A stretch of DNA of 64,000 nt, from contig OZ244960.1 in the NCBI GenBank assembly GCA_965222605.1, positions 1,696,001 to 1,760,000 on the forward strand, given 5' to 3'. Of the stretch, positions 1 through 64,000 are shown piece by piece; positions within the stretch are counted from its first letter, which is position 1, and each line of letters begins with the position of its first letter. Source of the stretch: Candidatus Latescibacterota bacterium. Lineage in GTDB: Bacteria; Latescibacterota; UBA2968. Position numbers and translations under genes: made by a program. A model generated the notes under the pieces. The model did not search any database, was not told where the DNA came from, and saw only the letters and a list, made by a program, of their open reading frames with translations.

Positions 1-431
1 TCCCTCTCCACAAGTAACATTCGCCGATACGCCTGATACACACTGTGCCCACCAATGCCGTAATTGCGAACAGGTTCCAGCAGATGCGCGGCCAAATACT
101 CCTGCCATGTCTCCCCATTACTCACCTGATCGCAATGCGTAAAGCTATTCCCATACGTATGGATACGGCACGGGCGATCCGCATAATTGACCACCTGCCG
201 CGCACCGTCTTTCTCATAAGCATAAAACCCGCGCGAATCATCCACGCTACCGCCGCGAAACCCATCGCAAACCACCCATCCGATATCGGGATCAAACGCC
301 GACTGTGCATTATTACACATAATCCTCGCCAACTCTGCCGGCACATCTGCCCTGACAGGCGTCACAAAATGATCTACCATCTCGCGCGTTGGCATAATTG
401 ATTCCAAATATTCTCGTCCTGTCATTGCCAT
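1..431 (-). CDS. SGNH/GDSL-like hydrolase, runs off the window start
   Basis: Manual translation gives MAMTGREYLES...IHTYGNSFTHCDQVSNGETWQEYLAAHLLEPVRNYGIGGHSVYQ, with a GNSFT block I and NYGIGG block II; GAGGAG upstream. Not in the ORF track. Confidence 0.6.
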   Translation of the reverse strand, partial: MAMTGREYLESIMPTREMVDHFVTPVRADVPAELARIMCNNAQSAFDPDIGWVVCDGFRGGSVDDSRGFYAYEKDGARQVVNYADRPCRIHTYGNSFTHCDQVSNGETWQEYLAAHLLEPVRNYGIGGHSVYQAYRRMLLVER

Positions 432-445
432 CTCCTCGTATCTTT

Positions 446-472
446 GGGCGGGCACAGGGGCACCGCCCCTAC
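446..472 (-). repeat. GTAG-type REP-like palindrome
   Basis: Minus strand GTAGGGGCGGTGCCCCTGTGCCCGCCC: GTAG tetramer followed by an imperfect GC-rich palindrome, intergenic. Confidence 0.55.
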
Positions 473-490
473 GTCTTGTATCTTACGTTT

Positions 491-523
491 TACCGGTGTT
501 TATCGGTGTTCATCTGTGGTTGC
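491..523. repeat. 10-bp-unit short dispersed repeat, copy 1
   Basis: TACCGGTGTT TATCGGTGTT CATCTGTGGT TGC; 21/22 identical to 11132-11153. Confidence 0.6.
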
Positions 524-1079
524 ATCTCACGCCTTTCTCATCTCGCTTCCTGATCAATCGAGCCGGTGTACCTCCAACCACCGAATACGGTTCCACATCG
601 CGCGTTACAACCGCGCCCGCACCCACAATACTGTGCGCGCCAATACGCACCCCGCCAATAACCACGGCATTTGCGCCAAACCACACATCATCTTCTACGA
701 CAATCTCCCGCTTTTGCACCTTTTGTTCCACCATCGGAATATCGATTCGATCGTACCCGTGTCCCACGCTCGCAAAAACCACATGTGCCGCCACCGCCAC
801 ATAATTGCCAATGGTCAAAGGCCCGTACAACACGCTATATGGCGCAAAATGCGTGTGGCTACCAATATCGACCCACGCGCCACAGGGATTCACAAAAACC
901 CCATTGTGAAACGCCACATCGTCGCCAATACGCACCAATTCTGGATGCCAAATATCGACCAGCGGATCAAAATGAACCGACTCCCCAATCGCCTTAAACG
1001 CCGATCGGTCTATCTCAAACATAAGCGCATCCTCAAAGCGTCCCGACACGCGACCATTGGGGCATAATGAAGTTGCCAT
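510..1079 (-). CDS. Hexapeptide-repeat (LbetaH) O-acetyltransferase
   Basis: IVVEDDVWFGANAVVIGGVRIGAHSIVGAGAVVTRDVEPYSVVGGTPARLIR. Confidence 0.9.
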   Translation of the reverse strand: MATSLCPNGRVSGRFEDALMFEIDRSAFKAIGESVHFDPLVDIWHPELVRIGDDVAFHNGVFVNPCGAWVDIGSHTHFAPYSVLYGPLTIGNYVAVAAHVVFASVGHGYDRIDIPMVEQKVQKREIVVEDDVWFGANAVVIGGVRIGAHSIVGAGAVVTRDVEPYSVVGGTPARLIRKRDEKGVRCNHR

Positions 1080-1102
1080 TGCTATTATGCATTCAATCTG
1101 AT

Positions 1103-1342
1103 TTAAATATCTACTGTAAGAACTTTGCCCACTTCGCGTAGAGGCGTTTCACCTGCTTTCAACTTTTGTGTCACATCTTCTAAATACTGCATCGTTTGCC
1201 GGTCATAATACCATTCACCACACGTCCCGCAAACCGGTACATGGATCGGCACATAGACGATATCCGAACCAACTTTTACCTCTTCCTTGACATCCATAGA
1301 ACAAATATCATCGCTGTGACATACGATACACTCAAGCGGCAT
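1103..1342 (-). CDS. YgiT/MqsA-type zinc-finger protein
   Basis: CIVC...VPVCGTCGEWYY; start taken at MPLEC. Confidence 0.8.
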   Translation of the reverse strand: MPLECIVCHSDDICSMDVKEEVKVGSDIVYVPIHVPVCGTCGEWYYDRQTMQYLEDVTQKLKAGETPLREVGKVLTVDI

Positions 1343-1553
1343 ATTCAACGACCTCCAACTTCGATGCCGTATCAACCGCTTCAAGAATTGTTTCGACGCG
1401 TTCCATCACAAAATCATCCAACAAAAATTCACGACACTGACTGCATTGATGGATGGGCAAGTCTTCGACAATCACAATTTTTTTGTAGCTCACTTTAAAA
1501 GGCAAATTTGTCACAACAGACTCCAATTTAGCCCCACAGACATGGCATTTCAT
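1332..1553 (-). CDS. YgiT/MqsA-type zinc-finger protein
   Basis: MKCHVCG...IVIVEDLPIHQCSQCREFLL. Confidence 0.85.
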   Translation of the reverse strand: MKCHVCGAKLESVVTNLPFKVSYKKIVIVEDLPIHQCSQCREFLLDDFVMERVETILEAVDTASKLEVVEYAA

Positions 1554-1558
1554 AACGA

Positions 1559-1879
1559 TTATCTCCTTGTTTTGAAATCCGGCTCCCACTCTTCTATATC
1601 GGGAAAATAAGCTGTTACAATCCGAATATTTCGATTTGCAACATCAGTAGCAAATAGGATATGAAGAGGCCGCTCCCCTTGTTGTGCATACACAAGATAG
1701 CTTGGTAAGTATTTATCATCGGGATAAGATTCAATAATCTCGTATGTCTCAACAGACTCCAGAATCATCTGGCGAGTCATAGACCGTTCTCTGAGACGCA
1801 TATTGATATGGTAAGTCCATAGAATTGATCTTTGCTTGATGCACTGTTGAATAAATTCCAATGGATTTTCTGGTAGCAT
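1559..1879 (-). CDS. DUF4258 family protein (putative RelE-like toxin)
   Basis: WTYHINMRLRER...IIESYPDDKYLPSYLV...PLHILFA...IVTAYFPD; directly upstream of a YgiT zinc finger. Confidence 0.8.
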   Translation of the reverse strand: MLPENPLEFIQQCIKQRSILWTYHINMRLRERSMTRQMILESVETYEIIESYPDDKYLPSYLVYAQQGERPLHILFATDVANRNIRIVTAYFPDIEEWEPDFKTRR

Positions 1880-1899
1880 ATTTTAAAGCCTGTGAGTTC

Positions 1900-2076
1900 T
1901 CAATCAAACGCTTCTTTACCAAACGCCTCAATATGAAACCGAATGGCAGATTTTACATCTGTCAATGCCTCTTCATAAGTATCTCCCTGCCCAACGACGA
2001 CCCCCTTCATACCGAACGGATATCCCACATAACCATCGGAATATCTTTCAACGATAATTCTAAAATTTTTCACCAT
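1900..2076 (-). CDS. HicB-like antitoxin, 58 aa
   Basis: Manual translation MVKNFRIIVERYSDGYVGYPFGMKGVVVGQGDTYEEALTDVKSAIRFHIEAFGKEAFD*; QGDTYEEA motif; AAGGAG RBS. Below the ORF-track cut-off. Confidence 0.8.
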   Translation of the reverse strand: MVKNFRIIVERYSDGYVGYPFGMKGVVVGQGDTYEEALTDVKSAIRFHIEAFGKEAFD

Positions 2077-2106
2077 ATCTCCTTATCTGACAAAAGGCAA
2101 AGTGTT

Positions 2107-2298
2107 TCACAGCACCTTTGTAGCGTATTCCAAAACACCATTCACATCTTCAACTGTCAGTACCGGATACGCCTCTACAACCGCTTGATGTGACATGTTG
2201 TTTGACAACAAGCCTAATATATGCTCAACACTCAATCGTGTACCTTCAACAACCAGTTTCCCACCCAGAATACCTGGATCTGAAATAATTTCCTTCAT
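2107..2298 (-). CDS. DUF433 family protein (putative antitoxin)
   Basis: DPGILGGKLVVEGTRLSVEHILGLL...YPVLTVEDV. Confidence 0.85.
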   Translation of the reverse strand: MKEIISDPGILGGKLVVEGTRLSVEHILGLLSNNMSHQAVVEAYPVLTVEDVNGVLEYATKVL

Positions 2299-2301
2299 GT
2301 T

Positions 2302-3402
2302 TTATCTCCGACCGAATTCAATCAACACCTCGCGCAAACGCCTTGCAACGATCACATCCTCTCCCGACTCCATCATATAGGACATCACTTCCACGCCATT
2401 ATCGTGGGTGAACATCTCAATGCGCGGATCGCCATCTGACAACTGCTGCTGGATCTCCTCTGGCGCAATCGGCAATACTGTGCGATCCCAGTGAATCTCC
2501 AGAATCGGCGCCACATTAGACCGCCCGGGGTCTCGCATCCGCATCGTCACCGACGGCAAATCCGCAACCGCATCGCCAATCACCTGCAACCATTGCTCCC
2601 ACTCTGCCCACTCGGCATCGTGATCGCGCAGCACCCACTTCTCCACCGCAGCCAGCAATCCCATCACCTCCTCCTTACCCGCCTTCATCGCCCGCCCCAG
2701 CGAATGATGCGGCGCGCCATTGACAAACGCCGCCTGCAAAATATCCTTTCGCCCCAGCACCAACCCCGACGACTGAGGACCCCGCAAACACTTGCCCCCG
2801 CTATAAGCCACAACATCTGCGCCCGCTTGCAAATACGTATTGGGCACATCTGGCCGCTCTGCTGCGGCATCCACAAATACCGGCACACCCTTGCGATGAC
2901 AAATCGCCACCACATCTTCAAGCGGAATATCGCTATTATCCGTTTGATCCCCAAAAAACGCAAACATCGCCGTGCGATCATCAATCGCAGAAGAAAGCGC
3001 GTCGTGATCTTCCACCTCCACCATCTCCACGCCCACCGCCCGAATCGCATGCGTATAAATGTGCAAATGCCCCGGCTGATACAACACCCGATTCTTCATC
3101 CCCCTTGTATCGGGCAATTGCACGATCATATCCGGATCATCCCCCGCCACACACGCCGACGTCACCTGCGTCAGCGCCGCGGCGCATCCATTTGTCACCA
3201 GCCCCCACTCGCATTGCATCAACTCGGCAATGCGCGCCCCCACCGCATCCATCAACTCATCCAAATGCACATACGCCTTCGCCGCTTCCATCATCGCCTC
3301 GCGCACCTCGGGCAACATCAGCGAACCACTGATAATCGTATATGTCCCGCGACAGTTAATCAACGGTCGCACGCCGATTGAACGATAGGTAGGAATAGCC
3401 AT
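2302..3402 (-). CDS. SelA-like/DgaE-family PLP-dependent enzyme
   Basis: INCRGTYTIISGS, VFVDAAAE, YSGGKCLRGPQSSG (PLP lysine), GRAMKAGKEE. Confidence 0.85.
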   Translation of the reverse strand: MAIPTYRSIGVRPLINCRGTYTIISGSLMLPEVREAMMEAAKAYVHLDELMDAVGARIAELMQCEWGLVTNGCAAALTQVTSACVAGDDPDMIVQLPDTRGMKNRVLYQPGHLHIYTHAIRAVGVEMVEVEDHDALSSAIDDRTAMFAFFGDQTDNSDIPLEDVVAICHRKGVPVFVDAAAERPDVPNTYLQAGADVVAYSGGKCLRGPQSSGLVLGRKDILQAAFVNGAPHHSLGRAMKAGKEEVMGLLAAVEKWVLRDHDAEWAEWEQWLQVIGDAVADLPSVTMRMRDPGRSNVAPILEIHWDRTVLPIAPEEIQQQLSDGDPRIEMFTHDNGVEVMSYMMESGEDVIVARRLREVLIEFGRR

Positions 3403-3423
3403 AGTCGTCACCTTCATCGCGCA

Positions 3424-4833
3424 TCAGGCAAAATAGCGCATGTATAAAATATAAATAGCCAGACCAATCATCAGGAGAAAACAGAACAACAACAACATAT
3501 CGGTTTTCAAAGACGGTTTCAGACGCTGGTCGAGATGTCTGTATCGCAAATACAACGTCCCCCCGGCAATTAGAGGAAACTTGATAGCCCCAAACAAATG
3601 CCCTATGGTCAGCATCCAAACCGGATTTTGAAAAAAGAAATACGCCATAGAAGTCACCAGAGGAGACACCACCGCCCAAACGCGCAAAATTCGAACCCGG
3701 GTCTTGTAATCATTGCGCTCGATCAAACCCATCACAGACATCCCATCGGCAAAAATGCGCACACCACCGCCCAGACCGGATATCGCCGTCGAATAAAGCA
3801 CAAAAAAAGCCCCCACCATAAACAACCAGAACGCCCATTCGCCAAGCGTCTGCGTGTACATATTGGAAAGCACGGAAATGGTCTCCAGGCCATCGGGTTG
3901 TTTATTGAGCCGATACAACACACCCGCGCCCAGCATATAAAACGGAATCGTCGCACAGGTCAGCAACCCCAGTGTCAAAAGCACATCGGTTTGCATCACC
4001 CGAATCCATCCCCTCGCGCGCTGCACCCAGGCATCGGACTGATCCGTCGGTCCAGAAAAACGCGCATAGCCCTTTTCCACACACCAATACGTATAAGCCA
4101 TCTGTTCTCCCGAACCCACCCCGGTGCCGCCATACATCGCCAGCGCGGCCAGCAGGGCAAAAGCCGGAAAACCAAACGTCAGCCCACCGCGCACCTCTTC
4201 CCAGGTAATCGCATATTCGGTCAATTGCAACAAAACAGCACATGCGACCGTGATAAACGTAAAAACAACCACCAGAACCGTCATCAGCCTTTCGAGAAAC
4301 CGATACGTCCCGGTCAGAATAATCACAGACGCCGTACCAGCGAGAATAACCGTCCACCATTCCGAGCCGAGAGAAGGCAGAGCCGTGTGAATCGCCTGAC
4401 CAGCACCCCCATAAATACCACCGCTGATCAACTGACCGGGAATAATCCAGAGCAACCAAAAATAGATATACCACGACACCTTCCGCCCGTTAAACGCGGG
4501 CAATTTCCCGGGCAATCGGTTAAAAGCGTGCAAAAAAGGTTCGCCAGAAGCAACCGAAAAACGCGCCAGTTCCGCCTGAACAATATTCTTGCTCCAGCAA
4601 CTCACCAGCACAAACCAGAGCATTGAAAACCCAACAATAGAACCCAAATTCGTCGTCAGAATAATCTCACCAGAACCCACCACAGACCCCACCAGAATCA
4701 GCCCTGGACCGAGAAACTTCAGCGTACCGCGAAGTCCTCGTGGGGGTTCCTGAACTGCCCGTGGATCCAGCGCGTAGAGATCCGGATTTTCATCTTCTCC
4801 CGATGGTTGCACAGTTTTGGATTCTTCTGGCAT
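3424..4833 (-). CDS. Nramp-like (APC superfamily) transporter
   Basis: LGPGLILVGSVVGSGE, about 11 hydrophobic segments, GGAGG RBS before MPEES. Confidence 0.8.
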   Translation of the reverse strand: MPEESKTVQPSGEDENPDLYALDPRAVQEPPRGLRGTLKFLGPGLILVGSVVGSGEIILTTNLGSIVGFSMLWFVLVSCWSKNIVQAELARFSVASGEPFLHAFNRLPGKLPAFNGRKVSWYIYFWLLWIIPGQLISGGIYGGAGQAIHTALPSLGSEWWTVILAGTASVIILTGTYRFLERLMTVLVVVFTFITVACAVLLQLTEYAITWEEVRGGLTFGFPAFALLAALAMYGGTGVGSGEQMAYTYWCVEKGYARFSGPTDQSDAWVQRARGWIRVMQTDVLLTLGLLTCATIPFYMLGAGVLYRLNKQPDGLETISVLSNMYTQTLGEWAFWLFMVGAFFVLYSTAISGLGGGVRIFADGMSVMGLIERNDYKTRVRILRVWAVVSPLVTSMAYFFFQNPVWMLTIGHLFGAIKFPLIAGGTLYLRYRHLDQRLKPSLKTDMLLLFCFLLMIGLAIYILYMRYFA

Positions 4834-4846
4834 ATACCCTCCCTGT

Positions 4847-4943
4847 AAAACAAAAAGCCACCCGGCATGCACAGCGCATTTTCAGGCAGTCCCAGACCAT
4901 TGGCACTACTGACGTTGTGCTGCACATGCGACTCACGGGTGGT
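4847..4943 (-). ncRNA. Candidate structured RNA (long rod-like hairpin plus U-tract); terminator or attenuator
   Basis: CCACCCG/CGGGUGG, GCAUGUGCAGC/GCUGUGCAUGC and UCAGUAGU/ACUGCCUGA helices, G-U pairs only on the minus strand, followed by UUUUUGUUUU. Confidence 0.55.
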
Positions 4944-4967
4944 TATTTACGTGCCGATTTTGAGTAT

Positions 4968-5273
4968 TTAACGACGGCGACGCGACCTGCGTCCACCGCG
5001 GCCAGGGCGCCGACCTCCGCCTCCTTGCGTGTTCGGAGGAGGTGGGCCACCTGTTCCAGAATCGCGGAATGTAATGCGCCCCCGGTTCAGATCATAAGGT
5101 GAGGTCTCAATCGTGACCGTATCGCCCACAACAATGCGAATATTAAAACGGCGCATTTTGCCCGACGTATAACCGAGAATCTGATGCCCTCCCTCAATTT
5201 CAACCTTGTATTGCCCATCGGGCAAAATATCGACAATCGTTCCTTCGAGTACAACTTTTTCTTCTTTTGCCAT
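4968..5273 (-). CDS. infA: Translation initiation factor IF-1 with a C-terminal extension
   Basis: MAKEEKVVLEG...SGKMRRFNIRIVVGDTVTIETSPYDLNRGRITFR, then about 30 extra residues. Confidence 0.95.
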   Translation of the reverse strand: MAKEEKVVLEGTIVDILPDGQYKVEIEGGHQILGYTSGKMRRFNIRIVVGDTVTIETSPYDLNRGRITFRDSGTGGPPPPNTQGGGGRRPGRGGRRSRRRR

Positions 5274-5446
5274 AAAACCTCCAACTATGGGATGGATAAA
5301 CCGACCACTATCCCTTTTACACAAATTGGGATGCACGCGGATCGACGAATAAAGCCCAAACTTCACTAAGATATAAGAGAAAATTTATGTCCACAAGTAT
5401 TTTTGACACGCGACTAATTTCCAAATTTTATACCAGATCGCACAAC

Positions 5447-6628
5447 TCAAAAAATGCGATACCTCAGAGCAAAAAGAAGACTCTGTCTAAATGGCGACCC
5501 TTCTTCTTTGGAAATTTGCTCAATAGCTGTCAAGCTAATTCTATTTTCGACAAAAAATGTGAAACTGATATTTGAAATATGTCTAAACCTCGCATCCTGC
5601 CCCTGTTCTTTGTTGATGTGCAGTGTATTGGAGGTCACAAAGGCAATTCTATTGGTAATTTCGTAGATAAAATCGACATTCTGCCTGATATTATACTCTC
5701 GCCCAAAATAGTCTCTCTTGAATGGGGTATCCAATTTGAAATCCGTGTTGACCTGCATCCGCCAACTGATAGGTCGGGAATACCGCACATTAATAGCCAT
5801 AGCAGGAGGAGGACGATCTATGTCTTCATCTCTGGTCTGTAATTGATACTGAACCCCCGCATTGACATCCCAACCAAAAAACCGATCGCTGATCTGCTCC
5901 TGTGTGAGTACCTCGCGCATACGAAAGATGCCAATAGGACCGATATTGCCGCCCCCAGTCACAAGACCGGTTTTGTCAATTTCGCTGCTCATATCTGCAT
6001 ACCAGGAGGTCAGGTAGTCACGATCTCCGTAGATATTGCGGTACTCAGCTTCTTTTTCGATAATTTGCCCAAGCGCGATCATCGTGTCTTTGGGCAGAAA
6101 ATCGCTAATAACGCCTTCTTCGAACAAAAAATCCTCGATACGCACGGCTTTGCGCAGGGCGGTAGCATCGATAAATCGGCCATAACCAAGGCCCAAAAAG
6201 ACATCAGCCTGCGGACGATCAAAGCCTTTACGCATCAAAAACTCGGGACTGACAAAATAGAAAAACTTATTGGTTTCCCGAAAATACTTTTGAACCTGTA
6301 TATCGAGATTTGCTTCGTAAGTGCCCGTGCGATCAGAGCCTTCAAATGAAAATTGGCGGAAATATGAGGCTGAACTGTGTGCATCGATAAAATACGCAAA
6401 GGGCAGAGAACTGTAGAATTTCTTGTACACAAAGCCGATTTCGCCCTGTTCGTGTACAACTTCTTTACCCTCAGTCGTCAAATTAAAACTCAAAACATCA
6501 ATGCGTAGATTATCCACCCGACTCACCGGCACTTTGTAGTCAGTGACCGAAACATTTTGCGCCTTTGCCGGTGCTGTAATCAACAGTACTACAAGCATAC
6601 ATGCCTTTAATAGGTATTGTGCATTCAT
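5447..6628 (-). CDS. Putative outer-membrane beta-barrel protein
   Basis: Signal peptide (AKA|QN), amphipathic strands, C-terminal ALRYRIF; GGAGG RBS at 6635-6639. Confidence 0.6.
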   Translation of the reverse strand: MNAQYLLKACMLVVLLITAPAKAQNVSVTDYKVPVSRVDNLRIDVLSFNLTTEGKEVVHEQGEIGFVYKKFYSSLPFAYFIDAHSSASYFRQFSFEGSDRTGTYEANLDIQVQKYFRETNKFFYFVSPEFLMRKGFDRPQADVFLGLGYGRFIDATALRKAVRIEDFLFEEGVISDFLPKDTMIALGQIIEKEAEYRNIYGDRDYLTSWYADMSSEIDKTGLVTGGGNIGPIGIFRMREVLTQEQISDRFFGWDVNAGVQYQLQTRDEDIDRPPPAMAINVRYSRPISWRMQVNTDFKLDTPFKRDYFGREYNIRQNVDFIYEITNRIAFVTSNTLHINKEQGQDARFRHISNISFTFFVENRISLTAIEQISKEEGSPFRQSLLFALRYRIF

Positions 6629-6702
6629 GGATAGCCTCCGCGATAAGCTATTTGTCTGTCCAGCAGGTTGTTCCCAAGATGAACGAACAGGATATCCGTT
6701 CT

Positions 6703-7650
6703 TCATTCTGTATTCTCCGGGTTCTTTTCAACTGTGGGCCTTGGAATAATAAAGATAATATCATCGTAATCAGCTTCGACAACTGTTTCCGTATTATTTG
6801 AATCGGTGAGCAACCCCAAATAATCTACTGGACGGGGATCACCACCGAACAGACGGCGATAGTCTTGATATGCATTCACTTCTTCCCAAACCCATTTCCC
6901 CAGATCGTCTGTACCGCTGCGCAACACAATCATATGTTGTCTGCTACTCGAAATAACCGTGCCTTTGGGAAGTGTTTCGCTCCAGATGTATTTGAGCGAT
7001 TTGCCCGCCAGAGGATTCAAAGAACTCTTTCCTATGATCAGACGTACAGCAGCGGCACTATCATTTTTGTCATCGTCTGTTTCATCAGACCCCTCTGGAA
7101 AATTGTGTACGCGCCAGCGCCAGCGCAATTTCCGGAATGAACGCAAACTGGCTTTGATTTCTCTGCCGCGATACGTGATCTTTGCTTCTCTCCCAAAATT
7201 TACAGCACCGCCTCTTGTCTTCGCGTTCAGATAATGATTATTGTCTTCTTGTAGGATCCGATAGTAAACATCTTCTTTTTTAGTTTTGCTAAATCGCCAG
7301 CCCGACCGTCCCTCCCAGATCTTGTCGGGATAAGAATTCAAAAATCGCGGATAGTCAAAGGTATCGAGAACACGAGTGGAGTCCCCCGCAGGCGTGACCC
7401 AGTGGGTAGGAGGCTGTGAGGGATCTGTTATTTCAAGTGTGATCGAAGGATCGAGACCTGACCTGGACGGATCGGTCATCGCAGGATCAACAGCCGTAGA
7501 ATCAACAGGTACAGAGACAACCGGTTGAACGCCCGTAGAATCGGGACCGGCAGCAAAGCATGTGCTGGCATACTTAAAGCATGTAGCAAATACCACGAGT
7601 ACGCACAGCCTGAGAACCATGCTTATCAAGTGGGAACGCAATCCCATCAT
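6703..7650 (-). CDS. DUF3047 family secreted protein
   Basis: LRWRWRV...DDSAAAV...LKYIWS...VLRSG...WVWEEVNAYQDYRRLFG...LLTDSNNT. Confidence 0.8.
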   Translation of the reverse strand: MMGLRSHLISMVLRLCVLVVFATCFKYASTCFAAGPDSTGVQPVVSVPVDSTAVDPAMTDPSRSGLDPSITLEITDPSQPPTHWVTPAGDSTRVLDTFDYPRFLNSYPDKIWEGRSGWRFSKTKKEDVYYRILQEDNNHYLNAKTRGGAVNFGREAKITYRGREIKASLRSFRKLRWRWRVHNFPEGSDETDDDKNDSAAAVRLIIGKSSLNPLAGKSLKYIWSETLPKGTVISSSRQHMIVLRSGTDDLGKWVWEEVNAYQDYRRLFGGDPRPVDYLGLLTDSNNTETVVEADYDDIIFIIPRPTVEKNPENTE

Positions 7651-8525
7651 CCAACCCCGCCGTTACCAATAAAATATCGACTCTTGTGAAGTTGATTTTC
7701 CGCATTGCTGGTGACAGCCGATAGAAATCCAGAACGGGCTGCGGCTGCACCCCAATTGCCATATTTGTCAATGGCGATATAGGCCATCTGAAAGGGGCGC
7801 GCAGAGGGAACGCGCGCAATGAGATGTTGTACAACAGCTTCGCAGGCTTCCTGCGGAGATTTGCCCTGCCGCATGTGTTCAACAACAGCATACGACCCAC
7901 AGGTGCGAGTGATCTCCTCACCGCGTCCAGTAGCCGCGGCAGCCCCTGCGTCATTATCTGCATAAAGACCCGAGCCAATAAGCGGTGAGTCGCCAACGCG
8001 ACCGGGCAACTTAAAAGCCGCACCACTTGTGGTACAGGCTGCCGCGAGATTTCCGCGCTGGTCAAGCGCGATCATGCCAATGGTATCGTGGACATCTGCG
8101 GGAGGACCTGTTCGCTCCCTTTTCCACTTTTCCCAGGCTTCTCGCCCATGCTCTGTAAGCATATTGCATTCTTCAAAGCCCTGTGCACGAGCGAATTTCA
8201 GCGCGCCATTGCCCACGAGAAAAACGTGATCGGTTTTCTCCATCACGCGCCGCGCCACAGCAGTGGGCGTGGCAATCTTTCTAAGCCCAGCCACCGCACC
8301 ATAACCGAGGGTGCGTCCGTCCATAACCGCGGCATCGACTTCGACCTCGCCCTCGGCATTGGGATATCCGCCGAACCCAACGCTCTTGACCGCAGAATCG
8401 CGTTCCGCCACTTCAACACCCCGCACAACAGCATCGAGCACAGAGCCACCGCTTTTCAAAATTTCCCAGGCGGGCTGATTAGAAGACAAACCAAATCGCC
8501 ATGTGGATACAACAATGTGGGACAT
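7647..8525 (-). CDS. Glycosylasparaginase / isoaspartyl peptidase (Ntn hydrolase)
   Basis: HDTIGMIALD autocleavage site, TSGAAFKLPGRVGDSPLIG. Confidence 0.9.
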   Translation of the reverse strand: MSHIVVSTWRFGLSSNQPAWEILKSGGSVLDAVVRGVEVAERDSAVKSVGFGGYPNAEGEVEVDAAVMDGRTLGYGAVAGLRKIATPTAVARRVMEKTDHVFLVGNGALKFARAQGFEECNMLTEHGREAWEKWKRERTGPPADVHDTIGMIALDQRGNLAAACTTSGAAFKLPGRVGDSPLIGSGLYADNDAGAAAATGRGEEITRTCGSYAVVEHMRQGKSPQEACEAVVQHLIARVPSARPFQMAYIAIDKYGNWGAAAARSGFLSAVTSNAENQLHKSRYFIGNGGVG

Positions 8526-8558
8526 CGCCTTCTTTCTATCTGAAATTTTGAACCTTTC

Positions 8559-9854
8559 CTATTCTCCCATCGCCCGGTAAATCGCATCTCGCGTACCTTC
8601 GAGATCAAAACACTCATACTGGTTGTCGTACATCACACGCGACGCAATATGCATAGCCTGTGACTCGGTCAAATAGCCCTCTTCTACTTCTGCTTCGAGG
8701 GTTTTATCAAGCCAGAAACGGGTTTGAAATGCGTAAGCAGCGGCGCTGGTGGGCCAGCGCGTATCGCCGCCAAAAACAAAAAGCTTGTTGATAGGAGCAC
8801 CGTGGATAAATCGGCGGACAAAGTCGCCTGAAGCATAGGGATTGATAGACCAGGCCCAGCACAGATCTGCCCAAACATTTTTGTAGTGCTTGGTCAGCGC
8901 AATGAGTTCATCGCTATAGGGATAGGCAATGTGCATCAGCACAAAGCGGGCGTCGAGATACTTGGCCAAAAGCGCGCAGAGATTGCCAGCTTTGATGCGG
9001 TCAACGGGCATGCGATTATTGCCGGCGTAATAGCCTGTGTGGAGTTTGAAGGGCAAATTGTGTTCAATAGTCAGTTCCACACCGCGTGCCCAGCACCAGT
9101 CGCCAAGGCACAATCGCATGGACTCGGAAACATTGTTATTCGAGCTAAGCGTGGCGTAAAGCGCGCGTTCGACATCGCCGCGAGCGCGCTCTTGCCAATT
9201 GAGGGTGCGATTGTACGCATGTTGGGCTTTAACCGCAATGGCACAAGGCGCGTGTTTCTCAAATATAGCCTCCATCGCCTTCTGAAGAGAATCGAGATCA
9301 ACCACGGTAATACCGGTATCTTCAGCAATGGATTTTTGGTCTATCTGTCCACTGCAAAACCCCGCCCATGAGAGATCGTAAAGAAAAAAGTCGGGACCTG
9401 ATTCGTCGGGAGCGCAAGGCCAGGAAGAATCATCGGTTTGAATATGGTCGAGATTCGCGACTTCGCGCAGCAAATTGTAGCGACCGCCGGGAGTACGCAG
9501 TTCGGTCAGTTTTTCCTGTGCAGGCGCGAGCACATCGGGCGTGAGTTCGTCAAAACCATACACATCGGTGACAATGCGCCGCACAGCCTCGCCATAACCC
9601 GTGTATTGCGTGGCCTCCCACGCCGCGCGAACACCTTCAAAACGCCCGGCAAGATCGGGATCTGAGGCATCTGTGAGACGACTCAGGGCTTCTTGTGATG
9701 CACCGGCCGTAATGAGATCAGCGGGCACATAATTGCCAAAGAGATCCTGTAATACATCGGGGCCATGATCGATCCAGTCAGGCTCCCGACGAAGATGCTC
9801 GTGCGTATCGCACAGCGCGGTTTGTTTGATATGTTCAGACAGATTGGTAGCCAT
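8559..9854 (-). CDS. Amidohydrolase-superfamily protein
   Basis: DTHEH, KLHTG, VLMHIAYPY, FGGD. Confidence 0.85.
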   Translation of the reverse strand: MATNLSEHIKQTALCDTHEHLRREPDWIDHGPDVLQDLFGNYVPADLITAGASQEALSRLTDASDPDLAGRFEGVRAAWEATQYTGYGEAVRRIVTDVYGFDELTPDVLAPAQEKLTELRTPGGRYNLLREVANLDHIQTDDSSWPCAPDESGPDFFLYDLSWAGFCSGQIDQKSIAEDTGITVVDLDSLQKAMEAIFEKHAPCAIAVKAQHAYNRTLNWQERARGDVERALYATLSSNNNVSESMRLCLGDWCWARGVELTIEHNLPFKLHTGYYAGNNRMPVDRIKAGNLCALLAKYLDARFVLMHIAYPYSDELIALTKHYKNVWADLCWAWSINPYASGDFVRRFIHGAPINKLFVFGGDTRWPTSAAAYAFQTRFWLDKTLEAEVEEGYLTESQAMHIASRVMYDNQYECFDLEGTRDAIYRAMGE

Positions 9855-9881
9855 GTTCTTAGTCCTCCCCAACTGATTTTA

Positions 9882-10649
9882 TCATCTCGCAATTTTCAAC
9901 CAATACCCTCCATCCACACTCAACACCGTCCCCGTAATATAGTCGGCAGCATCGGAACAGAGAAACGCGGCGGCATTGGCAATATCTTCGGGCGTACCCA
10001 GACGCTTCCAGGGCAGCGTGGAGGCAGCCTCGCGGATTTGTTCTTCAGTCGCATATTGACGCTCACCGGGCGTGTCGATATACCCGGGCGTAATAACATT
10101 GGCGCGAATGCGGTGATCGGTAAGCTCGTTGGCAATAGTAGCCGACATCTGATTGATCCCCGCCTTCGCCGCATTATAGGGCAACGATGTCGGAAAGGGG
10201 ATATTGGACAAAACAGAACTGATAAAGAGAATCGCACCCCCTTCGCCCTGTTTGACCATCTGGCGAGCGCCAGCTTGAGCCATGTGGAAAGCCCCCCAAA
10301 ACGTGACCTCAAGCGTGCGCCGCGCGCCATCCAATTCCAGATCGAGAAAAGGTTCGCGTTTGCTGTAATACGCATTGGAAACCACAATATCGAGACGCCC
10401 AAATTGCTCAACCGTGGCGGCGACCATCGCATCTACCGCATCGCGGTCAGAGACATCTGCTCCATAGACAAGCGCGTTGGACCCCGCATTGCGAATCTCA
10501 GCAGCGACCTCCTCGGCCTCGTCGGGATGCGTGCGGTAGTTGACCGCGACCTTTGCGCCCGAACACCCCATCCGAAGGGCTATGCCGCGCCCAATACCGC
10601 GCGACGCGCCAGAAATAAGCGCGACCTTTCCATCCAAATTGATATTCAT
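9882..10649 (-). CDS. SDR family oxidoreductase
   Basis: SGASRGIG, YNAAK, ITPGYIDT, VDGG. Confidence 0.92.
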   Translation of the reverse strand: MNINLDGKVALISGASRGIGRGIALRMGCSGAKVAVNYRTHPDEAEEVAAEIRNAGSNALVYGADVSDRDAVDAMVAATVEQFGRLDIVVSNAYYSKREPFLDLELDGARRTLEVTFWGAFHMAQAGARQMVKQGEGGAILFISSVLSNIPFPTSLPYNAAKAGINQMSATIANELTDHRIRANVITPGYIDTPGERQYATEEQIREAASTLPWKRLGTPEDIANAAAFLCSDAADYITGTVLSVDGGYWLKIAR

Positions 10650-11071
10650 AAAGAACTCCTTGGCAGACCGGTCCCCGGCCACTGATCATCACTGGACGTA
10701 ATATCCACAGTGATGCCATCGGGGTCCTCTACTTTGAACGCACCCTCTTCGAGCTTGTCTGCAGCCAAAGGTTCCTTACCGCCCAGACCATCGGAAAAAA
10801 TCTCGTAGCCCATCTCCGTCAAACGCCGTGCTACTGCTTCCAGGTCGGGAACGCGAATACCAATATGCAAATAATCCAGCATCCCGCTGACATGCCCTGG
10901 GCGAGAAGGCCCATTGTGCTGAAAAATGCGAAAATTGTGATATCCATCGGTCAGATCAAAAGATTGACCCCGATCTTGAACAAGACGCAAACCCAGGCCA
11001 TCCCGCCAGAAGCGGATGGTCTCATCGAGATCTGTGGCGCGCACGCCAATATGAACAAGTGTGGTATCCAT
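10646..11071 (-). CDS. VOC (glyoxalase-like) family protein
   Basis: LVHIGVRATDL...FWRDGLGL...HIGIRVPDL...DPDG. Confidence 0.85.
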   Translation of the reverse strand: MDTTLVHIGVRATDLDETIRFWRDGLGLRLVQDRGQSFDLTDGYHNFRIFQHNGPSRPGHVSGMLDYLHIGIRVPDLEAVARRLTEMGYEIFSDGLGGKEPLAADKLEEGAFKVEDPDGITVDITSSDDQWPGTGLPRSSL

Positions 11072-11130
11072 AATAGTATTCCTCCTCTTAAAGTGTAATC
11101 TGCCCAACCCCTCTTAGCCTCTCACCTTTT

Positions 11131-11153
11131 CATCGGTGTTCATCGGTGGTTGC
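11131..11153. repeat. 10-bp-unit short dispersed repeat, copy 2
   Basis: CATCGGTGTT CATCGGTGGT TGC; matches 501-523. Confidence 0.6.
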
Positions 11154-11166
11154 TTTTGACTTTCCC

Positions 11167-12918
11167 TCACCGCTGATCCCACAATTGTCGCATCTCCGCA
11201 CTCGATTTGAGCAACTCGTCCAGCGTCCCCACGCCCTCAATATGACCATTTTTCAGAACGACAATTTGATCTGCGCGGCGAAGTGCGGGACGGCGGTGAG
11301 AAACCACGAGACAGGTAGCCCGGCGATGTTCAAAAACGCGCTGCCAGAGAATGCGCTCGGTTTCTACATCCAGTGCAGAAGACAGATCGTCGAAAACCAA
11401 AAGTTCGGGACCGCGAATAAACATACGGGCGGCAGCAGTGCGCTGAACTTGTCCGCCGGAAAGTTTGACACCGCGCGGCCCAACAACCGTATCCAGGCCG
11501 TCTTCAAGGGTGGGAATATCGGTTTCCATGACGCCATTGTAAAGCGCGTGTTCGAGTGCTTGTGGGTCATTGGGCAATCCCAAAAGGATATTATCGCGCA
11601 GAGACTCGCTGAAAAGACGCGGAACTTGCGGCGTGTAAGCACAGCGTGGAGGCACAAAAAAAGTTTTGGGATCCGCGACTTTTTTACCATTCCAGTAAAT
11701 ATCCCCGCTCGCAAGCGGAAGAACACCGATAAGCGCGCGGATAAGCGTGGTTTTTCCAGAGCCGATTTGTCCAGTAATAACCGTAAACGATCCAGCGGGA
11801 ATGACGAGATCAATATTGTAAATGCCATTTTCAGACTTGGGATAGGTATATGTCATATTGCAAATGGTGAGTGTTTTCAGCCTGTCCGATTCCTCACGGG
11901 ATGGCAAACGCAGTTCGTCGGGTTCTGTATTGAGATAAACATCCGTGTGTTGAGAGATGCGTTCGCGGGGAAGATCTTCAATAGTATAGGCCATTCGAAA
12001 ATAAGAAACTTCGGCGCGCTTGTGATTGGTGAGAATAGTCCCAAGCAAAGAACCGCTTCGGGCAACCTGACCGACATAAGTGGTAAAAAGTGCCATATCG
12101 CCAACCGTGAACGCGCCCGATTTCATTTTTTCCGCCACGAGGATCAGGATAACGCCCGTGGCAATATGACCGAGGTTGAAATTGATGGAACTCAGGATCT
12201 GAGTAAAGAGATTATCTATAAGAGTAGATACGCGGCGCGCATCATTGAGTTGCCGAAAGCGATCAATCACATAGGCTTGCGTGGTGGAAACTTTGACAGC
12301 GAGAATAGATTGAAACATCTCATTGATAAAATTGGTGGAACGCTCTGTTGCAAGGCGCTGCGCGGTGCGGTATTTGTGAATATAATTGCGAGCAAAATCG
12401 ACAACAATAACCACGCATATCGCCGGGATAATCGTGATAAAAGTGATATAGGGATCGATTTTCGACATATAAGAAATGGCGAGTGCTGCAAATACGAGAT
12501 TGCCCCACATATGGATATATCGATCGAGATATTGAATAATGCCCAATACATCGTCTCGAAATCGGTTGGTCACTTCGCCGGAAGCAGTGGAAATTCGCCC
12601 CGGATCTCGAACCTCGAGAATAGCGGTCATAAGATTTTTCCGCAAAAGCGTTTCAATAGCATACCACCAGCGCGGCCAGGCAAAAGCCGAACCGAGAAGG
12701 GAGATGCGGTCGCCAATCTCAACAGCGACAAAAAGCGCGACAAGCGACCAGGCAGTGAACCCCGCCTCGGCCTGACCGGTGAGCGCGTCAAAAAAACCCT
12801 TCATAATAACGCCCGCGAGAAAGGGCGCGACATCGTCAATACCGCGAAAAAATATCGTGGTAAAAAAAAGTCCGGGACGATACTTGAGCAATCGCCATGT
12901 CGTTTGGCCCATCGTCAT
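11167..12918 (-). CDS. ABC exporter, fused permease/ATPase
   Basis: [19 protein letters not shown] (degenerate Walker B). Confidence 0.92.
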
Positions 12919-14723
12919 GCGATAAGTTCCTCCAAACCGGTATTGAGCAGGCGTGAAAACTGCGAGTTTGGATCTGCGACGAGTTCTGTGCGAAGGCCAG
13001 ATTCCCGCACCTGCCCGTCGTCGAGAATGAGGATATTATCCACGCGCTCTACAGTTTCAAGGCGATGCGCAATAATAATACCCGTGCGATCCTGCAACAG
13101 GCGTTCCACTGCAAAATTGATATTCTGCTCGGTTGCGGGATCGAGCCGCGATGAGGGCTCGTCTAAAATGACCAGGCTGGGGTCCTTGAGGAAAACGCGG
13201 GCAAAGGCGAGCAATTGGGCTTCACCGGCCGAGAGGCTACTTGCGGAGAGTTCTGTCTCCAACCCCTCGGAGAGAGACGCATACCATGCACCGAGGCCGA
13301 GGTCGTCGAGTATGGCGACGATTTTTTTGTCCGAAAAATCGGGCCGAAAAAGGGTGAGGTTGTCGCGTACACTCGCGTTGAAAAGTTGCACATCCTGCGT
13401 AACGAGACCGACGTGCTGCCGCAAATCGTCGAGAAAAATGTCCCGGATATTTTGATCACCAATGCGGATTTGTCCACGCTGAATATCGTAAAAGCGAAAG
13501 AGCAAGCGGGTAATGGTGGTCTTGCCACTGCCCGTGCGCCCCAACAGACCGAGGGTTTTGCCCGGGTCGAGAGAAAAGGAAATATCCCGCAAAACCGGAT
13601 CGCCGGGATTGTACGCAAAATGGACATTGTCAAACGCAATGCCCAAAGGCATTACCTCGAGTTTACCAGAAGGAGTAGCTAATTTCTCTTTCCCATCCTG
13701 AATGCGGGTCTGGATACGGTGCAATTCTTCAATGCGTTTGAGGCCAGCGGTGGCGCGTTGTAAATCGTTGATTTGCTGGCTGATTTGAAATAGCGGCTCG
13801 CGCAACATCGACGTGTAGTGAAAAATGAGAAAAACCGCGCCAATTGTAAACGTACCTTCCCGATAAAGCCAGATGCCCATGCCCATTGCAAGCGCGTAAC
13901 CGAGCGCGAACATAATGCCGGTAATGGCACGCAATCCCTCGCTCATAAGCTCAGATTTTTTTACACGGGCAAAAACGCCGTTATTGACCCTGTAAAACCG
14001 ATTCACGGTATAGTCACCCGCGCCATTTGTGCGGATGTCTTCAAGGCCGAGCAATCGCTCTTCGATAAAGCCGTACAAACGCGCATAACTTTCGCGTTCG
14101 GCCGTGTAAATGGGCACGGCAATATTGCGCGTCAGATTAAAAACAATAAAGGCGAGAATCGAAAAAGCGGTCAGAGCTGCGCCCACGCGCCAATCTTCGC
14201 GGAAGACGAGAATGAGGACGCCCAAAAGAAAAAATGAGCTTCCAATAACATGGAGGACAAATTGCGAAAAAAAATTGGAAAGTGCCGTCGTATCGCCGTC
14301 AACGCGCTCGATCATCTCGCCCGGGGTGTGCTCGTGGTGAAAGCCCATATCGAGATTGAGACAGTGGTGTGCGAGCGTATTCCGCATCTGATTCGTTGCG
14401 CGCCAGCCCACGTCTTGGCCGAGATAAGAACTCACAATTTGCACGCCCTGGCGAATAATGCCAATGGCGAGAAAGGCAATACCCGCCCATACCAGATTTT
14501 GCACGGCACCATCTGCCTGCGCCGTATCAATAAAATATCGGATGATCTGGGGATTGAGCAGATTGAGACCAATGCCCGTGAACATGAAAACGCCTAAAAG
14601 AACAACGCGCTTCCAATGAGGGCGGAGATAGTGTATCAGGAGGGAGGCATAATGCCTGAGGGGGACGCGTTCCAAGAGGATTCCCGAAGTAAAAAAAGAA
14701 AAACCGTCGCCCGAATAGATCAA
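12915..14723 (-). CDS. ABC exporter, fused permease/ATPase (heterodimer partner); start uncertain
   Basis: [18 protein letters not shown]; ATGA overlap with the next gene. Confidence 0.92.
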
Positions 14724-14808
14724 AGTTCTTGAAAATTACCATGTCGCATGTTAATTTCCAAACGAAATTTGATCACTAACACTATAATCCAACAAAGCAT
14801 CTGGCTCA

Positions 14809-16083
14809 ATGCAACCCAAACTCATCCCCATTCTAAAAAATACGGGTCTCGACATCCATTGGGAAAAATCCGCCGCAACATTCCCCGGCACCCTCCCTTT
14901 TCTGCAACCCGAAGCCATCCGCGAAAACGGCGACTGGGCAAATCTGCCACCCGACGCCATAGACTTCGCAATCCGCACCGCCCAAAAAATCGCCTCTGAT
15001 CCCGACCTCGCGCTTATGGCATGGCATGCCCATCGCCTGCTCTTCATCGACAAAAAGGCAGCCCGCGATTGGCCCCTCCTCTCGTCCATACTCGGCAATT
15101 TCGGCGGCGCCTTTTATCTCCTCATCGCGCTCTCGGGCATTCCACGACTCCGCACATACCACCAATCGCGCAACATCCCCGAACACATCACCCGCCTCAC
15201 CTGCCGCGATACGTACGTATGGGCGCAACAATACCACGACATTGGCGTTTCCAAAAACGATCGTTTCTTTCACCCCGGCGACCCCGGCGCATGGGGGCTA
15301 TGCACGCGCATCTTGCCCTGGCTGCTCGGCCATCTCAACGGCGACCTCTACCGCATAGGACGCTTGCAATATAAAATTGGACCTTTTCGCCAAAAAATGC
15401 GCGCGTACCGCCATCGCACCTCTGCATATCTGTGTCTCCTGTGCGAATCGGGCTTGGAATTTCGCACCGACGGCAACTTCAATGGCGCGGGCGGATGTGA
15501 AGATCCGCATGCATGGACATCTGAACTCACCGAAACCTCGACCCATATTATCGGCAATCCCATTCACCCCAACGGCCATGCACAACGCCAGCCGGTCAGC
15601 CTCTCGCGTTCTCACTGGGATTGCGTCCTCACCGAAGATGATCCCATCCTCGAAATTCACATCCCCGAAGACGGACCAATGGGATTTGAAAATTGCGGCG
15701 ACTCCCTCCGCCATGTCGCCGATTTTTTTCCCAAACACTTCCCCGACCGCCCCTTCAAAGCGATCTGTTGCACATCCTGGTTGCTCGACCCCACATACCA
15801 GCACTTGCTCGCCAAAAATTCCAACATCGCTCGCTTCCAGCGCGAATGTTACCTCTTCCCACTCAACTCACGCAGCAGACACAGTGGCCTCGAACGCATC
15901 TTCGGCCCCTATGTCCACGACCTCTCCACAGCCCCACGCGACAGCAGCATGAGAGCCGCAGTACTCGATCACATCGACAACGGCGGCGCACTCATCAGCG
16001 GCGGCGGCCTCCTCTGGACAGACCACCTCGACAAATGGGGCACCCAATTTTATCTCCACTACTCTCCCATTCCCCAAAGTTGA
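14809..16083 (+). CDS. DUF5596 / GNAT-like acyltransferase-domain protein
   Basis: [34 protein letters not shown]. Confidence 0.7.
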
Positions 16084-16174
16084 CATCTTCCCAACCGCAC
16101 ATTACCTTTTTCCCCAGCCTCCGTTATTTTATCCCCTGCTCTCAATACAAAACATCTTCATAAGGAGTTTCACA

Positions 16175-17836
16175 ATGACCTACCAACTTCCCGAACTCGC
16201 CGAACCCGAAGCACTTGAAAAGAACGAAGTCGTACTCATCGCCAACGGCGACCTGCGCTTATCTGCCAACCAGATGTGCTGGCCCGCACAAGAAGCAATG
16301 GAAAAAACCATTATAGCCGCAATCCAACGCGAAGGATGGAAAGTCCGTCGCGGACACCCATATAAAAAAGACGAGGAACACGGCTTTATCGGATCGCAAA
16401 AAGAGGGCATGCAAGTCTTCAAAAATATTCACCCCAACGCCCCCCTCATCGTGGCCGAAGCCGTCTGGCAATACAGCCACCATGTGCTTCACGGCCTGAT
16501 CTCACACCGCGGTCCCATCCTCACCCTTGCAAACTGGTCCGGGCAATGGCCCGGCCTCGTCGGCATGCTCAACCTCAACGGCTCCCTCACCAAAGCCGGC
16601 GTTGAATATAGCACCCTGTGGAGCCTGGACTTTACCGACGACTTCTTCAAACGCGGCCTGCGCGAATGGCTCGCCAGCGGCAGCGTCACCCACGATACCT
16701 CTCATGTGCGCGACGCCAACACCTTTCGCCTGCCCGAAGCCGAAGCCCAACTCGGACAGGCACTCGCCGCACAACTCCAGCGCGAAAAAGCTATTATGGG
16801 CGTCTTTGACGAAGGCTGCATGGGCATGTTTAACGCCATCATCCCCGACCACTTGCTCAATCCCACAGGCGTCTTCAAAGAACGCCTCTCACAATCTGCT
16901 CTCTGGGCAGAAATGCAAACCGTCACAGATGCAGAAGCAAGTGCTGTTCGCGCCTGGCTCGAGCGCAAGGGCCTCACCTTTGTCACCGGCACAAACGCCA
17001 CCGATGAACTCACCGACGACCAGATCGCTATGCAATGCAAAATGTACATTGCCGCCGTACGCATTGCCGATGATTTTGGTTGCGCCACCATTGGCATTCA
17101 ATATCAACAGGGCCTCAAAGACCTGTGCCCGGCATCTGATCTGGTCGAAGGCATTCTCAACAACGCAGATCGCCCCCCGGTCAAAGCGCGCGCCAATGGC
17201 CAGGTACTCTACGAAGGCGAGGCACTCCCGCATTTTAACGAAGTCGATGAATGCGCGGGCCTCGATGGTCTGATCACCAACCGCATCTGGAAAGCTTTGG
17301 GACAGCCACCCGAAAACACCTTGCACGACCTGCGCTGGGGCGAACACTATCGGGGAAATGGCATTGACGACTACGTATGGGTCTTCCTCATCTCTGGCGG
17401 CGCACCTCCTGCACACTATATCGACGGCTACAAAGGCACCTCTTCAGAACGCCAGCCCAACATGTATTTCCCACTCGGCGGCGGCACCTGCAAAGGCGTG
17501 AGCAAACCCGGCGAAATCGTCTGGAGCCGTATCTTCGTCCAAAATGACGAACTGCACATGGACATTGGTCGCGGTGGCGTCGTCGAACTTCCTCAACGAG
17601 AAACCGACCGCCGCTGGCAAGCCACCACTCCGCAGTGGCCCATTATGCACGCCGTCACCTATGGGATCTCCCGCGACCAGATGATGGCTCGCCACAAAGC
17701 CAACCACATCCAGGTCGCTTATGCCGAATCTGCACAGGCCGCCAACAACGCGCTGGCCGTAAAAATTGCCCTGATGCAAGCATTGGGCGTCAAAGTCCAT
17801 CTATGTGGCACAACTAACGGATTGGTGGTTAAATGA
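16175..17836 (+). CDS. L-fucose isomerase-like protein
   Basis: [35 protein letters not shown]; AAGGAG RBS. Confidence 0.8.
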
Positions 17837-18843
17837 ACCGTGTTCGTATTGGCGTTATCGGCGTGGGCAATATCGCTCGCAATTACCATTTACCCCCTGT
17901 ACACGCACTCCCGAATGCCGAACTCGTCGCCGTTGCAGACCTCGACGAATCGCTGAGATTAAAAGCACAGAAACAGTTCGGCTTTCGCGATGCGTACACC
18001 GATTACCGCCGTATTTTAGACCGCGACGACATTCACGCCATCATGCTCCTCACCCGCGTGAATACACACACCGAAATCATTCCTGCAGCCCTCGAAGCGG
18101 GCAAACACGTCTTCACCCAAAAGCCCTTTGCACTGACAAATGAAGACGCTGAATTTCTTGCTCAGGCAGCCAGACGCACGGGCAATCGCCTTGTCTGCAG
18201 CTTCATGCATCGCTACTTTCCGCATACCCAGGGGGCGCGTCGAATCCTGCAGGAAGGCAAAATCGGCCGACTTGAAATGGTGCGCCATCGCAACTGTATT
18301 GGCAGTCACTACGACAACGCCGTCCGTTTGTGGGGTGGTGTCCTCGACATTGGTACACATGGCATAGACGTCATCCGGTATCTCACCGAACAGGACGTTG
18401 TCAAAGTACAGGCCATGATGGATCCGTATCTCACCAATGCAAACCTGCCGATAGACCCCACCATCAACCGCCCCAATGAAACCGTGGCCATCATGAATTT
18501 TGAAATGTCCGGCGGCACCCTCGTCACCTTTGAAATGCACTGGACCCAACGCGGTGGCGCAGGAGCCTATTATGCCGAACACTACGGCGATGGAGGCTCG
18601 ATGTTCATCAAACATCCCATTGCGCCAGCAGCCCTCGTTTACACCCAGGGCCGCAAAGGCGACTGGATCCAACCGAACCTCGAACAACATCCCAAAGGCC
18701 ACCTGCACCACAAAACCTTCATAGACGACATCCTCAACAACACCTGTGAAAGTGCCACTCCCGAAGACGCCCTGGCCACCGTAAAAATTATCAACGCCGC
18801 TTACGAAGCGGCACAAACTGGAAAAACAATTACCGTAGGCTAA
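17833..18843 (+). CDS. Gfo/Idh/MocA oxidoreductase
   Basis: [28 protein letters not shown]. Confidence 0.92.
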
Positions 18844-18860
18844 AAAAAGGACACATTGCC

Positions 18861-19790
18861 ATGAGAATCGCGCTCGTCATCCGCCCGTTCACCAATGAAA
18901 ACCTCCAGACCGCGCTTCAAATGGGCGTGGAAGACATCGTAACGGTCTTACCCAATGCTGGTCCCGTCTGGGATTACCTCGCCATCTTGCGCCACAAAAA
19001 ACGCATTGAAGACCAGGGCTTACGCTGGTCTGTTGTCGAATCTGTTCCCATCTCAGACACCATCAAACTGGGTCTTGAGGGTCGCGACAAAGAAATCGAC
19101 CAATACTGTCAGACCATTCGCAACCTCGGCGCAGCGGGCATTCCCGTGATGTGTTACAATTGGATGACCATCTTTGACTGGATGCGCACATCTATGACCA
19201 CCCGCACGCGCGGCGGTGCCCTGGCCAGTACTTACGATCACAGCGATATGGAAAACGCGCCACCCATCACCGACTATGGCGACATCACCGAAGAACGCCT
19301 CTGGGAAAACCTCGAATACTTTCTCAAAAAAGTTATTCCCGTTGCCGAAGAAGCCGGCGTCAAACAGGGCTTGCACCCCGACGACCCACCCCTCTCGCCC
19401 ATTCGCGGTGTTGCCCGCATCATCACCAGCCCCGAAGCCTATGATCGCGTCATCTCTTTCATTCCCAGTGAATACAATGGCCTCACCTATTGCCAGGGCA
19501 ACTTCAAAGCCATGGGTGCCGACATTCCAGCCACCATACACCACTTCAAAGACCACATTCACTTCGCCCACTTCCGCGATCTTCACGGCCAGGTACCCAC
19601 CTTCTCCGAATCCTTTCACGACGACGGCGACACCGACATGGCAGAGGCTATTCGCGCTTACAAAGCAATCGGATTTAAGGGCGTCACGCCCACGTTTGCA
19701 ATTGACGAGGAGGATGTAGGAGGCTACAACTTCCTCGGACGGCTCTATGCGGTCGGTTACATGCGCGGGCTTATACATGGGACAGAGTAA
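18861..19790 (+). CDS. uxuA: Mannonate dehydratase lacking the RPDH motif
   Basis: CYNWM, LHPDDPP, TYCQG, HFAHFRD, GRLYAVGYMRGL. Confidence 0.85.
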   Translation: MRIALVIRPFTNENLQTALQMGVEDIVTVLPNAGPVWDYLAILRHKKRIEDQGLRWSVVESVPISDTIKLGLEGRDKEIDQYCQTIRNLGAAGIPVMCYNWMTIFDWMRTSMTTRTRGGALASTYDHSDMENAPPITDYGDITEERLWENLEYFLKKVIPVAEEAGVKQGLHPDDPPLSPIRGVARIITSPEAYDRVISFIPSEYNGLTYCQGNFKAMGADIPATIHHFKDHIHFAHFRDLHGQVPTFSESFHDDGDTDMAEAIRAYKAIGFKGVTPTFAIDEEDVGGYNFLGRLYAVGYMRGLIHGTE

Positions 19791-19809
19791 AAATCCAAAA
19801 ATTGAAAAT

Positions 19810-19843
19810 AAAAAAAGGCTGCGATCTTTCGACCGCAGCCTTT
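19810..19843. terminator. Bidirectional intrinsic terminator
   Basis: AAAGGCTGCG...CGCAGCCTTT between convergent genes, A-tract on the left. Confidence 0.8.
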
Positions 19844-19864
19844 AGTGTATCCGGTGGGAGCTTC

Positions 19865-20920
19865 TTAAAACCCAAGCCCAACAGTCAACCAGTGATTATC
19901 CTGAAAGAACTCGGTTTTGCCATAGGCATAATCCACCTGAAAACCCATATTGCCCATGGGCACATTGAGACCAAAGCCAAACGTCGGGCCGAGAATATAT
20001 TCCTTCTTAAACCCATTTGGCAGGGCATCACCCGTTGGAGAGGTCACATATCCACCGCGCAACTGAAGTATTTGCTTCATCGAATACTCAACGCCAGCCT
20101 GATACTCGTCAGTCGCCAGATTGTTATTGCGGAAGGTAGCGGAAAAAGTAGCTTTGCCCAGCGCGTCTTCGTAGAAATTATAGGAAAAACCGATTTCTAT
20201 GGACGTGGGCAACTCAGCAGTCGCCAGTGCCGTGCGGAAAGTGCGCGATCCGGCTTGAGGATCAGCCTCTGGGACCGCGTCTTGCAATCTCACCACCCGA
20301 TCCAGATCCGGACCATCAAACCGCAGGTCTGGACCAAAATTTTGCATGGCAATACCCAGCGTCAAACCTTTTAGTGCGGTTTTATATTGGAAACCAAAGT
20401 CAAACGCCAGACCATTGGCGACCTCTCGCTTAATCCCCTCGTGGATATACTTGATCGTGGTGCCAAATGACACGCGGTCTGTCAACAATTGTGAATACGT
20501 AAATGTCACGCACGAAAACCTCGGAGAGAGTATCTCGCCCGTGCCTTCGGGCGCTTCCTCGGTGGTCACAACAATATCGCCCACCGCAAACACGCGGGCA
20601 CTAATCCCCACCGAAATATCATCGCGCAGACGCGTAGTAATCGCAAAATAATTCACATTCATATCCGCGATATAATCCAGATATGAAAACACGGCTTCGC
20701 GCTTGTGCGTTCCAAATACCAATCCCGAAGGATTCCACTGCAATGCCTCCGCGCCTTTTACATGGGCCAGTATAGCCCCTCCAAGTGCTGTACCGCGCGA
20801 TCCAATTGGAATACGCAACTCTTGTGCCGCGGCTGTGCCGATGCGGCTCTTATCGCCTGCACGAGCATCCTGAGCAATCAATGCCAGCGCGGCAAACAGA
20901 AAAATCATCTGTCTGAACAT
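19865..20920 (-). CDS. PorV/PorQ-family outer-membrane protein
   Basis: GTAAAQELRIPIGSRGTALGGA...WNPSGL, C-terminal VGLGF. Confidence 0.85.
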   Translation of the reverse strand: MFRQMIFLFAALALIAQDARAGDKSRIGTAAAQELRIPIGSRGTALGGAILAHVKGAEALQWNPSGLVFGTHKREAVFSYLDYIADMNVNYFAITTRLRDDISVGISARVFAVGDIVVTTEEAPEGTGEILSPRFSCVTFTYSQLLTDRVSFGTTIKYIHEGIKREVANGLAFDFGFQYKTALKGLTLGIAMQNFGPDLRFDGPDLDRVVRLQDAVPEADPQAGSRTFRTALATAELPTSIEIGFSYNFYEDALGKATFSATFRNNNLATDEYQAGVEYSMKQILQLRGGYVTSPTGDALPNGFKKEYILGPTFGFGLNVPMGNMGFQVDYAYGKTEFFQDNHWLTVGLGF

Positions 20921-20941
20921 AAGTTATTCCTCCATAAGCCA

Positions 20942-20989
20942 GAATCTGTGTACAACTGGTGAACAGCTAAAGCAGTTGTACACCGACTC
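20942..20989 (-). other. Intercistronic stem-loop without a U-tract
   Basis: GTGTACAACTG...CAGTTGTACAC perfect 11 bp, extendable with G-U on the minus strand. Confidence 0.65.
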
Positions 20990-20998
20990 AGCAGGTCG

Positions 20999-23900
20999 TT
21001 AAAATGAGTTCAGCGTCTCCGCTTCCATGAACACCGCGCACTTGATAAAATGCGTACCGAGATTTGGCGCGTCAAAATGCGCGATATAAACGCCGCTGGC
21101 GATCAGCACACCCTGATCTGTTTTTAGATCCCAGGTATCAAACGACAAACCGTTATTGTGCTCAATCGTTCGCACCAGATCGCCCGACAGACTGAAAATT
21201 CGGATCGTACATTGCGCGGGAAGATTGGTAAAACGCATCTGGCGTGCAAGCGAACTAAATTCATAAGATGAACGCCCCAGATACGGATTGGGCACCGCCA
21301 GAATTTTTGTCAAATCTTCTACGGCCAACTCTTGATCGCCCCGGATAGCACCCTGCGTACCAAATGAAAACACATCGTTGGGGCCATTGACGTGATTCGC
21401 CAAAATCAAAAACGAATCGCCATCCTGCGGGAACCGCGTTGCCCCACGGCGCCCAGCAAAAATGATATACATAATAGGTGGTGCCGGATTGCCATTAATC
21501 AAGCCCTGAGACAACTCCGCCACATTGGAATCATCGCCCGGCTCGGTATAATCCCGATCAAAAATGAACAACCACTCGCGCGGTCCACCGCCAGCCAGAT
21601 TGCTGACATCGTTGTAAAATGCCGGACCATACGCCCCATTGACCAGGCCACCGGGTTGGTTATTCTCCAGCCAACCAATTTCGAGACGGCGGTTATTTTC
21701 CATGTCCCAGGCCGAAAGCGCGATTGGATTGCGTTCCTGATACACATACACACCGGGGCCTGATGTATTGATGATATAATTGCTCCAATCATAAGGCACT
21801 TGTGTGGTCGTCTGATCTGCAGGTGCAGGAGGAGGAGCACCTGCGCCGCGCAAATACCGATACCCATAAGACACATTGGGATTGGTCAGGTCAATGGGTT
21901 TGTACTGATCTTCGCCTTCATCTTCAATCACACTGGTAAACCGCAATTCCACATTGACCAACCGCGAAGGCGACACGCTCGTCGGGCCAAACCACATATG
22001 GGCAATATCGCCCGTCATCGCACCGCGGAAACCTTCGGCACCCCAGATGTTATTTGCCCAGGTGTACCACCGCGCACCCGACGGAATATCCCAATCTTTG
22101 ATGCCTAATGGGGGACCGGTCACGCGCACGAGCAAACCCTCGGTAACAGGATTGGCAATCGCCGCATCCAGTGAGGCGTGCTGCTCCATATCTGAAAGCA
22201 CGGCCTGACCGCTCGACAGATTGATCAGATCCCATATCGTTCCCGCATCAGTATCGCGGAAGCGCACTTCGTAAGACGCCCCCGTGACCTGTGTATCGTC
22301 AACCACATCCACAGCCACGATACCATCGCTTGAACCCGATGTGTGCTCAACAACACTATCCACACCCACGGTATTGAATCGCGTACCCGCAGTGGGCCCG
22401 CGCGGCACAATGCCATTGGCCGGAATCAACTCATCCGAAAGAGGCTTAAACGTCATGCGCCCATCGGCCAGAGCCGAAATGGCTGTTTCGAGTGCTTTGG
22501 GCGACCTGCTCTCATTCAACGCATAGGCCGTCACCGCAAAATAATAGGTTTTACCCGTCACCAGCCTACCGCCCAAAACCTTATCTTCTTTAAGTTCGAT
22601 ATAGCGCCGAATGCCCGAATCACCGCCAAATTGCACGGGAGAGTTGACCACCACACCGGCACGTTCATCGAACTGATTGTCAAAAATGATGGCCGAGCCA
22701 TTGACCACGTCATAAGTCGCAAGACGTCTCCAGGGACCAGCGATCGACTCGCCCTGATACACGTTATAACCTTCAAATCCATAATCGCCTGATTGAACTT
22801 CTGAATCGTTGCCCCAGGTCAACTGAACTTTGCCATTGCCCATGTGATCGCCCGTCACAGCTACCGACACTTTGGGTGCGGGCGGAGGCGATGGCAATGC
22901 AAAATTGGCATCAAAGGCCGATTGTGCAAATGTATCGTTAAAACGCGCGGCTGTAATCGATGTGAGCCGATCTTGACCTTGACCCATAATAATGGCACCC
23001 ACCACTTCCTGCGTATCGCCGGGCGCGAAGGTGAACGGTCCCGCCGTGAGCATCAAACGGCGGTCAGCCGGGTTTTCGTCGTTCCAGCCCGTGCCCGCAA
23101 CCGGATCTCCATCGACCATAAAAGCCTTCACCTGACCCGTAATCGGGTCGGTGTGCAGGGCTACGCCGCCATCCGGGTCAACACCTTTCATATAGTTATA
23201 GGTCTCTCCTGCAGTGTGAGGGTCCGTGCCGTTGATGTATTTGTTAAACGACGTCATGGGCAATTCCACACCGTCATCGCCAATCGGACCTTTAAAAAAG
23301 TCATACCCTACGGCCGGCGGTGATGAACCATACTGCGCGTCTATGTTTGACCCGTTATAACAAAATCCAAAGCTCGTCTCCACATCGCAACCCACCAGGT
23401 CGTTATCGGCCTGCCCCAGATCGGGATCAGACCAAATCGACACATAAGTGCTATCGATGGTATTGCCACCCTTGTTGATGATCAAAAACTTGATGAACAC
23501 CACATTACCGAGCGGACCTGTGCGGTTGAACGCAAAAGTCGTCTGCTGTATTTCAAGACCCAAAGGCGCGGTCTGCATATTGGTGTGGGAACCCGGATCG
23601 GCATCATTATACACCGCCCACAGGGTCTGATCGCCCAGCACCATCGGCGTGCCATCGGGATTGACCGGCGCACCGTCTTCAACCGGCCACTGTGCGTAAT
23701 CCGGGTTTTCTAGGCCATCGCCCTTGTTGATCTTATAAACGCGATAGCGGTCGAGTTGAGGATCGGCAGGTGTACCGTCGGGCAAAATCGGCCCGGGCGC
23801 ATACTCAAACGAATACTCGGCAATCGCCACGCGAATCTCGCCATTGACCTTTCCGGCAATCCACGGACCGGCTGCAAACACCGAAGTTTTGCCCGTGCCC

Positions 23901-24139
23901 TTGGGAAATTCGAGGCCCGAAGCCCCAGTACCCAGATCCCAGGCAAATGAACCCTGGTTGGTCACAAACATCGCGATATTGTTCACATCGATCAGTTGAT
24001 CATTGCTAATTTTACCCAGCCGCGGCTGTTGCGAGGGCGATACAGCCAGCGCAATGCCAGCCATGCCCACGCTCATCAAAGCCAGCGTCATAATTGTGGC
24101 TGGAATCACGCCACAACATGTTTTCAAAAAGCTTTTCAT
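20999..24139 (-). CDS. Large secreted protein with an FN3-like region and T9SS type-A-like C-terminal sorting domain
   Basis: Signal peptide; PSPPPAP...FEGYNVY...YYFAVTAY; CTD VPNPY...FTNLP...IRIFSLSGDLVRTI...WDL...ASGVYI. Confidence 0.8.
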   Translation of the reverse strand: MKSFLKTCCGVIPATIMTLALMSVGMAGIALAVSPSQQPRLGKISNDQLIDVNNIAMFVTNQGSFAWDLGTGASGLEFPKGTGKTSVFAAGPWIAGKVNGEIRVAIAEYSFEYAPGPILPDGTPADPQLDRYRVYKINKGDGLENPDYAQWPVEDGAPVNPDGTPMVLGDQTLWAVYNDADPGSHTNMQTAPLGLEIQQTTFAFNRTGPLGNVVFIKFLIINKGGNTIDSTYVSIWSDPDLGQADNDLVGCDVETSFGFCYNGSNIDAQYGSSPPAVGYDFFKGPIGDDGVELPMTSFNKYINGTDPHTAGETYNYMKGVDPDGGVALHTDPITGQVKAFMVDGDPVAGTGWNDENPADRRLMLTAGPFTFAPGDTQEVVGAIIMGQGQDRLTSITAARFNDTFAQSAFDANFALPSPPPAPKVSVAVTGDHMGNGKVQLTWGNDSEVQSGDYGFEGYNVYQGESIAGPWRRLATYDVVNGSAIIFDNQFDERAGVVVNSPVQFGGDSGIRRYIELKEDKVLGGRLVTGKTYYFAVTAYALNESRSPKALETAISALADGRMTFKPLSDELIPANGIVPRGPTAGTRFNTVGVDSVVEHTSGSSDGIVAVDVVDDTQVTGASYEVRFRDTDAGTIWDLINLSSGQAVLSDMEQHASLDAAIANPVTEGLLVRVTGPPLGIKDWDIPSGARWYTWANNIWGAEGFRGAMTGDIAHMWFGPTSVSPSRLVNVELRFTSVIEDEGEDQYKPIDLTNPNVSYGYRYLRGAGAPPPAPADQTTTQVPYDWSNYIINTSGPGVYVYQERNPIALSAWDMENNRRLEIGWLENNQPGGLVNGAYGPAFYNDVSNLAGGGPREWLFIFDRDYTEPGDDSNVAELSQGLINGNPAPPIMYIIFAGRRGATRFPQDGDSFLILANHVNGPNDVFSFGTQGAIRGDQELAVEDLTKILAVPNPYLGRSSYEFSSLARQMRFTNLPAQCTIRIFSLSGDLVRTIEHNNGLSFDTWDLKTDQGVLIASGVYIAHFDAPNLGTHFIKCAVFMEAETLNSF

Positions 24140-24154
24140 GTTTTAATCTCCCAT

Positions 24155-27043
24155 TTAGAAGCTGAGCGCGAGTCCAAAGCGAACCTGCCGCGGCGTCTCA
24201 AAGTTGAACGGACTTTTCTCTTTGAGCTCGTATTTGTCTGCTCCCAGTTGTCCAAAGCGAGCCACAAATTCGCGACCTTCGTCTGTATTCAACCAGCCCG
24301 AAGTCGTTGGGCTACCTGTGCTCGAATACACGGGGTTGGTTGGGTTGGCGCGGTTGAACAAATTGAGCACCCACACGTATAGGTCGCCCTGAAGTCCCGC
24401 GATTTTGAAGCGCTTGTTGGCCTTCACATCGGTCCTGAACGACCAGGGACCATAGCTGGAATTTACAGGACCCGAAGGACGTGAAAACGACGCCAGCGTG
24501 GTCACTTCATTATACGTAAACGTGGGCGTATAGGGGAACCCACTCCCGGCGGTGAACAACACATTGATCCCGGCATTGGACAGCGGCCGACCACCCAGGA
24601 ACCTCGGGCCATCTTTATCTACAAAGCGATAGTCGATCGATGCCGAAATTTTGTGGCGTTGATCAAAGTCGAGTGGTGAGGTCGATTTGGGCGGCTCATT
24701 CACGCCGGGTTGGAATGTCCACGCGATCTGTCGCTGGGTTTGTGGCGTTGATCCCGTGCCTGTCGCATAAGCGAGAGAATAAGACAGACGTACAGTTGTG
24801 CGTTCTGTACGCCGCATCAACAAACCAAAGTCCAGACCCTTAATGGTTCCGTAGTCGTTGTTGCGGAACGTGGAAAAGGCCGTGGGATTAGACGGGATTG
24901 TCGCCACCTGAACGAGGTTTTCCACGGCTTTGTAATACGCCGTCACATCGACACTGGCATGGCCGCCCACCTGCTGCACCAGACCCACTTCATAAGCCGT
25001 GGTTTTTTCCGGCTTGAGATTCGGGTTGCCAAAGGCGTAATAATATCCCCCCAAAGGCACTTTGTATTCCAGATAATCCAGACCCACATACAGATCTTCC
25101 AGCTTGGGTTGCTGGTAGAAAATGCCGTAATTCATGTGAAACACGGTCTTATCTGTAACGGGAAACCCAACGCCCAGGCGCGGGCTGATCTTGTGATACA
25201 CGCTATTGCCAGCGAGATCCGACGGATCCAATGTCGAGTCGCCACCTAATGGCACGCCATCATTGGCAAGCACATCGGTACTCGCATTCAAATAATCGTA
25301 ACGAACGCCTGCATTGATGATCAACCCATCGTATTCCATCTTGTCCTGTACGTAAAACGAGGCCAAAATGGGTTCTTTTTGCGCGTCGCGGGTCGCATCC
25401 AAAGGCTCGACCATCTGATTATCCCAGTCGTACTGATACCCGTAGCGGTCCACATCCTGAAAACCACCCCTGTCGTCTGGGCTTATGAACGGTCCGCGAA
25501 AGGTCAAAATGGGGGTCAGATGACGATAATAACGCAATCGATGCATCTGCACGTCAAAACCGAGCTTAAACTGGTGATTGCGGCTGATCTGGCTGGTCAA
25601 ATCAAAGTCGATAGGCGTGAGATAAAATGAGCTACTTTGCGTAAAGCTGCTATACACGCGCCCTTCATCGCCTTCAAAATACGTTATAGAGCGGTCATTG
25701 ATGGTTTCCGTTGTGCTCGTAATCTCGGTGGAATCCACATCGCCGCGTGCAAACAAACTTTCCGCATCATAACGCGGATTGCCCTGGGGCCGGGAATAGT
25801 CGTGCAAATTGTCGAAATGAATCCCATCGCCCGCCTTGAAATTCTGGTCGAACATACTCGTTTGCAAAGTGAAGAAGGTCTTTGCACCGAGCGTATAAGT
25901 CACGCGGGCAAACGCCGAGTTGTTATTCCTTTTGACACGCGGCGCATGCCGCAAATTATAGCGATATGAGTGAATATAGCTCAAGCGATCTGTTTTTGAG
26001 CCTACAATGCCGGCTTTCAGACCGATTGCGTCAGACAACCGATACGAGAGCTTGGCCTGCCAGCCCCATCTGTTGAGCGTATAATGCGGCAATATGCCCT
26101 CGCTGAGCAGGTCGTAATCTTCCTGTGACAACAGGTCTTTTTCCCAATCGTGTACTTCCACCCCCCACTTCGGGCTGCGGTCGAGACGATCAATGCGTTC
26201 TCCGGAGACAAAAAACGAAGGCCCGTTCGTCCCGGGAATGAGTGGCCCCCCCAGTGTCGCATCGGTAGTGTTATACCCATAAGAAGGCGCACCGGCCCAA
26301 CTGCGGTCATTCATTTCATCTGTGATATATTCCACAGATCCCGAATAATTCTGCCCGCCTTCGCGCGTCACCACCTTGACAACGCCCGACATCACGCGAC
26401 CATACTCCGCTTCAAACCCACCCACAATCACGGATACCTGATCGATGGCACCATTGCTCAGAGTCGTGGTCGATGAGCCGAATTGCAAATCTTTCTGCGA
26501 TACCCCATCAACAATATAATCAACTTCTGAAAACCGTCCGCCGCGTACATAAATTACGCCGTTCCGAGTCGTCACACCCGCCTGCAAGGACGTGGCCGCT
26601 GCATATCCGCGCACAGGCATATACTCGAGTTCTTCGCTGGTTACGAGGCGCATTGAACTGGTATTGTCTTTCTGCACCAGCGGGCGCACCGCCACCACTT
26701 CAATAGCTTCGGCTTCCAGGGCTTGTGCTGTGAGCACAAAATCTACTTCAGTGGTCAAATCGGGCAACACCTTGATGCCCTTGAACACTACGTCTTGATA
26801 CCCGATAAAACTGCATTTTACGTCATACGTACCTGCCGGCACATTCAAAATCGCAAAATGGCCTTCGGGATCTGATGTCGCACCAAAGACGCTGGACAGG
26901 CCCAGAACCACCACATTGGCACCGGGCAATCCACCACTGCCGTCTTTGTCAACAATCTGACCCGCAATTTTACCCGTCACCCCGGCCATCGCGGATGCGG
27001 ATAAAAACGACATCGCAACAAGTGCGATTATCCATCTGGTCAT
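24155..27043 (-). CDS. TonB-dependent receptor
   Basis: GKIAGQIVD...LPGANV, plug VRGGR...YIVDGV, GGFEAEYG, GNPNLKPEKT, C-terminal PRQVRFGLALSF. Confidence 0.92.
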   Translation of the reverse strand: MTRWIIALVAMSFLSASAMAGVTGKIAGQIVDKDGSGGLPGANVVVLGLSSVFGATSDPEGHFAILNVPAGTYDVKCSFIGYQDVVFKGIKVLPDLTTEVDFVLTAQALEAEAIEVVAVRPLVQKDNTSSMRLVTSEELEYMPVRGYAAATSLQAGVTTRNGVIYVRGGRFSEVDYIVDGVSQKDLQFGSSTTTLSNGAIDQVSVIVGGFEAEYGRVMSGVVKVVTREGGQNYSGSVEYITDEMNDRSWAGAPSYGYNTTDATLGGPLIPGTNGPSFFVSGERIDRLDRSPKWGVEVHDWEKDLLSQEDYDLLSEGILPHYTLNRWGWQAKLSYRLSDAIGLKAGIVGSKTDRLSYIHSYRYNLRHAPRVKRNNNSAFARVTYTLGAKTFFTLQTSMFDQNFKAGDGIHFDNLHDYSRPQGNPRYDAESLFARGDVDSTEITSTTETINDRSITYFEGDEGRVYSSFTQSSSFYLTPIDFDLTSQISRNHQFKLGFDVQMHRLRYYRHLTPILTFRGPFISPDDRGGFQDVDRYGYQYDWDNQMVEPLDATRDAQKEPILASFYVQDKMEYDGLIINAGVRYDYLNASTDVLANDGVPLGGDSTLDPSDLAGNSVYHKISPRLGVGFPVTDKTVFHMNYGIFYQQPKLEDLYVGLDYLEYKVPLGGYYYAFGNPNLKPEKTTAYEVGLVQQVGGHASVDVTAYYKAVENLVQVATIPSNPTAFSTFRNNDYGTIKGLDFGLLMRRTERTTVRLSYSLAYATGTGSTPQTQRQIAWTFQPGVNEPPKSTSPLDFDQRHKISASIDYRFVDKDGPRFLGGRPLSNAGINVLFTAGSGFPYTPTFTYNEVTTLASFSRPSGPVNSSYGPWSFRTDVKANKRFKIAGLQGDLYVWVLNLFNRANPTNPVYSSTGSPTTSGWLNTDEGREFVARFGQLGADKYELKEKSPFNFETPRQVRFGLALSF

Positions 27044-27138
27044 GGTCAACTCCCTCCTGAAATAATTTTGAAAACCAGACTTATAGACGCTCACACGCCT
27101 CTCATTCATCATCCCCTCACGTAAACCGTTTGCAACTG

Positions 27139-27158
27139 TGTCGCTGCATCACCTCCTT
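27139..27158 (-). promoter_or_regulatory. Extended Shine-Dalgarno-like element in the TonB receptor leader
   Basis: AAGGAGGTGATGCAGCGACA versus the 16S 3'-end complement AAGGAGGTGATCCAGCCGCA (17/20). Confidence 0.4.
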
Positions 27159-27169
27159 GCACCAACAAA

Positions 27170-27772
27170 TCATTGCGAAAGCTCTTGCCGAACCTCGCTT
27201 GCGGGAAATTCGACTTTTGCATAAATCTCGCGCAAAGACAACTCGCAACCAATTGAAACGAAATTGAGCACATCGTCGTGCTTGCTAAACTCAGTCAGCA
27301 GCCACTGTGTCCCTTGTCGAAGATAGTGTTCGACGCGAACACAATTTTGTGCAACTAAAATGTATTCGCTCAGGGACTCGACTTGACGATATTGCGCAAA
27401 TTTCTCCCCGCGGTCATAAGCCTCTGTAGAAGAAGAGAGAACTTCTATAAGAACAGTCGGATTGAGGAGCGTGTCGAGTTCGGCATCCTCAAAGAGCGGT
27501 TCATCACAGACAACGACAACATCCGGGTAGGTGTATAGTTCTGTTGGACTAACCTTCACGCGCATATCGTTGATGTAGGTCTCACAAGTCCGCGCCTTCA
27601 ATTGGGAACGGAGCTCACCGAATATATTACCCGCGATGAGATTGTGCGCCCGACTGGCACCAGCCATCGCATAGATCTGACCCTTAAAGTATTCGCTTCT
27701 GCTCGTTGCCTCGCGTTCCAAAATGAGATACGCCTCTGGGGTCAGATAGGATTGTACAGCGACAGATGCCAT
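27170..27772 (-). CDS. Uma2 (DUF820) family endonuclease
   Basis: YTYPDVVVVC...PTVLIEVLSSSTEAYDRGEKF..Y...EYILV. Confidence 0.9.
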   Translation of the reverse strand: MASVAVQSYLTPEAYLILEREATSRSEYFKGQIYAMAGASRAHNLIAGNIFGELRSQLKARTCETYINDMRVKVSPTELYTYPDVVVVCDEPLFEDAELDTLLNPTVLIEVLSSSTEAYDRGEKFAQYRQVESLSEYILVAQNCVRVEHYLRQGTQWLLTEFSKHDDVLNFVSIGCELSLREIYAKVEFPASEVRQELSQ

Positions 27773-27801
27773 GATGGCCTCCATACTCGTTGTTCCAATT
27801 T

Positions 27802-30066
27802 TTACCTATAAGGAAAGGGCAGTGGCAGCGCGACCTTCGAACCAGAGGTACCACTCCCGTAATGATCGACAAAGATCAGAAAATCGGAAAAGTCAATCAT
27901 GCCATCGCCATTGAGATCCATCTGAGCATCGAAACCTACATCTCCTGAACCTGTGCCAAAAGCCACAACGAACAAAAGAAAATCGGAAAAGTCAATCATG
28001 CCATCGCCATTAAAATCGCCGGGATTGGTGTCATTGACGCGATTGGCCAGAATCAAAAACGAATCGCCATCCTGCGGAAACCGATCCGGTATGCGGCGCG
28101 CGGCAAAAATGATATACATAATGGGCGGTGCCGGTGCGTCGTTGATCAAGCCCTGTGACAACTCCGCCACATTGGAATCATCATCCGGCTCGGTATAATC
28201 CCGATCAAAAATGAACAGCCACTCGCGCGGTCCATTGGTATTCAGGTTGCTGACATCGTTGAAAAATGCCGGACCATACGCGCCGTTGACCAGGCCACCG
28301 GGCTGGTTATTTTCCAGCCAGCCAACTTCGAGGCGGCGATTATTTTCCACATCCCATGCCGAAAGCGCGATGGGATTGCGCTCCTGATACACATATTCAC
28401 CGGGGCCTTCTGTATTGATGATATAATGGCTCCAGTCATAAGGTGCTTTTGTAGTTGTCTGCTCTGCAGGTGCAGGAGCAGGAGCACTTGCGCTGCGCAA
28501 GTACCGGTATCCCCACGACACATTGGGATTGGTCAGGTCTATGGGTTTGTACTGATCCTCGCCTTCGTCTTCAATCACACTGGTAAATCGCAATTCCACA
28601 TTGACCAACCGCGCAGGCGACACACTCGTCGGGCCAAACCAATACTGGGCAATATCGCCCGTCATCGCACCGCGGAAGCCTTCGGCATCCCAGTTGGTAT
28701 TTGCCCAGGTATACCACCGCTCGCCCGATGGAATATCCCAATCTTTTATACCAAAAGTGGGGGGAGACGGAGGCGGAGGCGGAGGCGTGGGCGGAGGCGT
28801 GGGCGGAGGCGTGGGAAATACAACAAAATCGGCATCAAAAGCCGATTGTGCAAACGTATCGTTAACCCGCACAGCCGTAATCGACGTGAGACGATCTTGA
28901 CCTTGACCCATAATAATCCCCACCACCACTTCCTGCGTATCGCCGGGCGCAAAGGTAAACGGCCCCGCCGTAAGCATCAAACGGCGGTCAGCGGGGTTTT
29001 CATCGTTCCAGCCCGTACCCGCAACCGGATCACCATCCACCATAAATGCCTTCACCTGACCCGTAATCGGATCGGTGTGATCGGTCACGCCGCCATCTGG
29101 ATCAACGCCCTTCATATAGTTATAGACCTGTTCTGCGGTGTATGGATCGGTACCGTTGATATATTTGTTAAACGACGTCATCGGCAATTCCACACCGTCA
29201 TCGCCAATTGGACCCTTAAAAAAGTCATACCCCACGGCTGGCGGTGACGAACCATACTGCGAGTCTGTGTTCGATCCGTTATAACAAAACCCAAAGCTCG
29301 TCTCCACATCGCAACCCACCAGGTCGTTATCGGACTGCCCCAGATCGGGATCAGACCAAATCGACACATACGTGCTATCGATGGTATTGCCACCCTTGTT
29401 GATGATCAAAAATTTGATAAATACCACATTGCCAAGTGGATCTGTGCGGTCGAACCCAAATGTCGTCTGCTGTATTTCAACGCCCAAAGGCGCGGTCAGC
29501 ATCTCAGTGTGACTGCCGGGATCGGCATCGTTATACACCGCCCACAGGGTCTGGTCGCCCAGCACCATCGGCGTGCCATCGGGATTGACCGGCGCGCCGT
29601 CTTCAACCGGCCACTGCGCGTAATCCGGACTTTCCGGGCCATCGCCTTTGTTGATCTTATACACGCGATAGCGGTCGAGCTCTGGATCGGCAGGCGTGCC
29701 GTCGGGCAAAATTGGCCCGGGCGCAAATTCAAAAAAATACGCGGCAATCGCCACGCGGAGTTCGCCATTGACCTTCCCCGCAATCCACGGCCCCGCGGCA
29801 AAGACCGCGGTTTGCCCGTGCGTGCCCTTGGGAAATTCAAGGCCCGAAGCTCCGGTCGCCAGGTCCCAGGCAAATGATCCCTGATTGGTCACAAACATCG
29901 CGATATTGTTCACATCGAAGAGTTGATCAGTGCTAATTTTACCCAATCGCGGCTTTTGCGAGGGCGAAGCAGCCAGCGCAATACCGGCCATGCTCACGCT
30001 CATCGAAGCCAACGTCAGAATTGTGGATAGCATCACGCCACAACATATTTTGAAAAAACTTTTCAA
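27802..30066 (-). CDS. Paralog of the 20999-24139 protein with a Pro linker and C-terminal dockerin-like EF-hand pair
   Basis: TTG start aligned to the paralog's MKSF, GGAGAG RBS; near-identical N-terminal and middle domains; GDFNGDGMIDFSDF and MDLNGDGMIDFSDF. Confidence 0.85.
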   Translation of the reverse strand: MKSFFKICCGVMLSTILTLASMSVSMAGIALAASPSQKPRLGKISTDQLFDVNNIAMFVTNQGSFAWDLATGASGLEFPKGTHGQTAVFAAGPWIAGKVNGELRVAIAAYFFEFAPGPILPDGTPADPELDRYRVYKINKGDGPESPDYAQWPVEDGAPVNPDGTPMVLGDQTLWAVYNDADPGSHTEMLTAPLGVEIQQTTFGFDRTDPLGNVVFIKFLIINKGGNTIDSTYVSIWSDPDLGQSDNDLVGCDVETSFGFCYNGSNTDSQYGSSPPAVGYDFFKGPIGDDGVELPMTSFNKYINGTDPYTAEQVYNYMKGVDPDGGVTDHTDPITGQVKAFMVDGDPVAGTGWNDENPADRRLMLTAGPFTFAPGDTQEVVVGIIMGQGQDRLTSITAVRVNDTFAQSAFDADFVVFPTPPPTPPPTPPPPPPSPPTFGIKDWDIPSGERWYTWANTNWDAEGFRGAMTGDIAQYWFGPTSVSPARLVNVELRFTSVIEDEGEDQYKPIDLTNPNVSWGYRYLRSASAPAPAPAEQTTTKAPYDWSHYIINTEGPGEYVYQERNPIALSAWDVENNRRLEVGWLENNQPGGLVNGAYGPAFFNDVSNLNTNGPREWLFIFDRDYTEPDDDSNVAELSQGLINDAPAPPIMYIIFAARRIPDRFPQDGDSFLILANRVNDTNPGDFNGDGMIDFSDFLLFVVAFGTGSGDVGFDAQMDLNGDGMIDFSDFLIFVDHYGSGTSGSKVALPLPFPYR
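27878..28011. repeat. 35-bp perfect direct repeat encoding the two EF-hand loops
   Basis: AGAAAATCGGAAAAGTCAATCATGCCATCGCCATT at 27878-27912 and 27977-28011. Confidence 0.9.
28769..28815. repeat. GGAGGC / GGAGGCGTGGGC tandem repeat encoding a PTPPP linker
   Basis: Seen directly; encodes PTPPPTPPPTPPPPPP. Confidence 0.85.
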
Positions 30067-30103
30067 GGCCTGATCTCTCCATTCCGTCTTTATGCTTCTC
30101 ACT

Positions 30104-31195
30104 TCACACCGATGACAGCGATATGCCCTGGTGAATGGGTTTTCCCTGTGACCGGCGCACCTGAATGAGTTCGGACACAATACTCACGGCAATTTCTGCG
30201 GGTGTATCTGCGCCGATATCCAATCCAATCGGCGCGTGAACCGCATCCAATTTTTCTCGCGGAATGCCCTTAGCTTCAAACTCTTTCCACATCAGCGCGA
30301 TCTTGCGACGGCTGCCAATCATACCAATATACGCCGCAGAGGTATGAATAGCCTGCTCGATAACCGGCTTGTCGTGCTGGTGCCCGCGCGTCACCGCCAC
30401 CACATAAGACAAATCGTCAATGACCAGATGGTCAAAAACCGTCTCCATCTCCAGCGTCAGCGTTTCACTCGCCATGGGAAACCGCTCTTTATTGGCAAAC
30501 ATAGGTCGGTCGTCAATGACCACAATCCGAAACCCAACCGAATGCGCGACCTGTGCGATGGCAAAGGAGACATGCCCCCCGCCAAACAAGAACAACGTGG
30601 GTTCTGGACAAACAGATTCCAAAAAGACCACAACGGGTTCTGTGCCGATTTCTATGACTTTGAGCAAACTCTCCGGAATCGTCTCAAAAGCCGCCACCTC
30701 TTCGCGCACAAGAGTTTCGGCAAGGGCATGGCCCAGACTACCCACTGTTCTGCCATCGGGATGTATCAATAGCTTCGCGCCCACCTGAGCGCCACCCGAA
30801 ACCAGCGTTGCCAACACGGCCGAACCGCGCACTTTGAGAACCCGAGCTATATCGCCGAGCATGTCATCTGCGCGACCAGGCAGCAGCGGTTCGGTAAAAA
30901 TCTCGACATTGCCGCCGCAATTGAGGCCATTTTCGCCCGCGTGTTTTTCCGTCAAAATAAACTTCTGCAATGTCGGCGCTTCGGTTTCCATCACATGACG
31001 GGCTTCGGCCCACACATCGGCTTCCAAACACCCGCCGCCCACAGTACCTATAATCACGCCATCGGGACGCACGAGCATCTTGGCCTTTTTGCTCATCGGC
31101 AAAGACCCCTTGCTCGACACAATAGTCGATAAGGCGGCTTTTTCGCCCTGTGAAATTAGGGTCAACGCCTCTTGAAAAACATCTTGACCAGCCAT
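30104..31195 (-). CDS. XdhC/CoxF-family Moco-enzyme maturation protein
   Basis: GTVGGGCLE, CGG, LFGGGHV, VTRGHQHD, YIGMIGSRRK, APIGLDIGADTPAEIAVSI. Confidence 0.9.
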   Translation of the reverse strand: MAGQDVFQEALTLISQGEKAALSTIVSSKGSLPMSKKAKMLVRPDGVIIGTVGGGCLEADVWAEARHVMETEAPTLQKFILTEKHAGENGLNCGGNVEIFTEPLLPGRADDMLGDIARVLKVRGSAVLATLVSGGAQVGAKLLIHPDGRTVGSLGHALAETLVREEVAAFETIPESLLKVIEIGTEPVVVFLESVCPEPTLFLFGGGHVSFAIAQVAHSVGFRIVVIDDRPMFANKERFPMASETLTLEMETVFDHLVIDDLSYVVAVTRGHQHDKPVIEQAIHTSAAYIGMIGSRRKIALMWKEFEAKGIPREKLDAVHAPIGLDIGADTPAEIAVSIVSELIQVRRSQGKPIHQGISLSSV

Positions 31196-31231
31196 AACGT
31201 CACCTATTGAGAAAACGCGCACAAACGCAGC

Positions 31232-32368
31232 CTACTTCCAAACAGACCGCAGTGTTCGCGCCAGTTGGATCAAACTCTCCAGATTGTGTGCAGGTAAAAA
31301 ATAATCCAGATAGGGCAATGCTGTCTTCATCCCCAAACACAGGGGCTGATATCCCGGCGTGCCCAAAAGCGGATTGAGCCACATCAACTTATGCACGCGC
31401 TTTCGCAAGCGCGCCATCTCTTGCCGCATCAAATCGGGATCGCCCCTGTCCCAGCCATCGCTCACAATAATCATCACAGTGCGCGAATGCAACATATCGC
31501 GTGCAAACTGGTCGTTAAACTCGCGCAAACACCCGCCAATATCTGTTCCACCTGCCCAGTCGTGTACTGTATCAGCCACTTCCACGAGCGATTCTTCAAT
31601 GCCCTTTGTTTTCAATAGTCGCGAAATTGCGGTCATCCGCGTGGAAAACACCCCGACCTCCACATCTCGGATTTCGCGCTTGAGCGCGTAGATAAAGCGG
31701 ATTAGAAAGCGGCTATAACAATCCATAGACCCGCTAACATCACACAACAACATCAGCCTGGTTTTTTTTATGCGCCGCCGCTTCATCATCAATTCGACAC
31801 CATCAGAACCATATATCGCATTGCGCCGCCAGGTGCGCCTGAAATCCAGTTCAGCCCCCCGTTTTTCGGGCACGCGCCTGCGACTGCGGCGATTGGCAAT
31901 AATATTCACAATTTCGTGGATCACCTTTCGGGCCTGCTCAATCTCTCGATCGGACATTGCGGCCAAATCTTTTCCCATCAAAGCCTCATCGGGGCTATAC
32001 CCGACCTCCTCGGATTCGCCTTCCCCCTCGGCTTCTTCCTGCAAATCTGCGGTATCCACCACCTCATTGACATCTGCCTGAACATCGAGGTCCGGATCTC
32101 CTCCGGCCTCCGTATCGGTCAGCGTCATATCGTCGGGCAAAATCGGCCGCGCCCAGAAAGACCTGAAAACTTCGTCAAAAGTCTCCAGGTCGTCATAGCG
32201 CGACACCAGCGTTGCACGCGCAGCAGCATAAAAATCGCGCTGATTATGCATGCTAATATATCGAAAACTGTCGCACAAATCGATGAGATTGCCCGCATTG
32301 ACTTCAACGCCTGCAGTGTGCAAAGCCCTCGAAAAACCGACAACTCGTCCCAGCATAGTTCTTGGCAT
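31232..32368 (-). CDS. CoxE-like VWA-domain protein
   Basis: LCDVSGSM (MIDAS), WAGGTDIG, IVSDGWDRG, WLNPL. Confidence 0.9.
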   Translation of the reverse strand: MPRTMLGRVVGFSRALHTAGVEVNAGNLIDLCDSFRYISMHNQRDFYAAARATLVSRYDDLETFDEVFRSFWARPILPDDMTLTDTEAGGDPDLDVQADVNEVVDTADLQEEAEGEGESEEVGYSPDEALMGKDLAAMSDREIEQARKVIHEIVNIIANRRSRRRVPEKRGAELDFRRTWRRNAIYGSDGVELMMKRRRIKKTRLMLLCDVSGSMDCYSRFLIRFIYALKREIRDVEVGVFSTRMTAISRLLKTKGIEESLVEVADTVHDWAGGTDIGGCLREFNDQFARDMLHSRTVMIIVSDGWDRGDPDLMRQEMARLRKRVHKLMWLNPLLGTPGYQPLCLGMKTALPYLDYFLPAHNLESLIQLARTLRSVWK

Positions 32369-32376
32369 GTGATCTC

Positions 32377-33288
32377 CTAAACACCAATTTGTGTGCGTTC
32401 TTTTAGCAATCGAGCCTTCTCAATCAGTTGTGGCAAACCGTCTTCCTGAATTTTTTCAATATCTTCTTTATACTTCAAAACACATCCCAATGTCGCATCA
32501 ACTATATGCGGGTCCAATTCTTCAACTTTCATAGCCATCAGAGCCAGTGCCCAATCAATCGTTTCGGCAACGCCGGGTTTTTTGTAAAAATCGCGATTGC
32601 GCAACAATTGCATAAACCCGCAAACCTGTTGTGCCAATTCGTCCTGCACACCCGCCACACGCGACCGCACAATATCCATTTCTTTGCTAAACGTGGGATA
32701 GTCGATCCACAAATACAAACACCGACGCTTCAGCGCGTCGTGCAATTCGCGCGTTCGATTGGACGTAAGTACGACAAACGGCACTTGCATCGCTTTTATC
32801 GCACCAATCTCGGGAATCGTAATCTGGAAATCGGACAACACTTCCAGCAAAAACGCCTCAAACTCTTCATCCGATCGATCCACTTCATCGATCAACAAAA
32901 CCTGTTGCTTTTCTGCGCTGCCCTCAAGAGCCGCCAAAAGGGGGCGCTTGAGCAAAAAATCTTCGCGGAAAATATTCTGACCAATTTCGGCCTTGTCGAT
33001 TCCTCGCGCTTCTTCAAGCCTTAACTCCAGCATCTGGCGCGGATAGTTCCACTCGTACAATGCAGTATTGGCATCAATGCCTTCATAGCACTGCAATCGA
33101 ATCAACTCAGTATCAAAAATACTGGCCATGACTTTGGCCACTTCTGTTTTTCCAACGCCTGGTTCCCCTTCCAGAAAAATCGGTTTGCCAAGTGCCTGTG
33201 CCAAAAAAATCGTCGTTGCCAATGTGCGGTCAGTGATATACCCCTGCCCGGCAAACCGCTCCTCAACATCTTCAATAGAATTCAGCAT
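32377..33288 (-). CDS. CoxD-like MoxR AAA+ ATPase
   Basis: LEGEPGVGKT, RLQCYEG, LLIDEVDR, TSNRTRELHDALKRRC. Confidence 0.92.
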   Translation of the reverse strand: MLNSIEDVEERFAGQGYITDRTLATTIFLAQALGKPIFLEGEPGVGKTEVAKVMASIFDTELIRLQCYEGIDANTALYEWNYPRQMLELRLEEARGIDKAEIGQNIFREDFLLKRPLLAALEGSAEKQQVLLIDEVDRSDEEFEAFLLEVLSDFQITIPEIGAIKAMQVPFVVLTSNRTRELHDALKRRCLYLWIDYPTFSKEMDIVRSRVAGVQDELAQQVCGFMQLLRNRDFYKKPGVAETIDWALALMAMKVEELDPHIVDATLGCVLKYKEDIEKIQEDGLPQLIEKARLLKERTQIGV

Positions 33289-33311
33289 AATAACCTTTCT
33301 TTTTTGTACAT

Positions 33312-33821
33312 TTAGCCATACTGCGCGACCCAAATTTTTAATGCCTCTCTGGTCGTGTCAAAGGCCAGATCATTCCAGGGAATATCCCGGGGTACAAATG
33401 TAGCCACAGCCTGCGATTCAAAATTGCCCTCCAGCTTTCCGCCCACAACCCGTCCGGTATAAACAATCAGCACCACCCGCTCCCCTTCATAAGACAACAC
33501 GCCGAGCAATTTGCCAATCTCAACCTCTAACCCCACTTCCTCGCGGGTTTCGCGCACAGCCGCGACATCGGTTGGCTCACCCGCATCCACATATCCGCCG
33601 GGAAACACCCACTTGCCAAACCCGGGGTCAATATTGCGCTTGAGCAAGACAACGCCACCATCGAGAGTGACAATAACCCCGGCCGCTACCTTGGGGTCGA
33701 GATAAGCCACAAATCCACACGCCGGACAACACGGTCTCTCCCGATCTTCAACTGCTTTTACAACCAACAAAGTCCCACAGCGCTCGCAAAATTGGGCTTC
33801 GGATTTTATGCAATTGGGCAA
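33312..33821 (-). CDS. Zinc-ribbon NUDIX hydrolase
   Basis: FCERCG...CPACG...DPK; Nudix box GGYVDAGE...AAVRETREEVG; TTG start with AAGGTGG RBS (start uncertain). Confidence 0.85.
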   Translation of the reverse strand: MPNCIKSEAQFCERCGTLLVVKAVEDRERPCCPACGFVAYLDPKVAAGVIVTLDGGVVLLKRNIDPGFGKWVFPGGYVDAGEPTDVAAVRETREEVGLEVEIGKLLGVLSYEGERVVLIVYTGRVVGGKLEGNFESQAVATFVPRDIPWNDLAFDTTREALKIWVAQYG

Positions 33822-33906
33822 AGAGATCAACCACCTTACTTTTATTAATACTAAACAGTAGTATTTCAAAGGGTAAAATACATAGGGATGTGTTTCGGGT
33901 CAACGA

Positions 33907-33968
33907 AAAAGCCCCGCATTCAAATTCGGGGCAAAAAAAATGGGAACCGGGTCGCGGACCGGTTCCCA
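33907..33968 (-). terminator. Tandem intrinsic terminators downstream of phoU
   Basis: TGGGAACCGG-loop-CCGGTTCCCA + T8, then GCCCCG...CGGGGC + T4. Confidence 0.85.
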
Positions 33969-33989
33969 AGAGGGAGAATACGTCGTGCT
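33933..33989 (-). ncRNA. Candidate Pho-regulated small RNA (~57 nt)
   Basis: Pho-box-like array and TATTAT -10 upstream; ~20-nt unpaired 5' seed; strong terminator. Confidence 0.45.
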
Positions 33990-33995
33990 TTGGAT

Positions 33996-34051
33996 ATAAT
34001 ATCATTGCCGTGTTACAATCGCGTGTCGCTCGCGTGACAGTGTTCGCGACG
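33996..34051 (-). promoter_or_regulatory. Pho-box-like array and -10 downstream of phoU
   Basis: Minus-strand half-sites TGTCACG, CGACACG, TGTAACA at 11-bp period (34033, 34022, 34011), then 9 nt and TATTAT; shares CGTGTTACAAT with the pstS promoter. Confidence 0.6.
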
Positions 34052-34067
34052 AAGATACGGTGGGGAT

Positions 34068-34745
34068 TTAGCGCAATTCCTCCTTTTGATGTCTCACAAT
34101 GCGTCCCTGAACGAGATAGACGGCATTTTCGGCAATATTGGATGAATGATCGCCTATGCGCTCCAAATGCCGGGACACGAGAATAAGCAAAATTGCCTGA
34201 TCTACAGTCGAGGGAATCCCTGTGTTTAAGTACGTCAACAACTCGCGAAAAATTTGATCGCGCAAGGCATCCATTATGTCGTCAATTTGGCGCACCTTAT
34301 TGGCCAATTCCACATCGCGATTGACAAAAGCATCTAAAGCATCCTTAACCATGCGACGCGCCAACTCGGCCATTCGAGGAATATCAATCAGCGGTTTCAA
34401 TTGCGGCATCTGATTGAGCAAACGGGCGCGCTGGGCGATATTCACCGCTTGATCATTGATGCGCTCGAGATCGTAATTGATCTTCATAATGCCCGCCACC
34501 AGTCGCAAATCGCTGGCCACGGGTTGCTGTATAGCCAACAACTTCAAACACTCTTCTTCTATCGCCACTTCCCAATCGTCAATGTGATGCCCACCTTCTT
34601 CAACCACATCGGCGAGGTGATTGTCGCGATCCACAAGTGATTGCACCGCCTGTTCAATCGACTCTTCCACCGCACTGCTCATCTTCAACAGCTCACTTTT
34701 GAGGTGGTCGAGTTGTTGGTCGAGGGTACGCTCCATAATCATCAC
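34068..34745 (-). CDS. phoU: Phosphate signalling protein PhoU
   Basis: QQPVASDLR...DLERINDQAVNIA; HLERIGDHSSNIAE. Confidence 0.95.
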   Translation of the reverse strand: MMIMERTLDQQLDHLKSELLKMSSAVEESIEQAVQSLVDRDNHLADVVEEGGHHIDDWEVAIEEECLKLLAIQQPVASDLRLVAGIMKINYDLERINDQAVNIAQRARLLNQMPQLKPLIDIPRMAELARRMVKDALDAFVNRDVELANKVRQIDDIMDALRDQIFRELLTYLNTGIPSTVDQAILLILVSRHLERIGDHSSNIAENAVYLVQGRIVRHQKEELR

Positions 34746-34753
34746 TCCCGTTC

Positions 34754-35566
34754 TTAGCCAAACCGCCCCGTCACATAATCTTCGGTTTGTTTGAGCTGCG
34801 GATTGGTAAACATCGCGCCCGTCTCGGCCATCTCAACCAAACGTCCCAAATAGAAAAACGCCGTATAGTCCGAAACACGCGACGCCTGCTGCATATTGTG
34901 TGTTACAATCACAATCGTATATTGCTTTTTCAGCTCTTCAATCGTTTCTTCAATATGCCCTGTCGCAATCGGATCCAACGCCGAACAGGGTTCATCCATC
35001 AAGATCACCGAAGGCTCAACAGCAATCGCACGCGCAATGCACAATCTCTGCTGCTGGCCTCCAGAAAGCCCCAGAGCACTGTCACCGAGTCGATCTTTTA
35101 CCTCATCCCAAAGCGCGGCAGCTTGCAAACTGCGTTCCACTACCTCATCGAGTACTGCCCGCCGATTTTCACCTGCAATTCGCAAACCATAAACGAGATT
35201 CTCATAGATCGACTTGGGAAAGGGATTGGACTTTTGAAACACCATACCGACCCGGCGTCGCAGCGAAATCACATCGTATCCAGAGCTGTAAATATCGTCG
35301 TTGTCAATTTTGATCACACCCTCAATACGCACCGAATCAATCAAATCGTTCAACCGATTCAGGCACCGCAAAAGCGTTGACTTCCCGCATCCAGAAGGAC
35401 CGATAAAAGCCGTCACCTGATGCTCGGAAACCTGCATGTCAATGTCAAAAAGGGCCTGCGTTTCGCCGTAATACAGGCTCAGATTCGACACGGTGACAAT
35501 GGGATTCTGAACATCTGGAACAATTGCTTCAGGCAGTGTATTTTCAGGTTCTGCTTCAGCCATCAT
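34754..35566 (-). CDS. pstB: Phosphate ABC transporter ATPase
   Basis: [50 protein letters not shown]. Confidence 0.97.
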
Positions 35567-35596
35567 TATTCCTTTCCCCTCTCACATCTCACCTAT

Positions 35597-37237
35597 TTAG
35601 AACGTCGCACCACCAACGCGCTTGCGAAGCCGATTGCGAACCAGAATCGCCACCAGATTCAGAGCCAGCACAATCCCTATCAGCAATAAGGTCGTCGTAT
35701 ATACCATGGGGCGAGCCGCCTCGACATTGGGCGACTGGAACCCCACATCGTAAATGTGAAAACCCAGATGCATAAACTTGCGTTCCAGATGAAAAAAGGG
35801 CCAGATACCATCCACGGGCAACGCAGGGGCCAATTTCACAACGCCAGTAATCATCAGCGGAGCCACTTCACCAGCACCCCGTGCAATCACGAGAATAATG
35901 CCCGTGAGAATGCCCGGCAGCGCGCCGGGCAAAACCACGCGTAAAATAGTCTGCAATTTGGTCGCCCCCAATGCCAGCGACCCGGCACGCACATCACTCG
36001 GCACAGTAGAAAGTGCTTCTTCGGCTGAAACAATCATCACCGGCACCGTCAGCAATGCCAGAGTTAACGACGCCCACAGAATGCCGCCAGTACCAAATGT
36101 GGGACTGGGCAATGCTTCAGAGAAAAAGAGCTGATCGATACTTCCACCAATGCCGTAAACAAAAAACCCCAGCCCAAACATACCAAAAACAATAGAAGGG
36201 ACACCCGCCAAATTATTAACCGCAATGCGAATAAATCGAACCAGAGTGCCTTGCCCGGCGTATTCGCGCAAATAGAGCGCGGCTAAGATGCCAAATGGCA
36301 CAGCCGCCAAACTCATTAGAAAAACCATCATAACAGTGCCAAAGATCGCGGGAAATACACCGCCTTCTGTATTGGACTCACGGGGTTCATGAAATAAAAA
36401 TTCCTCAACGCGCGAAAAATAAACGCTCGTTTTCCCCAAAATCCCCAGTAGGTTGGGACGATAAGCACGCACGATATCGGCTGTGGCAATCTGTCGCACT
36501 TCGCCGCCAATAAGACGCACATCTATGCGATAAGTCTCGTTGGCTGCACGCAATTGCACCAGCTGGTCGGCCAGTTGCTCATAAGCTTCCCAATAGGTTC
36601 TGCTCTCTCGGTCAATCGCGCCAATGGCATCGGCATTTCCACCACCCAATTCTATCTCGCGTTTTTTTAGGCGCAGGCTCTCAATTTGCCGATTTAAGTC
36701 GCCAATGGCATCTTCTTCAATTTGCCGAATCTGTTCGTGTCGTTCTCGTGTTTTATCCAATTGTTCTTGCAGAACATCCCAGGTGTTCGACACGCGGATT
36801 TCACCTTCGTACAGAGCTTCGATAAACCCGTAAAAATTACCCCACTCGCGCCGCTCAAAAACCACCACATCTTTGGGATAGTCCGTCGATTGAATATCCG
36901 ATTCATCGATCCATTGAAAATCGCTGCCATACACATCGCGATTGCCCACTTTGAGCTGAATGCGAAATTGCCCAGATCCCGTTCGATTCGATTCGGGAAT
37001 CTCCTGCTTGTTCCACCGTTGCCCCATCGCTTTCCGACCATCTTTGAGTATCACAGCTTCGATATCCGAGGGCCAGAAAAATCCGATGCCATTGTACAAA
37101 ACCAGCGCGATCAACCCTGTAATCATAAGCAAACAAAGCGCCAGCGCGCTGCCAGTCAACCAGATAAATGGCACACCTGTTTCCCAAATATGTGCTGAAG
37201 GGCCTCTATTCAGTAAATTTTTCACACCCATCTCCAA
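35597..37237 (-). CDS. pstA: Phosphate ABC permease PstA with a large periplasmic insertion
   Basis: PRESNTEGGVFPAIFGT, NNLAGVPSIVFG, GSLALGATK. Confidence 0.93.
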   Translation of the reverse strand: MEMGVKNLLNRGPSAHIWETGVPFIWLTGSALALCLLMITGLIALVLYNGIGFFWPSDIEAVILKDGRKAMGQRWNKQEIPESNRTGSGQFRIQLKVGNRDVYGSDFQWIDESDIQSTDYPKDVVVFERREWGNFYGFIEALYEGEIRVSNTWDVLQEQLDKTRERHEQIRQIEEDAIGDLNRQIESLRLKKREIELGGGNADAIGAIDRESRTYWEAYEQLADQLVQLRAANETYRIDVRLIGGEVRQIATADIVRAYRPNLLGILGKTSVYFSRVEEFLFHEPRESNTEGGVFPAIFGTVMMVFLMSLAAVPFGILAALYLREYAGQGTLVRFIRIAVNNLAGVPSIVFGMFGLGFFVYGIGGSIDQLFFSEALPSPTFGTGGILWASLTLALLTVPVMIVSAEEALSTVPSDVRAGSLALGATKLQTILRVVLPGALPGILTGIILVIARGAGEVAPLMITGVVKLAPALPVDGIWPFFHLERKFMHLGFHIYDVGFQSPNVEAARPMVYTTTLLLIGIVLALNLVAILVRNRLRKRVGGATF

Positions 37238-37241
37238 AACA

Positions 37242-39479
37242 TCAAATTCTGCTATACTTTTCGCGCAAATGCTGCCGCACCACTTCTGCCAGCGTATTCA
37301 CCAAAAAAGTAATCGCCGCCAGTAAAACCCCGGTCAAAAACAGCACGCGATAAAGCGTACCTTCATGAGGGGCTTCGGGAATCTCCACGGCGATATTGGC
37401 AGACATAGTGCGCATGCCATTAAAAATGGTCCAATCCAAAATCGGGGTATTGCCCGTGGCCATCAGTACAATCATCGTTTCACCCACAGCGCGGCCAAAT
37501 CCAATCATAGTCGCGGAAAAAATGCCCGGGCTCGCCGTGGGCAACACCACGCGGATAGCCGTCTGCCAGAGCGTTGCGCCAAGCGCGAGTGACCCGGCGC
37601 GCAGATGCTGCGGCACACTGGACATGGCATCTTCACAGATCGTGTAAATAATGGGCACCACAGCAAACCCCATGGCAAAGCCCACCACGAGACAGTTGCG
37701 CTGGTCGTAGCGCGTACCCGTTGTGCCGAGCAGCCAGCTTTGAAAATTGCCGCCAAACAAAAGCGATTCAGCTACCGGGCCGAGTGCAAACGACAGATAA
37801 AGCGCGAGCAACGCGATGCCCGACAGCAAAGTTAGAATCCAGAGATCGGATACTTTGTGTGCAAGATCTTCGGACACCTGCCCCCACGCCCACGCACATA
37901 TCACCACGATAATGGGCACACAAGGCAGCAACAACAGCGCACCAACAATTCTCGTTTCCAGCAGCGGTGCCAACCACAAACCAGCCAAAAAGCCCAAAAT
38001 CACGCTGGGAAGCGAAGCCATCAACTCCACTACGGGTTTGACCAGATTGCGTACGCTGGGAGAGGCAAATTCCGATGTGTAAATCGCTGCCAGAATGGCC
38101 AAAGGCAGCGCGAATAACATAGCGTAAAGTGTGCCCTTAAATGTGCCAAATATCAAAGGTACAATACTAAACTTAGGTTCAAAATCATCTGACCCACCCG
38201 TAGATTGCCACACGTAGTGAGGCTCCGTATATCCCTCGTACCACACTTTGCCAAAAAGCGTTTGCAACGTCACTTCGGGATGTGGATTTTGAAGGTCAAA
38301 ATCCGTCACCTGACCCGACTTACTCACAGTCAAAAAGCCATCCGCTTTGGGTGCGAAAGACAGGGTTTGAATGGGATCACCGCGCAATTGAAAAAATGTT
38401 TGTTCCGACGTCATGTGATGCAACGCAACCACCCCCGATACATCGCCCGATAAAAACTGTTTGTCTCGAGCAGACGACGCCAGTGCAGTCACCGCCGCCG
38501 GATGAGACCGCAAGGTGTGAATCTTCTTAAACGTCCTTTTATTGTCGCCTTCGCGCGTCCTGACGGGCATCCAGGCAGACACCTGGCCGCCTACATCGCC
38601 CACGAGGAGCGACACATCGCCCAGCACAAAGTCCAGCGCAGTCACCGCTTGATCGGAAACCGGAAAATGATCCAATAGCCTGGGCTTGGAACTCGCCCGC
38701 CCGACTTCCCATCGAAACACATCACCGCGATCTGTGCCCACCAGAACATAGCGTCCCGATTTCGCCACAGCCCCCACCCTGGCGCGCCCTTTGATGTCAG
38801 CGGTCAAATCGTATGTGCGAACAATTATTTTGCCATCACCCAAAAGACCGCGCTGTTTTTCGGAAATTCCCAAAACGAGTTGCCCGGAATCCGCAATGCC
38901 AAGTGCTGTGCTTCGGGATCCTCCATCGTGCCGAAATACGATATGCACAAGTGCCTTATCGGTTAAATCCATCGACGATTCAACAGAAAAAGACGGTGTC
39001 ACAATCCGCTTTCCCTCCGCATCGTAATCCACGGTAAATTTCACGCGGCAACTCAGCATTGTACCGTCGTTCAGCCCCAGGCCAACGTGCGTGTTATCCA
39101 GGGCGCGATAAGCCGCCCGAATGCGCCGTCCCTGTAGTTCGGGGACAGACACCGACTTTGTCACCGATTTTGTGGTCATATCCAAGAAATCAATCCCCGC
39201 TTCATGCACGACAAACATCACGGCCTGATAGGGATCAACCCCCGTACAAAGAACGGGCTGACGGTGCGAAAAATCAAAGGTATGCGCCCTGGATACGCTC
39301 GGCTTAAAAAATAGGGGATAGGACTCCATCAAAACAAAAAGGAAAATGCCCAGCACAGACAGAATCACCCCGATGCCGCCAGCAGTGATCACCCACCGCC
39401 CAGTGCGATCCATCAGACGTGCGCCTCGCGTAATACCGGGCAATTGTCGCTTTGATATTGGTTTTAACGGAAGTAACAT
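37242..39479 (-). CDS. pstC: Phosphate ABC permease PstC with an N-terminal WD40-like domain
   Basis: KPVVELMASLPSVILG, GRAVGETMIVLMATGN, NIAVEIPEA. Confidence 0.93.
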   Translation of the reverse strand: MLLPLKPISKRQLPGITRGARLMDRTGRWVITAGGIGVILSVLGIFLFVLMESYPLFFKPSVSRAHTFDFSHRQPVLCTGVDPYQAVMFVVHEAGIDFLDMTTKSVTKSVSVPELQGRRIRAAYRALDNTHVGLGLNDGTMLSCRVKFTVDYDAEGKRIVTPSFSVESSMDLTDKALVHIVFRHDGGSRSTALGIADSGQLVLGISEKQRGLLGDGKIIVRTYDLTADIKGRARVGAVAKSGRYVLVGTDRGDVFRWEVGRASSKPRLLDHFPVSDQAVTALDFVLGDVSLLVGDVGGQVSAWMPVRTREGDNKRTFKKIHTLRSHPAAVTALASSARDKQFLSGDVSGVVALHHMTSEQTFFQLRGDPIQTLSFAPKADGFLTVSKSGQVTDFDLQNPHPEVTLQTLFGKVWYEGYTEPHYVWQSTGGSDDFEPKFSIVPLIFGTFKGTLYAMLFALPLAILAAIYTSEFASPSVRNLVKPVVELMASLPSVILGFLAGLWLAPLLETRIVGALLLLPCVPIIVVICAWAWGQVSEDLAHKVSDLWILTLLSGIALLALYLSFALGPVAESLLFGGNFQSWLLGTTGTRYDQRNCLVVGFAMGFAVVPIIYTICEDAMSSVPQHLRAGSLALGATLWQTAIRVVLPTASPGIFSATMIGFGRAVGETMIVLMATGNTPILDWTIFNGMRTMSANIAVEIPEAPHEGTLYRVLFLTGVLLAAITFLVNTLAEVVRQHLREKYSRI

Positions 39480-39511
39480 AATAAGAATAGATAACCTGCA
39501 TCAAAGGCTAA

Positions 39512-40480
39512 CTACTGTAACTTCTCGAGCTCCTCTTTAACCACCTGATAGGGCACGGGCATATAGCCATCTTTCACGACAATCTCTTGCCCTTCTTTGG
39601 AAAAAATGAACTTACAAAATTCCCGCACCAGCGGATCGAGAGGTTTATTGGGCATCTTGTTGATGTACAAATACAAAAAACGCCCCAGGGGATAAGACCC
39701 ATCTATCACATTTTCTATCGTGCCCTCTCTGAAGGATTCGCCAGTTTCCAACGCCAGAGGTAGGATGCGCACGCCGGAAGTCCTGTAACCTATGCCACTA
39801 TAACCAATGCTGTACCTGTCTTCGGCCACGCCCTGTACCACCGAAGCAGACCCCGGTTGCTCTTTTACTTCATCTTTGAAATCGCCCTTAAACAGCGCGT
39901 GATCTTTGAAGAATCCATAAGTGCCCGATGCTGAATTGCGACCGTAAAGGCTGAATGCGGCATTTTTCCAATCGCCTCCCAAATCCAACTGCCCCCATCT
40001 CACAATATTTTCCTTATAATCACCGCGTCGCGTCTTGGAAAAAATCGCATCTACCTGCTGCAAAGTCAACCCCTTAATCGGGTTATCTTTATTGACAAAA
40101 ATAGCCAGTGCATCCAGCGAGGCACTCAACACTGTTGGTGGATATCCAAAATGCTCCTCAAATTTATCTATTTCCGAAGCCTTCATCGGGCGTGACATCG
40201 GCCCGAATTGCGCGGTACCTTCAATGAGCGCGGGAGGCGCAGTACTCGAACCCTTGCCCTCAACCTGAATTGTTACATTGGGATAGTACTTGCGGAAGCC
40301 TTCCAACCAAAGGGTCATCAAATTATTCATCGTATCTGACCCAATGCTATTGGCACTTCCGGAAACCCCACTCACTTTTTGATACTCGGAAACAGACGAA
40401 TCTTGCTGCGCCTGAACTGCCTGAACCGCAGCCTGGGTCAAAACAGCCACACATGCAATCATACAAATAAATCTGGTCAT
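39512..40480 (-). CDS. pstS: Phosphate-binding protein PstS
   Basis: SIGSDTMNNL, EGKGSSTAPPAL, YGRNSASGTY, GYSGIGY. Confidence 0.95.
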   Translation of the reverse strand: MTRFICMIACVAVLTQAAVQAVQAQQDSSVSEYQKVSGVSGSANSIGSDTMNNLMTLWLEGFRKYYPNVTIQVEGKGSSTAPPALIEGTAQFGPMSRPMKASEIDKFEEHFGYPPTVLSASLDALAIFVNKDNPIKGLTLQQVDAIFSKTRRGDYKENIVRWGQLDLGGDWKNAAFSLYGRNSASGTYGFFKDHALFKGDFKDEVKEQPGSASVVQGVAEDRYSIGYSGIGYRTSGVRILPLALETGESFREGTIENVIDGSYPLGRFLYLYINKMPNKPLDPLVREFCKFIFSKEGQEIVVKDGYMPVPYQVVKEELEKLQ

Positions 40481-40557
40481 TCAATCTCCCTTCTATCATG
40501 CGACTTGCACGACGTAGTGTTGTAGGGGTATAGGGTGCGAAAAATAAACCTGTATCG

Positions 40558-40597
40558 TGTTACAATAGTGTGACGAAAGCACGACATTCATGTGATA
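40558..40597 (-). promoter_or_regulatory. Pho-box array upstream of pstS
   Basis: Minus-strand half-sites TATCACA, TGTCGTG, CGTCACA, TGTAACA at exact 11-bp period (40591, 40580, 40569, 40558). Confidence 0.75.
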
Positions 40598-40713
40598 ACT
40601 CAGGTTCAAAACTTAACATATAGCGTTAGCCGGGGAACCACCTCAATAAGACATCGCTATAATGTTACAAATCACCTCCAAAACGGTTACGTTTTGAAGA
40701 CTAATATTTTTAT

Positions 40714-40743
40714 TTGACAATCTGCTCCATATCGTATTATAAT
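40714..40743 (+). promoter_or_regulatory. Sigma70-type promoter of ppk1
   Basis: TTGACA-18 bp-TATAAT. Confidence 0.65.
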
Positions 40744-40789
40744 ACCTGACATTTAACTCAATTCCGCCGCCTCTTCCCCGGAGTGTGTT

Positions 40790-42910
40790 ATGGACCTCGG
40801 CGATACCAGTCTCTATTTTAATAGAGAGCTCTCATGGCTGCGTTTTAATCAGCGCGTATTACAAGAAGCCCGTACCCCCGAAAATCCCCTGTTGGAACGT
40901 GTCAAATTTCTGGGCATTGTGGCCAACAACCTCGACGAGTTTTTTGAAGTGCGCATAGCGGGCCTGCTCCAACAAGTAGAAGCGGGCATTTCTGACTACG
41001 GCCCCGATGGCCTCCTGCCCGAAGAACAAATTTCAGCCATTGCAAAAGAAGCTCATCGCATGGTTGAGGAGCAATACGCCTGCTGGAATGACGAACTCCT
41101 TCCCGCATTGCGCGATGCAGATGTTCGCATACGCACCGTCAGTACGCTTTCTGCCCGCGAAAAATCCTTTCTCGACGACTATTGCCACGCAGAATTCTAC
41201 CCGGTTTTAACCCCGCTCACCATCAGCCCTGCACACCCATTGCCACGCCTGATCAACAAAGCCCTTTGCATCGCCCTTTTGCTCAAAAACCGCGAAGGTG
41301 AAACACTGCTCGGCGTCGTGCAGGTTCCTCGTCTATTGCCGCGTCTGATTCGCTTGCCCCGAGAAGAAGACAGCCAGCGCATCGACTTTGTCTTCCTTGC
41401 CGATATTGTTCAGGCACATATTCCCGAACTTTTCCGGGGATATCAAATTCTCGACACCGCTGCTTTCCGCATCACCCGAAATAGCGATCTTTATCTGGAC
41501 GAAGAAGAAGCCGACGACTTATTGCTCGCCATTGAAGACGAATTGCAAAATCGGCGCAAAGGCGATACGGTCCGTCTCGAAATCGAAGCCGATGCCAGCC
41601 GGGCACTTGTCAAGCGCTTACAATCGACATACAGTCTGAAAAACAATCAGATTTATCAGGTCAACGGACCGGTGAATCTCAACCGTTTGATGGGACTTTA
41701 TAGCGCGACCCCCAGACCCGATTTGAAATATGCACCCTATCACCCGCCCGACCAGACTTATGAAGAAATCGAAACCCTCTTTGATCAGATCAAGCAAAAA
41801 GATATGTTGCTCCACCACCCCTACGATGCCTTTACACCCGTTGTTCAATTTGTCAATTCAGCGGCAACCGATCCCGGTGTGCTCGCCATCAAACAGACGC
41901 TCTATCGCACCAGCGAAGATTCGCCCGTTATCGATGCTTTGATTCGCGCTGCGGAGGCGGGGAAAGAAGTAACAGTGGTTGTTGAACTCAAAGCGCGATT
42001 TGACGAGGAATCCAATATTCGATGGGCGCGCCGCCTTCAGGATGCGGGTGTATGCGTCGTATATGGCGTCGTAGGCCTTAAAACGCATTGCAAACTCTCG
42101 CTGCTGGTCAGGCGCGAAACCAACAATGGCCTGCGGCGCTATGCCCACATCGGCACGGGCAATTACAATCCCTCAACAGCCCGACTTTATACGGACCTGG
42201 GGTTGTTCACAGCACGCGAAGACATCACAAACGATGTAGCCGAAGTTTTTAACCTGCTCACCACGCAATCTGCACATCCCCAGGTCAGCAAGATGCTCAT
42301 TGCGCCCTATACCATGCTCGATTCCATCCTTCAAAAAATCGACCGCGAAATCGACCATGCACGCAAAGGACGCACCGCCCACATTGTTGCGAAAATGAAT
42401 TCACTTCAAGACCCCAAAGTCATTCGCGCGCTGTATCGCGCATCGCAAAACGGCGTGCAAATTGACCTGATTGTGCGCGGTATATGCTGTCTGCGTGCGG
42501 GTGTTCCCGGTATAAGCGACAACATCAGAGTACGCAGCATCATCGGGCGATTTTTGGAACACAGCCGCATCTACTACTTTGAAAATGATGGAAATCCCGA
42601 TGTGTACATTGGCAGTGCCGATTGGATGCCTCGAAATTTGCGCCGCCGCGTAGAAACGCTTTGCCCCATCGAAGATCCGGACTTAATTACACGGATAAAA
42701 TCAGAACTCCTCAGCACATGCTTTGCCGACAATGTCAAATCGCGCAAACTACTGCCCGATGGCACAGACCGTCACATTGCACCCGCCCCAAACGAACCTT
42801 CATTCTGCATGCACGACATGCTCATGAACCTGTCTCTGGGCGAACCCGTCGATATCCCGGACTTTTTTCCCCAAACACCATCCTCAGTCGGATCGGCTGC
42901 TGCCACTTAA
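40790..42910 (+). CDS. ppk1: Polyphosphate kinase 1
   Basis: YFNRELSWLRFNQRVL, LLHHPY, KQTLYRTS, ELKARFDEE, LKTHCK, GSADWMPRNL. Confidence 0.97.
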   Translation: MDLGDTSLYFNRELSWLRFNQRVLQEARTPENPLLERVKFLGIVANNLDEFFEVRIAGLLQQVEAGISDYGPDGLLPEEQISAIAKEAHRMVEEQYACWNDELLPALRDADVRIRTVSTLSAREKSFLDDYCHAEFYPVLTPLTISPAHPLPRLINKALCIALLLKNREGETLLGVVQVPRLLPRLIRLPREEDSQRIDFVFLADIVQAHIPELFRGYQILDTAAFRITRNSDLYLDEEEADDLLLAIEDELQNRRKGDTVRLEIEADASRALVKRLQSTYSLKNNQIYQVNGPVNLNRLMGLYSATPRPDLKYAPYHPPDQTYEEIETLFDQIKQKDMLLHHPYDAFTPVVQFVNSAATDPGVLAIKQTLYRTSEDSPVIDALIRAAEAGKEVTVVVELKARFDEESNIRWARRLQDAGVCVVYGVVGLKTHCKLSLLVRRETNNGLRRYAHIGTGNYNPSTARLYTDLGLFTAREDITNDVAEVFNLLTTQSAHPQVSKMLIAPYTMLDSILQKIDREIDHARKGRTAHIVAKMNSLQDPKVIRALYRASQNGVQIDLIVRGICCLRAGVPGISDNIRVRSIIGRFLEHSRIYYFENDGNPDVYIGSADWMPRNLRRRVETLCPIEDPDLITRIKSELLSTCFADNVKSRKLLPDGTDRHIAPAPNEPSFCMHDMLMNLSLGEPVDIPDFFPQTPSSVGSAAAT

Positions 42911-43100
42911 ATGCAATCCCACCAGACGAGCTACCAGCACCGCCAGATAGGTTTGTCCCCAAACAGCTTCCAAAAGAGCCAGGTTTTTCGCCATCCGGCT
43001 CACAGGCATTATATCTCCATAGCCCAGAGTGGTCATTGTTACAAAAGAAAAATAAATCATATCTGAAAACCCACCCTGGACATGATCCGAAAACAAAATC
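42884..43100 (-). pseudogene. C-terminal remnant of a two-TM potassium channel (Ion_trans_2)
   Basis: YFSFVTMTTLGYGDIMP...EAVWGQTYLAVLVARLVG; no N-terminal TM helices and no good start. Confidence 0.65.
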
Positions 43101-43201
43101 GCATTCTGGACCTTTACTCTTTGATCTCTCCACGCTGTCCTCCATTTGCTCTTCTCACCATTTCTGGACTGTTCTCCATTCCCAGCACTGCCCTCAATCA
43201 C

Positions 43202-44497
43202 CTATTTTAACGTCACGCGCCTGTACCAGTTCTGCAGCACATCGTACAAATGCGCTTGTTTCTCGTTATAATTGGGATCGCGTAGCAGATTATTCATCTC
43301 GTAGGGATCATTTTCCAAATCGAACAGATGTGTTGCCTCAAAGCCTTCTTTTTGCACCACCAGCTTAAACGCGCCTTCGCGCACCATACACCAGGGCTGC
43401 ATTTCTGAAAACACCGGTCGTTCTAAGCTTTGCGAAGGATCGCTCATCAGAGGCGCGAAACTATCGCCCTCTACCGAAGGCTCGGGGGGCTGTCCAGCGC
43501 AATCTACACAAGTCGCAAAAAAATCCACACCAGATACCAGATCATCCACCACTGCACCTGCTGCACCACCCGGTGCGCGAACAATCAGGGGAATGCGACT
43601 CGACTCCTCCCAGGCCTTGCCCTTATTCGTCTCTCCGTGACTACCCTGCAAATCTCCGTGATCCGACGTAAACATCACCACCGTATTATCCCGCAACCCC
43701 ATGCGATCCAGCGCATCCATCATCCGCCCCACATTTGCATCCAACTGCGTCACCATCGCGTAATACGCGCGCAGATATTCATTCAGATTATTGCCATAGC
43801 GTTGATAAATCGGATCATTCTCCTGGGGTTTGGGACTCGGCGGGCTGTGCGTTCTCGTATAGGGATCAACCTCCTCGCAATTTGGACGTCGCGCAATGGT
43901 CACGCCCCGATACATCTCGTCGTATTCATATCCCGGTTGCTCGGGATAATGCGGATTCTGATAGGACACAAACAGTGCGAAAGGCGCGTTCTCCGCCATC
44001 TTCTCCATTCGCTCAATCGCAATATCACTTGTCACATCCGTTCTGTGATGACCGTACCAATATTCATCACCTGCTTCATCGTAAAACTTCACACTGTGCA
44101 AAAAATCATTATAACACTGATACCCGATAAACTCCGTGAAATCCGCCCGCAACTCGGGTGGTATCCACACATTACCCGTTGCGCCCAAATGCCACTTGCC
44201 CACCCAACCGGTTCGATATCCCGCATCATTTAGCGTGCCTGCCAGTGTGCGCGTCCCCTCGGGAATATACCGCCCATTGCGCAACGTATCTGTCTGCGAT
44301 CCATATTGCCCCGAAATGAGCGTCGCGCGAAACGGCGTACAAACCGGCGCATTGGAATAACAATTTCGAAACAAGACCCCTTCTCGCGCCAGCTTGTCCA
44401 GATTTGGCGTGTGAATATCCTCCGTTCCCATACACCCCATCGCAAAAGCGTGCATCTGATCGGCAAAAAGAAAAAGAATATTCGGTCTATCGCTCAT
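43202..44497 (-). CDS. Sulfatase (Cys-type, FGly)
   Basis: PNILFLFADQ, CTPFR, GKWHL, FTSDHG. Confidence 0.93.
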   Translation of the reverse strand: MSDRPNILFLFADQMHAFAMGCMGTEDIHTPNLDKLAREGVLFRNCYSNAPVCTPFRATLISGQYGSQTDTLRNGRYIPEGTRTLAGTLNDAGYRTGWVGKWHLGATGNVWIPPELRADFTEFIGYQCYNDFLHSVKFYDEAGDEYWYGHHRTDVTSDIAIERMEKMAENAPFALFVSYQNPHYPEQPGYEYDEMYRGVTIARRPNCEEVDPYTRTHSPPSPKPQENDPIYQRYGNNLNEYLRAYYAMVTQLDANVGRMMDALDRMGLRDNTVVMFTSDHGDLQGSHGETNKGKAWEESSRIPLIVRAPGGAAGAVVDDLVSGVDFFATCVDCAGQPPEPSVEGDSFAPLMSDPSQSLERPVFSEMQPWCMVREGAFKLVVQKEGFEATHLFDLENDPYEMNNLLRDPNYNEKQAHLYDVLQNWYRRVTLK

Positions 44498-44544
44498 GCG
44501 TTGCTCCTTTTTGATTAGCGTCATCCGTATTTGAATTTTACAAC

Positions 44545-45555
44545 CTAAAATCGCGATCCTTCAAATTGCCCAAACTGCGATGAAACGCCGACACTATCGC
44601 CTACCTGTTGCAGCAAATCGAGGTGCTCATCTGCCATAGGAATACCGATCTCGCGGTGCTCTTTTTCCCATTGCCATTCCATCCCGCCAGCCAACTCTGC
44701 GCGATCGTGTCCCGGCAGGGGTTTCGTGGCACGCGCTTCGCCGATATAGCGATCCATCTCTTGCTTAAACGTCTCGACATCTGCAAATCGCTTCACGTCA
44801 AACACCGCAATAAACGCACCTTGATGTGGCGCTGCACCTTTGCCTTCACCGGTAAATTCATACCCTTCATTCCAGATACCAGCCAAAATCCCTCCCATCG
44901 CCTGTAGCACAGCCGCCAGCCCCAACCCCTTGAAAATCGCGGCGGGAAATTTTGCGAATGATGCGTTATCATAAGGTATAAAGTTCGCCGCCATATCCAT
45001 AACCAGCGGGGGTTGTTCACCCGCGGGCACGGCAATACTAATCGGCGACCCTCCCGACGCGCTCATAACCGTCGCCTCTGGACGCGGGTGATAGCGATGA
45101 GAAGACAGCGCCATCCCAATACAATCGCTGGCAAGAGCCATGCGAGAATAATTGCCCGCTGCGCCAAAGTGGAAGTGATTGCGCGTTATCACCGTACTCA
45201 CACCCACTTTTAACGCCTTTTCAATCGCCATCTCTGTTCCCCAATGCGACGGGAAATACCCCAACCCGCCATCCCCATCCAGTATAGCCGTCGCCGCTGA
45301 CTCGGACACCACCGTCACATTGGGCTGCGGATTGGTATGCCCATTTTTCATTTCGGATATATAGCTACGCACCTGCCGCGTACCGTGACTGAACACACAG
45401 CGCAAATCATTTGCCGTCAACGTGACCGCCATATGCTGCGCGTGTTCTTCAGACGTACCCACGGCGAGAAAAAGCGCGCGAACATAAGCTTCCATCACCT
45501 CACATGGCACGCGAATCCCGTGGTCTGGATGTGAATTAAATAACCGCGAAGGCAT
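44545..45555 (-). CDS. Ldh_2-family (YbiC/ComC-like) oxidoreductase
   Basis: DLRCVFSHG, LDGDGGLG, RNHFHFGAAGNY, PISIAVP..PLVMDMA, KGLGL. Confidence 0.85.
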   Translation of the reverse strand: MPSRLFNSHPDHGIRVPCEVMEAYVRALFLAVGTSEEHAQHMAVTLTANDLRCVFSHGTRQVRSYISEMKNGHTNPQPNVTVVSESAATAILDGDGGLGYFPSHWGTEMAIEKALKVGVSTVITRNHFHFGAAGNYSRMALASDCIGMALSSHRYHPRPEATVMSASGGSPISIAVPAGEQPPLVMDMAANFIPYDNASFAKFPAAIFKGLGLAAVLQAMGGILAGIWNEGYEFTGEGKGAAPHQGAFIAVFDVKRFADVETFKQEMDRYIGEARATKPLPGHDRAELAGGMEWQWEKEHREIGIPMADEHLDLLQQVGDSVGVSSQFGQFEGSRF

Positions 45556-45736
45556 AATTCCTCCATAGGAGAAATAGCTTAATAGTGGTATAGTATTTGC
45601 TACTTATTGCATGCAACGAAAAACAGTGGTATAATAGAACATATTGTTTCAGAATCATTTATGGATGGTTGAACAAAATATTCTGAAATAGCCATTTAAG
45701 GAATTATTAAAACACTAAATATTTCAAAAATAGGCA

Positions 45737-45765
45737 TTGACAAATATCCCAAAATAGGATATAAT
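45737..45765 (+). promoter_or_regulatory. Consensus sigma70 promoter of the MTase with a palindromic operator in its spacer
   Basis: TTGACA-17 bp-TATAAT; ATATCC-N7-GGATAT at 45744-45762; ATG 6 nt after the -10. Confidence 0.8.
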
Positions 45766-45771
45766 ATTGCT

Positions 45772-46518
45772 ATGAATTTTGCTCAGATTGATCTTTTTGA
45801 GGCCACCATGAAGAAAAAAAATAAGCGAGTGCAAGGCGGGAACTCTACTTCAAATGTAATTATGTCTGCCCATGTTCATGGCAATGCTGAGGTCTTTCCT
45901 CAGATTCTATCTCTGCATGTTCCCAAAGGTTCTGTTGTTGCTGATGTTACCTGGGGTAAGGGTGTTTTTTGGCGAAATGTGCCAGATGGGCTATATGACG
46001 TAAAAGCTACAGATATATCAATGGGGGTTGATTGCAGGGATTTGCCTTATACGGATGGTTATATTGACTGCGTTGTGCTTGATCCTCCATATATGGAAGG
46101 CTTTTATAGAAAATCTCCAGCGCATAAAGCAGGTTCGGGTTCACATTCATCATTTAGGGAAGCATACTCAAATGGCAATGAAGTAAATACCAGATTCAAA
46201 GGTACGAGAAATTGGCACGGTGCAGTGACAGATATGTATTTTTTCGCAGGCAAAGAAGCGTTTCGAGTTTTAAAAGATAAAGGAGTCTTGATCGTCAAAT
46301 GCCAAGATGAAGTCAGTGCAAATAAACAATGGTTAACACATGTAGAAATCATTAATGAATATGAGAAGATGGGTTTCTATACAAAAGATCTCTTTGTAGT
46401 AGTTCGGCAAAACAGACCATCAATTAGCAGACTTAAACGACAAGTTCACGCGCGAAAGAATCATTCGTATTTTTTGGTTTTTATCAAAAATGCTTTTCCA
46501 AAAAGGTCAAAAGGTTAA
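45772..46518 (+). CDS. Amino (N6A/N4C) DNA methyltransferase, M.NruI-like
   Basis: Motif I ADVTWGKG precedes motif IV DPPY; [10 protein letters not shown]; convergent with the endonuclease. Confidence 0.85.
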
Positions 46519-47129
46519 ATGACGATAGGATCGGAGCCTTCTCCTTCTTCTGCCATTTTATCAAGCAAAGAGCGTATGTCTGAGTAAAATGGAGGTTCTG
46601 GAGGCCAAATGATGGTTATTAGACTGGCGATCAAATTCTCTCTTTGGTACTGAGTATATCCTCTATATGTCGAGCAAGGAAGGTCCTGATTTCGCGCAAA
46701 AACAAAATTCCATTTCTTGTTGAATGCATAGCAGTTTACTGCCAGAATGTCAAACTCACCCCTCCGTAGGAGTGTGGTATTCAGTTTCGAGCCATCAGGC
46801 AACGTAATAATACGCCTATCACTTGCATCTACTTGAGCTTTACCTGACCAGCGAGAATTTTCTTTTTCATATTTGATTGAGGATGTTTGAAGTGATTTTG
46901 ATTCTAAATTGAAAGCGCGATTTTTGTATAAAATATAAAGATCTCCTTTCTTTTTTCTATCGTGATCATCGAATTTAGTAATGGAAGAAACTTCGGGAAA
47001 TGTGACTATCCTTTCTTTTAATTTTAATTCAGCAACATATCCAAGTAGCATACCGCGTAAGCTAGGATTCTCGTCAAGCAGATCGGTAAGCTGTTCAGGC
47101 GTGATACCCCATTCTCTCAAAATTGTCAC
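46515..47129 (-). CDS. Type II restriction endonuclease, NruI/Sbo13I-like PD-(D/E)XK
   Basis: [40 protein letters not shown]; resembles R.NruI as recalled, not searched. Confidence 0.75.
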
Positions 47130-47371
47130 GATTTTGTCTCCTCTTTCAGCTTTTTTATTATTTCGCAGGGATCGATATTCAAAGCCTCTGTTATTTCGAG
47201 AAATTCGATTACATCGAGACGTCTTTCTCCATTCTCATATTTTGATACGAAAGATTGAGGGCGTCCAAGAAGCCGGGCGAGTTGCGTTTGTGTAATTGAT
47301 TGAGACCGCCGATGTTGCGTTAATAAACTGCGGAATACCTCATATTTGGGCGTAAAGACGGATTGTGTCAT
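47126..47371 (-). CDS. XRE-family HTH controller (C) protein
   Basis: TQTQLARLLGRPQSFVSKYENGERRLDVIEF; overlaps the REase start. Confidence 0.85.
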   Translation of the reverse strand: MTQSVFTPKYEVFRSLLTQHRRSQSITQTQLARLLGRPQSFVSKYENGERRLDVIEFLEITEALNIDPCEIIKKLKEETKS

Positions 47372-47404
47372 TTTTTCCTTTCTTTAATTTTTCAGAAAAT
47401 ATAA

Positions 47405-47436
47405 TAACCCAACATAGAATATCCCGAAAAAGGATA
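47405..47436. promoter_or_regulatory. Tandem C-box-like operators upstream of the C gene
   Basis: TATCC-N7-GGATA at 47420-47436 and degenerate TAACC-N7-GAATA at 47405-47421 (15-bp offset). Confidence 0.7.
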
Positions 47437-47558
47437 AAAGGCGACTAACTTTAGCCATCTGGTTTGTTTGCGGCGAATTTTATCTAACAACTGTAAGACC
47501 CAAGCGTTTTTAACCTTGGGGTAAAAGGGCCTTACCTTTATGGAGCGGAGCTTCAGCA

Positions 47559-47787
47559 TGGGCACCCCGCACAAAGCGATGTGGGTGGTGCGTCATTAAG
47601 AATCATCCGCATCTATCACTGCTTTAATCAGGCGTATCAAAGGTTACACAGCACATTGTCTGCGTCAAGAGTTTCCCAAACTTAAAAGCTGGCTTCCGTC
47701 CTTGTGCGTCGCAAATTTGTTTCAACAGTAGGCGAGGTAACTTTGCCTGTTTTGATGCGCTATGTGGAAAACCAAAAAGGTGTATAA
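47559..47787 (+). pseudogene. tnpA: Y1 transposase TnpA remnant
   Basis: IKGYTAHCLRQEFPKLKSWLPSL, frameshift near 47705, then FVSTVG...RYVENQKGV*; HUH-containing N-terminus absent. Confidence 0.8.
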
Positions 47788-48914
47788 TGGACTATCTCAC
47801 CTACAAATACAAGCTGTATAGTCAGTGTGATCGTAACAGGTATATCCATCAAGATATAGACGCTTTTGCAGGCGTGTATAATCATTTCATAGCGTTGCAT
47901 AAGCGATACTATCGGCGGTTTGACAAGTATCCAAGCAAGTTCACGCTGATTAAGCACCTTGCAAAGCTGAAAAAGACAGCGCGGTTTGCTCACTATTGTT
48001 TGTTGCCGTCCCAGGCATTGCAGAATGTGATAGAACGCATTGACTTTGGGTATCAGAAGTTCTTTGCAAAGGACAACAAGCGACCGCCTAAGTTCCGATC
48101 ACGGTTCAAATACAAGTCCTATACTCTGAAACAATCAGGCTACGAATTTTTGGATGGCAACAAAATTCAAATTGGTTTCGGTGTTCGTGGTAAAATCAAA
48201 CGCATATTTCGGTATCACAAGAGCAGAGACTTCGATGTAGAAAGCGTTAAAACGGTCACAATTAAACGTGACCGCGTAGGTGATTTATGGCTGTGTATTT
48301 GTGCGAAGGCGTCAAGTTTCAAGTTGAGCATTGCTAAGACGGGTAAAACCGCAGGCTTTGACTTCGGCTTGAAAACATACTTGACCGCCTCAGACGGTAC
48401 ACAGATACAATCACCTCGGTTTTTCAAACGCAATTCAAGGAGGGTCAAAAAGGCCAACCGTATGCTATCACGCAAGCAGAAAGGGAGCAACAACCGTCGC
48501 AGAGTAAGAGTTAATCTTGCCAGAGTGCATCGGCGTGTTGCCAATCAGCGTGAGGCATTCCACTGGTGGCTTGCCCATCACCTTTGCAAGCAATATGACG
48601 TGTTGTGCTTTGAAAAGTTGAATATCAAAGCGATGCAAAGACTATGGGGTAGGAAAATCAGCGATCTTGGCTTTGCTGACTTCTTGATTATCCTGAAGTA
48701 TGTGGCAGAAAAGACAGGCAAGGCAGTTGTGCAAATCGGCAAGTGGTTGCCCTCGTCTAAAACATGCTCTGTTTGTGGCACGATCAAAGATAGCCTTGAG
48801 TTGCGAGAAAGAACCTTTCGTTGTTGTGAATGCGGTTTTGTATCAGATAGAGACCTCAACGCAGCGATAAACATTCACAGGTGGGGGCGTCCACCTCTGG
48901 AGGAGGTAGCGTAA
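47787..48914 (+). CDS. tnpB: RNA-guided endonuclease TnpB
   Basis: TYKYKLY N-terminus; RuvC D (GFDFGLK), E (CFEKLNI), D (DRDLNAAINI); Zn finger CSVCG...CCECG. Confidence 0.95.
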   Translation: MDYLTYKYKLYSQCDRNRYIHQDIDAFAGVYNHFIALHKRYYRRFDKYPSKFTLIKHLAKLKKTARFAHYCLLPSQALQNVIERIDFGYQKFFAKDNKRPPKFRSRFKYKSYTLKQSGYEFLDGNKIQIGFGVRGKIKRIFRYHKSRDFDVESVKTVTIKRDRVGDLWLCICAKASSFKLSIAKTGKTAGFDFGLKTYLTASDGTQIQSPRFFKRNSRRVKKANRMLSRKQKGSNNRRRVRVNLARVHRRVANQREAFHWWLAHHLCKQYDVLCFEKLNIKAMQRLWGRKISDLGFADFLIILKYVAEKTGKAVVQIGKWLPSSKTCSVCGTIKDSLELRERTFRCCECGFVSDRDLNAAINIHRWGRPPLEEVA

Positions 48915-49073
48915 GACGTGATGATCAGGATACCTAAACCTATCTTGTGAAGCACGCTACTGCCATTGATACCACAATCTCTTGCTGAAGCATCGAGCAC
49001 GCGCAAGCATGCCGTAGGCACATCACAATGCTTTAGCTTTGGGAGTATGTCAACTACTCACGCATGCCATTGA
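48880..49073 (+). ncRNA. Predicted TnpB omegaRNA (right-end RNA plus flanking guide)
   Basis: Inferred from established IS605 architecture; guide is about 49054-49073 CTACTCACGCATGCCATTGA; 5' end approximate. Confidence 0.5.
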
Positions 49074-50533
49074 ATCTGGGGCATATCGGATTTTGGGGGT
49101 GGCGGCCAGTGTTGCCCGCGCTGGCTGGTAAGCCCCCGATTGGGACCGGGGTGATACGGCTGGTCTGGCAGGCCCACCAATTGTCCATTCTCGACCCATG
49201 CTTTATCCTCGCCGTAAAGTTCGCCAATCAAAAGCTCTGTCAACCGCGCCAGAATCTCGGCGTGTTGCGGGTCGCACGATAAATCCACGAGTTCCTGAGG
49301 ATCAGCTTTCAGATCAAAAAGCTGCCGACAATTTCCCACAGAATAGTAAATCAACTTGTAGCGTCCATCGCAAATCATCCGCGTCGCGTGGGCATCTTCG
49401 CCGACCTCGCCGTAAAACCAATCCCGCTCTTGTTCGCCAACCATCGACATTCCCTCCACAGTATCGGAAATATCTATACCCGCCAGATCCAACAACGTAG
49501 GCATCACATCTTGCCACCCCACCAGGCGATCATCCACGCGATTGAACCCGACTCGTTCATCGCCAGCCGTACCCAACAAAATCATCGGAATATTAGCCGA
49601 ACCCTCGTAGAAAAGACGCTTCGCCAACATATTGTGATTGCCCAACATATCACCGTGATCCGACGTAAAACAAATAATCGTATTGTCGAGCAATCCTTCC
49701 TCCCTCAGCGTGCCAATCAATACGCGCAGGCTGTGGTCAATATGGGTACACAGGGCATAAAACGCACGCCGCGCCATCTCGATTTGAACTGCACTGTGCT
49801 TGTCTCCTCGAGCAGTCATCGATTGAAGACTATAGGGAAGATTTCCAGACTGAACCCAATCGCCCATAAACGGCGTATCAATCTCCATATCCCGATAAAA
49901 ATCCAGGTACTTTTGCAACGGCACAATCGGCGGATGTGGATGCCGATAAGAAACAAACCAGAACGAAGGGCGCGAGGGATCTCGCCTTTTAATAAATCGC
50001 ACCATGTTCTGAGTCGCCCAATTTGTCGCATGGGTTTCATCGGGCAAATGCCAGGGCATCGCGCTATACTCGTTATTGCTCATGCCGTGATTAAAGTGCT
50101 CGCCCGCATAGCCCTGATCGCCTAAAAAAAGCTCGTAATCGTCGAGAACCCCGTACTGCGTGCGCCCCTCTTCGTCTAAAATCACATCGTCAAACCCAAT
50201 GCGATCCCGCTGCGGATACACATGCAACTTGCCCACAGCATACGCCTGATATCCCGCATTGCGAAACGTCTGCGCCATCGTTGGCATATCGGGCATTTCG
50301 AGCGTCTCCACAAACACCCGATCCCCGTGCGTTCGCGGCGTGGTGCCCGTCATCAACGTGCGCCGCGCCGGAATACACACCGGACATTCGGCATAACAAT
50401 TGGAAAACCGCACACCACTTCGCGCCAATTCATCCAGCGTCGGCGTCTGAATTACAGGATGGCCAGCACATCCCAAAAGATGGGCTGGCCAGTGGTCTGT
50501 TGAAATCAACAGGACGTTCGGTTGTGTAGCCAT
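49058..50533 (-). CDS. Sulfatase (Cys-type; arylsulfatase/choline-sulfatase-like)
   Basis: PNVLLISTDH, CIPAR, GKLH, PHPP, FTSDHGDMLG. Confidence 0.93.
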   Translation of the reverse strand: MATQPNVLLISTDHWPAHLLGCAGHPVIQTPTLDELARSGVRFSNCYAECPVCIPARRTLMTGTTPRTHGDRVFVETLEMPDMPTMAQTFRNAGYQAYAVGKLHVYPQRDRIGFDDVILDEEGRTQYGVLDDYELFLGDQGYAGEHFNHGMSNNEYSAMPWHLPDETHATNWATQNMVRFIKRRDPSRPSFWFVSYRHPHPPIVPLQKYLDFYRDMEIDTPFMGDWVQSGNLPYSLQSMTARGDKHSAVQIEMARRAFYALCTHIDHSLRVLIGTLREEGLLDNTIICFTSDHGDMLGNHNMLAKRLFYEGSANIPMILLGTAGDERVGFNRVDDRLVGWQDVMPTLLDLAGIDISDTVEGMSMVGEQERDWFYGEVGEDAHATRMICDGRYKLIYYSVGNCRQLFDLKADPQELVDLSCDPQHAEILARLTELLIGELYGEDKAWVENGQLVGLPDQPYHPGPNRGLTSQRGQHWPPPPKSDMPQIQWHA

Positions 50534-50674
50534 AAAATACCTCGCGTTTCGGTTAGCCTTCTCATCTCTTTAGCGGGCTGTGATACAGGGACTTGACACC
50601 GTGCAAAAGGTTCGCTAAGTTCGAGTATTAGCTGTTAGTTCTCTTTGAAAAAGCCGTGTTTTGTGGAGATTGCC

Positions 50675-51814
50675 ATGGCGACAATTGTTGATGGCAAAAA
50701 AAGAATTCCATTTTTGCGAGGCATGCTGGCACATTATTTAATCGAGCATGGATTCGCATTTCAAGAGGCATACAAATTCGCAGACGGCATCCGTCGGTCG
50801 CTTCAAAAAGCGAAAGACATCAAAGCCGAAGATATGGCCGATCTGGTGCGAAAACAGGTACAGCGCGAATTTGGTGACCGAATGATTGGCGATGCCATCT
50901 TTTGGGAACCCTCATCGCGGCAAATTTTTATCGAAGAAGGCGAAGATAGGGCATTATTTTCTATGGAGCGGCTCGCCGATTCGCTCGAAGCCATTGGGCT
51001 GGATCACGATCTCTCACACCAGATTGCCTCTGTGGTTGCACAAAAACTTTTGAGTTTACAAAGCAGAGTAATTAAACGACCACAACTTTTTAAGACAACG
51101 CTGAAAATCTTAAAAGACAGCTATGGATCTCAGTATGCCGAGCGCTATCAGGCATGGTATCGGTTTCGCAAGGATCGACAACACAAGCCGCTCGTCATTC
51201 TCATCAGTGGTGCAAGTGGAGTGGGTAAAACCTCTGTGGGATTGGCACTGGCCAATCAGCTAAAAATTTCGCGCGTCGCATCCACCGACGCCATTCGACA
51301 AATTATGCGATTGATGATCTCACCCGAACTGATGCCCGCTTTGCACGCCTCCTCGTTTTCTGCCTGGAAACATACCGGCGCAGAATTGGGCGGTGAGCAC
51401 CCACCGGTTGTGCAGGCATTTCGCGAACAGGCTGTTCGCGTTGGTGTTGGCGTGCGAGCAATGATTGAGCGCGCCATTGAAGAGCATGTCAGCCTGGTGA
51501 TTGACGGGGTGCATCTCTTGCCCGATTTGATCGATTTGAATGCGTACAAAGATCGAACAACATTTATCTGGATGATTTTGTACTTAGATGACAAAAAGCA
51601 ATATGCCGAGCGTTTTGAATTTCGCAGTGAAGAGGCAATGCAAAGGACATCGCACCACTATGTAAAAAATCTCGATGCCATTTTGGAGATTCAGCAACAT
51701 ATCTTAGAAGTGGGCGAAGCATATCGCATCGTGACTGTTGAGAATATAAATTTTGAAGAAACCGTGCAATCGCTCTCTGCACATATTATGGATGTGTTGC
51801 GAAAACGCTACTGA
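50675..51814 (+). CDS. 2-phosphoglycerate-kinase-like P-loop protein with ATP-cone-like repeats
   Basis: PFLRGMLA; FSMERLADSL; PLVILISGASGVGKT; STDAIRQIMR; VIDGVHL. Confidence 0.75.
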   Translation: MATIVDGKKRIPFLRGMLAHYLIEHGFAFQEAYKFADGIRRSLQKAKDIKAEDMADLVRKQVQREFGDRMIGDAIFWEPSSRQIFIEEGEDRALFSMERLADSLEAIGLDHDLSHQIASVVAQKLLSLQSRVIKRPQLFKTTLKILKDSYGSQYAERYQAWYRFRKDRQHKPLVILISGASGVGKTSVGLALANQLKISRVASTDAIRQIMRLMISPELMPALHASSFSAWKHTGAELGGEHPPVVQAFREQAVRVGVGVRAMIERAIEEHVSLVIDGVHLLPDLIDLNAYKDRTTFIWMILYLDDKKQYAERFEFRSEEAMQRTSHHYVKNLDAILEIQQHILEVGEAYRIVTVENINFEETVQSLSAHIMDVLRKRY

Positions 51815-51822
51815 TTCCCCAC

Positions 51823-52128
51823 TCATTTTCTAATAATCACGGCGTATTGAAGCGGGTCATCGCCGATATTTTTTATCCCGTGCAAAATACTGCATTCAAG
51901 ATGCATGGCTTCACCCGTATTGACCGGATGTGTTTGATCGCCGTACAGAACTTCGCCATTTCCTTTGATAACGTAGAAAATTTCCCACCCATCGTGCCGG
52001 TGTGGCGGATGGGCACTCTGGCCTGGACCAACTTCTGAGACATGCAGGTGGAGACGATCGGCATCTGTACCTTCGGTAAATAGAAAACGAGAAATGCCCT
52101 TGATATCAGTGCGAGTTGTGACAGACAT
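51823..52128 (-). CDS. Cupin-domain protein
   Basis: HPPHRHDGWEIFYVIKG...HGIKN. Confidence 0.85.
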   Translation of the reverse strand: MSVTTRTDIKGISRFLFTEGTDADRLHLHVSEVGPGQSAHPPHRHDGWEIFYVIKGNGEVLYGDQTHPVNTGEAMHLECSILHGIKNIGDDPLQYAVIIRK

Positions 52129-52144
52129 ACATAACTCCTGAAGA

Positions 52145-52396
52145 TTAATGAGGGTGGTCGTCGCAGTCCGGACGGTTGGGATCGTCGATAAACGTACCCG
52201 TATCGAGATATTCGAGAGCTTTGGTATAACTACGGCGCTCGAGAAAATGTCTGAGCTGTGCTGGCGTATTGCGGTCAAGGCCGCGCTGAATATCGTCGAG
52301 TTTGAGCAAATGCTCGGCGATATTTTCTTTATTATCAATAGCCTCAAACATCGCAATAAGTGTGGATCGAATATCTGTAGCTTGATCTGTGGTCAT
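52145..52396 (-). CDS. Hypothetical protein
   Basis: GGAGG RBS; LRHFLERRSYTKALEYL. Confidence 0.7.
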   Translation of the reverse strand: MTTDQATDIRSTLIAMFEAIDNKENIAEHLLKLDDIQRGLDRNTPAQLRHFLERRSYTKALEYLDTGTFIDDPNRPDCDDHPH

Positions 52397-52443
52397 ACGC
52401 CCTCCATTGTGTTTAGAATTGTCAAAAATAGGCGTGTATAAAG

Positions 52444-52496
52444 AACGCCCGTCAAAATGAACTGCGACCGCAGTTGTAAACCTATCGACGGGCGTT
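52444..52496 (-). terminator. Extended hairpin, terminator-like, after speD
   Basis: AACGCCCGTC...GACGGGCGTT enclosing AACTGCG/CGCAGTT, followed by CTTT. Confidence 0.6.
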
Positions 52497-52510
52497 TTGC
52501 TGTTTTGATC

Positions 52511-52924
52511 TCACGCTTCAAACTCTTGCGAGGCTGGGTCGGTCTTTGCAGCCGATGAGTCACTTTGCCCACGCCTGAATTGTCGGACTTCGATCCGTGT
52601 ACATTGGAGTGCGCGTTTTAAGTGGGTCAAAGCGCGCTGCGGTTTGGTCTGCGTGCCACAGGTGAACAGGTCAACAGCAGCAAAACCCTGCTCTGGCCAT
52701 GTGTGGATGGTCAGGTGGCTTTCCTGAATGACCACAACACCCGATACACCGAAAGGCGAAAAGTGATGAAACATGCTATTGATCACCGTAGCACCTGCGC
52801 GGTGAGCAGCTTCAATCATAACCGCTTCAAGCGCGGTGACATCATTGAGCAAATTAGCGGAGCAATCGTACAGATCGACGAGCAGATGTTTGCTCAGTGA
52901 ATGGGACATAGACTTTGGAGGCAT
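52511..52924 (-). CDS. speD: S-adenosylmethionine decarboxylase proenzyme (SpeD/SpeH type)
   Basis: HLLVDLYDC, FSPFGVSGVVVIQESHLTIHTWPE, DLFTCG. Confidence 0.9.
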   Translation of the reverse strand: MPPKSMSHSLSKHLLVDLYDCSANLLNDVTALEAVMIEAAHRAGATVINSMFHHFSPFGVSGVVVIQESHLTIHTWPEQGFAAVDLFTCGTQTKPQRALTHLKRALQCTRIEVRQFRRGQSDSSAAKTDPASQEFEA

Positions 52925-53695
52925 TTATGATAGGATTTTTTCGACGTATTCACGCGCAGCAGCACAAGCCTGGGCTGGTTCACCCCAGGTGACTTTTTCA
53001 AGTTCGATGACGAGTTCACCCTCATAACCTGCGCCCTTGAGAATACCGATAACACCTTCAAAAGGCAAATCGCCCTCGCCAAAAGGCACGGGTATTTCCC
53101 CCCTCTGATCTCTCAGGTGAACAAGGCCAATGCGGTCGGCAAAAGCTTCTGCAAAAGCGCGAACATCCACGCCTGCTGAAAGGAGATGACCCGTATCCAT
53201 CAGCACCTTGACGCGATCGGGAAGCTCGGGCAAAATGCTCTGATAATCTTCGATATTCTCGAGCAAATTCCCCTTGTGATTGCCTATGTTGAAGGTAAAG
53301 TCGGAAACGCGCCCGAGCACGTGATTAATACCTGTAATAAAATCTTCGCGCGCTTCGTCTGTGCGATCACCGCCTTTGAGATTGGCACACTGTAGCCGCA
53401 GGGCGCGAGAAAGATGGATATCCCATTCGACCTGGCGCATATTGTATCCCAGATCGCGTTCGTCCTTGGCGGTATTGCGCCCTGTGATGTTGCGAATATT
53501 GAGACCCGTGAGTGTCACGCCTGCATCGTCCAGACGCTCGCGCACCATACGCACCGATGTATCTGCATGAACAGGTGAACTCTCGCTCCATGTACGAAAT
53601 AGTTCAATCCGATCAAAGCCCGCTTCTGTGGCAACATTCAGAGCATCGGGCAAAAGTAAATTGGGACAAACGGTGGTGCTAAAGGTAAGTTGCAT
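52925..53695 (-). CDS. Sugar phosphate isomerase/epimerase (xylose isomerase-like TIM barrel)
   Basis: AGFDRIEL, MDTGH, VHLRD, PFGEG, GYEGELVIELE. Confidence 0.85.
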   Translation of the reverse strand: MQLTFSTTVCPNLLLPDALNVATEAGFDRIELFRTWSESSPVHADTSVRMVRERLDDAGVTLTGLNIRNITGRNTAKDERDLGYNMRQVEWDIHLSRALRLQCANLKGGDRTDEAREDFITGINHVLGRVSDFTFNIGNHKGNLLENIEDYQSILPELPDRVKVLMDTGHLLSAGVDVRAFAEAFADRIGLVHLRDQRGEIPVPFGEGDLPFEGVIGILKGAGYEGELVIELEKVTWGEPAQACAAAREYVEKILS

Positions 53696-53761
53696 AAGGT
53701 TTCTCTTTAAAAAGTTGTCAGTAGCCAGTGGTCAGTCCACTAATCCTCATCTCCTCACATC

Positions 53762-54151
53762 TCACCTCAGATAAAGCACAATATCATCATCCTCGGCCTC
53801 CACGCGATAGGTACGCACGCGCAAATCGTCATCCGTAATGGATTTGCCGGTCTTCAGATCAAACTCCCAGTTGTGCCAGGGACATTTGATAATTTCGTTT
53901 TCGCGTTCATGGCCGATATTTGTTGAACCGAGCTTGAGAGACTGCCCATTGTACACCTCTTCGCCCTCCCATACGACGAGCGGTCGCACGCGGCCCTTGC
54001 AGAGCGGACCCAGGCGGTGAGGGCAGATATTGCGCAGGGCATAGAGGTTGCCATCCACATTGAGAATACCGATTTCCCTATTGTTGATAGTCACAATTTT
54101 GCGCTCGCCGGGTGGCAGATCCGCTATTTTTGCTACCCTGTGTTTCGACAT
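53762..54151 (-). CDS. Rieske [2Fe-2S] ferredoxin
   Basis: CPHRLGPL...CPWHNWEFD. Confidence 0.92.
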   Translation of the reverse strand: MSKHRVAKIADLPPGERKIVTINNREIGILNVDGNLYALRNICPHRLGPLCKGRVRPLVVWEGEEVYNGQSLKLGSTNIGHERENEIIKCPWHNWEFDLKTGKSITDDDLRVRTYRVEAEDDDIVLYLR

Positions 54152-55263
54152 CAGAAAAGCCCAAGTATCTCGGCGGCATTTTCGCCCATAATACGCTTTT
54201 TCAGATCGTGGTCAATATTGCGAAGGACGTGACCGGGTTCATCCCAATCCCAGTGTGGATAATCACTGGCGAAAACGAGAGTGTCTTCGGCGTGCATCCA
54301 GCGAAGGTATGTTTCCAGGCCATCTTTCCCACCGGGTATATCGGGCATGGGTTGCGTACCCAGGCGGATATGTTTGCGGATATATTCGCTGGGCAGGCGT
54401 TTGACCCACGGTGTGTAGTCGCGCAACGCACGCCAGTCGAGATCGAGGTGCCACATAAGACCCGGCAGCCAGAAAGTGTCCATCTCGACAAATATAAAGT
54501 GGGAATTCTGGAATTTCTCAAACACGCCCTCCACAACGAGACTGGTGACATGGGCCTGTGCAATTTGGGGCCGCGCCATGCGCATTTCGAGATAATAGGT
54601 GGGATATCCCGCAGCAGTAGGCGGTGATGCAAGACCAGCACCTTCACCCCCGAAGTGAACCGAGACTGGCAACCCGTGTCTTTCACAGGCTTCGTAAATG
54701 GGATGGTAGTGGCGGTTGCCAAAAGGCATGCGGGCGCCCGCGGGCATCATAACCTGCACAAAAGCAGGATCGGGACCCAGGCGATCGATTTCCTTTACCG
54801 CGAGTTGCGGATCTACGGGGCAAATATGAATCGAAGCCCGAAACCGCGAATCGGCACTGATCCAGTGGTCTTTTGTCCAATCGTTAAAAGCACTACAATA
54901 GGCCGATGCGTAGTCCGGGTTATTATGAACGGCTGCTGCATAAGGCCCACCCGTGAGAACCGCATAATCTATATCATACACATTGAGGTGCTTCTCAATA
55001 CAAGCCTGTGGCTGATGGGCGGGATTTTCCTTTGGATCTTCCCACAGATCTTTTCGCGCACCGCCTCCCGGCATATTGGTGTACCCGAGTCTGGGCATCA
55101 TCGTACCAAAATCTTTGATATACTCGACAAAGTGCCGCGGCATATACGGATAGAGCGCATCGTCAGTGCCCGGAGAATGGTGTACATCGCAATCTACAAT
55201 TTTGATTTTTGTAAGAGAATTAGCCTTGCCATTTGTGCGCGGGACAGTTGCTGTAGCAGACAT
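54151..55263 (-). CDS. Amidohydrolase_2-fold protein, possible dinuclear oxygenase
   Basis: DCDVHH, SVHFG, FVE, FASDYPHWD; translationally coupled to the Rieske gene. Confidence 0.85.
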   Translation of the reverse strand: MSATATVPRTNGKANSLTKIKIVDCDVHHSPGTDDALYPYMPRHFVEYIKDFGTMMPRLGYTNMPGGGARKDLWEDPKENPAHQPQACIEKHLNVYDIDYAVLTGGPYAAAVHNNPDYASAYCSAFNDWTKDHWISADSRFRASIHICPVDPQLAVKEIDRLGPDPAFVQVMMPAGARMPFGNRHYHPIYEACERHGLPVSVHFGGEGAGLASPPTAAGYPTYYLEMRMARPQIAQAHVTSLVVEGVFEKFQNSHFIFVEMDTFWLPGLMWHLDLDWRALRDYTPWVKRLPSEYIRKHIRLGTQPMPDIPGGKDGLETYLRWMHAEDTLVFASDYPHWDWDEPGHVLRNIDHDLKKRIMGENAAEILGLF

Positions 55264-55318
55264 CGTAGCCTCCTATGTGATGGTCAGGAGAATAGATTAC
55301 TTCCTTTTCAATGTCAAG

Positions 55319-56065
55319 TCAAACGATATCAAACGTGCGAGCCACCACCCAGTCGGGTCGGGGATTTTCTACCGCACGGGGCTTATTGGACATGGCATTA
55401 TACGCGATGATAAATGTTTTGCGAGGCAATGGCGACATGTTGTGACCCGAGCCATGCACGATATTGCAATCAAAAAACAGCACATCGCCCGGTTTTCCCG
55501 TAATGTGCTCAATATCTTCTTCGCAGATTTTTTCTTTCAAAGTGTCTGTATCAATACACCACTGCTTATAGCTTGTCGTAGTCGTGTCCGCATAGTGCTC
55601 CTGACGTCCCCATTTATGAGACCCCGATACCACCATCAAACAGCCATTGTTGAGCGTTGCCCGATCGAGAAAAACCATAGCTGATACGAGACGCGGATCA
55701 ACGCCATCCCACATCCAGTACCCATAGTCCTGATGCCATAGCCAGACCGTACCTTCAAACGCATCCTTGACATTGAGTTTCGAATGCCAGATATACACGT
55801 CGTCTTTGAGAATCTGCCGAACGGGATGCAGGATTTTGGGATAACTGATGAGATTCTGAAAGGCATCAACGCTCCGATGGGCGAGATAAACCTGACGCAC
55901 TGCACCGCCGCGTTCGCGTTCCCGATGCAACTCGTCGTTCTCTCCATTGAGCAAAAGCGGAACATCGCCGTTGAGTGCATCAACCTCGTCGGCTGAGAGC
56001 AAACCGGGCATAAAAAGATAGCCCTGTTCATTGTATTGTGCGAGTTGTTCATCTGTCCATTTCAT
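55319..56065 (-). CDS. PhyH/EctD-like 2-oxoglutarate-Fe(II) dioxygenase
   Basis: SKLNVK, WHQDYGYW, NGCLMVVSGSHK, HGSGHN...R. Confidence 0.9.
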   Translation of the reverse strand: MKWTDEQLAQYNEQGYLFMPGLLSADEVDALNGDVPLLLNGENDELHRERERGGAVRQVYLAHRSVDAFQNLISYPKILHPVRQILKDDVYIWHSKLNVKDAFEGTVWLWHQDYGYWMWDGVDPRLVSAMVFLDRATLNNGCLMVVSGSHKWGRQEHYADTTTTSYKQWCIDTDTLKEKICEEDIEHITGKPGDVLFFDCNIVHGSGHNMSPLPRKTFIIAYNAMSNKPRAVENPRPDWVVARTFDIV

Positions 56066-56084
56066 GGGTAACTCCCGGGTATTG

Positions 56085-57860
56085 TTAATTCCCAACCACG
56101 CGTATCCGAAGCATTTGAGAACCTTCCAAAAATAAATCGACATCTTTCTCCATAGAAACAGGTGCAGTCGCGGACTGAATACCGAGAAAATCAAGCGGCA
56201 AATTGCTTGGGAAATTGTCTGGCAAACTGTCGCGCAACGCGCTTTCCCCAACTGGGATATCAGATGTCAAACGCGCTTTTAAGATGACATTTTCATCTAT
56301 TCCATTCACGCGGGCAAAAAAATCTTCGAGCGTTTCATCGCCCCCAAAAAAATCAAACAGCCCAAACAGCCCACCATCTTCCCCAGCAGAACTTTCCCCT
56401 AATGTTGCAGCAGAACCCACTTCGAGCTGGTAAACACCCACAGGAAGCGTATCGGGTATGCTAAATGCCAGCTCGATTTCCCGATCCTCACGCCGCCCCA
56501 CGCGTAGCGAAGTCCTGATAGACAACGTACTCCCAGCACTGATAACCGTATCCGCAGCAACCGCTACTATTTTTCCAAAACGAGATTCGGGCAGCATATC
56601 AATATGAATCTCCGCCTCGCGCATCTGCAAGACGTAATCATTTCTTGTCATGAGTTGCGAGAGTATCCCTCCCAGGTCAGCAGAGGCATTAAAAATTAAA
56701 GACAAAAGCTGCCCTTCTGGCTCTGCATAGAGGCGGGAGCGAGCCAATTTTGAATCTGTTCCAACAAAAGAAATATCCGTCCTGACGCGCACACTGTGAT
56801 TTGGCTCGTTTTCAACTCGGTTAAGCAAAGGCGAGGCCAAAGCCAGCGCAACAAGACCTGCTGTAGTAGAAGGGTCAACAGTTGCCAACCTGTGCGTAAG
56901 CTCAAGCACATTCCCTGAAGAAAACGTATATACACTTCGGATAGGTATCAATTCTGGACCCTCGCCAAGCATACCGCGAACCGCGGGCAAACGGTCTTCG
57001 GTCAGCGTTCCTCGCACCGTTGGATTCAGCGTCGCAAACTTAAATGGCGCAGAGAGATTGGAGATTGGACCGAGCACCACTGCTTCTATAATAGGCAGTT
57101 CTACCGCACCCGAACCGGACATCGGATGCCCAAAACCATATATCCGATTGCCATCGACGTATGATATGGTTCCCAACGAAGCGATCGTAACCTCACCCAG
57201 CATCAAACCAATCGCCAGTGGCCTGCCCGCCTCAAAACTATCCTGATGTTGCGCGGCTCTCCCGGCTGGCGTCAACTCACCCTGGAAGGGCGAATCATCT
57301 GACGGGTAGGCAGGATTGAATCCCGTGCCCAGCAAGGGAATAGTCAGGGGTGTAATACCACTCTCCTCCCAGGTGGCTGCGCTCTTAGCCAATGGCATCG
57401 CTCCCCGGTTGCCAATCACCCATTCTATCGGTGTTGCAAAAAAATAATATGGCGGACTGTCTTGTTGATTAAAACCATAAGCAATAGCACCCCATGTGCC
57501 TTGCTCGGTAAAAATGGGAGAACCACTCATACCCTGGGCAATACCCCCGAGCTGTATCAAAACGGGGTCGGAGGCTTCAACCATATAAACAGGCATTGGC
57601 GGCAAAAAATCGTCAACCACCTGTATGAACGTCATTTCGAGATCTGCGAGTTGACCATTGGCAAATTCGGTCCGCATGAATACGGGCGTACCCGTGGGCA
57701 TAGAACGAACCGAATCAACCGAAACAATAGATGAAAGATGCCAGGGTAGTAAATCCCCCGTTGGGCGCACAACATCTTCTCCTGGAGCAGTTGGCGAAGA
57801 ATCATTGCCACATCCCCATAGACATATAGCAAGCACAAACAGCAATAAACGGATCAACAT
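56085..57860 (-). CDS. Lipoprotein with a SpoIVB-like peptidase S55 domain
   Basis: Lipobox LWGC; GGIAQGMSGSP; GFGHP. Confidence 0.75.
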   Translation of the reverse strand: MLIRLLLFVLAICLWGCGNDSSPTAPGEDVVRPTGDLLPWHLSSIVSVDSVRSMPTGTPVFMRTEFANGQLADLEMTFIQVVDDFLPPMPVYMVEASDPVLIQLGGIAQGMSGSPIFTEQGTWGAIAYGFNQQDSPPYYFFATPIEWVIGNRGAMPLAKSAATWEESGITPLTIPLLGTGFNPAYPSDDSPFQGELTPAGRAAQHQDSFEAGRPLAIGLMLGEVTIASLGTISYVDGNRIYGFGHPMSGSGAVELPIIEAVVLGPISNLSAPFKFATLNPTVRGTLTEDRLPAVRGMLGEGPELIPIRSVYTFSSGNVLELTHRLATVDPSTTAGLVALALASPLLNRVENEPNHSVRVRTDISFVGTDSKLARSRLYAEPEGQLLSLIFNASADLGGILSQLMTRNDYVLQMREAEIHIDMLPESRFGKIVAVAADTVISAGSTLSIRTSLRVGRREDREIELAFSIPDTLPVGVYQLEVGSAATLGESSAGEDGGLFGLFDFFGGDETLEDFFARVNGIDENVILKARLTSDIPVGESALRDSLPDNFPSNLPLDFLGIQSATAPVSMEKDVDLFLEGSQMLRIRVVGN

Positions 57861-57889
57861 GATATCATCCTCAGTTATCCCCCCACCTT

Positions 57890-58735
57890 TTACTGCGCGA
57901 GTTTGATCTCGAATAATTTTGGCCACCACTTGCCCGTAACAAAAATTCGGTCAGTCACGGCATCGTAGGCAATGCCATTGAGCACGCCAACGCGATGGTG
58001 CAAGCGATCAGTTTGAGATAAAATGCCCGTGAGATTAATCCATCCTTTAATCTTACCACTTTTGGGATCGATGCGGGCAATGCGATCGGTTTGCCATACA
58101 TTGGCGAAAATCTGTCCATTGATATATTCAAGCTCATTGAGATAACGAACAGGGCCCGTACTATCTGTCACTTCAATACGCCCAATTTCTCTAAATGTAT
58201 TGGGATCCCGAAAATAAATAATATTCGTGCCATCGCTCATAATCAGCTTTTCGCCATCGTGTGTAAGCCCCCAACCCTCCGTGGAATATGTAAATTGGAC
58301 TTGCAACTCAAACGTGTTTTTGTCGTACACAAAGCATATACCCGATTTCCACGTAAGTTGATACAGGCGATCACCAAAAATCGCGATACCCTCGCCAAAA
58401 AAATCGGATGCAATGCTTTCCTGCATCAAAACTGCACCTGTAGCGGGCGCGACCTTGCGAATAGTTGAAGCACCGTAGTGTCCAGTACTTTCATAAAAAA
58501 AACCATCTTCAAAAACCAACCCCTGGGTAAAAGCATTGGAATCGTGTAAGTAGGTATTGACAATAGTGTAGGTATAGATGGACGGGAGCGCAGACTCAGA
58601 AGTAGAGGAATCAGAACCCGGAAGGGGCGGCGTATGGTTGCATGTGAAAAAAAAGAATATGCAAAAAAAAATAAAAAAATCGCGAACACATCTTTTGGTA
58701 TTGGCAATCAATGGTTTAATCCCAAAAATTTTCAT
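57890..58735 (-). CDS. Glutaminyl cyclase (beta-propeller type)
   Basis: AFTQGL, YESTG, FGEGI, QLTWK, EGWGL, LNELEY, VLNGIAY, VTGKWWP. Confidence 0.92.
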   Translation of the reverse strand: MKIFGIKPLIANTKRCVRDFFIFFCIFFFFTCNHTPPLPGSDSSTSESALPSIYTYTIVNTYLHDSNAFTQGLVFEDGFFYESTGHYGASTIRKVAPATGAVLMQESIASDFFGEGIAIFGDRLYQLTWKSGICFVYDKNTFELQVQFTYSTEGWGLTHDGEKLIMSDGTNIIYFRDPNTFREIGRIEVTDSTGPVRYLNELEYINGQIFANVWQTDRIARIDPKSGKIKGWINLTGILSQTDRLHHRVGVLNGIAYDAVTDRIFVTGKWWPKLFEIKLAQ

Positions 58736-58851
58736 ATGTTTGGGCAGTTGGTGCGACAGGCCTCACACCATACCGTTCTTGTTAAATATACGATTATGGC
58801 GCATAATACTCAAGTGGATGAATTTCCAAAAAATGCGATTGGAGGTTGGTT

Positions 58852-60102
58852 ATGAATGGTAAATTTGACCTGCTGTTAAAAGGCGGGCGGGTAATTGATC
58901 CCGCCAATGGGGTGAACGGATTCTGCGATGTGGGAATTTCGGATGGCAAAATTGCAAAGGTGGAAACGGATATCGCCGCAGAAGAAGCAGACCATGTGGT
59001 GGATGTGTCAGATCTGCTAATAACGCCCGGGTTAATCGATATTCACATCCACGCCTATTTCACCCGCGCACCAGGAGAGGGCCTCTTCAGTTCGAGCCTG
59101 AATCCAGACGCACATTTTCCACTCTCTGGCGTAACAACATGCGTGGATACGGGATCCGCGGGATGCGAGGAAATAGCGCATTTTCGCCGAACCGTCATGG
59201 AGCATGCAAAAACGCGAGTGCTGGCTTATGTAAATATTTCTGCACCCGGTATGGGCGCGCCAGAGCAAGATATCCGGACCTTTGACGTAGATAGCGCTGC
59301 AAAAGCCGCCCGCGAACACAGCGAAGTGGTCGTCGGTATCAAAACAGCACATTATTGGACAAGCGCGCCATTTGACGAAATGCACCCGCCCTGGGAATCG
59401 GTGGAAAAAGCAGTCGAAGCCGGCGATGGATGTAGCATGCCCGTCATGGTCGATTTTTGGCCGCGTCCGCCCGAACGGTCCTACCCCGCGTTGATACTCG
59501 ACAAACTCCGCCCAGGTGATATTCACACCCATGTTTATGCGCGGCAATTCCCCGTAGTAGATAACAGCGGAAACGTCGAGCCATATATGTTTGAAGCCAG
59601 ACAACGCGGAATCTGGTTTGACCTGGGGCATGGCGCTGCGAGTTTCTGGTATCGCAACGGCGCGCGAGCCATTGCCAATGGATTTGCCCCCGACTCCATC
59701 AGCACAGACCTGCACATGGGCAATATTTCTGGTACCGTATTCAGCATGCAAGACACCATGTCAAAATGTCTGGCAATGGGCATGACCCTCGAAGATGTGG
59801 TTTACAGATCAACCGCGACGCCAGCCCGTGCAATCGGGCGGCCGGAATTGGGCACGCTATCAGTGGGTGCAGAAGCGGATGTTGCAGTATTAGCCCTCGA
59901 AACGGGCAAGTTCTCATTTCAGGACTGTGGCTATACGCGAATAGATACGGATCAACGCCTGATCTGTCGGCTTACAATTCGCAATGGACAGATCATTTTT
60001 GACCGAGACGCGCGCACCGTGCCCCATTGGGAAGACGCGCCCCCTGAATACTGGCCGGTAACGGAAACACCCGTCAGGGTTCCCAGATTGTGGCGAGCCT
60101 GA
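58852..60102 (+). CDS. Amidohydrolase/deacetylase (dihydroorotase-like metallohydrolase)
   Basis: LLLKGGRVIDP, PGLIDIHIH, GVTTCVDTGSAG, LRPGDIHTH, DSISTDLH. Confidence 0.9.
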   Translation: MNGKFDLLLKGGRVIDPANGVNGFCDVGISDGKIAKVETDIAAEEADHVVDVSDLLITPGLIDIHIHAYFTRAPGEGLFSSSLNPDAHFPLSGVTTCVDTGSAGCEEIAHFRRTVMEHAKTRVLAYVNISAPGMGAPEQDIRTFDVDSAAKAAREHSEVVVGIKTAHYWTSAPFDEMHPPWESVEKAVEAGDGCSMPVMVDFWPRPPERSYPALILDKLRPGDIHTHVYARQFPVVDNSGNVEPYMFEARQRGIWFDLGHGAASFWYRNGARAIANGFAPDSISTDLHMGNISGTVFSMQDTMSKCLAMGMTLEDVVYRSTATPARAIGRPELGTLSVGAEADVAVLALETGKFSFQDCGYTRIDTDQRLICRLTIRNGQIIFDRDARTVPHWEDAPPEYWPVTETPVRVPRLWRA

Positions 60103-60118
60103 GTGATTGGCACAAACA

Positions 60119-60156
60119 AAAAGGCGATTCATCGCGCGCTGGATCGCCTTTTCTTT
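60119..60156. terminator. Bidirectional intrinsic terminator
   Basis: AAAAGGCGAT...ATCGCCTTTT between convergent genes. Confidence 0.75.
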
Positions 60157-61110
60157 TTAGATTATACAAACGTCCCTTATTTGTTGCGTCAATAGCATTT
60201 CGTGCGTCTCCAACCCGTGCATAGCTCCTGACTCGATAAAATACAGCCCATATGCGAGGGCAATCCCCACGAGGAACGACACAGTGAGCTTGGCGCGATC
60301 ATGACTGTGGAAATGGATCTCCGGCAGCAGATCGCTCAGGGAAATACACAGAAACGCGCCGGCTGCCAGGACCAGCACATAACCGACCACCTGCTCCTCC
60401 CACTGCCCCAGGAACCCAATCCCCAAAAAAGTCAACAAGGCCACCACCGGGCAGAGCATGGCGAATCCGATATTAACTGCCATACGAGTACGGACGCTAT
60501 GGCCAGCGGCCTGCAACAAACCGATAATGGAAAACGCGTCGAGTGGCTTGTGCAAAAGAATCGCAAGAAACACCCCCAGTCCTGCTAAACCGGCTTCGCC
60601 CCCATGTATTTCACCAACCCGAATGCTGGTACCCAGGGCGATGCCCTCGGTCACCGTATGCAGTCCCAGACCCAGGCCGATGCCCATCAACCTACTCTCG
60701 GAACTGCCGTGGGCATGATCGTGCGCATGCTCGTGGAGGAAATCACCGACCTCGTCGCTGAAGTCGTGCTGATGAAAGTGAAAGATACGCAGCAACAACA
60801 CCATCAGTATGATGCCGAGCATCATCAATCCCACGGCTTTTTCGACAGCACCTGGCTCGGGAATCAAAACCAGGCCGTGTGGCAGGAGATGATACAGAGC
60901 GACGCCAAGTATAAAACCCGCGACAAAACTCATCACTATCTGGATGCGCGTATGCGTCATGGTAACAATTGCCGGCAGATGTCCACCGAGCAAAGACGCG
61001 GCAATAATAGCGACGGAGTATCCTATGAAAAGTGGTAGAAAATTCGAATCCAAGTGGTTTAAACCTGAATTAAGCTCAAATGATCTGAGCTGGGTTGGGA
61101 TATATGTCAA
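60157..61110 (-). CDS. ZIP-family zinc transporter
   Basis: HLLPH, His-rich loop, LHTVTEGIAL, AILLHKPLD, DLLPE. Confidence 0.88.
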   Translation of the reverse strand: MTYIPTQLRSFELNSGLNHLDSNFLPLFIGYSVAIIAASLLGGHLPAIVTMTHTRIQIVMSFVAGFILGVALYHLLPHGLVLIPEPGAVEKAVGLMMLGIILMVLLLRIFHFHQHDFSDEVGDFLHEHAHDHAHGSSESRLMGIGLGLGLHTVTEGIALGTSIRVGEIHGGEAGLAGLGVFLAILLHKPLDAFSIIGLLQAAGHSVRTRMAVNIGFAMLCPVVALLTFLGIGFLGQWEEQVVGYVLVLAAGAFLCISLSDLLPEIHFHSHDRAKLTVSFLVGIALAYGLYFIESGAMHGLETHEMLLTQQIRDVCII

Positions 61111-62462
61111 AGCTTGAACAGGGGGCGGAGATTAAACAGCAGATCCTCATAGCCGCTCTTAAAAGCACCTGCGCGGAATCGCCAGACGATCAGGGCGATC
61201 AGGGCAAAGGCACTACCCCATTGTATGAGCTGAATGGTCGTTGACTCCGAGGGACCGAGATACAGGGGAACCGTCACGTCGATGGCGAAAAGCAGAATAT
61301 CAATTGTGATACCCAGAACGACAGTCACTGCAATCACTGCTGAGACATAGATGGATGCAAAGCGTGACCCGAACTGGCTGACGATGATCGCAATAGTACC
61401 CGTGTTAGTCGCCGGTCCAGTCATGAGAAAAATCATCGCCGCTCCAGGGCTGAATCCCTTGGCGACCAGCGCGGCGGCTATTGGAGTACTCGCGGACGCG
61501 CAGATATAAAGAGGTACACCAACCAGCACCATGACGGGGTAGGACAACCAGCGCGCATACTCATTTGACATCAGATCGCTCGGAATTACCAGGTAGAGTA
61601 CGCCGCCCAGTGCGACGCCCACGAGCAGCGCAAACAGAATATCGTCCGCTATTTCGACAAAGCCATAGCGGAAAATATGCCTGACGACTTTTTTAAAAGT
61701 CAGATCGTCCGCAGAAATTTGTTTGTCGTCGGCTCGAACCATATCGCGTTTGTTATAACCGATCGCGCCGGTGATCATCCTCATCCAGCTAAAAAATAAC
61801 GCCTTCAGTTGTGAGGGACTAACGTAGCAATCGTCGCTTCCAGGCACCAGAGCTTCGTGCCCATGGTCGTGGTCACAGTCATGGTCGTGATCATGGTCGT
61901 GATCGTGCTCTTTTGCCCTGGCCTCGTCGCTGTCATCTCTTATGAGGCCGATACAAAAGATACCAGCTACCACCGCGGTAATAAAGCTGATGAAGGGCCT
62001 GACAATAGCAGCGATGATTCCAAAGAACGCGTTCGTGACCAGAATCGAATCCGCACCTGTTTCCGGCGCCGTTATCAAGAAAGACATACAGGACGAACGG
62101 GACGCGCCCTTATTGCGCATCTCGGCAACTACTGGCACAACCGAGCAACTACAAAGAGGCACGGGCACGCCAACAGCCGCACTTGTGCTCACGGATTTCA
62201 AGCTATCTTCGCGCAACCATCGCAGAATAGCCTCACGCGAAATAAAAACATGAATCAGACCAGAAAGAAATAGCCCCAGAATTAGCATAGGTGCTAATAA
62301 CAGAAACGACATCAAAAGAAAATCAAAGAAACTGGTCAATATTTGTATTAAGCCAATACTTGTACTAATTGGAGAATCAATAGCCCTCACCCCTCTGATG
62401 GGAAGCATAATGTTTTGATCACATATAATAATAATTCGGATTATAAGGTAATATCCCCACAC
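61107..62462 (-). CDS. SO_0444/ArsP-like metal permease; start uncertain
   Basis: PLCSCSVVP, PETGADS, (HD)n loop, PLYICASASTP, GPATN. Confidence 0.88.
   Translation of the reverse strand: MWGYYLIIRIIIICDQNIMLPIRGVRAIDSPISTSIGLIQILTSFFDFLLMSFLLLAPMLILGLFLSGLIHVFISREAILRWLREDSLKSVSTSAAVGVPVPLCSCSVVPVVAEMRNKGASRSSCMSFLITAPETGADSILVTNAFFGIIAAIVRPFISFITAVVAGIFCIGLIRDDSDEARAKEHDHDHDHDHDCDHDHGHEALVPGSDDCYVSPSQLKALFFSWMRMITGAIGYNKRDMVRADDKQISADDLTFKKVVRHIFRYGFVEIADDILFALLVGVALGGVLYLVIPSDLMSNEYARWLSYPVMVLVGVPLYICASASTPIAAALVAKGFSPGAAMIFLMTGPATNTGTIAIIVSQFGSRFASIYVSAVIAVTVVLGITIDILLFAIDVTVPLYLGPSESTTIQLIQWGSAFALIALIVWRFRAGAFKSGYEDLLFNLRPLFKL
61855..61910. repeat. Hexamer repeat encoding HDHDHDHDCDHDHGH
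   Basis: Tandem ATGGTC/GTGATC units. Confidence 0.8.
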
Positions 62463-62486
62463 TGCAAGAGCAAAATATAACAGCGT

Positions 62487-64000
62487 TTACTGCCGTCGCG
62501 TTTCGATCCACTCGTAGATCACCGGCAGCAGCACGAGTGTCAGCAAAGTCGAAGTGATCAAACCACCGACCACCACCGAAGCGAGCGGACGCTGCGTTTC
62601 AGCACCAACACCCGTCGCCAACAACAAGGGCACCAATCCGAGAATGGACGTACTCGCGGTCATCAAAACTGGACGCAAACGCAACTCCGCCCCCCGTCGC
62701 ACAGCCTCTGCGACACCGAGTCCTTTTTCCCGCAACCCATTGATAAAACTCACCAGCACAATGCCATTCAACATCGCCACGCCAAACACCGCGATAAATC
62801 CAATCGCCGAAGGCACGGACACGTATTGTCCACTGATAAAAAGAACTACCATCCCTCCAATTGTCGCAAACGGCACATTGGCGATAATCAGCGCGGCGTA
62901 CTTAACCGAATTAAATGCAGTGTAGAGCAACACAAAAATAAAAAAGATCGTCAATGGCACGATCACCGACAAACGCGCCAACGCCCGCTGTTGATTCTCG
63001 AACGCACCACCCCACTCGATCCAATAGCCCGGAGGCAAGTCAATCTGTGCATCAATAGCCGCATTGGCATCGCGCACAAAACCATCGACATCGCGCCCCC
63101 GAACATCCATCTGGATCACTGCGTAACGCTGCAATTGCTCGCGACGCACAAAAGAGTAGCCTTCCGCAACGCTGACATCTGCAACAGTCGCGAGTGGCAC
63201 AATCGCACCATCGCTTGTTTTCAATGGAATGCGCTGAATCGACTGCACTGACGCTTTTGATCGGTCATCGAATCGCGCCGTAATATCGAAGCGGCGTACG
63301 CCGTCAATCAAAGTCGAGACCGGCTCATTGCCGATGCCGGTTCGGACAACGGACAACACATCGTCTGCATTCACCCCAAACCGAGCGAGTTGATCGCGTT
63401 TGACCTGAATGCGGATCTGTGGCTTGCCGACATTGGCCTCAAGCGATAGATCTGCCACACCCTCAACTTCGGCAATGACGTCTTTGACTTCCTCGCTCAA
63501 CCGATCGAGCACTGTTAGGTCCTCACCGTAAATCTTGGCGGCAAGCGTGGCGCGAACTCCTGAGATCAGTTCCTCTACGCGCATCTGAATCGGCTGAGTA
63601 AAAGCGATAACAGCCGTCGGTACCACCACTTCTAACTCCTCGCGCATAGCCTCAGCAAGGACCTGGATATCGCGGTCTCCAAGCCATTCGCTCTCGGGCT
63701 TGAGTGCCGTATAAATCTCCATGTAATTGGCGTCGGCGGTTTCGCCTTTCTCGGCACGACCGATCATTGCCACGGTGGTTTCAACCTCCGGGAATTTTGA
63801 CAGTGTGTTCTCGATATCCTTGGAAATCTCGATTGAATGTTGGAGCGAAGCCGAAGGTATCGAAGTCACGCGCCACATGATTGACCCTTCCTGCAGTTGC
63901 GGCATGAACTCTTTTCCGAGGAGGGGGAACAGCGCCATGCTCGCAACGAGCAAACCCACTGCACAGCCAACAACCACTTTTCTATTCGCCAATGACCAGG
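62487..64000 (-). CDS. CusA/CzcA heavy-metal RND efflux permease, N-terminus outside the window
   Basis: EFMPQLQEG, TQPIQMRVEELISGVR, WGGAFENQQRA, GFIAVFGVAMLNG, RLRPVLMT. Confidence 0.93.
   Translation of the reverse strand, partial: WSLANRKVVVGCAVGLLVASMALFPLLGKEFMPQLQEGSIMWRVTSIPSASLQHSIEISKDIENTLSKFPEVETTVAMIGRAEKGETADANYMEIYTALKPESEWLGDRDIQVLAEAMREELEVVVPTAVIAFTQPIQMRVEELISGVRATLAAKIYGEDLTVLDRLSEEVKDVIAEVEGVADLSLEANVGKPQIRIQVKRDQLARFGVNADDVLSVVRTGIGNEPVSTLIDGVRRFDITARFDDRSKASVQSIQRIPLKTSDGAIVPLATVADVSVAEGYSFVRREQLQRYAVIQMDVRGRDVDGFVRDANAAIDAQIDLPPGYWIEWGGAFENQQRALARLSVIVPLTIFFIFVLLYTAFNSVKYAALIIANVPFATIGGMVVLFISGQYVSVPSAIGFIAVFGVAMLNGIVLVSFINGLREKGLGVAEAVRRGAELRLRPVLMTASTSILGLVPLLLATGVGAETQRPLASVVVGGLITSTLLTLVLLPVIYEWIETRRQ

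Follow-up and report, generated by a model that had tools for sequence, protein, structure and literature searches.

What does the gap behind phoU encode in this Latescibacterota genome, and does it belong to the operon that ends there? The window, a 64,000-nt stretch of DNA (G000:C1:1696001-1760000), was taken from a genome of 6.34 Mb, assembled as a single contig and 98.68% complete, which we refer to as G000. On its minus strand lie pstS (40480-39512), a long pstC (39479-37242), pstA (37237-35597), pstB (35566-34754) and phoU (34745-34068; PF01895, E = 3.4e-48), the last gene of pstSCAB-phoU, with ppk1 on the plus strand, divergent from pstS. On the far side of the gap and on the same strand as the operon come a gene for a Zn-ribbon NUDIX protein (33869-33312) and then genes for an AAA ATPase and a VWA/CoxE protein. 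PstC is 745 aa long, with weak WD40/beta-propeller-like matches at about residues 231-414, ahead of the permease domain, and PstA is also long at 546 aa.

An earlier reading of the window, made from its letters alone (the sequence-only reading), had placed a Pho-driven small RNA (sRNA) in the gap, where the pst operon ends, and had suggested that it feeds back on pstS. The features that it listed are present, well beyond what chance would give. After comparing the gap across genomes of the phylum, we consider it probable that it holds a PhoB-dependent sRNA gene whose family is new and confined to a single family of Latescibacterota, with pstS as a lineage-dependent candidate target.

Predicted promoter and terminators of the element

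Immediately downstream of phoU, the minus strand carries a Pho-box array of three 11-bp units, each composed of a 7-nt half-site and a 4-nt spacer (34040-34008), oriented like the array at pstS. Three bases after the array begins an extended -10 element (34004-33996), consisting of TG-N and a hexamer (34001-33996) that starts 10 nt past the proximal 7-mer half-site, and a discriminator of 6-7 nt follows (33995-33989). The array at pstS, which served as our reference, has four phased units (40598-40555) and is likewise followed by a -10-like hexamer after 10 nt. In PhoB promoters the box array takes the place of the -35 element, is co-oriented with transcription and keeps a short, fixed distance to the -10, as in the E. 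coli spacing. Strict spacing is also stated in the excerpted text of one E. coli study (PMC10294691).

Both the second array of 11-bp-phased half-sites and an 11-mer that it shares with the pstS array (34009-34019 and 40556-40566) had been described in the sequence-only reading, and both are indeed there. The 11-mer has no other copy in the 6.34-Mb genome, and at each of its two sites it forms the promoter-proximal half-site. To rank the array, we used a PWM made from 25 distinct units in the pstS promoters of nine other genomes, with G000 and all sRNA promoters left out, and applied it to all possible sets of three phased units on the two strands of G000 (12.7 M positions). The pstS promoter took the first two ranks, in two registers; rank 3 went to a site upstream of an NYN-domain gene and rank 4 to the array at 34040, which is therefore the third-best locus genome-wide under a matrix drawn from relatives' pstS promoters only. 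From this rank and the geometry shared with pstS, we conclude that the array has the motif, orientation and spacing of the organism's own best Pho promoter. The candidate PhoB of G000 (2209155-2209847) is an OmpR-family regulator with receiver and winged-helix domains, encoded next to a HAMP-PAS-HisKA kinase; it gave the best match to TIGR02154, at 259.7 bits and under the equivalog cut-off of 296.2.

Several other sites came to light in the search for Pho boxes. The second-best array in G000 lies at ~2596307 (-), ~60 nt upstream of the gene for the NYN-domain protein (203 aa). The pstS promoters of G003, G006, G008, G009 and G015 (loci L034, L040, L036, L038 and L037) have half-sites 3 and 4 spaced by 9 bp instead of 11, the result of a 2-bp deletion and an unusual arrangement in a phased Pho array. 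Moderate Pho-box scores were obtained for a repeat family of near-identical copies in G000 (for example, at 2199384, 3341030 and 910414 on the plus strand and at 5178001 and 249256 on the minus strand); these copies probably represent mobile or repetitive DNA and not genuine Pho sites. Another repeat from the motif scan is at least ~70 nt long and has six or more near-identical copies (for example, at 1277754, 2737058 and 6101381 on the plus strand; 4048022, 4035422 and 1313562 on the minus strand).

The predicted transcription start (+1, at 33988) opens a 5' seed of 20 nt (33988-33969) that is unpaired in the minimum free energy (MFE) fold. Next comes hairpin 1, with a stem of 10 bp (33968-33941), which together with T8 (33940-33933) forms the putative intrinsic terminator of the predicted sRNA (33968-33933). 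The -10, the leader stretch and this 10-bp terminator with its T8 all lie on the minus strand exactly where the sequence-only reading had put them. Two features had escaped it: a second terminator, hairpin 2 with T5 (33932-33906), whose stem is kept between genera as its sequence varies, and a sigma-70-like promoter of the NUDIX-AAA-VWA genes (33903-33875), a conserved neighbour that lies outside the sRNA and abuts the U-run of hairpin 2. At hairpin 1 the MFE is -19.0 kcal/mol (z = -3.4), a value equalled by 0 of 200 shuffles.

A search against Rfam 15 returned no match at the gathering score, the best hit over the element reaching 16.8 bits against a threshold of 49.5 (E = 3.7). Neither Hfq (PF17209) nor ProQ (PF04352) was found in the 98.68%-complete genome. 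Among metatranscriptomes, 18 RNA runs contained 6-20% of the sampled words; contigs from four runs, belonging to four studies, were compared with the locus, and none of them spans 33839-33981. Contigs from these metatranscriptomes of relatives end at 33982 in two studies, and one contig ends at 33994. These ends are at most a weak hint, and could equally have arisen where assembly broke off in sequence that several strains have in common.

Conservation and covariation in three genera

A 551-nt query containing the end of phoU and the spacer behind it had a match in each of the 20 other genomes in the genus of the window (g1). We then built a covariance model from 22 sequences and ran it over 151 genomes of the phylum. 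It returned one full-length match per genome in G000, in all 19 of the other g1 genomes drawn, in the single genome of a second genus (g4) and in two of the three genomes of a third (g9). Three further genera of that family (0/6 genomes) and a second family, f2 (0/19), gave no match, and elsewhere in the 151 genomes there were just two weak matches, to the hairpins alone. Together with one g1 genome found outside the covariance search (G004), 24 genomes in three genera carry the element.

The alignment of the regions downstream of phoU, which the sequence-only reading had proposed as a check, bears out its view of the array and the seed. By our reading of the alignments by eye, the three half-sites and the -10 stand at unchanged distances in 21 of the 24 genomes; the 10-nt distance from the proximal half-site to the -10 is constant in 21/21 genomes with the array, and the TG-N is present in 18 of these 21. 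Sequence varies between genera in the 4-nt spacers, in the 10 nt before the -10 and in the 6-7-nt discriminator, and identity restarts exactly at the predicted +1 (33988). Nucleotides 1-18 of the seed are identical in 20/24 genomes across the three genera, with a single substitution in G008, and of the 20 other g1 genomes, 16 have an unchanged 5' end of the seed. A subclade of three genomes (G010, G016 and G018) has diverged in the distal half-sites and in nt 1-10, and retains the C/U-rich part of the seed, both hairpins and the NUDIX promoter.

In the hairpins, the sequence changes and the pairing is kept: 96.9% of alignment cells are paired, and 5 of the 19 pairs have changed on both sides, in 11 cells, a count reached by 0 of 500 shuffles. 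When the hairpin partners are slid by one column, pairing falls to 60-70%. Compensatory changes from A-U to G-C occur in hairpin 1 of G023 (g4) and of G119 and G122 (g9), and three of the four inner pairs of hairpin 2 (helix 4) are altered on both sides. The anatomy of the sequence, the geometry of the promoter and these conservation and covariation patterns are direct observations, and variable spacers, an invariant seed and covarying hairpins together are what one would expect from a promoter with its start site, an RNA segment that functions single-stranded and a terminator that depends on its structure.

The placement of the element right behind the pst operon, as first described, holds for most of g1. 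In four genomes other genes intervene: phoU and the element are ~1.9 kb apart in G001, ~3.1 kb apart in G018 and 4.2 kb apart on one contig in G122, and in G119 the element is preceded by two ORFs, of 305 and 146 aa, that match nothing in Pfam. Of these four loci, set apart from phoU by 2-4 kb of other genes, three (G001, G119 and G122) retain an intact array, -10 and seed. Since it stays intact where it is parted from phoU, the element is not simply a phoU 3'UTR and appears to travel as a module of promoter plus RNA.

These data bear on the chief rival to an sRNA gene, in which the element has no promoter of its own and is just the tail of the upstream operon, a 3'UTR with two terminators that perhaps yields a processed fragment, with the array as an inert or decoy PhoB site. 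Hairpin 1 is the only terminator after phoU in G000, and so doubles as that of the pst-phoU operon; most intragenic PhoB sites in E. coli are transcriptionally inert, according to the excerpts of PMC10294691; and in the G010/G016/G018 subclade the hairpins and the C/U-rich part persist next to an incomplete array. We nevertheless judge this explanation unlikely, because the promoter-like conservation (an invariant distance from array to -10 and identity that resumes at the expected +1) and the integrity of the module away from phoU both speak against it.

The neighbour on the other side is more constant than phoU. The NUDIX gene lies directly 3' of the element in 22 aligned loci and in G119 and G122 (Pfam-confirmed in G000, G001 and G119), which would suit a Pho promoter that drives a regulated leader of the NUDIX-AAA-VWA genes, with the hairpins acting as attenuators and phosphate induction occurring by read-through. 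Such a leader would have to pass two strong intrinsic terminators in tandem, for which we saw no alternative anti-terminator fold, and between hairpin 2 and the NUDIX gene there is already a near-consensus sigma-70 promoter, extremely conserved at all of the same loci. We regard this arrangement as quite improbable.

pstS and other candidate targets

The element of G000 was first connected to pstS through two blocks of complementarity, and both are present: a perfect 10-nt complement of sRNA nt 1-10 in the pstS 5' leader (40516-40507, minus strand), which is the candidate target site, and a complement in the SD region (40491-40485). A caveat raised at the time is upheld, since both RNAs carry the two blocks in the same order, which prevents one continuous duplex. 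The 10-mer itself occurs 10 times on both strands of the genome, where ~12 occurrences are expected, so its presence somewhere is unremarkable; what is special is its placement inside the ~60-nt pstS leader.

Conservation of this block differs sharply between genera. In g1 (a count that excludes G019), it is intact in 1 of 20 genomes, G000 itself, has one internal mismatch in G007 and is deleted or decayed in the remaining 18. It is kept with one G-U each in the g4 genome (G023) and in all three g9 genomes (G119, G122 and G089), where it lies 6-7 nt ahead of the ribosome-binding site in leaders that are otherwise different. Taken over 23 genomes that bear the sRNA, the block is intact in four and has one mismatch in one; in G089, a 90%-complete assembly, the block is present and the covariance model finds no sRNA. 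The three genomes examined from f2, the family without the sRNA, lack the block in their pstS leaders. Being kept in g4 and g9 and lost in most of g1, the block looks ancestral, selected in the former and dispensable in the latter. Its loss in g1, while the 5' end of the sRNA is invariant, implies that other partners must exist.

Two further observations concern pairing at pstS. In a ranking of duplex energies over 5090 gene-start regions, the pstS start region came 351st, and folds of the pstS leaders revealed no significant structure hiding the ribosome-binding site, so that an unmasking mechanism like that of the Bacillus sRNA PhoS is not indicated. The proposal of a Pho-driven sRNA that feeds back on pstS thus fares unevenly: the promoter geometry, the conservation from +1, the seed and the covarying terminator favour the sRNA, and the relatives' pstS leaders favour the feedback only in part, through g4 and g9. 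On present sequence comparisons, pstS would be at best one lineage-dependent target.

The shared block could also be read at the level of DNA, as an operator for another protein situated just 3' of both Pho promoters. The block is near-palindromic (of the ACG-N-CGT type), which gives the same duplex sequence at both loci, and it is retained in the pstS leaders of three genera. An operator does not fit the differing distances from block to promoter at the two loci, the invariance of all 18 nt of the RNA 5' end, well beyond a 7-8 bp core, or the loss of the pstS copy in most of g1 while the sRNA copy is kept, and we hold it to be very improbable. The weakest alternative, a plus-strand promoter in the A/T-rich -10 region that sends antisense transcription into phoU, draws on a 9/12 promoter-like match in a consensus scan (33991-34019), and it is barely credible given that its -35 lies within the discriminator, whose sequence differs from genus to genus, that its -10 is no more than the proximal half-site read in reverse and that the orientation of the half-sites fits minus-strand activation.

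We looked for other partners of the sRNA by scanning the seed for duplexes against 5090 crude gene-start regions of G000, with four full shuffles of the seed and three shuffles of its 5' half as controls. There was no enrichment of targets over shuffled seeds, with 165 regions at or below -20 kcal/mol versus 167-290 in the seven controls, and none of the candidates examined is conserved in all three genera. The sites at prs and EngA are retained only within g1. With the queries used, neither the 518-aa protein of unknown function nor the NYN-domain protein has an orthologue in g4 or g9, and the OpuAC-type protein belongs to a multi-copy family in which orthology is ambiguous. In the ribosome-binding region of the NYN-domain gene, 9 nt are complementary to the middle of the seed. 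The phoB leader does not pair with the sRNA (-11.6 kcal/mol), and within the pst operon there is no pairing site better than about -20 kcal/mol.

One lead from the scan lies outside mRNAs. The single 5S rRNA gene of G000 (3738998-3739114, from Rfam) has a seed-complementary site in its 3' part (3739089-3739110), at which 17 of the 20 seed nucleotides pair (-27.1 kcal/mol); on a 130-nt stretch, 4 of 2000 seed shuffles do equally well. The site is identical in G004, G001 and G023, and one uncompensated change in the 5S rRNA of g9 brings the duplex to -22.0 kcal/mol. The match was picked out post hoc, as rank 3 among the 5090 windows, and the site is base-paired within 5S rRNA. That the seed is invariant because its partner, the 3' part of 5S rRNA, is invariant, with the RNA binding nascent or free 5S, strikes us as far-fetched. 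If true, it would couple the Pho response directly to the making of ribosomes, into which more of the cell's phosphorus goes than into anything else.

The predicted sRNA and known Pho-linked RNAs

The element is likely to encode an independent base-pairing sRNA of ~56 nt, with a possible form of ~85 nt, under a phosphate-starvation promoter. PhoB binding, the start site, the transcript itself and every target are parts of a model that we infer from the genomes compared. In this model, phosphorylated PhoB would bind the three phased half-sites, which stand in for a -35, and RNA polymerase would initiate at or beside 33988. Hairpin 1 and its U8 would end the transcript at ~56 nt, and some transcripts may continue to the second hairpin, at ~85 nt. 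The first 18-20 nt, predicted to be unstructured, would act as the pairing seed: the 5' half may pair with the pstS-leader block where that is present, and the C/U-rich 3' half may pair with G-rich ribosome-binding sites.

This design has counterparts among described sRNAs. RyhB, MicL and DapZ are Hfq-dependent RNAs that represent sparing sRNAs dedicated to one regulator, or 3'-end sRNAs with internal promoters. The predicted RNA resembles them in linking one transcription factor to one short RNA, in its 5' seed and in a terminator shared with, or supplied to, the upstream gene. It differs from them in occurring in a genome where neither Hfq nor ProQ was found. The E. coli sRNA EsrL also was placed under PhoB control, at a different location unrelated to the pst operon; in the excerpts of PMC10294691, it is described as phosphate-induced and reportedly bound by PhoB, whereas ChIP-seq in K-12 detects no PhoB at esrL.

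The closest parallel is PhoS of Bacillus velezensis and B. subtilis, a 66-nt sRNA that is transcribed from its own promoter in the phoR 3'UTR, with Pho boxes and an extended -10, and that has a C-rich 5' seed of 17 nt with 100% conservation; phosphate scarcity induces it via PhoP, and it was shown experimentally to activate phoP translation (excerpts of PMC11522486). As far as these excerpts describe PhoS, it and the predicted RNA are alike in their shortness (66 versus ~56 nt), in having their own promoter with Pho boxes and an extended -10 behind the last gene of a Pho-system operon, and in combining a fully conserved, C-rich 5' seed of 17-18 nt with a Rho-independent terminator. They belong to different phyla, and the Latescibacterota element follows phoU (or unrelated ORFs), whereas PhoS follows phoR. 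The box is PhoB-like in one and that of Bacillus PhoP in the other, and PhoS activates phoP translation, whereas no complementarity to the phoB leader was found for the predicted Latescibacterota RNA. Because of the difference in location, we treat the element as an analogue of PhoS, comparable by design, rather than as a homologue or member of its family.

Among the titles and opening lines of abstracts returned by our literature searches, no report on Pho-linked sRNAs describes an sRNA behind phoU, and those from a full-text search for sRNAs in Latescibacterota do not deal with bacterial sRNAs. In the PhoS study it is stated, in the excerpts of PMC11522486, that nearly all known bacterial regulators of phosphorus metabolism are proteins. 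If real, the element would add an sRNA to a lineage in which searches found neither Hfq nor ProQ, and it would open the Pho regulon of an uncultured phylum to study through a defined box, spacing and RNA. It would also be a second, apparently unrelated case of a Pho-box sRNA behind a Pho operon, which suggests that this may be a recurrent solution.
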